Below are positions 1 to 64,000 of a stretch of 64,000 nucleotides of DNA, piece by piece (position 1 is the stretch's first letter; every line of letters starts with the position of its first letter). The notes beneath the pieces were generated by a model, which saw only the letters and a program-made list of their open reading frames with translations, did no database searches and was not told the origin of the DNA. Source of the DNA: Octopus vulgaris (lineage: Eukaryota); the NCBI GenBank assembly GCA_951406725.2, contig OX597814.1, forward strand, positions 154,690,001-154,754,000, in the 5' to 3' direction. Made by a program: the position numbers and the translations under genes.

Positions 1-14
1 GATCAGACCACATA

Positions 15-740
15 TATAATCAAATGAATAATAACATACAATGGATAATTGCCAGCTCATTACAGATGTTTCTTAGGTAACTTTTTAATGGAAGAATGAG
101 AACATTACATCATTATAAAAGATCGCAATCATCAGATGAAAAGTAATTTTACAAAACAAAAGAACATCTCACTTATACCAGCAGGGATGTGTCTGTCGAG
201 GCCAACTATGAAATGGGAGAATGACCAACTATGTTGGCCGTTTAGGTTAAGAATATAATTCTTGAGAGTGTGTAATTTTATCTTATTTTTATTTTTCCCT
301 CACCCTTACCCTTGATTTATTTATCTTCTCTTTTTCCCTTATTCTTAATTGACACATTACTTATCCTTACTTACCACAACTCATAGCCTACTATAATACA
401 TTATTTCCTACACCCAACTCCAGTCTACTCATGATCTAATCTAGCAAACTCCTTCTCATCCGAGTCACTGACCTTAGATATCAATTTACGCACTCTCAAG
501 AACTACATTATTAACCGAAACGGCCAACATAGTTGGTCATTCTCCAATTTCATCGACACATCCCTCGACAGACACATCCCTACTGTATTATTGGATATTC
601 TTTTGTTTTGTAAAATTACTTCCCATTTTATGATTATGGTGTTTTATAATGATGCTCCCATTCTTCTATTAAAAAGCTACGTAAGAAACAGTTGTAATGA
701 GCTGACAATTATCCATCGTATGTTATACATTTGATTATAA
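15..740. repeat. Diverged inverted repeat pair (~15-280 vs ~483-740), probable Penelope-like element remnant
   Basis: GGAGAATGACCAACTATGTTGGCCGTTT (~216-243) is the reverse complement of AAACGGCCAACATAGTTGGTCATTCTCC (~518-545). Similarity continues for ~250 bp with many mismatches. Confidence 0.75.
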
Positions 741-1133
741 TGACCCAATTGAGATTACGATTTACCGGACACCCTAGAATATACCAAAAACGTATTACTC
801 AAAGTAACGCGTAATTTGGACAAGCTCCTCGGCGATAAGTACTCATAGGGTTGGTTTTACTCTGTGTACACAACCGAAATATCTTATTTGATATTTGGAC
901 TCTCACCAACCATAGGCTGGAATCACAGACATTACCCAACCCAACCTGATGCATACCTTTTCAAGTACATGGTTCAATCGGAATTCTCATCTTACTTCTT
1001 ATATATATATGTGTGTATACATATATATATATATACGTACATACATGCATGCATACAAACACCTATAAATGTATACATATATACATATATACATATACAT
1101 ATGCATACACACATACGCGCGCGCACACACGCA

Positions 1134-1202
<69 letters not shown>

Positions 1203-1204
<2 letters not shown>

Positions 1205-1394
1205 GACCTCGTGTGTACCGTTGGCGATTTTTTTCCCTGTGTCTTCCCTTCTCTGGATCTTTCCTTCTCCTATGTTTCCAACGAAGAGCTCGCTCGAAAC
1301 GTTAACCCTCCTTCTTTCCTGAGCGATCAATAATACTATATTTGCTCCACGTCCTCGCGTTGTTGTGTCTTTTTGTGCTTTCTTGTTTGGATTA

Positions 1395-1400
<6 letters not shown>
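1203..1400 (+). mobile_element. Short (TA)n-flanked HHR-bearing element, family F1, core degenerate (CCAACGA)
   Basis: Homologous to 39556-39762 and 30530-30745. Reads GTTT-CCAACGA-A-GAGC-TC-GCTC-GAAA-CG-TT-AAC at 1274-1306. Confidence 0.75.
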
Positions 1401-1437
<37 letters not shown>

Positions 1438-1608
1438 GTACAAGACACACACATGCTTATTCAAGCGTATACACACATACACACATACATACATACATAC
1501 ACACATACATACACACATACATACATACAGACATACACACATACATACATACATACATACATACATACATACATACATACATACATACATACATACATAC
1601 ATACATAC

Positions 1609-1639
<31 letters not shown>

Positions 1640-2044
1640 CTTACATACATACTTACATACATACATGCATTCATTCATTCATTCATTCATGCACACACAC
1701 ACACAAAAATATACTACGAATATATATCTATATAAACATATATAGACATACACGTATATAAACAAACATGTATGTGTTATTTTATTATTGCATATTACCC
1801 CCCCCCCCCCACAAAAACAAACAAACGAAAAACAAGAAATGAGTAAAAGATATAATTTAAGTTAAAAAAAAGTACTTAATGTATTAGTAAATACGCAGTT
1901 AATGTACATGTGCAAAAATAAACGAAGAAAATAAGGAACAACGACTCCTTGAAAACGAATTACATTCCTTTGTCTACAGATTTTGACAGTCTGCGTGTAT
2001 GTGCGTGTATGTGTGTGTGTGTGCATGTGTGTGTGTATGTGTAT

Positions 2045-2516
2045 ACTCTTTTACTCTTTTACTCTTTTACTTGTTTCAGTCATTTGACTGCGGCCATGCT
2101 GGAGCACCGCCTTTAGTCGAGCAAATCGACACCGGGACTTACTCTTTGTAAGCCCAGTACTTATTCTATCGGTCTCTTTTGCCGAACCGCTAAGTGACGT
2201 GGGACGTAAACACACCAGCATCGGTTGTCAAGCAATGCTAGGGGGACAAACACAGACACACACACATACACACACACACTTATATATAAAGGCGGCGAGC
2301 TGGCAGAAACGTTAGCACGCCGGGCGAAATGCTTAGCGGTATTTCGTCTGTCGTTACGTTGTGAGTTCAAATTCCGCCGAGGTCGACTTTGCCTTTCATC
2401 CTTTCTGGGTCGATAAATTAAGTACCAGTTACGCACTGGGGTCGATGTAATCGACTTAATCCCTTTGTCTGTCCCTGTTTGTCCCCTCTATATTTAGCCC
2501 CTTGTGGGTAGTAAAG

Positions 2517-2594
<78 letters not shown>

Positions 2595-2757
2595 GTACGA
2601 CAGGCTTCTTTCAGTTTAAGTCTACCAAATCCACTCACGAGGCATTGGTCGGCCCGAGGCTATAGTATAAGACACTTGCCCAAGATGCCACGCAGTGGGA
2701 CTGAACCCGGAAGCATGTGGTTGGTTAGCAAGCTACTTACCACACAGCCACTCCTGC
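2045..2757 (-). mobile_element. tRNA-derived SINE family A, interrupted by a family B SINE
   Basis: Minus-strand head has A box TGGCTGTGTGG and B box GGTTCAGTCC, then an internal microsatellite and an (AGTAAAAG)n tail. Many copies in the window. Confidence 0.9.
2290..2520 (+). mobile_element. tRNA-derived SINE family B nested in the central microsatellite of SINE A
   Basis: GGCGGCGAGCTGGCAGAA...GAGTTCAAATTCC (B box)...GCCTTTCATCCTTTC...GGTCGATAAATTAAGTACC. Multicopy. Confidence 0.9.
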
Positions 2758-3035
2758 ATATGTTTTTGTCTCTTATCATTCACTAATTGGACTGTAAACA
2801 TGCAGGAGAACCGTCTCGTAGGGTTTAATCGAACACATGTAGCCTCCCAATAAAATTCTTACTTAAAAGTCTTCTAGTATCAGTATCTTTTGTCGAACTG
2901 TTATGTCATAGTGAGGTGAGCAAACCAACACTAATAGTCAAGTAGTGGGTGGAGGAGCAAACACAAGCACATTGACACACACACACGCACACAGATATAC
3001 ACACATGCATACACACATGTGATGTATATATATGT

Positions 3036-3235
3036 TCTTTTATTCATTTACTTGTTTCAGTCATTTGACTGCGGCGATGCTGGAGCACACATTTAGTTGA
3101 CGAAATTGACCCCAGGCCTAGTACTTATTCTATCGGTTTGTTTTGCTGAAACACTAAGTTTCCAGGATGTAAATGCATCAACATCGGTTGTCAAGCGATG
3201 GTGGGGGAGGGGGGGACAAACACAGACACACAAAC

Positions 3236-3293
<58 letters not shown>

Positions 3294-3574
3294 GACGGGC
3301 TTCTTTGAGTTTGTATCTTCCGAATCAACTCACAAGGCTTTGGTCGGCCCGAGGCTACAGAAGAAAATCCTTCACTCAAGGTGCCACTCAGTGGGGATGA
3401 ACCCGGAACCATGTGGTTTGGAAGCAAGCATCTATATATAAGATGGGATTCCTCACTGTTTTCTTCTTCAAATTCAATCACAAACGGTTGGTCAACCCGG
3501 AGCCATAGTAGAAGACACTTGCCCAAGGTGCTATGCAGTGGGTCTGAACCCGGAACCACGTGGTTGGGAAGCAA

Positions 3575-3577
<3 letters not shown>
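3036..3577 (-). mobile_element. SINE family A with partial duplication of the head
   Basis: Similar to 9430-9845. A second head segment lies at ~3440-3577. Confidence 0.85.
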
Positions 3578-3635
<58 letters not shown>

Positions 3636-3686
3636 AAATGAATAAAAGAATGGAGTCGAACGAGGATTTTAACACAATTCCTTTAA

Positions 3687-3765
3687 TTTCAACACATGTT
3701 TCGAAGACTGCATATTCTTAATTCTGAAGGAATAAGGTGCATTATGCCGTCTTCTCATCAGGAAA
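3687..3765 (-). ncRNA. Hammerhead ribozyme motif (type I, extended stem II)
   Basis: Minus strand: TTTC-CTGATGA-GAAGAC...GTCTTC-GAAA-CATGTG-TT-GAAA. Stem I 4 bp, stem II 6 bp perfect plus extension. Lies in a (TA)n-flanked element at ~3632-3935. Confidence 0.75.
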
Positions 3766-4663
3766 GTCAAGGAAAATCAATCAGCCTGAAGACGGACAAG
3801 AACTTTTCTCACACAAGAACGCGGAGTTTCTACCTTTGGCATGTAGCTTCAACCGTGTTTTCTGACGTGAATTTGCTACCCAGGTATCGGTTAACCGAAT
3901 TATCAATACTAGGATAATTTATTCACCTACTTAAATATATATATATATATATATTTAAGAAACGGTCTTCATCAATGTTTTCATCTTCTATATTCACTCG
4001 CGCAATGGGATTGAAAACACGTGGTTCTAAAGTGAGCTTCTATAACTGAACCAAATCAATGTATATATATATATATTAAAAAAGAGTGTATACTTTATTG
4101 TAATGATCGTGTTTTCCGTCGCTGGACTCATTGATCCACAGATTGGGCTTTGAATTGAACGCACATACACCCGCGTACAGACATTGTTAACTAATACGAT
4201 TCGCCTGCTATGGCCACCGGAACTGCTAGATCCCAAGATTTCCCCGTACTGCGTCTCTTCAGTGACAGTATCACTCTTGCAAAACTTTCTTTTATAAAAC
4301 TCTCCATTGGTTCTTATATGAAAATATATGTTGTTATATTTTGAGAATACATTCGTACAAATACACAAACGCATAAACATACATATACATTCAACCATGT
4401 TTATATTCATGCATATAAATATATAATATATATGTATGTGTGTCTCTGCGTGTATGTATGTATATTTGTATGTACTTATATATGCTTGTATGTATGTATG
4501 TATGTATGTATGTATGTATGTATGTATGTATGTATGTATGTATGTATGTATGTATGTATGTCTGTATGTATATAGTGTGTCTGAGAGGTGGGAAAGAGAA
4601 AAAAAGACAGTGACACAGAGATTGATGGGTAGACATATATCACTATATGCATTGTTATATACG

Positions 4664-4830
4664 TAGGCGTAGGTGTGGTTGTGTGGTAAGTAGTTTGTTT
4701 ACGAACCACATGGTTCCGGATTCAGTCCCACTGCGTGGCACCTTGGGCAAGTGTCTTCTACCATAGCCTCGGGTCGACCAAAGCCCTGTGAGTGGACTTG
4801 GTAGACAGAAACTGAAAGAAGCCCGTCATA

Positions 4831-4899
<69 letters not shown>

Positions 4900-5085
4900 A
4901 TATATGTGTATATATATATATATGTATGTATATATATATATGTATAGAAATTAAATATAAAATATAAATTACAAAGTGGGACAAGAACGCAAAAACACAC
5001 AAAATGACGACACAAAAAAAAACAGACGGGTCACTCGAAGCCTCTAATCTTCAGTCGGAACCGGATCATCTTAGCAATTTCGGCT

Positions 5086-5152
<67 letters not shown>

Positions 5153-5385
5153 TATATGTATGTGTGTGTGTATATATGTTTGTGTGTCTGTGTTTGTGCC
5201 CCCAACATCGCTTGACAACCGATGCTGGCGTGTGTACGTCCCCGTAACTTAGGAGTTCGGCAAAAGACACCGACAGAATTATGACTAGGCTTACAAAGAA
5301 TAAGTCCTGGGATCGATTTGCTCGACAAAAGGGGGTGCTCCAGCATGGCCAGAGTCAAATGACTGAAACAAGTAAAAGAGTAAAT
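4664..5385 (+). mobile_element. SINE family A with a nested element in its (TA)n core
   Basis: Head at 4664-4830, body and tail at ~5175-5385. Confidence 0.85.
4945..5090 (-). mobile_element. Short (TA)n-flanked element, family F3 (related to 16075-16690)
   Basis: Shares GGGACAAGAACGCAAAA and GACGGGTCA.TCGAAGCC...TCTTCAGT...CCGGATCATC...GCAATTTCGGCTG with 16090-16235. Confidence 0.7.
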
Positions 5386-5487
5386 ACAATATATACATTT
5401 ATTTATACATGTTTAATTCTATATGTATTCAATGTATATACATATTCTAACCGTCCAGTTTTCTTTCTCTTCCTGAGTATACATACA

Positions 5488-5871
5488 CTAGCAGTATCGC
5501 CCGGCGTTGCTCGGGTTTGTAAGGGAAATAACTATAAAGGATTTTTTAGAGAGTTATAGCCAAAAAATAGCAAAAAAATGGGAAAAAAAAAAAGGTAAAT
5601 TTTTTTGATTGTTAAAAAGGTCGAGTTGCGTCCCCATGACCATCTGTGGTTTGTATTTCTGATTGTCGACCCCATGTTGAATTTATCGATCTTTTTCAGA
5701 ACTGGGGGAACTTTTCAAAATTTTCGCTGCGTTAGTTTTGAATTATGACATTGGGCTATGTGTGTGTCAAGTTTCATCAGAATCGGTTGAAAGCCGTGGT
5801 CAGAGTGAGGGTACAAGCAAACAGACACACAGAAACACACACAGACAAACTGCCGTTTATATACAGAGAGA
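5488..5871 (-). mobile_element. Non-autonomous Helitron
   Basis: Minus strand starts TC and ends with the GC hairpin CCCGAGCAACGCCGGG followed by CTAG. Inserted between A and T, no TSD. Confidence 0.75.
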
Positions 5872-5933
5872 TGTATATAGATGCATGCATACATCTATAT
5901 ATACATGCATATATGTGTATATACACACACACG

Positions 5934-5995
<62 letters not shown>

Positions 5996-6076
5996 AAACT
6001 CATATACTCACGCATATATATATACATACATGCACATATATAATCATACATACAAATCATGCAAATATACATTATG

Positions 6077-6108
<32 letters not shown>

Positions 6109-6395
6109 ACTACATGTATACTCATGCCCCCACTCTCTCCTTTTACATTCCTCTTACCGTTTATCTATTTATTATACTATATCTGTTTCACTTGTTGCCT
6201 CTATGTGGTGTACGTACTGTATCAATTCGTGGAATGCTTCTATTCGTGGAATGTGTGTTATGTGAGCTGCTATATCTGTCTCATCAAGCTTTCTTTCTCC
6301 GCTTCGTAGCGTATTGTTTCAACCAACATATTTCTCCTTTCTATTTATCCCCATCTGTCGGTCACTCTCTGTCTTACTGTGTTTGAATGTCTCTT

Positions 6396-6483
<88 letters not shown>

Positions 6484-6694
6484 GTGTGTGTGTATATATA
6501 TATATCCAGTACACGCAACTGAGGCAGTATTAAGTTTTAACAGCCATCTCTCTCTCTATACATAAATATCCTATCCCTCTTAATGTATACACATTGATGA
6601 TATACCAGTTACATTGATATTTATCCTGGGTTAATAGTGTAATGACCGAGTTCCGTTAAAAACACAATAAACATCAGAGGCCTGCAAGAACACC

Positions 6695-6727
6695 AACTGT
6701 ATTTCGGCCTTGTAGGCCTCATCAATG
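6695..6727 (-). ncRNA. Degenerate hammerhead motif
   Basis: Minus strand: TTGATGA-GGCC-TACAA-GGCC-GAAA-TACAG-TT. C3 is mutated and stems I and III are poor. Confidence 0.45.
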
Positions 6728-6835
6728 CCGTGCACACGTAGCCAGCCACATATCTGGACGAGACATCGTCGTCTGTGAATCAGAAAACGTAAATAAAGAG
6801 AACTTTGGGAAGTGAAATGTTCTACAGTAAAAATA

Positions 6836-7126
6836 AAAATGAAAATATCGAGAAAAAAATGTTTGGAAATATCAGGATCTAACCAAAAAACTGAAGATAC
6901 TGTGCAAGACTAAGACAACAATTATTCCTGTGGTAATTGGTGCATCTGGCACAATACCCAAAATGCTACCTAAAAGACTGAAAGAAGAGATTGGAATTGA
7001 AACTGGTATTGTCGACTTTCAGGGAAGTAAAATCTGCAAGAATCCTAAAAAAGAATATCGAGATTTTAAGATTTGTCACGAAACCTCATGATAAAATTCC
7101 TGCTAATTAAAGTAGCATGTACTAAC

Positions 7127-7127
<1 letters not shown>
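6836..7127 (+). mobile_element. Decayed 3' end of a Dong/R4-like LINE
   Basis: Translates to KYQDL...KTTIIPVVIGASGTIPK (REL endonuclease C-terminus) and ends at (TAA)n. Confidence 0.6.
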
Positions 7128-7200
<73 letters not shown>

Positions 7201-7203
<3 letters not shown>

Positions 7204-8668
7204 CAAAGCCAAACTTACAAATACTTAGGAATCCATGAACTAGATAAGACACAACACACACAAATGAAAGAGAAAATAAAAAAAGAATATTATAGACGAG
7301 TTAGATCAATACTAAAAACAGAGCTCAATGCTAAAAACAAGATAATATGTATCAACACTTTAGCTGTCCCAGTTATAAGTTACAGCTACAATATCCTTAA
7401 CTGGACACGAAATGAACTGTCCAAAATAGATAGGAAAACAAGAAAAATACTGACAGGATCTAGGATGCATCACCCAAAATCTGACATAGAAAGACTATAT
7501 ATACAACGTATAGAAGGTGGTAGAGGCCTTATACAGCTGGAAAACTACTATAAAATAACCACCATAGGACTGCAAAATACCTACTTCAGAAGGAAGGAAA
7601 ACTGATCCAGATAGTAGCAAAACACGAGCAAAACAAAAAAGTGTTCTCAGTATTTAAGGAAGCTGACAAATACAAACAAGAAATCATACCACCTAATAAA
7701 CACAAAGAAGAAGAAAAAGATGATGAAGAAACAACAAAAGCTATAAAACAAATGAAATCCAAACTAATAATACAACAGCAACGAGCCATGATAAAACGAT
7801 GGCAAGAAAAGCCCCTTCATGGTAAATACTGCACTAAACTAAACGCAAAAGAAATAGACAAAGAAAAAATCCCAGCAATGGTTGAGAAGCTCAGGACTCA
7901 AAGCAGAAACAGAGGGATTTTTAATTGCAGCACAAGACCAAAGCCTCCCCACCAGAAATTACCAAAAACATGTAATGAAAAGAAATATTACAAGTAACTG
8001 CAGAATATGTGGAGATGGACAAGAAACAATAAATCATATTATCTCTAGCTGCCCAGTCCTGGCTAAGAAGGAATATATTCACAGACATGACAGAGTTGGA
8101 ACCTACATACATTGGAAGCTATGCCAACATTATGGAATAACAACAGAAAAAAGATGGTATAGGCACACACCAGAAAAGGTCACAGAAAACGAGAAAGCAA
8201 CCATACTCTGGGATATGCCGATACACACAGATAGAGAAATTAAGGCCAACAGACCAGATATAGTTGTCAGAGATCATGAAGAAAAAAAAAATGCTTTCTA
8301 ATTGATGTATCAATACCGGCAGATGACAACGTGTCTCTAAAAGAAATGGAGAAACTCTCAAAATACAAAGACCTGGAAATAGAGATAACTAGAATGTGGA
8401 ACCTGAAAACAGAAACAATTCCTATCATAGTAGGTGCATTAGACATGATAAAAAAAATATTCAGACAAATACATAACAAAAACACCAGGACTTACAAACA
8501 CATATAACATACAGAAAATTGCACTACTAGGCACTGCACACATCCTAGCAGAACACTTTCCATACAATAACCATCAGAGCATCACAACAAATCACAGCAC
8601 ATACCCAAGGCACACAGAGCTGCGCTCGGTAGTGAAGTGAAAGCACGCTATAAAAATTAAACTACTGA
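7201..8668 (+). mobile_element. 5'-truncated, frameshifted Dong/R4-clade non-LTR retrotransposon (RT C-terminus, CCHC knuckle, REL endonuclease)
   Basis: YKYLG, HPKSDIERLYIQRIEGGRGL, IAAQDQSL, CRICGDGQETINHIISSC, RHD, PDIVV, LIDVSIP, EKLSKY. Flanked by (TAA)n on both sides. Confidence 0.9.
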
Positions 8669-8677
8669 ATAATAATA

Positions 8678-8712
<35 letters not shown>

Positions 8713-8728
8713 AATGATAATAATAATG

Positions 8729-8790
<62 letters not shown>

Positions 8791-8800
8791 AATAATAATG

Positions 8801-8861
<61 letters not shown>

Positions 8862-8884
8862 CAACAACAACAACAACAACTACA

Positions 8885-9295
8885 ACTGAGCAAATATAAA
8901 GATCTTGAAATAGAAATTAGCAAAATGTGGAACCTGAAGACTAAAACATTGCCTGTTGTCATAGGTGCCCTGGGAATGATAGCAAAAGGGGCTGATTGCT
9001 ACCTAGCTCAGATACCAGGAAACCTCAAAATGGTAGAAATTCAAAAGATAGTGCTCATGGGAACTGCTCATATCCTACGCAAGATACTTTCTATGTAATC
9101 TCATGTTTTAGAATAAACATAATTTTCTTATGGTTTCTTAAACATTCTCTAGAACAGCACTATGTACAAAACCAAATATATGGCACCCTAGGCATAACAC
9201 CAACATGAACCTCTAACATGTCTCTTGAGGTCTCTGGGTGAGACTTGGAGCCAACTTGTACAAAAGTAAAGCAAAAGTCAAATATAAAATAATAA
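8885..9295 (+). mobile_element. 3' fragment of a second Dong/R4-like LINE subfamily
   Basis: LSKYKDLEIEISKMWNLKTKTLPVVIGALGMI...QKIVLMGTAHILRKILS*. Ends at AATAAT. Confidence 0.85.
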
Positions 9296-9429
9296 TAATG
9301 ATGGTGATGATGATGATGATGATGGTAATGATGATGATGGTGATGGTGGTGATGCTGATGATGACGATGATGGTGGACTCTCTCGTCGAAGACGACGTAG
9401 AAGTGTTCAGTTTTTGCCGAAATATCTTT

Positions 9430-9845
9430 TATCTTTTCTTTTATCTTTTACTTGTTTCAGTCATTTGACTGCGGCCATGCTGGAGCACCGCCTTTAGTCG
9501 AGCAAATCGACCCCGGGACTTATTCTTTGTAAGCCCAGTACTTATTCTATCGGTCTCTTTTGCCGAACCGCTAAGTGACGGGGACGTAAACACACCAGCA
9601 TCGGTTGTCAAGCAATGCTAGGGGGACAAACACACAAACACACACACATACACACACACACATATATATATACATATATACGACAGGCTTCTTTCAGTTT
9701 CCGTCTACCAAATCCACTCACAAGGCATTGGTCGGCCCGGGGCTATAGCAGAAGACACTTGCCCAAGATGCCACGCAGTGGGACTGAACCCGGAAGCATG
9801 TGGTTGGTTAGCAAGCTACTTACCACACAGCCACTCCTGCGCCTA
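9430..9845 (-). mobile_element. SINE family A, full length
   Basis: A/B boxes, internal microsatellite and tail all present. Confidence 0.9.
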
Positions 9846-10067
9846 TATCTGCACAATTGATTTGTATAGAGATCAAATGTGCTGTACATTGGCTCAGTCT
9901 GTCCGTCAGACTGACGTTGCCGGAACAGGTGCACTGTGTACCACACGTCAGGCGTCAAGATGGTCGCTGAGCAACATGCGATGAAGTGTTGTGCCCAAGA
10001 ACATAACTCACCAGTCTAGGAATTGAACCCACATTGTCGCAACTGTGAGTGTGACATCCTAAACACT

Positions 10068-10458
10068 ACTCTTTCACTCTTTTACTTGTTTCAGTCATTT
10101 GACTGTGGCCATGCTGGAGCACCGCCTTTAGTCGAGCAAATCAACCCCAGGACTTATTCTATCGGTCTTTTGCCGAACCGCTACGTTACGGAAACGTAAA
10201 CACACCAGCATCGGTTGTCAAGCGATGTTGGGGGGACAAACACAGACACACAAACATACACACATACATACATACATATATATACATATATACGACGGTC
10301 TTCTTTCAGTTTCCGTCTATCAAATCCACTCACAAGGCTTTGGTCAGCCCGTGGCTATAGTAGAAGACACTTGCCCAAGGTGGCACTTAGTGGGACTGAA
10401 CCAGGAACCATGTGGTTGGTAAGCAAGCTACTTACCACACAGCCACTCCTACACCTGG
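10068..10458 (-). mobile_element. SINE family A
   Basis: Close match to 9430-9845. Confidence 0.9.
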
Positions 10459-10748
10459 CAATAATAATATGCAATAATAATAATAACTGTTTATTTTCTT
10501 TAGCAAAATTTCAGTTTAGTACCTACGTGATGTTGTAGAACCGAGCATCGAAATTAAACAAGGATGATTTTCTATGCGCTTGAGAAAGTATTCTCCACCA
10601 CGCCATAGCAGCCTACCGGCAAATTACACAGTGTATATACGTTAAGTATATGTAATTGATAATATCTATTACACTAGCGCTTCCTCTATTCGTATTTGAA
10701 TGTATGCCTCTATTTCATATTTGAATCTATGTATATATATATATATAT

Positions 10749-10783
<35 letters not shown>

Positions 10784-11345
10784 AGCACACACACACAGAC
10801 ATACATACAGACTGACATATACACACACATCTACATACACAGTGCGTGCACTTTTAATATATTGTCTCGCTTGCTAAATAGTTTTCTGAAATTTATTCTC
10901 TCTCAGCTCTAAGTATTAAACACATCATTCCTATTTTTTTTTAAATATAGGTTATATTGACATCTAATATGATTCTTTTGTTTCCTCTCATTCAACCAGC
11001 GCTCGTTATGATTCTTAAGGCTTTCGCTGAATATTTAAAATATTTCTAAAATAGCGAACACAAAATTTACTATATTATAAACATTTATCATAATCAACCG
11101 ATCATTGAAAATGACGCTGACAAGATCGGCAACAAAACACACACACACACATATACATACAAGCACACACGCACACACACATATACACATACATATATAA
11201 ATGCATATATACAAAAATATATACACATTCACATATATATGCGTATCCATAGATATGCATATATATCTTACAAACGCATACATACATTCATTCATTCATT
11301 CATTCATTCATAGTACATACACTCATACGCACGCACGTATATATA

Positions 11346-11572
11346 TTCTTTACTCTTTACTCGTTTCAGACTGCGGCTTTTAGTCGCGCAAATCGATCCC
11401 GGGACTTATTCTTTGTAAGCCCAGTACTTATTCTATCGGTCTGTTTTGCCGAACCGCTAAGTGACGGGGACGTAAACACACCAACATCGGTTGTCAGGCA
11501 ATGGTAGAGGGACAAACACAGACACACAAACATACACACACATACACACACACACGCACACACACACGCACG

Positions 11573-11658
<86 letters not shown>

Positions 11659-11820
11659 CGACGGTCTTCTTTCAGTTTCCGTCTACCAAATCCACTCGCA
11701 AGGCTTTGGTCGGCCCGAGACTATAGTTGAAGACACTTGCCCAAGATGCCACGCAGTGGGACTGAACCCGGAACCATGTGGTTGGTAAGCAAGCTACTTA
11801 CCACACACCCACTCCTGCGT
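11346..11820 (-). mobile_element. SINE family A with expanded (CA)n core
   Basis: Close match to 9430-9845. Confidence 0.9.
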
Positions 11821-11823
11821 CCC

Positions 11824-11881
<58 letters not shown>

Positions 11882-11950
11882 TACGTGTATATATTTAGGT
11901 ATATATGTACGTGTGCGCGTATGTGAATCTTTTTCCGAATGTGTGTGTGT

Positions 11951-12014
<64 letters not shown>

Positions 12015-12825
12015 GTGTGCGTCCTTTGTGTGGTATATGAATTGCTACTGAGAAAGCTACAGAAAATCAACGTCATATATTTTGAACAGAAAGGGAGTAA
12101 GTGAAAATATATGGAAACAGAAATAAAAGAAAAGAAAAAAAAAAAGGAAAATAAGGCTGAAATATAGAAACTATGTACGCGTTGTTATGTTATGATGGAT
12201 AAGAGAAAGAAAAGGGTGAGGCGAAACGAATGAAAGAATGAAATGGAATGGTGATTAATTTATGATTACACAAACATATTAATACAATTCCATACATGAG
12301 TTCGTATCCACACACACACACACACAGATACACACACGCGCACACACAAATACACACATACATATATTCATACATGTATATGAAAATAGAAAATCGAAGG
12401 TGAGATAATAGAAAAAGTTAGGAAACAGGGAATGTCTTAAATAACATTAGGGGATACGGGAAGCAAGATAATGCAACTGTCCCTCGGAATCCTTTAGTGC
12501 CTGCCACATAGATAACTAGGTATAATGGATTGGTTCCAGTCAACAACAGAAGTTTGGCTTGTCAGATGAGGAATTCGCGTCAATTTCGTGGTATAACTCC
12601 ATAAAACTGAAGCATGGTAAAAACGGTGAGTTAGCATATTGGCAAACATAGTTAACAGTAGTCTAGATCAGCAGTTACTAGATCCACGGGAGATGAGATG
12701 ACATGGAATGAAATGTGCTTTGGTGCTACGTGGTGATGTATAGGTAGAGAAACCTCACCGCGAGTAAGCAGGAGTCTGTTTCACCTCCTGTCTCTACGTT
12801 GAAAATATGCTTGCATGCCTATTGC

Positions 12826-12856
<31 letters not shown>

Positions 12857-12972
12857 TTCTCTCTCTCTCTTTCTCTTTCTCTCGATTTCATCTTTATATA
12901 TATTATATATTTAACGTTTACTTGTTTCAGTCAATAGACCGTGGCTATCCTACGGAGCCACCTTGAAAGGTT

Positions 12973-13271
12973 TTAAAGGTTAAAAAATATATATTTGCGT
13001 CAATATGTCTGAAGAATATTAAAAAATTTTTTTCCTTACAATGACATAGTTTAGAAGAAAGACCGGCTTCGCGTTTAGCTTTTCAAATTTCTTACGACGT
13101 TATGTTTATGTTGAATAGATAACTCTATTCAACATAAACATAACGTCGTAAGAAATTTGAAAAGGTAAACGCGAAACCGGTCTTTCTTCTAAATTATGTC
13201 ATTGTAAGGAAAAAAATTTTTTTAATATTCTTCAGACATATTGACGCAAATATATATTTTTTAACCTTTAA
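12973..13271. repeat. Near-perfect ~300-bp palindrome with a 4-nt loop (TAAC, 13120-13123)
   Basis: Arms are reverse complements apart from about 3 substitutions and one homopolymer indel. Confidence 0.95.
13150..13188 (+). ncRNA. Minimal hammerhead motif, U3-A8 variant (mirror copy at ~13054-13092, minus strand)
   Basis: AAGAAA-T-TTGAAAA-GG-TAAAC-GC-GAAA-CCGG-TC-TTTCTT. Palindromic stem III CCGG, GUC triplet. Confidence 0.55.
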
Positions 13272-13341
13272 GCCTTCTGTAGTTTTTTCACTTTTTACTA
13301 TTTTCTATATATTCAACCACGTGCTTTCACAAACCAACTTT

Positions 13342-13420
<79 letters not shown>

Positions 13421-13560
13421 TAAGGAGATGTACTTGCATAGCAAGTGATTTGATCTGAGATCGTGTGCTGGAGCGAAAACAATTGCAGCGTGGAAGGTGT
13501 TTGTAAGCCATTTAAGAAACACACAAAAGCCGTTCGATTCACTTCAACATTTAAGTTTAA

Positions 13561-13611
13561 TTTGTCAAAATATTTTCGTCGCTTTAAGACCGCGACCTGT
13601 TCACTGACAAA
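13561..13611 (-). ncRNA. Minimal hammerhead ribozyme, G3-C8 variant
   Basis: Minus strand: TTTGTCA-GTGAACA-G-GTCGC-GGTCTTAAA-GCGAC-GAAA-ATAT-TT-TGACAAA. Stem I 7 bp, stem II 5 bp, palindromic stem III. Confidence 0.75.
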
Positions 13612-13619
13612 AATCCGAA

Positions 13620-13930
13620 TTGGGCAAGTGTCTTCTACTATAGCCTTGGACTGACCAAACCTTTGTGAGAGGATTTGGTAGACGGAAACTGAAAGAAGCC
13701 CGTCATATATATGTGTATATATATATATATATATGTGTTTGTGTGTTTGTGCGTCAGTGTTTGTCCTCCCAACATCGCTTGACAACCGATGCTGGTTTGT
13801 TTACGTCCCCGTAACTTAAGAGATCGATAGAATAAGTGCTAGGCTTACAAAGAATAAGTCCTGGGGTCGATTTGCTCGACTAAAGGCGGTGCTCCAGCAT
13901 GGCCGCAATCAAATGACTAAAACAACTAAT
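13620..13930 (+). mobile_element. SINE family A, head missing at the junction with the HHR element
   Basis: Begins at TTGGGCAAGTGTCTTC. Another SINE A head follows at ~13957-14085. Confidence 0.85.
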
Positions 13931-14090
13931 GAGTATACATACACATGTGTATATGTAGGCGTAGCTGTGTGGTAGAAGTTTACCTCCCAAACACTTAGTT
14001 CCAGGTGTAGTCCCGCGGTGTTGCGTCTTGGGCGAGTGTTTTCTGCTATAGCTCTGGACCGACCAAAACCCCGAAAGAAGTATGTATGTT

Positions 14091-14156
<66 letters not shown>

Positions 14157-14406
14157 TAAATTCCAGTTATCGTGCCGATATGGTAAACGGCATGGGGCAT
14201 ATTTGGCCATGGGAACAACGTTAGCATTACATCTAGACTTGGTGTTTACTATGCGAATCTTCCTGGAAGAGTCTAATGGAATTTCAGCTGAGAAATAGGC
14301 GGCCATCAGATATTTGCTAATGTTTCTGAGAACTCAACGGCCTGGAGTGATTGATATTTAATCCTATTTTAAGCACATCATTGCCTACCCACTTTCTTTA
14401 CTTGTT

Positions 14407-14458
<52 letters not shown>

Positions 14459-14544
14459 TCATTCTTAATTTAGCTAAATTTACATGTTCGCTTATGACCG
14501 TCAGCACTATTAACTGAGTCTACATTACCTCGTCTGAAGAGGTC

Positions 14545-15115
14545 CACCACCTCCAGCACCAAAACCATCCCCACCACAACCATCACTACCACCACCACCA
14601 CCACCATCACCACAATCCCGCATACCACCACAACAACAATCACTACCACCGCCACCACCACTACCACCATCACCACCACCACACCGCACCACACCACCCA
14701 CCACTTATAATTTTTGAAATCTGGTAAAATCGCTGGCAATGATGACGATGATGATTATGATGATGACGATGATGATGAGGAAGACGATGATGAGGAGGAC
14801 GATGATGATGAGGAAGACGAGGAGGATGAGGATGGGGGTAGTAATGATGGTAGCAACAATGTAGTTCTTCATGACAATGTTGAAGACGGTGATGATGATA
14901 ATAACGACGACGACGATGACAACGACGGCGATTACGACAATGATTATGCTGATGATGATGATGATGACGATGATGATGACGATGATGATGATGACGATGA
15001 TGACGATGATAATGATGACGAAGATGATGATGACGATGATGATGATAATGATGATGATGACGACGACGACAACGATAATGACGACGACTACGATGACGTC
15101 TACGACGACGGCGAG
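14545..15115. repeat. Trinucleotide mosaic (CAC/GAT/GAC)n low-complexity tract
   Basis: Degenerate triplet repeats with no coding context. Confidence 0.85.
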
Positions 15116-15885
15116 GTCTGAAAGATATCTTTTGGCTAACGAGATGTATCTTATGTCAAATGCAGGGCCGTTAGTTACCAGCTGTCATTAAGTTGCGATA
15201 ATAGGTGGCGCCACCAAACGACCATTTTTTTTTGTTTCTTTCATGTTTTTTAAGGGGTAGACGTTGATATGTGAAATGATGAAGTTGCGAGTCCAGACAC
15301 GAAGTGAAGCACTATGTAAGATACATAATGGTTTAAAAACAAACAAACAAAAAGAAACAACTACATAGAAACCCACAATAACAAAACACGCATGCATCAA
15401 TCAAATCTGCCTTATCTCTTTCGCCATCAATCTAGACTCCGTTTTGTCTTATTTTATTCTGTTTTATTAAAAATAAGTTTTCTTCGCCCAATGTTTCTGA
15501 CCCTTCAGATGTAACCTTGTAGTGAAATTTTGACTTGTAAGTCTGACTTCACTTATTTGCCTGGTGAAAGAAAGCAATAAGGAAGAATGTGAAGTCGAAA
15601 GTACAGCCATTACATACAGACGTTGCGTTTTGTCTGTTGGACTGTTGGCCGCTCTCATCTGAAGATTTGGCACGGAGACAAGTGCTGCTCATTTATTTAT
15701 TTATTTATTTATTTGTTTATTCCAGGAGATATATTGCAGCATGATGTCGAGGCTTTCGATTTTAGTTTTGTTTTACGAAAGTAAGGATGTATGTATGTAT
15801 GTATGTATGTATGTATGTATGTATGTATGTATGTATGTATGTATGTATGTATGTATGTATGTACGTATGTACGTACGTACGTACG

Positions 15886-15929
<44 letters not shown>

Positions 15930-16030
15930 ATATATGTATGTATATATATTATATGTACGTATATATATATATATATATATATGATATATATATGTATGTA
16001 TATATATTAGAACAAAGTGTACGTACGCCG

Positions 16031-16074
<44 letters not shown>

Positions 16075-16080
<6 letters not shown>

Positions 16081-16683
16081 AAATACAAAATGGGACAAGA
16101 ACGCAAAACATCCGGACAACTAGGTGATACAAAAAGGGACAAAACATCCAGATAGACGATATGAAAAAACAAGGACGGGTCATTCGAAGCCTTTTATCTT
16201 CAGTTAAAAACCGGATCATCCTCGCAATTTCGGCTGATTAATCTTGTGATTGCCCCAATCTGGCCAGCCCCAAGGAAAAACTAAGCAAAGAGCATTAGAT
16301 TCCTTGGAAAAAGCATCGAATGTATACGAAAACAAGGACGGAAAAACAGATGATGTTACACGAATATAAATACAAAAATACAATAAAAATAACAATAATA
16401 ATAAAAACAGGACATAACAACAGGCGTCTTTCGACTTGGGACGAATTGAATTCAGCTGGCGTGCGTGGAAATGAAGCCCTACGACAGAGGGAAGAATATC
16501 GATGTGGCAGTGACCGTGGTCAGACGCAAAAGGGCTAGCAATCGGCTAATAGGTCACGTGAGAAGATAAAAGGCTTCGAATAACCCGTCCTTGTTTTTTT
16601 TGTATCGTCTATCTGGATGTTTTGTCCCTTTTTGTATCACCCAGTTGTCCGGATGTTTTGCGTTCTTGTCCTCTTCTGTATTT

Positions 16684-16690
<7 letters not shown>
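16075..16690. mobile_element. Family F3 element with ~125-bp terminal inverted duplication, (TA)n-flanked
   Basis: 16078-16201 is the reverse complement of 16562-16686 with few mismatches. Confidence 0.85.
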
Positions 16691-16739
<49 letters not shown>

Positions 16740-16740
<1 letters not shown>

Positions 16741-17420
16741 TTATAAAATGAGATAGGGGTTGAAAATTCAACCCACCATGGGATAATATATATCCAATAT
16801 ACTGCTAGATAGGTACCCAACAAAATTAATACATAGATGTTAGAAATTGTCAAGCAATCAGTTCATCTATTGTATTAAATGGGTAAGGGTAATAATATTA
16901 CCGTAAATTAATACTACAAAATTAGAGAATGGAGAAACATACTTAAATCAATAAAACATCAACTATCCGATGATACTCAATCCATACTTTAATACACCAT
17001 TACATAGGAGTAAAGGCAATATATAAAATGAAATGAGATATACAGTAATAGTAAAAGTAAAAAGATAAAGAGATATAAGTAAAAAATTACAAATACAATA
17101 TGCAAATAAATCAAAACTGACAGCTGTTTCGGCAGTGAGGACAGTCATACCTCATTTAACCTATAAGCCATAAAGGCAGGTATAAATGAGGCATTAACAA
17201 AGATGCCCCACGGCCTCTTCAGAGAATTAAATTAAATTTGTTATAATAGTGAAAAATATTATATAATCATATACATATAAATATAAAAATATAAAAAAGT
17301 AAAATAGTAAAAATATTGCCTTTACTCCTATGTAATGGTGTATTAAAGTATGGATTGAGTATCATCGGATAGTTGATGTTTTATTGATTTAAGTATGTTT
17401 CTCCATTCTCTAATTTTGTA

Positions 17421-17424
<4 letters not shown>
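16740..17424 (-). mobile_element. Penelope-like HHR element with ~112-bp internal inverted duplication
   Basis: 16911-17022 is the reverse complement of 17313-17424. HHR lies between the arms; (TA)n flanks. Confidence 0.8.
17113..17228 (-). ncRNA. Hammerhead ribozyme with long stem II hairpin
   Basis: Minus strand: CT-CTGAAGA-GGC...GCC-GAAA-CAGCTG-TC-AG. Stem II includes ATGCCTCATTTA/TAAATGAGGTAT. Palindromic stem III, weak stem I. Confidence 0.7.
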
Positions 17425-17465
<41 letters not shown>

Positions 17466-17478
17466 TATATCATATATA

Positions 17479-17590
17479 GGAGGGGTGTATGAAGAATTTT
17501 GAGCCTTGAAGTATTGTACCTTCACCAGAAGACTTCTATCATGTTTTTTAATTTCGTTTTTGATGCTCAAGACTTTTCATACACCCCTCG
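17479..17590. mobile_element. Mariner-type MITE (112 bp)
   Basis: TIRs GAGGGGTGTATGAAGAATTTTGAGC / GCTCAAGACTTTTCATACACCCCTC, TA on both sides. Confidence 0.85.
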
Positions 17591-17600
17591 TATACATATA

Positions 17601-18139
17601 CTAGCTAAAGAGCTCGTCGCTGCCAGGCAATTTCTACAATAGAAAGTCCTATATAGATTTTAGTTTATTCCATGTAGACCATGACTTCCCCGACAGTTAG
17701 GCCTCTTGATCAGGACAGATTTGTGCAACTTTTCGCCAAAGCTTTAGTGACGATATTTTTTCTCCATTTAAATTATTTGCATGTCTGTTTGACCGTTTCA
17801 CATAACTTTATTCATTAAAACTTCAGAAATTCTTACAATTCTGGGGGTCGTACTCAATACTTGTCGCTTGCATAACGCTGTTCTTGCCGTCCCTGATATA
17901 AGTCACCCTCACTCTGCTATTGCTTCTCCCTCCGACTAATACATTTTGCACCCTTCTTATTTTATCATATAATTCGACCAACCCCACTGTGGAGAACATG
18001 ATAGATTTTTATTGAAATCCAATTAGTCTATTATTGAACTGGATGTTAGTGTAAAATCTATGCAAAGTTTTATGACTATTGGTTTGCTGGTTTAGTCAGT
18101 ACGATGGTAACAGACAGAGAGCTTGCCTTTTATATATGA
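17601..18139 (-). mobile_element. Decayed non-autonomous Helitron
   Basis: Same end architecture as 5488-5871: CTAG plus a GC-rich subterminal motif at left, ACAGACAGA...GCCTTTTATATATGA at right. Confidence 0.55.
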
Positions 18140-18192
18140 TATATTGTTGTTGTTGTTATTATTATTATTATTATTATTATTGTTATTATTAT

Positions 18193-18404
18193 TGAGTGAG
18201 AGAGCAGTTCATGCCATCAAAGTGACACTGGGGTAAAATATACGAAGCCCAATATACCCATCATGACTACCCGTCTGATAAAGGTACACCAGGCACATGC
18301 ATCACAACCATATGTGCTCGACATGGTGATCTCATATCAAGATAAACAGCACATGACCTTGCAGGTGGGGCCCAGTTAGAATTTTCTTCAGGTTGAGTAG
18401 CCCA
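18193..18404 (-). mobile_element. Truncated copy of (TAA)n-inserted non-coding element (longer copy at 46820-47367)
   Basis: High identity to 46820-47021. Abuts (ATT)n at left and stops at the 18405 palindrome. Confidence 0.85.
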
Positions 18405-18767
18405 GGACATATATATTTGTTTTAATTAGTTGTTATATCATATTATATATTTTTATAGTATAATTATATTATATTATAATGTTAATAGATGTATAATATG
18501 TCAATTGCATTTCTTTATTTCCTTTTATATATGGCCGTAGTCAAATGACTGAAACAAGTAAAAGAATAAAAGAATATATATATCAATGAGTGAAGAAATT
18601 AAAGGAAAAGACACTGAAGTCGTTCAGCAGGAGTTACATGGATTATCATTTAAAAGTTTGATTCCACTCCGTTTGCCTTAAAGTTTCTCGAGCTTCTAGC
18701 AGAATCTTTAAGTCGCATGGATTAGAATCAGACAATTTTAAATAATAAAAATAATAATAATAATAAC

Positions 18768-18818
<51 letters not shown>

Positions 18819-19164
18819 TTTATTATTTAAAATTGTCTGATTCTAATCCATGCGACTTAAAGATTCTGCTAGAAGCTCGAGAAACTTTAAGGCAAACGGA
18901 GTGGAATCAAACTTTTAAATGATAATCCATGTAACTCCTGCTGAACGACTTCAGTGTCTTTTCCTTTAATTTCTTCACTCATTGATATATATATTCTTTT
19001 ATTCTTTTACTTGTTTCAGTCATTTGACTACGGCCATATATAAAAGGAAATAAAGAAATGCAATTGACATATTATACATCTATTAACATTATAATATAAT
19101 ATAATTATACTATAAAAATATATAATATGATATAACAACTAATTAAAACAAATATATATGTCCT
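18404..19164. repeat. ~760-bp palindrome centred on (AAT)n/(ATT)n
   Basis: 18404-~18745 is an apparently exact reverse complement of ~18825-19164. Includes a SINE A tail fragment. Confidence 0.95.
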
Positions 19165-19289
19165 ACAATTTGTTTCGATTTATGAATCGAAACGAATTGT
19201 GAATTTATAAAAAAATCCACATTTATGTGAATTTACGAGTCTACTTAGCAGCCCCTGCATGAAATTTTTGTCTTTTTTTTTAGACAAAT

Positions 19290-19376
19290 ATTGCCCTGAC
19301 GAGATTCATATATATAAATGTGATTTTTTAAATAAATTCAGTAGTGGATAAGAATCGAAACAAATTGTAAGATATA
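19290..19376 (+). ncRNA. Hammerhead ribozyme motif
   Basis: CTGACGA-GATTC...GAATC-GAAA-CAAATTG-TA. Stem I is decayed. A sister copy on the minus strand at 19161-19180 reads GAAACAAATTGTA/GGACAT. Confidence 0.6.
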
Positions 19377-19615
19377 TATTTCTTTTAATTATTTGTTATA
19401 TTATACCACATCATATTATATTATATATTTTTATAGTATAATTATATTATATTATATTATAATGTTAATAAATTTATAATATGTCAATTGTATTTCTCTA
19501 TTTGCTTTAATATTTATATATATTTTTTCTCTATTATATTGTGGTATTTAACTGAAGAACCAGTGAAAATTGGATGTTTTCCATCCCTTTGAAGGAAATT
19601 GTTTATTCCCTAGAT

Positions 19616-19766
<151 letters not shown>

Positions 19767-19858
19767 ATGTATATAACAACGTAAACTTGCAAGGTACCGC
19801 ACGAGTGAAACTATATAGGAAAGAAGATTTGAAAATGCAGGGGTGTTCTTGTTTATTG

Positions 19859-19900
19859 ACTTGACCGGTTTCAGTTTTTTTAAAAGCGATTTTCAAAAGT
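19859..19900 (-). ncRNA. Minimal hammerhead motif, U3-A8 variant
   Basis: Minus strand: ACTT-TTGAAAA-TCGC...CT-GAAA-CCGG-TC-AAGT. Stem I 4 bp, stem II decayed. Confidence 0.55.
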
Positions 19901-21368
19901 AAAATGTAAGGCTTTGTGTAGCCTTTGTTGTGTTAAAGAATGGTTATCATAAATGTATTAAAATACAGTGATACAGTATTTGACAATGATAAGAAAATGT
20001 TTTTTTTCTTTGAATGTGTGTGCGTTTTATTTTTCACTGGGGAACGGGCGTGTTGTGTTCGTGAATGTGTGCACGTATGTGTGTATATATGCATGTGTGT
20101 GGGAGGAGTCGTATTTGCGTGTATTTGCGTGTTTGTGTGTGCATCTGTGTATGTGTGGGTGTGTTTGTGTGAGTGTGTCTTGTAATTGTCAAGGCAGTAT
20201 GTATGTGTGCATGTAGTGTTTATGTATGTGTGTATGTGTGTGTATGTGAGAGTTAGTTGTGGTTCGTGTTGCATTTTTAATTTAACAAATATGTTGTGCT
20301 TGTTGTCCATCAGGTTTAGTGGCAGTTTATTTTTGTTGCTTTTTAACTTCATATTAGACCTGATGACATATAGACATATGATTGAAAGTATTCCAGTCAT
20401 GACCAACCCATTTATTTTCAGTTATAATATACCATCTTTGACTACGTTATCTAATGTATCCCTTTTTAAGGTGGTTGTGTGTAATTTCTGGATGTTGTTT
20501 TTAGTGGCTCAAGCGAACACTCAGAGACTCTTACTTAAGCGCTGTATTTATTTAGCTTATTGTAGAATTCAACGTGTACAAAAGCGCAGTGTGAAACCCA
20601 CCTTTAATGTATTAAATAGTTTGAAAAATATCTCATTTCTGAAATATAGGTGGCAGTGAACAGCAAATATATCCCAAGCAACTATATATTTAAGTATACA
20701 TAGATAACAAGGGGAATTACGCTATAACTAAAAGGTGCTTCAACTGTTTCCAGCGATGGTTTAAAATCTCCCATGAACCAACGGAGAAAAAGTAGATATT
20801 TCTTATAGTATTATTATTATTTAAAACATGCCCCATCGCTTTTAAACATACACAATCTGTTCTTTGATGATTCTTGCGTGATTTGTGAACAACCAATCAA
20901 AGTGATAATTAAAAGGAAGGCCTACAGCTTCGTTTTTTGTGAGCAAGGTAGTGTCGCAAAGCGAGATATATTCGTACTTGCTTGAATAATAAAAAAAATA
21001 TTTATTCCTTTCCGGCGTGACTGTGTGATAAGAAGTTTGCTTCTCAACTACATGGTTTTGTGATACTTTTGGCAAGTGTCTTCTACTATTGCCTCGAGCC
21101 GACCAAAGCCTTGTGAGAGCATTGACAGTGTTTGTTCCAATGCTTCAGTGTGCAAGTAATTTATTAATCAAACTATCTGGTAAGCATGCGCTGTTAACGT
21201 AACTCGGTCTAACTGGTTTATTTAAAACCTTTGCGTATCTCGGAGATCAGGTAGTCTATCCAGGTCGACTCACTACTTTTCCGCTTCGAGAGGTCATAAC
21301 CCGATATTGTGGAAATGTAATTAGAATGTGGCAGGAAAAAATCGCAAGACGGATTCTTCAAACCGAAC

Positions 21369-21439
<71 letters not shown>

Positions 21440-21442
<3 letters not shown>

Positions 21443-21625
21443 GGAAAGTTTACGAAAATAAACAAAAGACGAAGGCAGGTGGTGTACAAACAAACAAATG
21501 TATTAGTATAGCGCGCAGGAATAGAAGAAGTCTTTTACGTTTCGAGCCTACGCTCTTCTACAGAAAGATACACAGAAAACAACAAGGAGAGAAAAAAAAT
21601 GTGTGTAGTAGCTAACGATCTATCA
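21440..21625 (-). mobile_element. Short HHR element family F2 (HHR 21531-21568)
   Basis: Minus strand: TCTTT-CTGTAGA-A-GAGC-GTAG-GCTC-GAAA-CG-TA-AAAGA. Homologous to 31545-31780. Its 3' end lies at (TA)n. Confidence 0.75.
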
Positions 21626-21639
21626 TCGAGCAGCAGTAG

Positions 21640-23040
21640 TTAGTGTAAGGCAATGGACAAGATGTTATAGCTAAAGCTCAAAGAAGACAAACCCAGTTTA
21701 AGCATGGTATAAACTAAATGAAGACGATAACGATGCGAAACAACTTCTTTGTACTGAAATACTCTACGACTATGTTTTTAACAACAGGGCAAGTGAATGG
21801 AAAAAAGTGCACAACTTTTTCGACCAGACTGAGGGATACTGAAATGTTACATCTTCATCTGTTTCCACTACGTGATCCAACTATCAGAAGTTTTAAAAAT
21901 TTGCAAACTGTAAATGATAAAGTATTTGTAGCATTTCAAGAAACAGCAGATAAACACAATTTACTTCCTAATGATAAGGGTGGATGAGATGCCTAGAAGA
22001 AACTGCAGGTGTTGATATGCCATCTCAGTTGAGAAAATCTATGCAGCTATGTGTGAATTTAACATGCCAAATGATCTGTAAAACGGTATCAACAAGCATG
22101 AAAATGCAGGCATTGAAAACTTTCAGCGAATGTACTGGAGAGATTTCTATTAGAATATCTCCCGTAAGGAGTTAGATATGGCATTTTTTACATTTTCCCG
22201 TTCCAATTGGTAATTATGCTTATCAAATATGTTGGGAGAATAATCCCGGGCTGAGGAGATTAAATATTCTTAATTCCCGGTAGAATAATTATTGAGAAAG
22301 GCGTTTATGTCATCGATAATGACGAATCAACAGATTTTCTTTTTAAATGTATCTGGTGAAATTCATATTCAAGCAGGGCCACGATTCTTCCATTTGTTCC
22401 AAATAAAATAGCCGCTGATTATCTTAAGGAAGAGTGGCTTGTGCAAAGTAGTTTTAAATTTGTAGTAGGAACATCAATGTCATTAGTAAGAATATCATGT
22501 CATGGACTATAGTATATTTATGATGTATTTCGATGTCGGAGAACAAGAATTTAATTATTGAACATTGAGAGTTAGTTATAGGATTTTAGTTAATAATGCT
22601 GGGCTTCTGGATGACAATTCTTATACCATCAGGAATTATTGTCAATAAAGATAATATAGACCTAATTTACAGAAATTCAGCCAACAGTTGCAATGATGAG
22701 TGAATTGCCGAGTTATTCATAAAGAATATACATCCTATAAAACAGGGAGACACCGTCACTCAGCAACGACATTCTGCCGCTCACACAGGGTGTAACTAAA
22801 GAATATAAAATTAATGATTCTGTTCCTATTGATGATGATAATCAGGCGGCTCAAGATATTCTGGTGAGAATTTTAAACAAAACCCATCTGGAATGTTTGC
22901 TTGTATTTTGAAAGTGAAAGCGATGTCAACACGTAAAGTAAAATCACGAACCGGCTTAATAAATGGTACTGGGGTGCTCTTTAAAGAAATTCTCACTTGC
23001 TTTATTCATGCTGAAATATTAACAGGCAGCATTGTAAGCT
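21640..23040 (+). pseudogene. Decayed Helitron Rep/PIF1-helicase coding relic
   Basis: PTIRSFKNLQTVNDKVFVAFQETA...LLPND..W.RCLEETAGVDMPSQLR matches the Helitron GPTSF..LRTV...TF.EA...GLL.DD..W...L.EA.....P.QLR block. LINGT and IHAEILTG occur later. Many frameshifts. Confidence 0.7.
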
Positions 23041-23091
23041 ATGATGATCGGGTTACTTTAAAGCTTGGTCTGCTGCCATCTAAAAATCGAC

Positions 23092-23127
<36 letters not shown>

Positions 23128-23827
23128 AAAGAACAGTAATTGTCTATGTTGTACATGGCATTGGCCACATGTTTTTTTAAGGGCTATTTATCTGTTATTT
23201 CTAGCGGATTGCTCGACCGTGCAAAGGCTTTCTTTCATTTGGGGAACACAGGTCGAGACTGATCATGACATTAACTATATCTGATAATGAAAATATTATC
23301 AAACACAAATTAGTAACAGAATATCTTATCAAGTCAAACGGTTAGAAAAGCGGGCAGTTAGAAACGGTAGATATTCAGAAATTGCAGACTTAGCTTTTCG
23401 CTCTATAACTGAGATTTTCGTATCGCATGAGTTCCTGTCTAATTGGAATAAACTAAGTTTAGCAGAATCTTGACATTTATCTTTTGTCAATCAAACGTGC
23501 AGTTCAAAGTTCAGACGATTTTCAGTTCCTTTAGAAAAACTGTATTTCGAGAATTTTTTTTTTTGTCGTATTTACGGCAACACACTTAATACGAATTTTG
23601 TTGTGTCTAGGGAGATTTTCCCAACCATTTAAAGCTGCTACAAGCGATTAACACGAAGAGATTTATTATTTAAACAGGTATGGTGGTATGGTTAAGAAAT
23701 TCAGCTTGCATGCATGTCGTTTCAAGTTCGGTTCCACTGTGTAGCATCTTGGTCAGGTGCAAAAGACCATCGTATGTCTAGCTATTTATCTACCTATGAC
23801 TGTCAGTTTGTCTGTCTCTATGTATGC

Positions 23828-23891
<64 letters not shown>

Positions 23892-24002
23892 GTGCAGCCC
23901 TGTGTGGCTAATAAAGAAACATATCTATCTATCTATCTATCTATCTATATATAAACAAACTTTTGAAAGAGTTGAATATGTTGGTATTTTATAAATAAGG
24001 AA

Positions 24003-24139
24003 GTAAATTTCGAACGCAGTAAAACTGTAAGAACAGCGGAGAAAGATATAAACCAGATAAAGTTGCTAGCAGTAGGTTCTCCAGCTGGTAACTTGTTTTT
24101 TCTCTGCTGTTCTTACAGCTTTACTGCGTTCGAAATTAC
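24003..24139. repeat. Hairpin with ~43-bp arms
   Basis: TTTCGAACGCAGTAAAACTGTAAGAACAGCGGAGAAA vs TTTCTCTGCTGTTCTTACAGCTTTACTGCGTTCGAAA. Confidence 0.85.
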
Positions 24140-24157
24140 ATTCTTAATTGTAATATA

Positions 24158-25431
24158 CAGGGGTTGGACAAAATAATGGAAACACCTAGCATCATAGTAT
24201 CGTTGATTTTGAAATATTTATAAAGACGTCAAAAGCTTGTTTATTTTTATGTTTTTTGATTTATTATTAGTGTTGCTTGATATGTTTTACTAAAATTGCT
24301 GTTTCTTTTCAGATATCCTCAGAGAAAGGTAATTAATATTCATTAAAAAGACAGATATAACGGTCTCACAAAGTGGCCAAATTGTTGGTGCTCTTATGGC
24401 AGGCGCTAGCGTAACGAAAACAGCCAAAATGTTTGGTGTATCAACAAGTACTGTCACGAAAGTAATGACAGCCTTTGAGAATGAAGGGAAAAATCTCCTC
24501 GTCGAATAAAAACTCTGGAAGAAAACCAAAACTTTCAGATAGGGACCATCGGGTTCTTACGCGAATTGTCAGAAAGGATCACAAAAGTACAGCTCCCAAA
24601 ATTACTGCAGAGCTTAATGACCACCTCGAGAACCTAGTGTCCACAAAAACTGTTCGCCGGAGTTGCACAAAGCCGGATTTCACGGGAGGGCTGCAATCAG
24701 AAAACCACTACTTTCAAAAACAAACGCTGGAAAACGTTTAGAGTGGAGTAAAAACCTATAGAATTGAGCTCTAGAGCAGCGAAAGAATGTTATTTTCTCG
24801 GACGAATCATCCTTTACCTTATTTCTGACCACCGGGTGAGTATACGTGTAGAGACAGCCAAAAGAAGCATTTGACCCAGACTGCCTTCTTCCAACAGTTA
24901 AACATGGAGGAGGATCTGAGATCTGGGAAAGTGGCTATATCTCGGAAATCCGCCGGCCCAATGGGTTCTCTTCATGGCAGAATTATTAGTCAAGACTATT
25001 TAAGCATTTTATCTGATCTAATTCATTCTGTGTTACCGAACTGTTTCCAGGTGGAAATACAATCTTTCAGGATGATAATGCACCAATTCACACAGCTATA
25101 GTTGTTACTGAATGGCACGAGGAAAATTCTAGTGAAGTTGAATATCTTATCTGGCCACCACAGTCCCCAGATGTGAATATTATTGAACATTTATGGTGCA
25201 TTTTATAAAAACAAGTAAGGAGTCGATATCCTCCAACATCATCACTACAAGAACTGGAGACCTTTTTAGATGGAGAGTGGACAAAAATTCCTTTGGAAAC
25301 AATTCAAACTTTGTACGAGTCCATACCTTGTGGAATTCAATCTGTAATTACTGCCAAACGCGGTCCTACTCCATATTAAAATAAATTTGTTTGAAATTTT
25401 AAGGTGTTTCCATTATTTTGTCCAAACCCTA
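24158..25431 (+). mobile_element. Full-length Tc1-family DNA transposon with pseudogenised transposase (~24350-25378)
   Basis: TIRs CAGGGGTTGGACAAAATAATGGAAACACCT / AGGTGTTTCCATTATTTTGTCCAAACCCTA with TA TSD. Motifs GRKPKLS, VIFSDES, TVKHGGGS, FQDDNAPIH, WPPQSPDVNIIEHLW. Stops and frameshifts present. Confidence 0.95.
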
Positions 25432-25435
25432 TATA

Positions 25436-25553
<118 letters not shown>

Positions 25554-25564
25554 AGGGTGTGTAT

Positions 25565-25922
25565 CTATGGTTCCGGGTTCAACCCACTGCGTGGCACCTT
25601 GGACAAGTGTTTTCTACTATAGCTCCGGATCGACCACTGCCTTGTGATTGGATTTGGCAGGTTGAAACTGAAGGAAGCCTGTCGTATATATGTATGTATA
25701 TATTAAAGTGTGTTTGTATTCGTCTCCCTGCCATCGCCTAACAACCGATGCTAGTGTGTTTATGTCCCAGTAACTTAGCGGTTCGGCAAAAAGACACCGT
25801 TAGAATAAGTGCTAGTCTTATAAAAAATAAGTCCTGGGGTGGATTACTTCGACTAAAACCCTTTAGAGCGGTGCTCCAGCACGGCCGCAGTCAAATGACT
25901 GAAGTAAGTAAAAGAATAAAAG
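25565..25922 (+). mobile_element. SINE family A
   Basis: B box GGTTCAACCC, body and tail. Confidence 0.85.
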
Positions 25923-26612
25923 TGTATACACGGGGTTTGTCCAAAAGTCACCTGACAGTAAATCAAAACCCATTTAATTCCAAGATTAAAACAAAAAGTT
26001 ATTAGACTTCGCTAATAAATAGACAAATGTCGAAAAAAAGAAAACGGTGATTTTAACTCATAGCATTCAATTATTAAACATTCGTAATTGGAATGAATAA
26101 ATAAAATTGAATATAAAGTGTTTATGGAATATTGATTTACTGCCTGTTGACTTGTGGCCAATATTGACTTTTGGCCTGTTGACTTTTGTATATAACATAA
26201 TATATAAATATTTGGTAGGGACACCGTATTTTGTTTTGTAACCACAACATATTTCTAAGAATTAAATATTAACGCCTTATAAGTCAACAGTGTGTCCCAT
26301 ATGTATTAGCAGTACTATTCAATCACGTTTTATAGTTATTTCTACAGATTTTCTATGGAAAGTAGAGCCAGTACTATAAGCTGCGACGTTTTGCATGTGA
26401 ATACGTCTATGTAAAGTATGCGATCGAAGATTGTTGCTGGTCGGTAAAATCTGTTGAGATATTATGGCTACCGATAAATTGTCACATATTATATTTACAG
26501 ATAAATTCCTCTATTTACATAATATCGAGGTCTCTTTCATTTGTTGTCTTACCATTTCTATCAATATATATATATATATACGTATGGATGTAAGTATGTA
26601 CATATTCGTATG

Positions 26613-26646
<34 letters not shown>

Positions 26647-26668
26647 TGTATGTATGTATGTATGTATG

Positions 26669-26734
<66 letters not shown>

Positions 26735-26742
<8 letters not shown>

Positions 26743-27120
26743 TATGTGAGCACAAGACGTTATGAAACGTGTACAACAAAAAAGCACGAAGTACAAGTAC
26801 ATGGAATAAGAACTATTTTTTCGAACAACAGGCTTAGCAGCCCTTCCTGCTTCTTTTCACTGTCCTGTTTGTGTTACCAATTTTGACCCTCGGCAAAATC
26901 CCAAATTTTATTTCATTTGCTTTGCGGGAGCAACTGTTTTATCGAAAGCGTATAATGTTGTTAAATGCTCGAAATACAAGAGTAGAAAAACAGCCAACAA
27001 CTGATGAAGGGTTGTTTGTCTTGTTTTCCATTATTTGTGTCCTTTGCTGTTCGAAAAAATTGGTTATATCCATGTATTTTTTTGTTGTACACGTTTCATG
27101 ACGTCGTGTGCCCACATGTA
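26735..27120. mobile_element. (TA)n-flanked element with diverged terminal inverted duplication
   Basis: ATGAAACGTGTACAACAAAAAA...TTTTTCGAACA (26740-26827) vs TGTTCGAAAAAA...TTTTTTGTTGTACACGTTTCAT (27048-27118). Contains CTGATGAAGG at 27001. Confidence 0.7.
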
Positions 27121-27784
27121 TATATATAATCTATCTATCTATCTACACACACACACACATATATATCTTTGCGTCGGAAAAGGCGCTGTGAAGTATAAGA
27201 CACAACCAAAGATCAGGTTCTCTTTAGAGGGTTACAAGCTCCACTCCAATATCCAGTATGCAACAACGCGGGGCATCAACTTTAGAAAAGGCTGGCGTGC
27301 GGAATACAAGAGGAGTAGTAGCAGTAATTACATACAAAAAATAGGTATGGTTAAGGAATTCCTTTTGTAAAGAAGAGGTTCTGGGTTCGATCTCACTGCG
27401 CAGCATCTTAGTCGGATGTCATCATCGGTAGCCTCGGATTGATTAATACCATGTCAGTGAAAGTGGGTTGGTGGAAACTGTACGGAAGCTCATCGAAAAG
27501 ACTGTAATTTTAATTTTAGAAAAGTACTGCCTTATCACTCATTGTGACGCGTTGATTCTAGCTGCGAATTATGAGCACTCGTGTATATGGAATATACACG
27601 TATAGCCACTTGCACCATGATTGAATGAGTAAGTAATTCAGTTGACCAAAGAATTAAATCCTTGTAAAAGACAATTACCCGACTTGAAATGCGTACTAGG
27701 GTAGATTTAATTGACTAAAATCTTCAAGGTAATGCCCCATCATAGCCACAATCCAATGACTGAAACAAGTAAAATAATAGACTT

Positions 27785-28345
27785 ATACTCCGTCGGTTAT
27801 GTCGACGAGTTTTCCAGTTGATCCGATCAACGAAACAGCCTGTTCGTTAAAATTGTTTCTCTTAGGTGTTAATGACTGAGTACTCCTCAGACAAGCGCAC
27901 CTTTAACATATTTCTCGGGGAGTTTCAGTGCGACACATAATGTGATAAGACTGGCCCTTTGGATTACAAGTATTTAGATTACAGGTATAACTCCTTTTAG
28001 CACGCCGGACGAAATGCTCAGCGGTATTTCGTCTACCCTTACGTTCTGAGTTCAAGTTCCGCCGAGGTCGACTTTGCCTTTCATCCATTCGGAGTCGATG
28101 AATTAAGTACCAGTTACGCACTGGGGTCGATATAATCGACTTAATCCGTTTGTCTGTCCTTGTTTGTCCTCTCTGCGTTTAGCCCCTTGTGGGTAGTAAA
28201 GAAATAGGTATAATCCCTTTTTGCTAGCTGAGTGGACTGGAGCATCATGAAATAAAGTGTCTTGCTCAGAGACGCAATACGCCGCCGAGAATCGAATTCA
28301 AGATCCTTAACCAAACACCCTAGCCACTAACTCCCACGCCTCCAC
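27785..28345 (-). mobile_element. SINE family C with a nested family B copy (~27996-28207, +)
   Basis: Homologous to 38075-38360. The B insert is flanked by GGTATAA-like duplications. Confidence 0.8.
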
Positions 28346-28960
28346 GAAACAAGACATAAAAGTATTTAATAAAAGATTATAGAAGAGACGAACGAAATCA
28401 TGTGACATTGCCTTTCTGATATCTTTTGCTCATGTAACTCAAGCAAGCAAACCCCAATCACGGAATCTGTGCTAGAGATCATTTGATGGGCCACGGCACT
28501 CGACAAATATTATTACTCTCACTATAAATATTACTATTCTATGTTTTGATTATAAATTTAAATCTATTTAACAACAAAAAGAATTTTTGTTTCTAAAGAA
28601 AAAAAATCTTATTGGCTTCTATCATTTGAACGCGAATATTAACTGTTTTATGTACATTTATGACTCGATTAAAAGGACTTGTATCTGCTATATAAAACTT
28701 TGCTGTTTGAATTTACTTATTAATAAAAGTATAAATTCAAATGTTAAATTTTTATTTAACTCGACGTTTAATACACATGTTTGCAGTCAATAGAAAGTGA
28801 TGTTAATTAAGAGAGAATGACCCAACGAATTCTGCAATGTTTGACAAGCGTACCAAAGAACTTCGGAACTTGTTTTTCCTTCTTTTCTGACTCTTGCAAA
28901 ACGTACTATTTCTCTTCTCTATTTCTTTCATGCCTTTTTCTCACTTCATATCGCTCTTTG

Positions 28961-29025
<65 letters not shown>

Positions 29026-29374
29026 GCACAGATACACATATACACACGCATAGAGGAGCGAACAAATTGTACACAAATACGCATTTATACACGTGAACTC
29101 ATAAATACATACGTAGACACAAACGTCCGTAGACACGTAGGAAGACTGTACAAAAGAAACTCATATATACACACTGAAAGTTTGCACGAAAATGTTGGAA
29201 AACTGGCTGCACTAATCTGCATTACAAACTATAGTGGGGTAAAATAGTTGCAAGCTTAGGGTCGTAAGAAAGCAATAACTATAATAGGTTCTCAGCTATT
29301 GCAGTCTGGTGGCTGTAGTAAGATGGAGTTTCAATAGAGAGATAGATTTTTATTATTGGAATATTCACGGGTGC

Positions 29375-29785
29375 AAGGCGGCAAGCTAGCAGAACCGTTA
29401 GCACGCCGGGCGAAATGCGTAGCCGTATTTCGTCTGCCGTTACGTTCTGAGTTCAAATTCCGCCGAGGTTGACTTTGCCTTTCATCTTTTCGGGGTCGAT
29501 AAATAAAGTAACAGTTACGCACTGGGGTCGATATAATCGACTTAATCCGTTTGTCTGTACTCTCTGTGTTTATCCCCTTGTGGGCAGTCAAGAAATACGT
29601 ATTTCGTTTGCCGTTACGTTCTGAGTTCAAATTCCGCCGAGGTCGACTTTGCCTTTCATCCTTTCAGGGTCGATAAATAAAGTAACAGTTACGCACTGGG
29701 GTCGATATAATCGACTTAATCCGTTTGTCTGTCATTTGTTTGTCCCCTCTATATTTAGCCCCTTGCGAGCAATAAAGAAACAGGT
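29375..29785 (+). mobile_element. SINE family B with tandem partial duplication
   Basis: Second unit restarts at CGTATTTCGTTTGCCGTTACG (~29597). Flanks ATTCACGGGTG / ATTCACAGGTG. Confidence 0.9.
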
Positions 29786-30496
29786 ACATTCACAGGTGTA
29801 GTAGTTTAGAAATGAGGCATTGAGCTTTGCCTTCAATCATTTTGTTTTGAGTTATGAATCTTGTTGCAAAGATTGAATCTTATTGTAAAGACTGAATTTT
29901 CGAATTTTTACCACATCCTTAATAATACCATCAATTAATGCCTCCTCGCCTACTTTTGCTATATGTATACATATGCGCAAGTGCATTGTATCTTCAAAAG
30001 AAACCAGCAAAGAAACAAACAATTTACTGTACTGTTGTTCATTGATTAGAAATTAGAAAAAACAACCTTGTAATAAGCAAGCAAAAAAAAACAAACAAAC
30101 AAAAAGCAAATACATTCTATGCATATATTTCGTCATTCTTAATTCTTTATTTCCTTAATTTTAAATTAAAGCTCTTAATTCTACCAAATATTATGGTTAT
30201 CTCCCCTGTAAAAACTGTAAGCTAGGATATTCCACGTATTTTTGCTAGAATTATTAATAGTGCTGTTGTTGTTGTTTTGCTTCAGTTCAGGTTTGATAGA
30301 AGAGATGTGTTCGAACCTAGAAAATTCCATCGTTTTTCACATCAGGGTCTATTTCCTTTAGTGGTTGTTCATTGTTTTGATGAAAATTGTTCATTGTTTG
30401 AAAAATATTGTTGAAGTTTAATAAAATCTTATATGTACTTAATACATGAAGTGTCATTGTCGGGGCCCCACGGCCTAATGAAGAGCTTTTAGCCTA

Positions 30497-30529
<33 letters not shown>

Positions 30530-30533
<4 letters not shown>

Positions 30534-30745
30534 ATCCAAACATGAAAACACAAAGAGAAAACACAACAACGAGAGGAAGTGGTACAAGTATAGTGTTAAT
30601 GGACGCTTAGGAAAGGAAAGAAAGAAAGAGGATTTAACGTTTCGAACGGAACTCTTCATCAGAAACATAGGAAGAGGAAATATCCAAGGAAGGGAAGACG
30701 GACGAAAAAAAATCGCCAACGATACACATGCGGTCACATTTTGAA
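30530..30745 (-). mobile_element. Family F1 HHR element (HHR 30632-30666, intact core)
   Basis: Minus strand: GTTT-CTGATGA-A-GAGT-TCC-GTTC-GAAA-CG-TT-AAAT. (TA)n flanks. Confidence 0.8.
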
Positions 30746-30799
<54 letters not shown>

Positions 30800-31190
30800 T
30801 GTATGTGTGTGTATCGGTCGGCTTTTAAGCTAGTATATGTGTGTGCGTGTCTGTGTTATTAAAACTTGCCTAGACCTACGTTTCCAATCACAAGAAACTA
30901 TTTATAACTCGTATCTTTATCCTCTGTAAATTAGATACTACAGACGCACGGGCACGCTCACACACATGCACACATACCACATTTAAACATACGCACATTT
31001 AAACATACTTATTTTCTGCTGTTTATTTCAACATACATTTTGATAAAACATATATACTGTCTTATTAATATCTTAGTCGGCTTCAACTGTCAACGTATTG
31101 GTTTCATAGATTATTACTTTAGAGGTGTAGTGGTGATATCAGAAATATTTTCACACAGATATATACACATATTCGTACTAAGATACAGTC

Positions 31191-31304
<114 letters not shown>

Positions 31305-31483
31305 GTCTGTCTGTCTCTGTCTGTCTGTTTATCCGTCTTTCTGTCCGTCGGTATGTCTGTATGGGCGAATGACTGGCTACTTATACGTATAAATATTTAC
31401 AATCATACACTTATATACATACAGTTATATGCAGCAAAAGCACTATATACATGCATACAGGTATTTATAAATATATACGTATG

Positions 31484-31515
<32 letters not shown>

Positions 31516-31544
31516 ACACGTTTTGGGATCACCAATACTTTATT

Positions 31545-31780
31545 ATCTCCCATTCTTTCTACCTCTCCTGTCAAACCTTTTTTCACTCGCCATGCTTGAT
31601 CGCTAAATCATGTTTTTTTTTATTCTCTCTGTGTTTATTTTCTCTTATTCCTTTCTGTTGAAGAGCGTTGGCTCAAAACGTAAAATACTTTCTCACTTTC
31701 CCGAGCGTTAAACTAATACACCTGCTTGTTGTTCATACACCTATCTTCGTTTTTTGTTTTTCCGTAGATTTCAACTTTAT
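31545..31780 (+). mobile_element. Family F2 HHR element (core 31651-31686, GAAA mutated to AAAA)
   Basis: CTTT-CTGTTGA-A-GAGC-GTTG-GCTC-AAAA-CG-TA-AAA. Its 3' end lies at (TA)n. Confidence 0.7.
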
Positions 31781-31982
31781 ATATATATATATGTATGTAT
31801 GTATTTTAGGCGTTTTAGTCTTTGAACTGAAGCTTTGCTGGCGTTCCGTCTTGTGGGGTTTAGTAGTTGGTAGGAATAGAGTTTCTAAAATAGATAGAAA
31901 GATTCGAACGATTGCTTCTGTCCAATTGTAGAACGTGTCTGCATTATTTCACGTCCTCTCGAAGTTTTGAAATTAAAATGAC

Positions 31983-32041
<59 letters not shown>

Positions 32042-34521
32042 TTTAAAAAAGAGAAAAGAAGAAACTACATCTCCTTGCGATGGATGCGTGAATGTAATTT
32101 GAGTCCAGGTATGGATTTTGCTATGAGTTCACAATGGGGACACTGATGATTTTGATTTTGCCTGGGATTGGGCAAATGTGTCTGCTGATTGCAGGATATA
32201 ATTATTTTATTGAAATGTTTTAACTGAGTTAGATCTTACGTAATGGATGTATTTCCTATTATATATCACATAAATCTGAAACGTTCGTATTAAATGATTT
32301 CAAAAGACCACTGTTTGGTTTAAATTCATTATTGTAACTTATGTGTGTATATGTGTATCTGTGCGAGTGCGTGAGTGAATGTGTGTGTTTTGTGTGTGTA
32401 TGTGTTTGTGTACATATGTAAGTATTGATATGCATGTATTTATGTATGTGTAGTCTTGTGGACTTCCGTATTGCAGAAAAACACCACTGTTAATTAGAAT
32501 CAGAACATAATCAATATTGGCTTGCGGAGTGAGAGGGTAAACTAACGAGTGATCCGTATATCAAACTTAGTTCTAATTTATGCTTGGGAATTGTTTAATT
32601 TCATTTACTGCACTAATAGTTTTATAAATATCTGAAAACCTTATCTCTTCTTGCCTTGTGCCAATGTAAGACATCAGATATTGAATAGTAGTTCAGGTTA
32701 AATTATCTTTTAATCCTCCAGTGTCGATAAAATAAGTAGCAATTATAATCCAGGGGAATCAAGCAGCGATAATACAGCTCCCTATCTATCTTACTTATCC
32801 CCACATAATTCTGCGAGAATCACGTAAGTATGTGATAGTAAGCATAAGTCCTATAGCAAGTTTGGATTGGAAAGGATTTATAACTTAAATAAGTTTGTTA
32901 GTTATTTTGAAATTTAATTACTGAAGCGGGCACCAATAGTCTGTAGTAAATTATATCATTAAACATAGTCATCATCGTATTTTATTGAGTAGAAAAGCAT
33001 CTGGGATTTGTACAATAACAACATTTTCGGGGACTGACTAGGAAATGTGTTTGAATGTGTCTGTTTGTGTGTATGTATGTGTGTGTGAGTGAGTGTGCGT
33101 GTATGTGTTTAATTTTCATAAGTATATATTTAAATTATAATCATATATATTATTTGAATTCTTCCTATAATGAAGGACCTGGTTTCTAACAAAGAAACGA
33201 AGTCCTTTCTCTTGGAGTTTGGTTAACAAACAACAATATTTACTTATGCTGAACTTTTAAAATGTCATGCACACTTTTATGCGCTTACGTGTAACGTATC
33301 AGTTCTTTGGTCGCTTTCTTTGGCTAAATAATCAGAACACAAAAGTTTGCAGATTTCGAAGCAGTTCTCTATAAATAATTTCCTACTTGGGAATTTTGGA
33401 AGATATATTCACATCTGCAAGAGAGCTGACCACCATGACTGTATATCACTTTCCTTTTTTCTCTCAATTCTCACGTCAATTCTGGTTGTCCTGAGTGGGA
33501 GTCCTGAGTGGGAGTCCTGAGTGGAAGTCACCATTATTCCTTGTGTTGATGTGTATGATTTGTATGAATGATATGTGTGTGAATGTGAAAATATAATATA
33601 TATCTGCATGCACAAACAGATATACACATATCAGAAAAAACACCACTCTGATAAGTGCAGAAGTGTAAGTATCTCAAGCCGTATTTACGAGTGTTGGGAA
33701 GCACGAGGCTGAATTGAATGTTAAAATTGCAGCTCTAGTATTCGATCTTCAGAAGAAGAGAGGTTGGGTCTAAGCTGATTTCTTCCAGAAAGCATAAGAT
33801 GCACAAACAGACAAACCGAGAAAGAAACAAATAGCAACTGCAACAACAATATAGATAAAAGTTTTGTGACTTGAGTGATAGATTAACTGCTTAAATTTTC
33901 TGGATTTACTAATCAAGCAGCTGTGTTTTTTCATTAAACGGCGAACCGGCAGAATAGTTAACACGCTGGACTAAAATGCTTAGCACTTCTCCCGGATTTT
34001 TATTCTGAGTTCAAATTTTGCCCAGGTCAGCTTTGTCTTTCGTCCTTTCGAAGTTGATAAAAATATCAGTCAAGTAATGGAGTCGATGCAATCGACATGC
34101 CCCTACCTCTTAAAATTGCTCTATTTTGAATCCTTAAAGGACCAGCGCTCCGTTCAGGGAGGAATGTGATCTCGGTCCCATATACACCAGGGAAACCGGC
34201 CTTAAGGAGTCCTAAGGCTCGAAAAAATATCTAGAACTCTTTATTATGATGCTAAATTCACACATTGTGTGTTTCAATGTTAAGACTAACTTTTGTTTAC
34301 ATACGAATTTACTGTCAATTCTACTAAGTATAAAATACCGATTTGGTTTGAAGTAGAACATCAGCAAGTGTTGGACTGATTCAGCCTATACCAGGGGTTA
34401 TTGCCAAATTGCTTAGTAAGAACCACATATATTTTTAAATGTTTAAGAGCGGCAATATATATTTTTAAAACTTAAGAGCACTACTAACGCAGTAGCACAC
34501 AGTATTGACTTATAAAATCGT

Positions 34522-34754
34522 AAGGCAGCGAGCTGGCAGAATCGTTAGCATGCCGGGCGAAATGCGTAGCCGTATTTCGTCTGCCGTTCGTTCTGAGTTC
34601 AAATTCCGCCGAGGTTGACTTTGCCTTTCATCCTTTCGGGGTCGATAAATTAAGTACCAGTTACGCACTGGGGTCGATATAATCGACTTAATCCGTTTGT
34701 CTGTCCTTGTTTATCCCCTCTGTGTTTATCCCCTTGTGGGTAGTAAGGAAATAG
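34522..34754 (+). mobile_element. SINE family B, full length with 20-bp TSD
   Basis: GTATTGACTTATAAAATCGT at 34502-34521 and 34755-34774. Confidence 0.95.
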
Positions 34755-37110
34755 GTATTGACTTATAAAATCGTTTAATATACTCTGTAGTATATTATGG
34801 TTCCGTAACGAAATGCCTTGTCCCGACAAGTCATTAATATCTATGTACCAGCTTTCAGGAATATTTTAAAAATCACATTCGTAAATAAGAAAATATAATG
34901 CTACATAATTTTTCTTACGAAAGTATACTGAATAATACTTACTCGTTCAAAGCTTTTATTGAGTCTTAATGTTTTTCGGTTAGTACTTTAAATTCCGGCT
35001 GGTAGAATGTTAAAACCGTTTACGAATAAAATAGCACTAATATTCAATATTATCTCGAGAGTCGCACATGGTTACTTTGAGAGTAACAGTTTGGTCACCG
35101 TAGTTCTCGACAGTTGTAGTTTGCAGGATCATAATTGAGTAGAGTTACTCACAAGCATCTTGTTTAATAATAAAGGTATGTGCCTAGCTTCAGTTATCAC
35201 ATTATTAAGATTGTACTACGGCTTTATGAGAATAAAACTAATCACGCCAAAGAGAGCATTTTCAAAACTATCTCTTTTTTTTTATATCTTTGTATCCAAC
35301 TACTAAGTGAAGTACTTGTCTTTTTATTGCCTGGGGGAGGTGCATTTGCCCAATATTATCAACGATTCTGAGATTCTAAAAGCCCTCTCAACCAAATTTC
35401 AACATGACAATTCTTTGTATGATAAGTCTATGACAGGATAAAACAATAAAGTTTTAACGGTCTCAAGAGAGATTGAGAGAAGAAGAAGAGAGAGGGAGAG
35501 AGCGAACAAAAGAGGGCGATATGAGATAGAGAAATATACTCTCTGGATAGAACAATCGACTGATTTTCTTCTATTGTGGCGTGATTTTTATTTTTCGTGT
35601 GGATTATCTGCAAATTATATATATCATGTTGAATACACCGTGTAACAATAATAATTTGGTCACGTTGATTATAAGCAACGTAAGCTCGGTGTTATGCATA
35701 TTTAATGCTGGTATCTTAACATTTACATACAAAATTGGTAACTACATATTTATCATTTAATGCTTGTTGAGAACATTATATTTATTGTGTTTCGTATTTT
35801 ATCTTTTAGTCAAGAAGGAAGGCTAAACGAACGACCCTTTACAACCTCCATAATTAGTGGAAGGGCGAGAAGAACGTGTCTTCAAACCATTCGAATGCGT
35901 GCAACAGGCTGGACTCGAAACAACGCAGTTCACTGTGCTGGTGCATTTTTCTTGATAAAATACATAGCTACCCTTTTCTAGAAGACCAATCTATCACCAA
36001 GTAAATTTACCCACAAAGGGAAAGAAGTGAACTCAGCCATACACTTTAACAAATCTCTCGTCGATTTGTCTTCTATATTATTAGGTGACCAAGTAGTTAG
36101 AAATTTAGCTTTACGATCGAAAAGTAATTGGTTCAGACCACGGACCAGGTGGCGCATTGTATCCCCGAGAAAGACACTTGATTTCGCATTGTTTCAGTCT
36201 ACTAGCAGTAAATGAGAGTTAACAAGCAGCGAACTGGCCTCCCGTCCAGTGGAGAATTTATACTGTGTCTCTTATATACTACAAAAACAAGAATAAGATC
36301 CTGCCAAATGAGTCTGTAGGCTCGAGGTAAATTCCTGCAACGAAGAATTATTAGAGCCAACGGGTATTTATGCGGTGACTTGGTTTTTTTTAATATATTG
36401 CAGTTAAAGTTTCAAATTGCAGTTTCAGCTTAAAAAACGAAGGGCACGCATAATAAGTGTTCTGGTTTTATCCCATCAAAAAGAACAACACAAACAAACC
36501 ACTATCGCTGAAACACTGATAATAATTGCTTTGTTTCCATATTATAAACCATTATTAGCAGTGCTGAAAGTGGTACATCTCACTAAGGAGGCGAAATCAT
36601 TCAGAAACCGCTAAAATTGCTAGTAATTTGGTGTGTTTCAACGCAACAAAGTCTAGAGTAACAAATTTGTTTTCCGAAACAAAGTCAAGCAGCATACCAT
36701 TCAAATTTCAATGTGCAAGAACGTGTTAAAAATAAATGTACACGTCTTTATTTTGATCCTCGCAGCTTCCTGTGTTTATATGCACATACAGACGTATATG
36801 TATACTTAAACATACACATTTGCAAATATCAATTACATATATTAATATTTATATTTTTATTAGTTGCGTTTTGAATTCTAAGCGATCAGAATCAAAATGG
36901 AATTAAATTTGCATAACTCACCAAAGCTACGTGTAACAAATTCTACTTTCAAAAGTATCTAGAAGCTTATGCATGCATACATACATACATACGCACACAT
37001 GTATATACATATACATATCTATAGATGTAAATATTATGCATACATATATATATATACACACATCTATCTATGTATCTATCTATCAGCATATATATATATA
37101 TGTATAAGCA

Positions 37111-37142
<32 letters not shown>

Positions 37143-38074
37143 CATGGCCGTCCACTCGTGACCGAGGAAGATTATTGCTTATCTTCAGCAGAGTTCAGCA
37201 ACGCCTGTGCAGAGCTTTAGTTCCAATAAGGCTTGCACGACACCTCATAGACTCTCTCTACTTTATTGACATTATCCAGAGACAAGCCGGAGCAAGATGT
37301 CTGGTGCCAATATGAGTCGGAGTGTCAGGGATGTGGGAGCACCATGATCTCTTGCACAACCCAAAGATCTCCGAAATGTCCAATGCCATTCCCTGTATAT
37401 CTGTTTTCTTTTATATCAGAGTGACCTTCTCTTAGAGACATGCTTCAACAGAAGCTGAGGGGTGCCTCACTCCCAGTAGTCTTTCAGCACGCCGGACACC
37501 ATCCTGGAATATATATATATATATATATATATGTAATAGAATTGGACTCCGTTTTTGAACCTCTGTTGAAGATATAAGTTAATACATAAGCACTTAACCT
37601 CGAATGCTTTGCATCTTGTAGCAGAAACATTTGTAAACTAATGAAGTTCATGACATAATTTCTTATTCCCTTGTTACACTCAGGTACACATGCATACACA
37701 CATGAATATATATCTATATGTATGTTTGTGTATATATTCATTGTTGCGTTCTCGACACCTCTCCGGTCATTAAAGACATTATGCATTAGACAGTACTTCA
37801 ATGTTCTAAATTGCTCTATTATTTTGTGTAATATATGTCTTATTTCTACGCTGGCCGATACAGTGGTGAATTGAAGGTAAATATTCTAACGTTCGATCAA
37901 CTGAATTGCCTGCGCGTAAAGTAGTTGAACAGTCCGCGATATGAGTAGCCTTAAAGTTATTCTCAGGCAGAATCAGCGTATGACGAAGTAATACCTTTCG
38001 AATTACAAGCACAATCTAGTCGATGGGTTTCCAAGCAGTTTTCGTCTACCCAATTTTACTCATAAGGAATAAGG

Positions 38075-38360
38075 AGCACTCCGTCGGTTACGACGACGAG
38101 GGTCCCAGCTGATACGATCAACGGAACAGCTTGTTCGTGTAATTAACATGCAAGTAGCTGAGCACTCCACAGACACAGTTCGCAAGGAGATTCAGCGTGA
38201 CACAGAGTGCGACAAGGCTTGTCTCTTTTGAAATACAAGTACTACTCATTTTTGTCAGCTGAGTGGACTGGAGCAACGTGAAATATAGTGTTTTGCTCAA
38301 GGACACAACGCGTTGCCGGGAATCGAACCGAATGCCCTGACCACTAAGCCACGCGCCCTC
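38075..38360 (-). mobile_element. tRNA-derived SINE family C
   Basis: Minus-strand A box TGGCTTAGTGG, B box GGTTCGATTCC, then GTGTCCTTGAGCAAAACAC. Confidence 0.85.
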
Positions 38361-38574
38361 AAGAAATAAGTTATTCGACGATATATAATATGACAATCAC
38401 AGAAGTTGTCATGCAACGAGCTGTAGTCTGGCATCTCGCGGTTGCCGAGCGAACTTCTTGATCATTCGGCCGTACTGCTCCTACAATATTGAAAATAATG
38501 CGCCAATACAAATTCACATTGTTAATAATGTATACACAAACGCTTACGACCAGACACACCCTCTATAACTATAA

Positions 38575-39180
38575 ACACTAGTGCATATATACTGCGTTCC
38601 CAACGGACAAACTAATATTATAGGCACAAACACATGTACACATATATCTCTTGCACGAATGAAGACCCAGTCATTCTACATTACTTCTGATCAGTCTTAA
38701 TTCATCATTTTCAAAATGACTCAGAAAAACACGTTTTCTTTCGTTACTCCAGATTTTTCTTTCTTTCTCCTACAATTTTCCTTCGCTCAAAACGTCTAAG
38801 ATAGATTTTTCCTTTAGAAATCTTTCACTGAGCCTATGCATTCACACCAAAGCACACAGACGCTATGATTATACACTCATAATGCTAGTCCAAACATACT
38901 GAGTTCCCAACGGATACAGTAATATTAAATACACAAACACATGTGCATATATATCCCTTTAACGAATGAAAACTCAGTCTTTCTATGTTACTTCTGGTCA
39001 TACTAAATTCCCCACTTTCAAAAGGACCTTACTCAGAACAGCACATATTCTTTCGTTACTCTTGATTTTTCTTTCCTTCCCTTACAATTTTCCTTTCTCT
39101 GTGTAAATTGATGAAAAGAAATTTTGCTCGAAACGTCGAAGAAACTTTCCCTTAGTTAATCTTTCACGGAGCGTTAAACA
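38575..39180 (+). repeat. Diverged tandem duplication, ~305-bp period, ending in degenerate HHR motifs
   Basis: GTTCCCAACGGA at ~38596 and ~38903. GCTCAAAACGTC (~38785) vs TTGATGA...GCTCGAAACGTC (39108-39137). Confidence 0.75.
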
Positions 39181-39555
39181 AATAATTGTTATAATTACAC
39201 TAATAATTTCTAGTTGTCTTCAGTCCTGTTAAGCTTAACGTAAATATTCAATCTACACATAGGTGTATGCGACAAGTGTTTATTTGAGATACCAGATGAA
39301 TTCACTTTGCAGCAAGAAACACAAATGACAGCAACAATGTTCATCTCTTTCATTGAGCAAAATTAGCAATGAAGAGATGACTGTGGAAACGAAATAGAAG
39401 AAAAAAATTTACGCCAATGGTAGTGTTCCAGGAGGACTATAGTCCCTGGAGGAAAGAGATAAAAAAATAAAGCAAACACCCAGATAAGTGTGTGTGTATT
39501 TGTAATGTGTATATGTGTAAGAATGTGTGTGTTATGAGTGTTTATAATGATATAT

Positions 39556-39758
39556 ATCGCGTGTGTTTCGTTGGCGATTTTTTTTCCTCCGTCTTCTCTT
39601 CCTTGGATCTTTCCTTTTCCTATGTTTCTGATGAAGAGCTCCACTCGAAACGTTAAATCCTCCTTCCTTCTTTCCTTTCCTGAGCGTCCAATAACAACAT
39701 ACTTGTTCCACGTCCTCGCGTTGTTGTGTTTTCTGTTTGTGTTTTCATGTATGGATTT

Positions 39759-39762
<4 letters not shown>
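39556..39762 (+). mobile_element. Family F1 HHR element (HHR 39624-39658, intact core)
   Basis: GTTT-CTGATGA-A-GAGC-TCC-ACTC-GAAA-CG-TT-AAAT. Its 3' end lies at (TA)n. Confidence 0.8.
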
Positions 39763-39810
<48 letters not shown>

Positions 39811-39957
39811 TATCAATAAAAAAGGGTAAAATTAATTAATTATTAATTAATTCGACCGAGCAGTGTTCGGTATGTAAAACGACCATATATATGTATATAT
39901 ACATATATAAACATATGTATATATACATACATATATGCATGTACAGATATATGTATA

Positions 39958-40021
<64 letters not shown>

Positions 40022-40442
40022 TGTATGAATTTTTGTGTGTATGTGTGTGTATATATTTTAGACTCGTGCATGTAAGTTTGTTTTTGCGAGCATACATGTT
40101 TGTTGAGTTTTGCTTTTAAAATAATACGTAAAGAAGATGGTCCGCGTGCGTGTGTGTGCGTGAGTGTGCGTGAGTGTGCGTTTGTATGAATGCGTATGCG
40201 TGTGTACACACACGTACACATTCCTACACACCTATGTTTGTAGAACTGTAATCTGTAATCCGTTCTTTTCTAAATGTCTCTATGTGTTTTATGTGTGTGT
40301 CTTGTTATTTGTGTACAATTGTTTGTGTACATCTGTAAGTGTTTGCACGTGTGTTTAAGTAATTCTGTGTGTTAAAATGTTATTAACTTGTGCATGTGTA
40401 TGAGTGTATTTTTGTTTTTGGTCTAGACGTCTTCATATATAC

Positions 40443-40513
<71 letters not shown>

Positions 40514-40859
40514 CTTTAATGTGGTTGATGTGTGTGTGCGTAAGTGTAAGGGGACTCTTTGCGTTTATACAAGCATGTATATAATATGCATGTAGCTATG
40601 TATATATGTTCAGAGTATATATTTTATGTATGTATATATTCGTACGTATCTATAAGTGTGTGTATTTGAGTGTGTATGTATCTGCAGTTCTGTTTACGTG
40701 TTTGTGCGTATGCGTTTGCGTCACTGTTTACTGACGTATGCTTGTATGTGAGTATATGCTTATGTGCTTGCGCACGCGTCTGCTTACGTATGTGTGTACG
40801 TATGTATGTATGTATGTATGTATGCACGTGTGTGTGTATGTTCGTGTGCGTGCGTGTGT

Positions 40860-41150
40860 GAGTGTGTGAGTGAATGTTGGTGTTATACGTGTTGATGAGC
40901 GGGTCGGCGTAATGACGGGGAAGAAGGCAAGATTTTTGTTGGGGCTGGAAGTAGCGGGGACGTCATGACGGTGGCATAGAATTGAATTGCTTGCGCTGGA
41001 ATAACTAATGGCGCCATTATGACTGCTCGGGTTCCGTGACTCTCTATCAACTTCACAGATGGCAGTGCAGTCGGCAGCGGAAGGGCTCACCACTTCTAAG
41101 CCAGCCCATCTGATGCTATCAACGATGGAACTTGTTGTTAAGGGGACTAC
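40860..41150 (-). other. Candidate host exon: unique, GC-richer island with an open Ser/Pro/Thr-rich frame
   Basis: ~290 bp non-repetitive, frame open (VVSPSAADCTAICEVDRESRNPSS...). Preceded on the minus strand by a pyrimidine tract, TACTAAT and AG. No recognisable domain. Confidence 0.3.
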
Positions 41151-41391
41151 TATTACATTAGTACAAAAGCAAAAAAAGCAAGAACCGTTTCATATAGACT
41201 GCTTGTTTTTTTTTTTTATTTCATTTAGTTTTTAAGGTTAATTTTTCTCTTTCACTTTTCTTTTTCATACGTCTATGCTAACGTATTGCGTGGGTGCATA
41301 TGTACGTTTGTGCAAATGCCCCATTCATCTCCTCATGTATTATATGAATATACGTATAATGGTATATATGTATATGTGTATGCATACAAGG

Positions 41392-41472
<81 letters not shown>

Positions 41473-41587
41473 TAAGCGTGTGTATGTGTGAATGTGAACA
41501 TGTAGATACCTATTTGTAAATACATGTGTGTATATATTTAGGTATATATATATGTATATGCATGTATATGTGAGTGTATATGTTTAT

Positions 41588-41942
41588 ACGTGGCTGTGTG
41601 GTAAGAAGCTTACTTTCCAACCACATGATTCGAGGTTCAAGTCTGGAGTCAACCAAAGTCTTGAGGGTGGATTTGGGGGACGGAAGCTGAAAGAATCCCG
41701 TTGTATGCACATATAATGTGTGTATCATTATATCTATATTTGTTCTCCTCCATCGCTTGAAAAGCGGTGTTGGTGTGTTTACGTCTCCTTAATCTAGCGG
41801 TTCGGCAAAAGTAACCGATAGAATAAATACCGGGCTTGTAATTAAAATTAGTGCTGGAGTCGGTGTGATCGACTAAAATTGTTTAAGGCAGTGCCCCAGC
41901 AGAGCTGCACTCTGATGACTGAACAATTAAAAGAATGAAAGA
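41588..41942 (+). mobile_element. SINE family A, diverged
   Basis: TGGCTGTGTGGTAAG head, body and tail. Confidence 0.8.
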
Positions 41943-42473
41943 ATTTCTAATGGGAAATTCTTAAGATTTCTATCTAAGATGAAAAACTTTGTAATTCCTA
42001 TTAGCAAATGAAACTTGTGTAATGGTGAATAAATAATACAGAAAAAATTCCAATTTCCTGTTTTGTTATACAGTAACTCTGTCTCTACATTTGTCTCTGT
42101 CTGTTTGCCTCTCTCTTTACCTCTCTTTCCATATATGCATACATACACACATATACATACCATACACGCACACTCACATAAGCACACACACACACACACA
42201 TACACATGCACGCACATACATAGCGACACATACGCAAAGTCAGAGCTCTGAGATTAAGAATTTCATTGCGCAACAACATGAGCCTGGTCTCAGAGATTTT
42301 GGGCCTGTGTTTTCAATGATAGCTTCAGATTAACCAATGTTTCTTGAGGGAAATTGATAGGCAGAAACCGTGCGGAAGCCCATCGTAATGTGTGCTTGTG
42401 TGTATGAACTTCTTAATTACATAGAAATGACTATACCTTTATCAATCAAAGTGTTTGCGCACGTGTGTGCACA

Positions 42474-42508
<35 letters not shown>

Positions 42509-43150
42509 ATGTTTGTATGTATTTGCCGGAGCATGCCCAGGGTTCAATGACTTAATCCAATAAACACACACACACACAATGTACGTGAGAGAAAGAGAAT
42601 GGAATTTACGAAATTCTTTACTATTCACTACGATCGTTTCAACCCATCGTGCACAGGTTTCTCGCGGCAAGTCACCTGATGATATGCATCTGCACCTTCG
42701 GTGCACACCAACAACTGTTTGTACAGTATTTCACTGTTGTATAGTATTTCACTTTTGTATAGTATTTCACAAGTCGAAACAATGGTAAAACAAATCCGCA
42801 GTATCCCAATAAGGGGACAAAATCGATTAAGGCTGTTCACCACTTTTCTTCATTCTACGGAGAAATAGTTAAATTTGGCATGTTTGTCTACAACGTACGT
42901 TTAGCCACACACGCACACACACATACATATATACAAGTCCACATATACTAAAGTATATCCATATGATTATGTTGTCACATACATTATCAGTCATCTCTAC
43001 TTCTCAACGTATACTTTCTCTCACGCACGCACACACGCGCCCGCATGCAGACACAAATACGCCTGTAAATACACACGTCTATACACTTCTTACTTTTCAC
43101 CCTATGTATGAATGTATGCATGAAAATGTTAATGTATGCACAAACACATA

Positions 43151-44002
43151 CAAGGGCGTATCCAAAAGGAATCGGAACTTTGCAATATTTTATTCACTTA
43201 ATTCTACATGTTTCCACCGTTATCATCTTCAAAATATTCTCCAGTTGAAGTAGCGCATCGGTGTAGACGTGTTTTCCACTATTCGGAGCAGTGCTGGAAC
43301 TCTTGCGGAATGATGCCTTTTAACACCTCCATCGTTTTTTTTTTCTTCACCTCTTCCACATCCCAGTGATGACCTTCGAAAAAAGGTCCGGGTCAACTTC
43401 GGACTGTTGTTTCAGTTCACGACGTGCATTTAGCCGTGACTGCTTTTGATCTTCCTTGAGCAAGCGAAGCGCAAATTTTGCTGCAACTCTTTTCATTCGC
43501 AATTCCGCGCTCAAAATTCGTCGGCAGGAGCTCCAGGACACACCAGTTATATCAACAAGTTCGTCACTTGTTCGGAAACGGTCCTCCAGAATCAGTTCAT
43601 TAATTTTTCATGATATTTTTCATTTCTTCGGTAGGAAGACGGTGGGCCTAAACGAGATTAGTCTTCAAGCAACAAGTGACTATACCTAAAGCGTGAAAAC
43701 CACTTGAATGTTTGTGTTTTGCTCATGGCAACGTCCTTGTATGCTGTTTGAAGCATGACAACTGTTTCGGCCGCCGGTTTCCCCTGCTGAAAACAGAATT
43801 TCACTGAAGCAAAACTTGACGAACTGGGGAGTAGCACTACAAAACATAAATGCACCATGTGGCAGTATGACCTTACTAGACAACGCCGGTCAGTATATTG
43901 ATGTCTGAGGGTAGCATCAAGTTGCTTCTAGCGGCGAAAACCTGAACTACAACGGGCTTGTCCCACAGAGAACGTTTCCGGTTATTTTTGGCTACCTTCT
44001 CG
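43151..44002 (-). mobile_element. Internally deleted mariner transposon
   Basis: Imperfect TIRs TA-CAAGGGCGTATCCAAAA / TTTTTGGCTACCTTCTCG-TA. KFCFQQGKPAAETVVML...FKWFSRF and RRILSAELRMKRVAAKF...FSKVITG, then a jump to the C-terminal GEYFE. Confidence 0.9.
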
Positions 44003-44659
44003 TACATACACACACATGTGAACGTGCTGTTCTGAATTTATATGCATGTATGATCTAGATGCTTTTGGTTATAAACACCTTATGCAGACACACACACATT
44101 AACTCACGCATGCGCGAATATACAAGCACACACATACACGCAGATCTAGACATATAACAGTCGAATTGATATATATTCTTTGCAAATAATTATGAGCTGT
44201 TTGCATGAGGATGTGCATACATTTGTCTATTTGTGTGTCCCCGTGTATCTCTGTTCCTGCACAAGTGCACATGAGAGCTTGTATACCAACACACCCTAGC
44301 ATGCGCGTGTGTATGCTTGTGTTTGTACGTATGTGTATATTACTTGAACTACAAAAGTAAAGCTATTCAGGAGATATAACATATGCTACAAAGTTGGCAA
44401 ACTCTCTCATTAAAGAGTATCTTACGTAGGTTTTATTTCTACATTTTACAAGAGTTTTACTTCTAATTTATTTCTCTTATTATGGGTTAGTTTAGCTTAT
44501 GAATTAGCACCGAGTAGCAAATTCCCTCTTGTTTTAAACTCATATACTGCTTTTATGGAGTAATTTACTGGGAGTGGTTGATGAGGGCTCTTAATATCTT
44601 TCGTAGACTTCTTAAAACTACTCCAAGTCTGCAGTCAATGTTACCAGATGAACGAACAC

Positions 44660-45071
44660 TTACCTTACCTTTACCTTTACCTTTTACTTGTTTCAGTCAT
44701 TTGACTGCGGCCATGCTGGAGCACCGCCTTTAGTCGAGCAAATCGACCCCAGGACTTATTCTTTGTAAGCCCAGTACTTATTCTATCGGCACTTTTGCCG
44801 AACCGCTAAGTTACGGGGACGTAAACACCCCAGCATCGGTTGTCAAGCAATGCTAGGGGGACAAACACAGGCACACAAACACACATATACATATATATAC
44901 ATATATACGACAGGCTTCTTTCAGTTTCCGTCTACCAAATTCACTCACAAGGCATTGGTCGGCCCGGGGCTATAGCAGAAGACACTTGCCCAAGATGCCA
45001 CGCAGTGGGACTGAACCCGGAACCATGTGGTTGGTTAGCAAGCTACTTACCACACAGCCACTCCTACGCCT
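44660..45071 (-). mobile_element. SINE family A, full length (diverged SINE B follows at ~45100-45330)
   Basis: Close match to 9430-9845. Confidence 0.9.
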
Positions 45072-46117
45072 ATATACTTGTTAATATAACATTATGTAAC
45101 AAGGCGGTAATCTGGCAGATAGCGTTAGATTTTTCCGAACAAAGTCTACGCGGTATTTCTTCTGGCTTTACATTCTGGTTTCAAATTCCGCTGGAGGCCG
45201 ACTTTATCTCCATCTTCTCTGGATCGATAAAATAAACATCAGGTAAACGGTGAGTTCGATGTAATCGATTAGCCCCTCCCGCCGCATTTCTATTATTCAC
45301 ATAAGGCTTTATAGTAGAAAGGAAATATAATATTATGTAATTGTGTTTCCTGCCGAGCTTTAATTTATCTTTAATCGTTTTAGTGTCCGGAGGATAAGTA
45401 GCAGCCAAGTACCGTAGTTGATATGATTGATCATACTCCTCCTCTGCCAAATTGTGGCCTTGTACTAATTACACAATTACTAGTTCAGTCTCCTACTAGT
45501 TGATTGGTTCTTTCTTTCATCGTCACTGGAACAACAAAAGGCAAAGTTTTGAATTAAAAAACAATGTTTTGAAAATCAGTGTTATTATTATTTTTTGACA
45601 CGCAAGAACCTGCAGAACAGGTGTTTCCCTCCAGTGTTTGCATCGTTCTGTAGAATTGGATACTGGCCTACTGCAGGTAGCTTCTTCTTGGGAAAAGAAA
45701 GAACCCCCACCCACAAAAACTAAAATTTACTAGACATTTCCAAAAATCAGATTCCGATGGTGCCTTATCATAGTAATTCTTAACAAGAGTTAAGGGTACA
45801 TTTTAAGGGAGTGGCCGGCTATCAGTGTGTTTGTGTTGTAAAAAGGATGTCAATGGGAGAAACTTAAAACTGTTGTGCAACAGGTTCCAGGAACTGAAGA
45901 TCTTTTAAGGGAGTCTTGATTAAAAACTCTGTGAATGGATTGTTTATAACAGTGTGCGGCACCTAACAAGGTTTAAACATATGCGGCATCTAAATGAACT
46001 GTATATGGAAATATAAAGGCCAGGATGGTCATATTTGGAGCGCTTGTGATATTAAGTCTACTCGATTAGGGCTGACTTATTCAACAACTCCACCAGAAAC
46101 AACTTATTTTCATCTAT

Positions 46118-46169
<52 letters not shown>

Positions 46170-46182
<13 letters not shown>

Positions 46183-46758
46183 TATATGCAGAGAGCGTTT
46201 CCTCCGAGTCAAAGTAGAAAAGTGGAAACCAAGCCTTGCATCCTTTCGGGGTCGATTGAATAAGTACCAGTTACGCACTGGTGTTGATGTAATCGACTTA
46301 ATCCCCTCCCCCAAGCTGCCCTTGTGGCAAAAATTTGAAATAATAATAATAATTAGTATAAGGTGGCTGAGGGCAGCAAGTTGGCAGAATCGTTAACACG
46401 CTAGACGAAATACTTAGCGGTATTTCGCTCGTCGCTACATTCTGAGTTCAACTTTTTCTTTCATCCTTTCTGGGTCGAGAAATTAAGTATCAGTGAAATA
46501 CTGGAGTTGATGTAATCGACTAGACTCTCCCACCAAATTTCAAGCCTTGTACCTATCGTGGAAAGGATTATTATTATTATCATAATGCTTAGCGGCATTT
46601 CGCCCGTCTTTACCTTCTCAGTTGAAATTCCACCGTAGTTAACTTTGCCTTTCATCCTTTCGGGGTCGAAAATTTAAGTACGAGCTGCGTACTGGGGTCG
46701 ATCTAATCGACTGGCCCTCTCCCCTAAAATTTCAGGCCTTGTGCCTATAGTAGGAAGG

Positions 46759-46821
<63 letters not shown>

Positions 46822-47365
46822 GAGTGAGCGAGCAGAGCATGCCATCAAAATGATACTGGGGTAAAATATACGAAGCCCAGTATACCCATCATGACTACCC
46901 GTCTGATAAGGTTACACCAGGCACATGCATCACAACCATATGTGCGCGACATGGTGATCTCATATCAACATGACCTTGTAGGTGGAGCCCAGTTAGAATT
47001 TTCTTCAGATCGAGTAACCCATCCCGCTCAAAAGGTCCCTGAATAAGGGTTGTTTAAGGACGTTGAACGAAACACCCATGTTTCCAGAGGTGAATTATTC
47101 AAACCCCAAAGAATCCTTCTCAACACATGGCTATGATGCTCCCCCACTACTTCTGCTCGTGATCAGAGATGCACATATCGTCAGCCACTAAGGGACATGC
47201 TCAACTGGTTAAGGTCAAACAACTGACAAGCAAATCTGTGGTATTGAGCAGAATATTTGCTGTAGCCCATCTTTTATACCAAGACAGAACAATGTACATG
47301 ATAACACTTCCAATCAGTTAAGATCAGAAGCCATGAGAGCCACTGCCTGGTACTGCATCAGGGCA

Positions 47366-47430
<65 letters not shown>

Positions 47431-48915
47431 CATTATTATAAGGCGGCGATATGACAGAATCATTAGCGCGCTAGACGAAATGCTTAGCGGTATTTAGCCT
47501 GCGTTCTGTCTTCAAATTCCGCCAAGGTTGATTTTGCCTTTCATCTTTTTGGGGTCGATAAAACAACTACCAGTTGAACCCTGGGGTCGATGCAATCGAC
47601 TCATCTCCTCCCCCTTGTGGCAAAATTTGAAATCAGAACACTGAGTGTCAATGTAATCGACTAGGTCTGTCTCCTTTCTCAATTTCAGGCCTTGTGTCTT
47701 TAGTACAAAGGATCATTAATGTGGTGAGTTGGCAGAATTGTTATCGCATTGGAAACATCGTTTTGCGATATTTGTTCCGGCTCTCTACGTTCTGAGTTCA
47801 AATCCTACTGAGGTCATAATTAGCTTTCATTCTTTCGAGGTCGATGAAATAAAGTACTTGATAATGATATCAACTAACTCTCTCCCATAAAATTTACTGA
47901 CCTTGTGCTTAAATTAGAAGCTGTACTTACTCTTTTTTCATTCTTCTGAGGTTTCCGCATGGGTGTTAAGAAGCTCGTCTTGAAACTACCTTGTTTTGGA
48001 TTCATTCCCACTACGCGGCGCTTAGGGCAAGTCTTCTACTATTTTTGCTGAACTGATCAATGTCTAATGAGTGAATTTGGCAAATGGAAACTGTGTAGAA
48101 GCCTATTATATCTACCCCAGTGCGTAACTGGTAATTATTTAATCGACTCCGAAAGGATGAAAGACAAAGTCGACCTCGGCGGAATTTGAACTCAGAACGT
48201 AACGGTAGACGAAATACCTATTTCTTTACTACCCACAAGGGGCTAAGCACAGAAAGGACAAACAAGGACAGACAAACGGTTTAAGTCGATTATATCGACC
48301 CCAGTGAGTAACTGGTACTTTATTTATCGACCCCGAAAGGATGAAAGGCAAAGTCGACCTCGGCGGAATTTGAACTCAGAACGTAACAGCAGACGAAATA
48401 CCACTAAGCATTTCAGCCGGCGTGCTAACGTTTCTGCCAGCTCGCATGTTTTTTGGGTTTGTTCTCCTCATTGCTTGGTAGCTACTGTGATTTATTTACA
48501 TCCCTGTAACCTAGCTGTTCGGCAAAAGCAACCGACAGAGTAAGTACCAGTCTTTAAAAATAAATACCAGAATCGATTTATTCAACTGAAACCTTCAAAG
48601 CAGTGCTGTAGCGTTGCCGCAGTACTATGACTGAAACAAGTAACAGATCAAAAATATATACTGAATACATTTAATCTACTGTGCTACTTGACAATCGTAT
48701 TATCAGCATCGATTAAGGTGACGAGCTGGCAGACTCGTTAGCAGTGCATTTCGTTTTTCTATATGTTCTGAGTTCAAAATTCCGTCGGGGTGGACTTTCT
48801 CTTTTAACTTTCGAGATCGATAAAATAGGCATTACTAGAACACTGGGGCCAATGTAATCGACTATTCTCCTTCCCCGAGCTTGTTAGCCTAGTACCAAAA
48901 TTCGAAACCATTATT
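46170..48915. mobile_element. Dense cluster of ~9 SINE B copies or fragments plus a SINE A (47955-48655) with two nested minus-strand B units
   Basis: Repeated CATCCTTTCGGGGTCGA...GTACCAG...GTAATCGACT motifs. Confidence 0.85.
46820..47367 (-). mobile_element. ~550-bp non-coding element inserted in (TAA)n
   Basis: (ATT)n on both sides. Second copy at 18193-18404. Orientation inferred from the shared end. Confidence 0.8.
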
Positions 48916-51789
48916 GCAATTGATTGTTTCATGCATGCCTTGTTCCTAACAATAACAGCCATTAACTCCTTCAAAGCAGTTATTTATTTATTAATTTTTT
49001 TCTGTTAAGTGTGGGAGGATGAACTCAAAGAAATTTTCTCGTAATATGAAAGATGAAATCATTGAAAGTGAGCGGCGTCAACATCTCGCCTTACTTTTTT
49101 CTTTTTATACCATAGCATTGAATACATATTTTGACTTAGTTGGATATTTCTTTTTTCCTTGAAGAACTACTTTATTTACTTTTTTGAATTTTTTTTTTTT
49201 TTTTGTTACTGAACAGCTAACCGTTTAGTGCTTATTGTGAAAACATAGTATGTTGAAGTGAAACACAGATACATGAATACTAGACAGAAGTCGCAGCAAC
49301 GGCAGCGGCAAGAAAAGGAAGAGGAGGAGGAGGAAGAAGGAGAAGAAGAAAAAGAAAACGAAGAGGAGGAGGAGAGAATAAGGAACAGATGAGGAATGAC
49401 AACAGCAAAAATGGGAAAAGAATAGGACGAGAATGAGAATAATAATATGAAGGACGAAGTGGAGGAAGGAGAAAAGAAGGAGAACAACAAAAGGAACAAC
49501 AGCGAAGGCTAAAACAAAGTGCAAAATTCGACTATATTTCACGGTATGTACACTATTCATCTTAATCAGTAGTTCGTATAATATTTGTAATCTTAGAACT
49601 ACGAAATCAGTTCAGAGCACGTGGCTACTGATACTATCTCTTGACTTAATTCCAAATTTAAATCACAATTCAAGAAGAATAAAAAAAGAGAGGGAACGAA
49701 AGAAAAGATTTTGACTCTACTGGATTATTCAGTTAAATAACAAACTTGTGAAGAATGTTCAAAACTTTAAAACAATCAATATTTATCAGAGTTAGGAGTG
49801 GTGCACACTGGCAGCATGTTATTTCCTACTAACCTGAGATTTTGGTGCCATTTTTATCGCAACTACTGTGACTTCTGTTCCTCAGAGCTGGTTGGTACCA
49901 CACCATATCCACTTAGACTCCTCAATTCCTTTGTGTTTTCTCTTATTACCCATATTGTGTTCATACCCTTAGGCTTTGCACTAATCACAATATCTAGTCT
50001 TTTTCTCGAAAAAGTCAGTTCTATGAAATTTCGTTCCAGTTCATATTTTACCTGCAGACATATTTTACCTGCAATTGTGCAAAATCAGCATCAACCAAGT
50101 CACTTTAAGAGATTGCCCAGGCCTTGAAAACAATTCCTTTCTTCGGATCAAACTATGAAAAGAATGGCGTTTGAAGCCATTTACTTTCACTTACGTTGGT
50201 AATGCTTTAAATACCTTAGTATTCACGAAAATGTATCATACAAGAGGAACAAAGATAGAATGACAGGGGTATATTATATCAAATTAGAAAAATATGTCAG
50301 TTGTAGCATTCGCCTTATAGTAATGTATTTACGACATCAGTATTGGTACAAGCATTTGGGATATTTGACTCGTCTTTTGAGAGAATCCGATCTATAGATA
50401 TTCAGATATACAAGATCTAAACATCAACTGGAAACTTCCACAAAAATATTGGGCACTGCTTCAGAAGAATGAGGAATGGGAAGAGCTTTAACATCAGTGC
50501 AGGCAGTCTTTGAGTGAGTTATTTAAACAACAGCAGCAAAATTAAATGCACCAAGCAAGCCCTCAAAAGTAAAAAGAATAACTTCTTACTGGTTGCTTGA
50601 AAACTTATCAAGCAGTACTCACTTTTTGGTGAGCTTCTCCGAAGCCTCAGAATTGCTGCTTTGCATACATCCATAAAAAACTGGAAGAGAAGGACTTTGG
50701 ATGAAAAATAGTTATAGAAGGGTTTTCTTGCTGCAAGCATTACAATGACACTAATGAAGAGTAACCGTTTTTGGATTCTTGAGTGTTATATTTCAATACG
50801 TACTGAAAATATGTGTCGTAAGAAGGGACTCTTACGGCATATCTAACAGACTAAAGAGATAATAAAATCCTTAAACACTTCAAAATGTGACAGATTGATT
50901 ACGTCACATTTCTGTGGAAGGAATCAGGTATGTAATCAGTAGCTGCCCTAACTGATATCAAAGTACTCCTTTTCAATACAGCACGCTGTTACTGCGAAAA
51001 CAATACAACAACGTTTTCTTTAATAAAACTGCTCTCTAATAAATATGGAAAATTTGCTCTTGGACACATACACATAAACACAAAACATATAACCATACAT
51101 ATCTACACACATAGGTATCAACAATGAATATGAATAAACATCTTAGTGCAAACGTAAAGGGTTTGATATAGTAGTTAATGCTACTATAAATATGGAGGAA
51201 GGAATAGTAACAAATGGCTTCGCAGGCACTCCGTTAAGTCATTAATGTTTTCTCTTGGACTATTGCAGATCAACTCCTGTGGGAAAGATATGAATAAAAA
51301 GGGAGGCTAAGGCAGAAAAGAAAAATTATATAGAATTACAGAGGTCAGTCACCCTGCAGGAGAGAATATTTAGTCCATAATCAAAACCTATAGCTTTTCT
51401 ATCCAGATTATAAATTCACCGTAATACCTGTAAGTGTTGCTGAACTGGGCTCAGTCAAAAATATGTATGTGACAATCACGAGTTGCTTATATGTAACGAA
51501 AGTAACCAGTTATAAAGGCACATATTTTCTAAATTTCAATGTTTCCATTCACCGTTCTTAACCAAAGTTTAGCGAAGGTGCTTATTTCTTTGTTAGGAAT
51601 CAACTCTTTATCTTCAGGAAGGATTATATAGATACGTACTTGCACGAATACATACATAGTTAAATGAATAAATACAGATAATATACATGTGTGTATATAC
51701 ATGTGTGTATATATATGGATATATATGACACTTTTTATAAACTTGTATATATTTTAATATGTTTTCATTTAATTGTTTTAGATTGAGGC

Positions 51790-51990
51790 TCAAGGCCAGC
51801 AATTTTGAGATAATGGTGTTAGCCGATACCATCGACCGCAGTGCTTGACAGGTATCATCCCCAAAGGGTTTAAACGCTAAGATGAATTCTGGATTTCATC
51901 GAGATTTGAACTCAGAACGTAAAGAGCCAGAACAAATACTGCAAGCCATTTTTCCGACGCTGTAACGATTCTGCCAGCTCGCCGCCTTAA
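51790..51990 (-). mobile_element. SINE family B, diverged
   Basis: GATTTGAACTCAGAACGTAA...GATTCTGCCAGCTCGCCGCCTT. Confidence 0.8.
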
Positions 51991-52160
51991 CTGAGTTTCT
52001 ATATAATAATTATATACTTAGACTTGTATATAATTTGCCATAAACTTAATTAAACGTAAAAGTTCGCCGGAGCGTTACAAAGTTTCATTTAATCTTCTTT
52101 CGTAGCAAAAATGGTTAACTTTCAGATTAGTTTTCAGATTGTAATACACACACACACACA

Positions 52161-52276
<116 letters not shown>

Positions 52277-52575
52277 ACACCACACATACACAGACTCACA
52301 TACATACACACACGTAAGCACGCATGCATACATTCACAGACTAATACATTTACACATACACAGACAAGAACCCCACACAATCCCCATACACTCATATATT
52401 TATGTATATCAATACATACATAAATAAACCTACACATATATTTGTGTATTCACATAAGTATGTTATTGTGTATGCGTCCATGGGTGCACGCGTTTCTATG
52501 TGTGCATAATGTATATATGCGTGTGTATATGTATATACATGTATTTATATAGATGAATATATATATATATATAGA

Positions 52576-52628
<53 letters not shown>

Positions 52629-52691
52629 GTATTGCTATGTATTGAGTACCTTATTTACTTTGATTAACCCCGACTCAACCCGGGACCTACA

Positions 52692-52756
<65 letters not shown>

Positions 52757-54016
52757 GCATACATGCATATATCAAATGTATATATATAGTACATGAATAT
52801 ACACACACTCACACACGTATATACATATATGGGCTGTTAATTGATAAGTAATAGCAATGATTAACTGGAGAAAGAACTCAATAATGGCTTAAGAGTAAAA
52901 TTCATTCTTAAAAATGTGTTGCTTGTAATTTCATGTCTCACCTGTTTCAAAGAAGGTTCACACACTCACAACAGACTAACATACGCACAATACTTCGTTA
53001 TATTCAATGTGTGTGTGTGTGTGAGTGTGTGTGCGCGTGTGTGTGTGCGTATGCACTCGTACACATTTTACTCTCGACCAGTGGGGCTGCGAGCATACTA
53101 TAGCATTGCTCTCATTCATACGCACGTACACACACATACATATATATATACATAGTTAAATCTATATATGTATGTATTTGTGTATATATATATGCGTGTA
53201 TGTGTTTGTGTGTGTGTGTATTTATATATGTGTATGTATGTACAAATGTGGGTACAAAAGCTATTCTGAAAATACACTATCTGTTGTAGATGTAACAAGA
53301 GTACTGGAAGTTGAGAAAGATGAATATGATATGGCGGGAATATAAAAGATGAAAGGAAACTATAAGTAATGCTAACTGCTAACAAAATTCATACGTACAT
53401 ACATACATACATACATACATACATACATACATACATACATACATACATACATACATGCATACATACATACATGCATGCATACACACATACATACATACAT
53501 AGACACAGACACAGACACACACACACACACATACACACGCACACACATATATATATAGATATATGAGTGCTTTGTGTATACAACGTGTGCCCATATAGAC
53601 ATACATATGCATACATATATGAATGTACGTGATGTATGTTTGTTAATATATACATATATATATATATTAACAAACATGCATACATATACACTCATATACG
53701 CATACACATGTGTGTGTGTGTGTGTGTGTGCACGCGCTTGGGGGAAGGGTGTAAAAATGCGACGCAATTTTTTTTCAATTATTTCGGTTTCCCTTTTTTG
53801 CTTTGTCTCTGTTAAAACGATTCTGTATTCTTGTATTTGTTTTATTAGGAATTAGTGGCAGAATGCGAAAACTAATTAATAGTTATTGATAACTAATTAA
53901 TTACATTGAGTTTGTTTGACAATAACAATACTAATAACAACAACAAAAACAATAATAATAATATTAAATTAAAAAAAAACAGCAACAACAACGATAAAAA
54001 CAGTAACAATAATAAA

Positions 54017-54087
<71 letters not shown>

Positions 54088-54125
54088 ATAATAATAATAA
54101 TAATAATAATAGTAATAATAATAGC

Positions 54126-54179
<54 letters not shown>

Positions 54180-54183
<4 letters not shown>

Positions 54184-54472
54184 GAGGTAACTAGAATGTG
54201 GAACCTGAAAACAGAAACAATTCCTATCATAGTAGGTGCATTAGGCATGATAAAAAAATATTCAGACAAATACATAACAAAAACACCAGGACTTACAAAC
54301 ACATATAACATACAGAAAATTGCACTACTAGGCACTGCACACATCCTACGCAGAACACTTTCCATACAATAACCATCAGAGCATCACAACAAATCACAGC
54401 ACATACCCAAGGCACACAGAGCTGCGCTCGGTAGTGAAGTGAAAGCACGCTATAAAAATAAAAATAAAACTA

Positions 54473-54478
<6 letters not shown>
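54180..54478 (+). mobile_element. 3' end of Dong/R4-like LINE, near-identical to 8380-8668
   Basis: IEVTRMWNLKTETIPIIVGALGMIKK...GTAHILRRTLSIQ* plus 3' UTR. (TAA)n on both sides. Confidence 0.9.
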
Positions 54479-54533
<55 letters not shown>

Positions 54534-54547
54534 TTAATAATAATAAT

Positions 54548-54895
54548 AAGTGTAAGTGCAGAGCTACCAAGGATCAACTCCTGATATGCAAAACTGTACT
54601 CAGAGATTGCAAGAGGAGTAAAAGTAAGTTAGCCATGTCATGGATCGACTATCGTAAGGCGTACGGTATGATACTACATTCTTAGATTATAGAGTGTATG
54701 AACCTTTTTGGTATTGCATCGAATGTTAAGCGATTGCTTGGAAAAAGTATGGCGAATTGGAGCTAACAGCATACGGAAGAAGTTTTGGGACAGAAGAAAT
54801 TAGGAAGGGCATCTTCCAAGGGGACTGCCTGTCTCCATTGATCTTTGTACTGTGCTTAATACCACTAGCACTGATTTTGAGCAAAGCAAAAGCTT
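54548..54895 (+). pseudogene. Reverse-transcriptase fragment of an R4/Dong-type LINE
   Basis: CRATKDQLLICKTVL...AMSWIDYRKAY...RKGIFQGDCLSPLIFVLCLIPL. Adjoins (TAA)n. Confidence 0.85.
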
Positions 54896-55104
54896 GACTT
54901 CGGCAAGATTTGAAATTAAAATACAAAAAGTCGGAAGAAGTACCAAATAGCATTTTGCTTTATGCTCAGATTGTTTTTCTTAATTCAACATATTAAACTG
55001 TTATTAATAAAGATGATAATGAAGAAGAAGATGACGGCGACGATGACAACGACGACGACAACGATCACAACGACAATGATGATGACGATGATGATGATGA
55101 TGAT

Positions 55105-56450
55105 ATCATTTATTTGTTTCAGGGGCATTAAACGAGGTTAAGATTAGAAGTGCTTACAATTATTTTGGAGGTTTACATAAACGATAAGAAAAATGGGGCG
55201 GGAGAGTCAGATAAAAAGAATACATAGCATACAAAATATGTGAACATATGGGAGATACAGTAATTTTGATGCAGGGGAACCTCTATGTTGAGTCAATCAA
55301 AGAACCTGACAGATTCAGGATCATGCTGACCAACAAAAGCATAAGCCCTTACCTGGCTTTTGTTCTTCAATACACAGGTACATGCTTAGAGTAGTTTCAT
55401 GTATCTTAACTGCAGTCACCCAATTTGGATATATTCACAAGGAGCGAGAACGTCCCTCAGCTCTCTCAGTGTCCTGTCCAAATGAAAGTTTAAAAAAACC
55501 CAATGTGGTCTTGATCAAAGAGGAAGGTATCTGTCCTCAATCCTTTCTGCCTCTTCCGTCACAAAATCTTTTTCACTATACCACTAAACAGAGGAACACC
55601 GTTTGCCCTGCCTTGTTAATGACATGGTGGACTTAGCCGATAGACACATTCGTCTCGCGCACGACAACAGTTGTCCGCCTTAATACTACAAGTCAGAAAT
55701 GCTCTGACACTGCATGAGCGCGTGAAGTGAAGTTTCTCTGTTTCCTGCAGATGTTGGACAAAACCCACAAGCAGTAGATATAAAAATGTATACGTAATAT
55801 AAGAAATATATGGATGATAAATTCTTTCCGCGACAAGAGAACGTCTAAATAGAGACAGCCAGGGAACCATATATATTCATGATCTCTCTGATCTCATACC
55901 ATTAGGGATGAAAAACGAACAAAGCAACATCCTACGTTTCAGTAATGAGTTCTCTGGAAACATTCTCTTCCTGATGACCTCCCATACAACTCAAGAACAG
56001 CCAAATTAGCAATATACCTCAAAGAAGACCTGGAGATAAAATGCTCAGCCTGCAATAAATAAATAAATAAATAAATATTCGTGAATATGTTTCTCGAAGT
56101 CTTGAAGAAGATAGTCATACAAACATGGAGTGCATTAGTGAACAGTTCTTCAAAGATCAAAGGGAAAACTGCTTCGAAACCCCCAGCTTCTAAATTCTTT
56201 TATAACCAAGTCAAAAATTCACATTTAAACCAATGATAATTTCTGTTCTTGGTTTTGTTGAGTTAGTGCCTAAGTCACAATTTGGATAAGCTAGGGTTTT
56301 CAGAAAAAGAAATCAACCAGCTAATTTGGCATATTCCGAATACAATCTGTAAGAGGAAGAGTCAAAACATGCAAGACTTTTTTCAAGTTTAAAATGTGGA
56401 CTTGTTTTCGTTATCTACATTCCAAAAATGGAGATTTGAATGTTTGTTAG
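55105..56450 (-). mobile_element. Highly decayed L1/Tx1-like LINE 3' region
   Basis: Minus-strand remnant of a zinc knuckle (C..ETSLHALMQC, ~55705-55760) and an AATAAA-containing end at ~55110. The left end is better supported than the right. Confidence 0.45.
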
Positions 56451-56669
56451 AAACAAGCTCCTGCTTTACAGGAAGATTTCAGGTAAAATCAGAAGAGAAT
56501 ATAAATACATACTTCGTGCACTCATACACATACAAACACCTATATGAATACAAATAATGAATATTGAACAACTCGTGTCCAAATATAGATAAAAAGGAAA
56601 GAATCTTTTGAGATGAGGATAATATCTAAAGTGTTAAAAAATCAGACTGTGTGATATTGGTAGCACCAA

Positions 56670-56892
56670 TATTTATTTCTTTATTGCTCACTCACGGGGG
56701 TCTAAACATAGAAAGGATAAATAAGGACAGACCAAGGGATTAAGTCGATTGCATCGACCCCAGTGCGTAACTAGTGCTTATTTAATCAACACCAAAAAGA
56801 TGAAAGGCAAAGTCGACCTCGGTGGAATTTGAACTCAGAACGTAATGGCACACGAAATACCGCTAGGCAGTTCGCCAGCTCGCCACCCTTAA
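56670..56892 (-). mobile_element. SINE family B with AGCACCAAT TSD
   Basis: AGCACCAAT at ~56662 and ~56894. Confidence 0.85.
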
Positions 56893-56994
56893 CAGCACCA
56901 ATTTTGCAACAGTATCCCCTACGTTGCTGTCAAATTTATGAACCAACCAAGAATTACTTTACCTTTTGCGGTAGAAGGATGTTAGCAGCAGTTA

Positions 56995-57292
56995 CCTTTT
57001 ATCTTTCACCTGTTTTGGCCATTGGAGTCCGGCTATGCTGGAGTATTGCCTTGAGGGGTTTATTGGAAAAAATTCACCCCAGTGTTTATTTTTAAGCCTA
57101 TTACATATTCTATCTTTCTCTTTTGTCGAACCACCATGTTGCGTTGATTTAAACAAACCGACACCGGTTGTTAAGTGATGATTGAGGTTTAAAGACAAAC
57201 ACAAAGAGACACACACACAATGCATACGTACATGCATACAAATATACATACCGCTCTGTGTGTGTGTATTTATATATATGTATGTATGTCTG

Positions 57293-57323
<31 letters not shown>

Positions 57324-57530
57324 ATGTGTGTGTGTGTTTGTGTGTGTGTATGTATGTATATGTGTGTGTGCGTGTGTGTGTGACAGAGTTCCATACAGTT
57401 TCTCTCTACCAAATTCACTCACAAGACATTGGCCAGTCCAGGTTTATAGAAGAAGACACCTGCCCGAGGTGCCGCGTAGTGGGACGGAACCCGAAAGCAC
57501 TTGGTTGCAAAGTAAGCTTTTTAACCCCAC
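56995..57530 (-). mobile_element. SINE family A, diverged
   Basis: Body, microsatellite core and head recognisable. Confidence 0.75.
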
Positions 57531-59083
57531 ATTTATCTCTGAACCAATAAATCATTTCTATCTCGTTGTGTGCTATCTAACCCTAACCTAGAATTCTACA
57601 CACTATCTCAGAAATAGATACGGTCAATATGAAGCTTCGTTACACTTTGCCAAATGCCCACTGGCTATGAAACTTTGATTTGAGACTCGTCGACGGTCTT
57701 CCGTGTGTTACTCATTTTACGAGCATGTTGTGCTTGATGAAAATTTACAAAACTTCGTTGTATATCAAATCCATGACCATCACTATATGTCACTGTTGCA
57801 ATTGTTTATCTCAGTGTCAGCACTGATCAAGCTGAGCCATGATTAAATAGTTCCAGCAGCCGAGGTCCTATAATTTTTTTTTTTATTCAGGCATAATTTA
57901 TTTAGAATTGCATTATTAAAAGCTCGTAGTAAAGAGAGTATAGTGTAACCTGGGGAAAACTAAGGATAATTTTTCTACAGATTCGAGCGTCGGAGGAGCC
58001 TGTTCTCGTTTGTTTGCGATCAATCACTTGAGGATATTTACGTTAACTTCTATGTCCATTTCTTATGTCCAATTTAGCCACGTGAGTCAGAGTGACTTTT
58101 GCAGCGCGTCTTCTTCGCTCTATTCCGGCGGGGCATCGCCTTTTTCATTTCGTCTGCTAGAACCATGAGAAACGTTTTTATATTGTGAGAGGCAAGATTC
58201 TCCGTTAATCCCAACTGAAATATACATTAGAACACAATTGTTATGCCCTCAGAGCAGATAAAAGAAACCATTGGATATGCTTGAAAAGACTGTGAAGTCT
58301 TTAAATGACACATACCTTTGAATTACAACAACGCCAGCATCAGCAATACCGATATTATGCTGTAGTAGATTCTGTCATTAATACACATCTTCTACAAAAC
58401 TGGCCTTGTGCCCAGGGAAGAAATCTCTACAGCATTGAACATTACTTAAGTTCTGCTATCAGCGGAAGAACATTGTTCTGAATCATTGTTTCTCACTTAC
58501 GTGCATTCCTAAAGCGCCTTCAGAAGAGAAGCGATTGCAACGTACAAAATTGTTAGTAACTATAGACGTATATATAATATTATACGTGTTCTTGTGTTTG
58601 GGGTTCAACCAGTATAATAGCATTCCGCAATCTGGTGGTTATTAAAGAAGATAAAATGAAAATAGAATGCTTTATAAAACCAACCAACCAGCCACCACCA
58701 CCACCACCACCACCACCACCACCACCACCACCACCACCACCACCACAACCACCACAACCATCACTACTACTACTACTACTACTGCTACTACGTGGCACGG
58801 CGCGGTGCATTTCACCTCGAAGCATATTTGCATGCTGCATACCTGATAGGCTTCGGTAGATAATGAGTTACTAATTGTTACTAGTTGTGTGAAGTGTTGC
58901 ATGGAGTTTTATATCAGAGCCTTAGACATGACGTCTTTCAGACAGACATATGGTGTTAAGAAGATTACATCGTTCAAAAGAAAGAGAAAAAAAAAATAAA
59001 ACAAAACAACAACAAAAAATGGAAAAAGAAAGCAGAATAACTTAAATGTCACAACATACCCAATGAAATATCAAAGCACAAAC

Positions 59084-59148
<65 letters not shown>

Positions 59149-59280
59149 GGCACATGCAGAGCTATTGGTATATAGTCAGAAAGTGCAGTCTTTGAAATTG
59201 CATATACATACATACAGACAGACATATAGACAGTCATAAATACATACATACATACATACATACATACATACATACATACG

Positions 59281-59312
<32 letters not shown>

Positions 59313-59319
59313 CATATAT

Positions 59320-59450
59320 CACCAACCACATGGTTCCGAGTTCAGTTCCACTGCGTGGCACCTTGGGCAAGTGTCTTCTACTATAGCCTCGGGGCGACCA
59401 AAGCCTTGTGAGTGGATTTGGTAGACGGAAACTGAAAGAAGCCCGTCGTA
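59320..59450 (+). mobile_element. SINE family A head fragment
   Basis: CCACATGGTTCCGAGTTCAGTTCCACTGCGTGGCACCTTGGGCAAGTG. Confidence 0.85.
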
Positions 59451-59457
59451 TTATTTA

Positions 59458-59493
<36 letters not shown>

Positions 59494-59644
59494 TGTATGT
59501 ATGTATGTATGTATGTATGTATGTATCTATGTATGTATGTATGTATATATGTATGTATGAGATCCATACAATAATTAAATAGAATTAGACACTTGGAGAG
59601 CCACGATATTCAAGAGACAAGTGGAAATGTCACTCTTGTATCCA

Positions 59645-60025
59645 ACCATCCTTCCTCCTCCTCCTTCTCCTCAGCATCATCATCGTCTTCGTCCTCCTCG
59701 TCATCACCGTCCTCCCTCCCCTCGTCGTCCTCCTCCCCCTCGTCGTCCTCCTCCCCCACGTCGTCCTCCTCTTTCTCGTTCTCCTCGTCTCCCTTGTCAT
59801 CCTCGTTCGTGTACTCCTCCTCCTCCTCCTCGTCATCGCCGTCTTCCTCCTCCTCGTCTTCGTCCCCGTATTCGTCCTCACCTTCGTCCTCCACCTCGTC
59901 CTCGTCCTCGTTCTCGTCCTCCTCGTCGTCCTCGTCCTCCTCCCCCGTCGTCCTCGGCTTCGTCCACTACCTCTTCCTCCTCGTTCTCCTTCTCCTCTAC
60001 CTCATCACCACCACCATCACCATCA
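59645..60025. repeat. (TCC/TCG)n trinucleotide low-complexity tract
   Basis: Degenerate triplet mosaic. Confidence 0.8.
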
Positions 60026-60157
60026 CGATCACTGGATATATCTGGATATATCACATCACTGGATATATCTGTGTCGAGTCCTAGAACGCACAGGGCAAGT
60101 TGGCCAATTACCATTGCGCATAAGTCATAAAGATCACCACATCATCCGTGAATGAGA

Positions 60158-60683
60158 CGCGAATTTTTTTCCCACGTGAATTCCGGACCCCAGTTATGAG
60201 CTCATTTGCATACAGCGAATCAGAGCTCAACTATCAAACTAATTTATGAGCGCGTAAGTGATGGGCGATAAGATAAGGTCGCTTGGGTAAAGAATGACCA
60301 TGCTTCTTTTCTCTTTTATGAATGTTTGTTGTTCTCGTTCTTGTTTCAACCATGGCTTCCTCTGCGTAGTTATTTGTGCTGTTGTTTACTTTGTAAAACA
60401 GTAAGGGGTTGCTTGCACATTTTCTCCATTCACATCTTTACCATACGGGGCCCAAACAAAATCCGATAATAGGTATAGATGCAAACCTATCTAATTACTT
60501 GTCTCCTTCTGAAATCAGGCATAACTTCGCGATCCGTCGATTTACAACACCCCTTTTCGTCTTGAGTTGACTTGGTAGAGTGTATTTGTTAACTTGACAA
60601 CAAGGTCAATGTGAGCTCTGATCGGCTGTATGCAAATGAGCTCATTACTGGGGTCCGGAACTCTCGTGGGAAAAAACTTCGCA
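60158..60683. mobile_element. Putative MITE with ~70-bp TIRs
   Basis: TTCCGGACCCCAGTTATGAGCTCATTTGCATACAGC..ATCAGAGCTCA vs TGAGCTCTGAT..GCTGTATGCAAATGAGCTCATTACTGGGGTCCGGAA. No clear TSD. Confidence 0.7.
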
Positions 60684-61229
60684 GTCCGTTGCAGGGTTAT
60701 TCATTTACAACTGAGTGGATTAGAAACAACGTGAAGAGAAGTGTATTTTTGAAGAACTCAGGGCACTGCCCAATCCACGAATCGAAACCACAGTGACACA
60801 CTGACAACTAGCCCATGTGTATGTATGTATGTATGTATGTATTATGTATGTATGTATGTATGTATGTATGTATGTATGTATGTATGCATGCATGTATGCA
60901 TGTATGTATGTATGTATATATGTATGTATGTATTTATGTAAGTATGTTTGTATGTATGTATGTATGTATGCATGCATGTATGTATGATGTATGTATGTAT
61001 GTATATATGTATTTCTGTATATATCATTATTCCATTATTGGAACTGTAAAAATCTGTAAAACATTCCAGAAGTTTATCATTTAAATAAATATCCGCATGT
61101 CTAGATATGTAACTCTGTGTATGACAAAACATACGTAAAACATACACATCTGCACATACATACATACATACATACATACATAATACATAATACATACATA
61201 CATACATGCATACATACATAAATACATAC

Positions 61230-61705
61230 TGTATTCCATTTCATTATGAGTGGCTATAGCTTATACCATATTGTGGGACTTTAGTTCTTTGTCCTCTGGA
61301 TTATCCTTCCGACGTATTTCATTATAATGTCCTAGCTATACCGTCACATCTCATCGGTAGATGATATCGTGATGACATTTTCGGACAACTGCTTATGATG
61401 TGGGTGATATCCTCAGTGTGAACTCCTCAAAGTCTGCATCGGTTGCTACACTGTACGGCTTCGCCTGCATCTCTATCCCTTTTGTGCATCAGGTACTTGG
61501 TTGACATTTCCTGTTCCTGGATTGCAAACGCATACTCTTCAAAGTGGGAGGTCATGCATACGTCCATGATAAACTGCTTTGATGATCGACGTTACTATCA
61601 TCACGGAGCTTTCTATTAACATATCCATACATAGTCATCTGCTCATATAGGATGATCCTTTCATCTGATGATATGTTGTGGTAGACTTGTGCGACTTCTT
61701 TGGTC
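61230..61705 (-). pseudogene. Fragment of another R4/Dong-type LINE ORF
   Basis: Minus strand: SHFEEYAFAIQEQEMSTKYLMHKR...CRL*GVHTEDITHIISSCPKMSSRYHLPMRCD (CCHC knuckle region). Confidence 0.8.
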
Positions 61706-61789
61706 ATGTATGTATGTATGTATGTATGTATGTATGTATGTATGTATGTATGTATGTATGCATGCATGCATGTATGCATGCATTCATAC

Positions 61790-62468
61790 AAACGGAATGC
61801 GTTCAAAAAGTATCCAACTTTAATTGTCTCCGACATAACTGACGCTGCGTGGGCAAAATCCTTTGGATGGGTGATGATACCACCCTTCTTGCGCATGCGC
61901 GAAACTTTCGCGCCGTTAGGCTGTACCCTGTTGTTACACCGAAAGTACACCAGCACCCTGGTGTACACCTAGAGTACAGGCGTGTAGTGCGCACTCGTCG
62001 GATTTGAGAGACTTCTGCTGCTCCGCCCATCACCTTGGGGGCAAATTTCGCCGACATTTTTCGCATGCTCAAATCCTCTGTTAAAATGTGCATTATTCTC
62101 ACTTCGTGAGCAATTTCCTAGATTGTTACACGACAGTCTTCCATGACCATTCTCGACTGACTCCTCGTTTGGCTTGTGGATGGCCTTTCTGAGCGTGCCT
62201 AACTCACCACTGGAGTGTGGCCATGTTTGAAGCGGTTCTTCCACTCTTGATCTGATTTTTGCTCATGGCATCATCGCCAAAGACCTGCTGAATCCTCTGA
62301 AAGGTTTCAGTTTGAGTATCACCAAGGCTTTTGACAAAAGCTGATGCCATATCTCTGCTCATTGCGTTCGGTGAAAGCGAAACTCCAACGAGAATCTATA
62401 GGATTTTACCCACGCGGCATTAGTTTTGGCGCGAAAAATATAAAGTCGGATACTTTTCGAATGCATCT
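61790..62468 (-). mobile_element. Internally deleted mariner transposon
   Basis: TIRs ATGCGTTCAAAAAGTATCCAACTTT / AAAGTCGGATACTTTTCGAATGCAT. HILTEDLSMRKMSAKFAPK. Confidence 0.85.
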
Positions 62469-63099
62469 ATTTTAACTAATTATTATAAGTTCAATTGCAA
62501 ACGTGCAAAAAAAATCAGCACTATGATTTTAACTGTTATATTAGTTATGCAATTACGACACGCCCTGCTAGCTCACAATGCACAATTGCAATGCACCAAA
62601 TCATACAACACAGAAAACAGTACAAAGACATTAGTGCACAATATATCCACAGTATATCTAGACCACACAGGGAAGTGCTAAAATAAATACACACACAACA
62701 TACATTATGCAACAGCAAAAACAAACATCTGACTGATGACATGAATTTATAAGTAATGTCTACATCAATCTCACATATACGTATACATAAGAAAACGTGT
62801 ATGCTGCGTATATTCTCACATACATGTGCATCTGCATGTCCATTTTATTGTATTCATTTAAATAGTAATGTTCGCTTTCTTTTTTTAATTCAATTTTGAC
62901 TGGCCACCTACTTGGTAGCAACGTCATGAAGAAAAGCATCTTATTCTATCCTATTTATGTTATAAATCATAAGATCCTGGAGATTTTTATAGTCTCACAT
63001 GTCGTAATCATTTTTAGATATGAATTTGTATTCTCTCCCCAAGAACCCAAATTCAGCCATACTTTGCTTCAGACGGGTTGGTACGCATTGTATGTATGG

Positions 63100-63205
63100 G
63101 GAGAATTCACAAAATCAAAAGACGAAGACAGGTGGTGTAGATAACAAATAGATGTCTTAGTATAACGCTCGGGAAGTAAAAAAGTCTTTAACGTTTCGAG
63201 ACTAC
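63100..63205 (-). mobile_element. Family F2 fragment (3' half of HHR only)
   Basis: Matches 21440-21550: GACGAAGACAGGTGGTGTA...TAACGTTTCGAG. Confidence 0.7.
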
Positions 63206-63619
63206 ATGTATGCATGCATGCGCACCTTTTTATGCCAATCTGATAACGTACCACTCCAGTATAACCAACGGCAAATACTGAGGAAATTTTCACAGGAAAT
63301 CATTTACAAGCAATGGTGTTAGAAACAGAGTGAAACCGAAACAATTGTCACAGAGGTGTACTCAATTCATTCTTCTTCATATTTATATAACAACGAAGGC
63401 AGCTATATGCAATATAAAACCAAAAAGGAAAATATTGAATTAACATTAATTATGACTGACGGTGCGGCAAAGAAGCACATTTCTATGCATAGACATGTTC
63501 TTCTTTGCGGCTCTAAAGGCTTTTAACTCTTATTTCTAGCAATACAGGTGCTACCCTGCACCGTCAGTCACAAATAATGACAATTATATATTTATATGTA
63601 TTGATATATACAGTATATC

Positions 63620-63885
63620 CACGTGATCGACCAGACTATCAGATGTTGTTATAGATCGCTAGTCACAATGCGCTTTGCATCGTTTTAGCTTTCGAATAAT
63701 GAGGTCCCACTGACTAGGCCCGCCCAACATTCCTTCGGATCGGAAGGCCACAACTGAATGGATTGGAGAAACTTGAAACGAAGTGTTTTGGTTACGAACA
63801 CAATGCCACAATGCACTGCGCGGTCCGGAAACCAAACACCGATTTAGCGATCGTCAGTGCAATACGCTGACCACTAGGCCACACA
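63620..63885 (-). mobile_element. Diverged tRNA-SINE (family C-like)
   Basis: Minus-strand A box TGGCCTAGTGG and a GAAACGAAGTGTTTTG segment like family C. Confidence 0.55.
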
Positions 63886-64000
63886 CACATACACGCTCGC
63901 ACACAGACACACACATACGCACACATACACACACATTGGTCACACGGCCTTCGAGAAATATATATAGATATATATACACACCAGATATATATATATATAT

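Follow-up and report, generated by a model that had tools for sequence, protein, structure and literature searches.

A candidate type I hammerhead with a reversed G3-C8 core pair in a dispersed ~200-bp repeat of Octopus vulgaris

In the stretch of Octopus vulgaris DNA that was analysed here (64,000 nt, referred to as the window), the minus strand from 13611 to 13561 carries a complete hammerhead layout of 51 bases in which the core letters at positions 3 and 8 are swapped, being G3-C8 and not C3-G8. The reading that we favour, with moderate confidence, is that this is a type I minimal hammerhead layout with a reversed G3-C8 pair, that the dispersed ~200-bp repeat around it is likely a non-autonomous (TA)n-targeting Penelope derivative, and that cutting after U17 would be weak and would likely need a dimer or the help of a protein. 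Judged by its letters, the motif would work like a Penelope-type minimal hammerhead that breaks the C3/G8 consensus yet keeps the pair, and it represents neither a new ribozyme class nor new chemistry.

Results

Anatomy of the hammerhead

Stem I of the motif is formed on the minus strand by UUUGUCA (13605-13611) as its 5' strand and UGACAAA (13561-13567) as its 3' strand, the two 7-nt arms being 100% complementary. The core, G3-U4-G5-A6-A7-C8-A9, occupies 13598-13604, with G3 at 13604, C8 at 13599, and A9 at 13598, and it is followed at 13597 by an extra unpaired G that stands between A9 and G10.1. Stem II (13578-13596) has 5 bp, GUCGC at 13596-13592 pairing with GCGAC at 13582-13578, and it is closed by a G10.1-C11.1 pair and capped by a 9-nt loop at 13591-13583. 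After it come G12-A13-A14 (13577-13575) and the palindromic stem III sequence AAUAUU (13574-13569, with A15.1 at 13574 and U16.1 at 13569), and then U17 at 13568, which ends a UUU triplet and precedes the predicted scissile bond 13568/13567. As in a type I hammerhead, both stem I and stem II are present and the three-way junction opens at stem I. The position map shows that U4, G5, A6, A9, G12, A13, A14, the A15.1-U16.1 pair, and H17 are all as in the hammerhead consensus, and that the consensus C3 and G8 are absent, G3 and C8 standing in their place, so that a Watson-Crick 3-8 pair is retained in reversed orientation. The marks of Penelope-element minimal hammerheads are also present, namely the extra nucleotide after A9, G10.1-C11.1, and a short palindromic stem III.

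The position map thus agrees with the original prediction of a minus-strand hammerhead at 13561-13611 with a 7-bp stem I, a 5-bp stem II, and a UUU triplet. The reversed 3-8 pair that it had claimed was found both in this map and in a descriptor scan, and by hammerhead numbering the cut was correctly placed between 13568 and 13567. Its description of the core as structurally clean does not hold because the unpaired G at 13597, which was overlooked, makes the core spacing non-canonical. It had also described GAAA and a palindromic stem III of AUAU; the palindrome is there, but its extent was misjudged, since it is the 6-nt AAUAUU and consists of A and U throughout. A predicted G3·U17 pair and the Penelope-like context had been overlooked as well.

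Chance, folding, and detection

The descriptor scan matched the G3-C8 motif once in the whole window, and in 100 doublet-block shuffles, with both strands of the window scanned, no Watson-Crick 3-8 motif of equal stem quality was found. When folded in the context of the whole element, stem I was predicted with pair probabilities of 0.68-1.0 and stem II with 0.99; the fold has a z of -2.35, and 5/200 shuffles were equally good. G3·U17 is predicted to lengthen stem I (P=0.67). In the monomer A15.1-U16.1 has P=0.0, and a stem III duplex is predicted at -0.2 kcal/mol. The double-hammerhead fold, at -25.4 kcal/mol, is about the same as two monomers (-24.8), and a competing dimer is stronger, at -30.6 kcal/mol.

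Rfam at gathering score gave no match in the window, and hammerhead models are absent from the 14 Rfam matches at E<=10 around 13561-13611, which bears out the earlier statement that the motif is invisible to canonical searches. This is a weak test, since a canonical hammerhead elsewhere in the window likewise falls below gathering score. This second hammerhead, a C3-G8 type I motif on the minus strand found by the descriptor scan, has its core starting at 3761 and lies in a ~290-bp segment (3642-3933) with (TA)n on both sides; its stem II of 6 bp contains a long insertion, its stem III is ACAUGUGU, it has U17 and a 4-bp stem I, and it is single copy in the window. It shows that hammerhead elements at (TA)n exist in this genome.

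The element that carries the motif

The motif lies in a copy (13424-13617, minus strand) of a dispersed high-copy ~200-bp repeat that was delimited by contig depth and by clusters of loose contig ends. A run search with 13420-13700, a query which took in about 80 bases of the adjoining SINE, listed 24 runs, of which 20 contain the stretch or part of it (11 studies, four organism labels, and two metagenomes). The contigs of four of the 24 runs were aligned onto 13419-13632, and all four runs, with four organism labels, contributed: 21,115 contigs in X1 (counted from 76% of the run), 9,694 in X2, 6,160 in X9, and 538 in X12. Contig depth climbs at 13419-13426 and ends by 13617-13626, being 0 past 13626, and the loose ends cluster at 13420-13425 and 13612-13617, where about 10-15 letters are common before the ends diverge (agreement about 0.5). 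These edges fit the ~200-bp element (13420-13620) to which the motif had been assigned. Fifteen of the 58 joints were shown, all of them at the depth of single-locus contigs; four join opposite strands and one goes back, each in 1-2 contigs. Given joints at single-locus depth together with sharp shared ends, we conclude that this is a dispersed ~200-bp family and not a tandem satellite. The safe reading of its copy number is thousands; summed depth divided by single-locus depth would give 10^4-10^5, a figure that is not valid as a true copy number. The X1 joints 13465-13616, 13552-13618, 13580-13612, and 13584-13479 place parts of the element in rare inverted or go-back order; they have single-locus depth, and some of them recur in other runs. 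The window itself holds this one copy, no further ones being found by blastn and nhmmer; an exact 26-base probe had 0 matches in metagenome, viral, and prokaryote collections, and plasmids and phages searched by blastn gave no match.

Both neighbours of the element are as had been proposed, (TA)n on one side and a headless SINE on the other. By repeat coordinates (TA)37 at 13344-13417 abuts the 3' end of the element and is its likely insertion target; the cut site is 143 nt from that end (13424). In this copy (TA)37 adjoins, and for the other copies what is seen is an AT-rich flank consensus. On the opposite side, at 13619-13929 on the plus strand, blastn and nhmmer identified a 5'-truncated copy of an abundant SINE-like repeat which is outside the hammerhead family; it begins at 13619/13620 and is without the first ~94 bases of a fuller copy at 9429-9848. 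About 10 bases that other copies of the element share past 13617 are replaced here by the SINE. At 13612-13625, GCATCT ends both the shared end of the family and the SINE sequence just before the truncation point, and the junction letters differ in the window; the SINE and the element were possibly joined by microhomology, though the join is not clean. Immediately left of (TA)37, at 12973-13271, lies an almost perfect palindrome of ~300 bp around a 4-nt centre, with arms of 99 nt (97% complementary) and of 61 nt (98% complementary), which is possibly a foldback or MITE-like element.

The element is crossed by two open frames, one of 65 codons (13420-13617, minus strand) and one of 66 codons (13454-13654, plus strand), for which no Pfam or protein relatives were found. 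The 65-codon frame was rejected as a gene, with a stop-creating change at 13503 in 52-61% of the family depth, and a phmmer match (P0002, E=1.6e-4) was dropped, being a singleton, internally repeated protein that aligned at residues 16-60, beyond the core codons. Terminal inverted repeats of the kind that define a TIR DNA transposon or MITE are absent from the window copy, which is without about 10 bases of the family end. The tandem array of a non-LTR retrozyme was not seen either, with one copy in the window and end-to-start joints at single-locus depth only, and retrozyme identity was rejected since head-to-tail tandem arrays were absent among the joints shown. Neither in the window nor among these joints was a tandem array or an autonomous element found.

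The host is an AT-rich, microsatellite-rich eukaryote, and the repeats have a cephalopod-like look. The window also holds a frameshifted non-LTR retrotransposon fragment at 7126-8400 (zf-RVT match, E=1.3e-6) with related pieces near 8790-9094, 19616-19765, and 54080-54549; of four Atlas clusters shown for a retroelement fragment of the window, three were commonest in Mollusca, with few labelled members. There is also a second abundant repeat family of ~185-215 bp, partly in head-to-tail pairs (27997-28211, 29375-29786, 34521-34760, 46233-46778, 47439-47857, 48099-48445, and 56667-56892), in which the descriptor scan found no hammerhead.

With the element so delimited, the nested stems could be read in another way. 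Helitrons have a 5' TC, a CTRR 3' end, and a subterminal hairpin close to it, and on the plus strand of this element a similar hairpin does fold, about 15-20 nt before the shared family end, while the loose-end consensus is often CT followed by AA or GA. The stems would then form a subterminal hairpin in the DNA of a non-autonomous element, Helitron-like or of another DNA type, and the likeness to a hammerhead would be a coincidence. We think this highly improbable, since every canonical core letter, together with a Watson-Crick 3-8 pair, would then stand at the right spacing by chance, a combination that the 100 shuffles never produced, and since the loose-end consensus at the other end, which is of low agreement, has no 5' TC and this copy has no terminal inverted repeats.

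Is the reversed pair common to the family?

The variant table spans 13449-13588 only, and positions 3-9 and both 5' stem strands fall outside it. The first and last variant places that it lists (13449 and 13588) are set 30-33 letters in from the aligned ends. Places within ~30 letters of these ends are unlisted, so that the blank rows at 13589-13617 reflect this edge effect rather than conservation. Among the 140 readable places 33 are variable, and in all four runs there is only one (13473) at which the window copy has an allele below 10% of the depth. The rough chance of two private C<->G changes at exactly positions 3 and 8 is 6e-6, or 1e-4 with a looser rate. As the copy is private at 1/140 sites, two private changes at 3 and 8 are unlikely and G3-C8 is probably common to a subfamily or to the whole family. 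It could still be argued that G3-C8 is peculiar to this or to a few copies, that the consensus is canonical or G3-G8, and that this copy has decayed: the table stops short of 3 and 8, the sole printed core of another copy, in a divergent contig, keeps G3 and has G8 instead of C8, and the copy departs from the family near both of its ends (13613 and 13419-13423). We consider this very unlikely in view of the low private-allele rate, and the recurrence of G3 in that independent contig also speaks against it.

From G12 into stem I (13566-13577) there is no variant at 4% or more in any of the four runs, an invariance that is not significant since invariant runs of 12-13 nt also occur outside the motif. 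The common variants in the readable half of the motif either fall at 13586, in loop II, or leave a wobble pair intact, as at 13565 in the 3' strand of stem I, where 10-20% of depth has a G that is wobble-compatible; altogether 4/5 listed stem variants preserve a wobble pair, and two-sided changes are not scorable in the readable range. A search for other copies by way of predicted proteins gave no homologues. A degenerate pattern of stem II and core matched at least 123 loci (at least 119 metagenome and 4 viral, median GC 0.64); among those listed the four 3/8 combinations were about even (37, 29, 29, and 28) and none resembles the element, and these matches were therefore put down to chance.

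Would the motif cut?

The tertiary C3-G8 pair of the hammerhead was proven by a laboratory swap to G3-C8. In the Penelope-element hammerhead PAc of Anolis, C3G/G8C partly restores cleavage (PMC11167929), and in a full double-mutant scan G3-C8 was the only double change within the CUGA turn that rescued cleavage (PMC9901934); the reversed 3-8 pair is also treated in a review (PMC8495972). By analogy with these cases it is plausible that the reversed pair is chemically workable. The models point to an activity that is probably low, on account of the all-A/U stem III, G3·U17, the UUU triplet, U16.2, and the competing dimer. The predicted G3·U17 resembles an inhibitory pair, C3-G17, that PMC3884650 discusses. 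No cluster at the cut site is found among the listed loose ends.

These same features have to be weighed for a motif that no longer cuts at all. A canonical Penelope-element ancestor may have given rise to a master copy which drifted by way of G3-G8 to G3-C8 with no need to cut, the family having spread anyway. In vitro the Anolis element can insert without cleavage by its hammerhead, which is assisted by protein, and its cut site was not the end of any RNA-seq read (PMC11167929); in the octopus family one contig has the unpaired G3-G8 state, dispersed copies make dimer partners rare, and the predicted G3·U17 pair, the UUU triplet, and the A/U stem III all fit a dead relic. What makes this account somewhat unlikely is that drift would have had to bring about two transversions by which just the 3-8 pair is restored, with all other positions of the core staying canonical. 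A weak hint in the same direction is that G12 lies in a CpG at which C>T is unlisted at 4% in any run, whereas the other 9 of the 10 CpG-strand positions reach at least 5% in X1.

Transcription and a hint of editing

In X12, a run which the tool guessed to be RNA, T>C changes on the plus strand, which are A>G when read on the ribozyme strand, were found at seven places at 4.1-24.1%, and at the same places they were at most 0.5% in X1, X2, and X9. A>G on the plus strand was found at only one place in X12 (7:1 strand bias, p=0.07). The T>C places lie within 13500-13579, of which 13579 is in stem II; 13544 was excluded from the count because X1 varies there too. ADAR prefers a 5' U neighbour, and the strongest of the A>G sites in X12 has one. 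X12 carries a different organism label and was compared with no matching DNA, and five other differences enriched in it are not of the editing type, so that we take these changes as a lead, and not as proof, that the ribozyme strand is transcribed and A-to-I edited. A far-reaching version of the favoured reading would be a lineage of short Penelope-derived elements, numbering from thousands up to tens of thousands of copies, present in four or more related animals, with a fixed, active G3-C8 hammerhead, transcribed mainly from the ribozyme strand, A-to-I edited, and held off by G3·U17 until a dimer partner or a protein of the element opens it. Taken as a whole this is tentative, and we rate it as rather unlikely.

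Discussion

How a G3-C8 hammerhead could work and spread

In the reading that we prefer, G3-C8 would be carried by a large subfamily or by the whole family and would retain the tertiary Watson-Crick pair by which the 2'-OH of nucleotide 8 is positioned, and catalysis would therefore survive at a reduced rate. Stem III would form only as a 6-bp duplex between two AAUAUU copies. The copies may be inserted by an autonomous partner, through its reverse transcriptase and its GIY-YIG endonuclease, mostly from uncut RNA, which would make the lone copy seen here probably a passive insertion. The layout, the position near the 3' end, and the (TA)n fit the plan of the Hydra clade of Penelope-like elements, and this is the reason why we consider the repeat a likely non-autonomous derivative that depends for its movement on an RT-GIY-YIG partner; its putative link to an autonomous Penelope-like element is drawn from the architecture.

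In the literature that was covered, which leaves out most subscription papers and thus makes a prior report possible, no natural G3-C8 hammerhead was found and the matches were laboratory mutants. If an active G3-C8 motif were lineage-wide, it would be the first G3-C8 ribozyme family to be found naturally in animals, one hidden from searches based on CUGANGA, and a high-copy animal family of this kind would complete the natural series beside U3-A8. It would also provide thousands of copies for testing whether Penelope-type hammerheads are selected to cut, a question that is open because cleavage is weak and dispensable for insertion in vitro. Such a family would suggest that Penelope families described as 'hammerhead-less' need to be re-screened with swapped cores. 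The present case also shows that genomic hammerheads are undercounted by Rfam and CUGANGA descriptors.

Comparison with known systems

The engineered C3G/G8C hammerheads (PMC11167929 and PMC9901934) are laboratory mutants, whereas the swap described here is genomic and known from sequence alone. U3-A8 is a natural 3-8 covariation (PMC3088659), and it is the one described in the core of Penelope-element minimal hammerheads, with about 1,300 Schistosoma matches, G3-C8 going unmentioned in the portion of that report that was covered (PMC4209133). Hammerheads are likewise unmentioned in the supplement of the Octopus vulgaris repeat annotation (PMC13282606), and 26-base and 9-base probes were absent from the PMC8557442 supplement, in which line breaks could mask a match.

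Metazoan non-LTR retrozymes are non-coding, low-GC repeats of 170-400 nt with a type I hammerhead that occur head-to-tail in tandem and give rise to RNA circles (Cervera and de la Pena 2020, PMC7229834). The octopus element is like them in being a short non-coding repeat with a type I hammerhead and unlike them in that the joints listed for it have single-locus depth and its ends mostly continue into unrelated flanks. The inverted and go-back joints, seen among the 15 of 58 shown, recall the tandem and inverted complex insertions described for Penelope-like elements (PMC8557442). The minimal hammerheads of Penelope elements are found as thousands of dispersed single motifs, with no activity as monomers and low activity as dimers (Cervera and de la Pena 2014, PMC4209133), and those of metazoans share with the octopus motif the extra nucleotide between 9 and 10.1, G10.1-C11.1, and a palindromic 15.2-16.2 region.

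Elements of the Hydra clade nearly all target (TA)n, and the distance of their hammerhead to the 3' end is about 100-210 nt (Craig et al. 2021, PMC8557442, File S2). The octopus element is like them in its type I motif with a short near-palindromic stem III, in the position of the hammerhead near the 3' end, and in its likely (TA)n target, and it differs from them in that its ~200 bp are without a reverse-transcriptase ORF. In File S2 all 34/34 rows, and with them 26/26 Hydra-clade rows, are C3-G8, and 26/26 Hydra-clade rows have G16.2, unlike the U16.2 of this motif. U17 is found in 10/26 Hydra-clade rows, as it is here; since those rows are canonical, the idea that U17 is a special adaptation to G3 was rejected. 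The hammerhead of Hydra-1_oBim (PMC8557442) has the same 8-nt core with N7 as A, the same extra G, and the same U17, and the octopus motif differs from this core at positions 3 and 8.

Follow-up and report, generated by a model that had tools for sequence, protein, structure and literature searches.

The window, i.e., the whole 64-kb stretch of DNA that was analysed, is microsatellite- and SINE-rich animal DNA, and its SINE may be an octopus repeat. Among the 5,028 inverted pairs of the window, the longest is formed by 18404-18783 and 18785-19164, with arms of 380 nt and an identity of 99%. On the left it adjoins a high-copy element that is cut off (repeat X), and on the right it runs into one of two copies of a repeat with a hammerhead ribozyme (HHR) motif. 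The motif was called by eye, and the cut site is predicted. The features of the locus are as follows:

18144-18193, plus strand: (GTT)(ATT)n array that borders repeat X on the left, from the sequence
18194-18404, no strand assigned: repeat X, cut off; first 200 bp (in plus-strand order) of a 550-bp high-copy element, 88% identity to 46815-47021
18405-18776, plus strand: left arm, taken as the copy; sub-parts from the self-comparison of the window
18405-18530, plus strand: left arm, post-cut part of the HHR repeat
18531-18583, plus strand: left arm, SINE end
18584-18749, plus strand: left arm, low-copy segment C
18750-18776, plus strand: left arm, (AAT)n with one AAC
18777-19164, minus strand: right arm, taken as the source; (ATT)n at 18777-18818, then segment C, SINE end and post-cut part of the HHR repeat to 19163; H17 is 19164
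19165-19200, no strand assigned: hairpin of 36 nt with a 16-bp stem, 1 mismatch and a 4-nt loop; foot at the base that directly follows the palindrome
19201-19270, minus strand: minus HHR copy, 5' half, decayed; CTAAGTA as core (19248-19242), 10-nt insertion upstream; from the alignment to the plus copy
19264-19291, no strand assigned: small palindrome at the head-to-head junction; predicted fold of -7.3 kcal/mol for 19255-19300
19272-19617, plus strand: second copy of the HHR repeat; core 19296-19302, GAAA 19357-19360, H17 19369; right end deduced from the family depth
19618-19764, plus strand: (AAT)n array after the plus copy

Structure of the palindrome and direction of copying

With the (AAT)n/(ATT)n arrays of the centre set aside, base-by-base pairing of the arms revealed no difference at any of 345 positions, and the symmetry ended at 18403/19165. 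All differences were confined to the central arrays, namely to the AAT|ATT pivot (18776/18777) and position 18767. Compared with the left array, which carries one private AAC, the right array has five additional units (15 nt). With 0 differences in 345 bp, the divergence of the arms is below 0.87% (95% upper bound). Each arm is composed of 126 bp of an AT-rich repeat (A), a 53-bp SINE end with 12 other matches within the window, the 165-bp segment C, for which no other match was found in the window, and the array. An earlier note on this DNA had described a palindrome at 18404-19164, the end of which coincides with a predicted HHR cut, and a duplicated unit that includes a SINE tail as unrelated flank and ends in (AAT)n. 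The palindrome is real in the sequence and its unit has this composition. The end also lies where it had been placed: the minus strand runs from GAAA-C-AAATT-G-TA into GGACAT with H17 at 19164, and the left arm starts with GGACAT at 18405.

The right arm is collinear with the plus-strand copy of the HHR family straight through the predicted cut. Therefore, two candidates could be ruled out, namely that the palindrome is a MITE and that the left arm is the source. The comparison of the sequences supports the view that the left arm was copied recently and locally, in inverted orientation, with the right arm as its source. Segment C also contains an older imperfect hairpin of 105 bp (18643-18748, 73%), which was duplicated along with the arm and may be a MITE.

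Sequencing runs bear on the presence of the left arm in the animal. 24 runs were listed, one of which (X1) holds over half of the words of the window (0.77), and four of the 24 were compared in detail, all as contigs. X1, of which 80% was covered, is possibly the window's own sample and thus not independent. An assembly or chimeric-read artefact, in which case the animal would lack the left arm, is highly improbable. It would agree with the observation that, among the matches listed, no contig spans 18404|18405 or the palindrome centre. The depth argues against it, because the X1 contig 18835-19011 inside the arm (0 differences) had a depth of 59.1, compared with 30.5 for the adjoining contig 19099-19395, which bridges the arm end, the hairpin and the plus HHR with 0 differences, and with 27.6 for another single X1 contig at 17677; two copies on one haplotype predict 54-55. 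However, other X1 contigs had depths of 46-69, and thus one arm copy on each of two haplotypes also fits. Extra X1 cover (21.9) in 18632-18703, which could be the second haplotype, was also weighed against an artefact. In addition, asymmetric arrays with a private AAC and a 1-nt join to unrelated DNA are, by our reasoning, not made by overlap assembly.

Run X3, which has another sample code in the same study, matched 19185-19333 without substitutions. Among the matches listed for the four runs no ancestral or empty allele was seen, with little or no cover of segment C in runs X2, X3 and X4. Contig joints from 18563-18576 to 18992-19005 were rejected as evidence for an empty site, because they are SINE/(TA)n copies from elsewhere with sides of less than 30 nt. 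An exact 22-nt pattern had 0 matches in metagenome contigs, and a phage collection gave no match.

The hammerhead repeats and the interrupted element

The two copies of the HHR repeat are arranged head-to-head (minus strand, 19038-19270; plus strand, 19272-19513) and are 76% alike over 209 columns. The summed family depth in run X1 was 470-1630 over 19280-19615, compared with about 30 per haplotype, which suggests a unit of about 350 bp followed by (AAT)n that is present in a few tens of copies at 85% identity. The core of the plus copy, CTGACGA (19296-19302), fits CUGANGA, and both copies contain GAAA...UH with a 2-bp helix III and a near-palindromic loop (self-dimer via helix III, -3.4 kcal/mol). 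Helix II of the plus copy has 5 bp and a pairing probability of only 0.15, and the commoner family letter at 19351 (16 X1 contigs) lengthens it to 8 bp. For helix I, -1.4 kcal/mol was predicted within the plus copy, -2.0 kcal/mol in trans (5' strand of the plus copy with 3' strand of the minus copy) and -0.2 kcal/mol within the minus copy. Rfam gave 0 hits at gathering level in the window, and none of its hammerhead models was among the hits at E<=10 in 18300-19700; the nine Rfam hits at E<=10 in this region were rejected as generic long-hairpin miRNA or sRNA models below their own cut-offs. No RT-coding frame was evident near the locus, judged by length and not by a family scan (58 frames of at least 55 aa in 15000-24000, the longest 162 aa). 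Without a Rfam hammerhead match and an autonomous element nearby, "PLE pLTR-like" thus denotes a resemblance of these repeats rather than an established membership.

The minus copy, which lies at the palindrome end, does not fit CUGANGA. Its core reads CTAAGTA, i.e., G5 and G8 are changed, and 10 nt are inserted into the 5' strand of its helix I. The caveat of the earlier note that the 5' half of this copy is scrambled was therefore true, and in comparison with CTGACGA in the neighbouring copy the decay is stronger than had been stated. G5 and G8 are needed for hammerhead catalysis. The exchange G8C abolishes HHR cleavage (PMC11167929). Because the arms are young (<0.9% divergence) and the HHR copy is decayed, the decay is likely older than the copying, unless the arms were homogenised later. 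With two core positions changed and its substrate strand folded into a hairpin, the minus copy probably could not cut when the left arm was made.

On the other side of the junction, repeat X is represented by an intact copy at 46822-47371, a 550-bp element without a long frame between two (ATT)n arrays, which is likely the partner, itself non-autonomous, of a LINE that targets (AAT)n. For the remaining 350 bp of repeat X no match was found near the palindrome locus. In all four runs compared (533, 305, 86 and 273 records) the family records of repeat X run on past 18404 with the sequence that the intact copy has at 47022. A18404 is the normal last shared base of repeat X and equally the H17 base, and thus the junction lies exactly at the predicted cut, with 1 nt of microhomology. 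The earlier statement that the A before GGACAT belongs to the interrupted element, and that the junction is at most 1 nt from the cut, agrees with this result. As the rest of repeat X is absent downstream, the event was a replacement or a co-insertion and not a clean insertion with a TSD; no TSD was apparent by eye at the locus. Repeat X and the left arm as one unit are flanked by two (ATT)n arrays, like the intact copy of X. The left arm alone has no array on its left and an array of opposite polarity on its right, so that flanks of the same polarity exist only for the unit of both. The contigs of the runs revealed that repeat X departs from the family majority at 18282 and 18318.

Further HHR-like repeats occur in the window. 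A second family of minimal HHRs (1219-1398; 30529-30725, minus strand; 39565-39762) is about 200 bp long and pyrimidine-rich with a (TA)n end, and two copies have intact cores. A third HHR-like family (21434-21600, minus strand; 31617-31759; 63091-63205, minus strand) has degenerate cores and in two copies a (TA)n end, and its copy 63091-63205 is 5'-truncated 15 nt upstream of its own H17. For the comparison of ends, these six copies and two copies of the present family were used; a ninth HHR-like motif at 3698-3761 (minus strand), single, with an intact core, a 6-bp helix II and a long loop, was left out because there is no homolog to define its ends. Other repeats include 5'-truncated, frameshifted pieces of R2-group LINEs within (AAT)n arrays (7201-8668 and 54183-54475). 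The piece 7858-8298 had an R2 match with an E value of 3e-4, and in three LINE frames Pfam detected nothing but zf-RVT. These pieces may be Dong-like, as their TAA targets suggest (PMC3812793). The second long palindrome of the window (12973-13271) has 147-bp arms with 3 substitutions and 1 indel and a spacer of 4-5 nt; it starts inside a SINE, has TA at both outer ends and no HHR, and is a MITE or an older fold-back. At 63430-63593 nested inverted repeats with 36-bp outer arms and a 48-bp inner palindrome are MITE-like.

A hairpin at the palindrome end and possible origins of the left arm

The end of the palindrome and the foot of the hairpin 19165-19200 coincide to the base, including the A at 18404/19164. 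The fold prediction for the hairpin is -11.3 kcal/mol as minus-strand DNA and -15.0 kcal/mol as minus-strand RNA. On the minus strand of 17000-21000, 3' ends with folds of -10 kcal/mol or below form two clusters, i.e., this hairpin and the palindrome centre. Apart from the palindrome centre, it is the only strong non-simple hairpin on the minus strand within 2 kb, and a 16-kb sample contained three such hairpins. By its sequence, the hairpin is an older small inverted duplication of the 3' half of the HHR. Arm end and hairpin end are two separate breakpoints, both at most 1 nt from the predicted cut; as the hairpin is built from the 3' half of the ribozyme, its foot and the cut site are inseparable at this locus. 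The mismatch in the hairpin and the many changes in the 5' half of the HHR, compared with the identical arms, indicate that the hairpin and the decay likely came first. A polymerase that copies the minus strand from the array meets the foot at 19165 and would thus stop after 19164, which is the observed end. It is likely that a stall of a polymerase at the hairpin fits the end better than self-cutting of an RNA.

We favour a local copy that was terminated by the hairpin, which is rather probable when DNA- and RNA-templated versions are taken together. In the DNA-templated version, to which we assign somewhat less than an even chance, the left arm would be an exact inverted copy of the adjoining 372 bp, made by one recent fold-back from the (AAT)n array and halted at the hairpin foot. 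A break or a stalled 3' end in the minus-strand array, possibly nicked by the endonuclease of a microsatellite-targeting retroelement, would have snapped back on a pairing of 1-2 bp, with five spare AAT units remaining as a loop. Segment C, the SINE end and the post-cut segment would then have been copied, a step of which the product is seen, and synthesis would have halted after 19164, the last unpaired template base ahead of the hairpin. Finally, the new end would have been joined to repeat X via 1 nt of microhomology, a product that is also seen, and the rest of X would have been lost or was never there. Several observations argue for this version. The source array is 15 nt longer than its copy, the direction expected from a retained loop; the palindrome ends exactly at the foot of a hairpin of a rare kind; and the arms are identical at 345/345 positions while the hairpin and the 5' half of the HHR have already changed. 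The lost 350 bp of X are about as long as an arm (345-372 bp), as a length-matched replacement would give, which is suggestive only. A second long palindrome without an HHR exists at 12973-13271, but it may be a MITE rather than a product of fold-back. From the literature it is known that replication stalls and switches template at hairpins (PMC3874155), that single template-switch events yield perfect inverted repeats without prior similarity and can replace flanking DNA (PMC5453318, PMC10710096), and that both breaks (PMC11724301) and L1 target sites (PMC11702581) give rise to fold-back inversions. The perfect reverse-complement copy of adjacent DNA with a short microhomology (345/345; 1 nt) is what characterizes such a template switch. 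However, 372 bp far exceeds both the short-range switches described in PMC5453318 and the fold-back inversions of PMC11724301, most of which measure 5-34 bp, and priming on 1-2 bp is weak. It is also left to chance that the older hairpin ends at U16.1, next to the cut (roughly 1 in 10 by our estimate), and the sequence cannot separate a DNA from an RNA template.

The RNA-templated version of the hairpin-stopped copy is unlikely, but has its own arguments. A Penelope-type or other RT, primed on the AAT-bearing strand, would have copied a local read-through transcript until the RNA hairpin made it fall off. The same event may have included an insertion of X, 5'-truncated and coming from the opposite end, so that two cDNAs were joined head to head. 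The hairpin is stronger as RNA, the unit of X and left arm has an (ATT)n array on either side, as the intact X does, cleavage at ATT on both strands of AT-rich DNA and priming that needs no homology are known from a PLE protein (PMC11167929), and cDNA joins in opposite orientation have been described for L1 (PMC11702581). Against it, the locus has no nearby RT-coding frame (maximum 162 aa, see above), and the two departures of X from the family majority weakly suggest that the arms are younger than X. Origins with an end defined by the ribozyme are, both forms together, about equally unlikely. In a two-step form, which is very unlikely, an old insertion with its 5' end at H17 would have entered X while the family was active, and a later template switch or conversion between the inverted copies would have made the arms identical. 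This would account for the exact H17 junction as well as for the young arms, it agrees with arm end and hairpin end both lying within 1 nt of the cut, and the correction of quasi-palindromes is a known process (PMC5453318). On the other hand, it requires two events, the earlier state left no trace, and H17 is not the end of any of the 8 other HHR-like copies of the window, in a small sample of mixed families.

The earlier note had proposed an in-cis transduction, in which the local hammerhead cut an RNA that extended across the flank as far as (AAU)n, and the cDNA of this RNA was inserted next to its source in a tail-to-tail arrangement. Its description of the right arm as the source and of the left arm as a recent local inverted copy with non-element flank, starting at the predicted cut, is supported; ribozyme cleavage as the likeliest cause is not, in view of the broken core and the hairpin at the same base, and we regard this form as highly improbable. 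The junction exactly at H17 and the HHR family with its PLE-type anatomy and head-to-head pair would fit. Moreover, ribozyme cuts set the 5' junctions of R2, which are joined by chance microhomology (PMC3774820), and cleavage in trans, as a dimer with the neighbouring copy and its intact core, is conceivable in principle (PMC4209133). But the source core is broken at G5 and G8, and the arms are too young for the decay to post-date them. The stretch from GAAA to H17 has 13 letters, 11 of which have a pairing value of at least 0.93 in the local fold of the minus copy, and the hairpin of the substrate strand (-15.0 kcal/mol as RNA) competes with -3.4 kcal/mol for the dimer helix III and -2.0 kcal/mol for helix I in trans. 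With (AAU)n at its end, an RNA would pair with the ATT strand and give a direct and not an inverted copy, and all three intact array-embedded elements checked (two R2-group LINE pieces and the intact X) have arrays of the same polarity on both sides. In PMC11167929, HHR mutants had no effect on insertion in vitro and no RNA-seq reads began at the cut. Among the matches listed, no pile-up of contig ends at H17 was seen in any of the four runs, which is weak evidence as only contigs were compared.

Comparison with known systems and meaning

Inverted and tandem pLTRs of PLEs (PMC3846280; PMC8557442) share with this locus the head-to-head HHR repeats with a junction palindrome (76%; hairpin 19264-19291), the (AAT)n context and the non-element flank. 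PLEs form tandem and inverted copies with junction palindromes, capture host DNA and use AT-rich targets, and a self-priming model yields read-through flanks and tail-to-tail products (PMC3846280, PMC8557442); the one PLE that has been purified cuts at ATT, requires no homology for priming and can do without its HHR in vitro (PMC11167929). In contrast to them, no RT/GIY-YIG frame lies nearby, no TSD is apparent by eye, and the large palindrome is tail-to-tail, the less frequent arrangement according to PMC3846280. The minimal type I hammerheads of metazoan PLEs (PMC4209133) resemble the plus copy in the CUGANGA/GAAA..UH core, the 2-bp helix III with a near-palindromic loop and the long helix II, but here loop II has about 40 nt, helix I is predicted to be weak, there is no Rfam hit, and the core on the palindrome side is broken. 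Animal non-LTR retrozymes (PMC7229834; 10.64898/2026.07.22.740005) likewise have a low-GC unit of about 350 bp, a type I HHR and no coding frame. They form direct tandem arrays, whereas only the inverted pair and the left arm, and no direct tandem repeats of the HHR unit, were found in the window.

Like the R2 junctions (PMC3774820), the junction of this locus shows chance microhomology and lies where self-cleavage is predicted; the R2 ribozyme is, however, HDV-like with tested activity and many junctions, compared with one junction at a hammerhead that is predicted to be inactive. The four-point template-switch model with event order 3-2-1-4 (PMC5453318; PMC10710096) and fold-back inversions (PMC11724301) have in common with the locus a perfect inverted repeat of adjacent sequence made in one step, minimal microhomology and the replacement of flanking DNA, but typical events comprise tens of bases instead of 372 bp. 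No report of HHR-defined in-cis palindromes was found in the literature searched, most subscription papers lying outside its reach.

It is unlikely that the junction of X and GGACAT is a genomic footprint of hammerhead cleavage in vivo. In this reading, the 5' end of an RNA would have been fixed by a Penelope-type HHR, and the RNA copied back next to its source, with flank and tail-to-tail, or made a perfect palindrome only later. The cut site would then be a recurrent breakpoint, as the end of the small hairpin is likewise at most 1 nt away, and HHR repeats would seed long palindromes in animal genomes. If this held genome-wide, it would bear on the role of the HHR in endonuclease-bearing PLEs, which is called unclear in PMC8557442; for insertion in vitro the HHR was dispensable (PMC11167929). 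Because hairpin and cut share one base here, one locus cannot decide the question, and counts of junctions must exclude sites with a competing hairpin. Inverted copies and the capture of flanks are already known for Penelope-like elements, and the present evidence is one locus. As a product of fold-back, the palindrome would be a further case of local inverted duplication in an animal genome rich in repeats and a mildly useful example of a hairpin-terminated template switch of 370 bp, which can yield long dsRNA.
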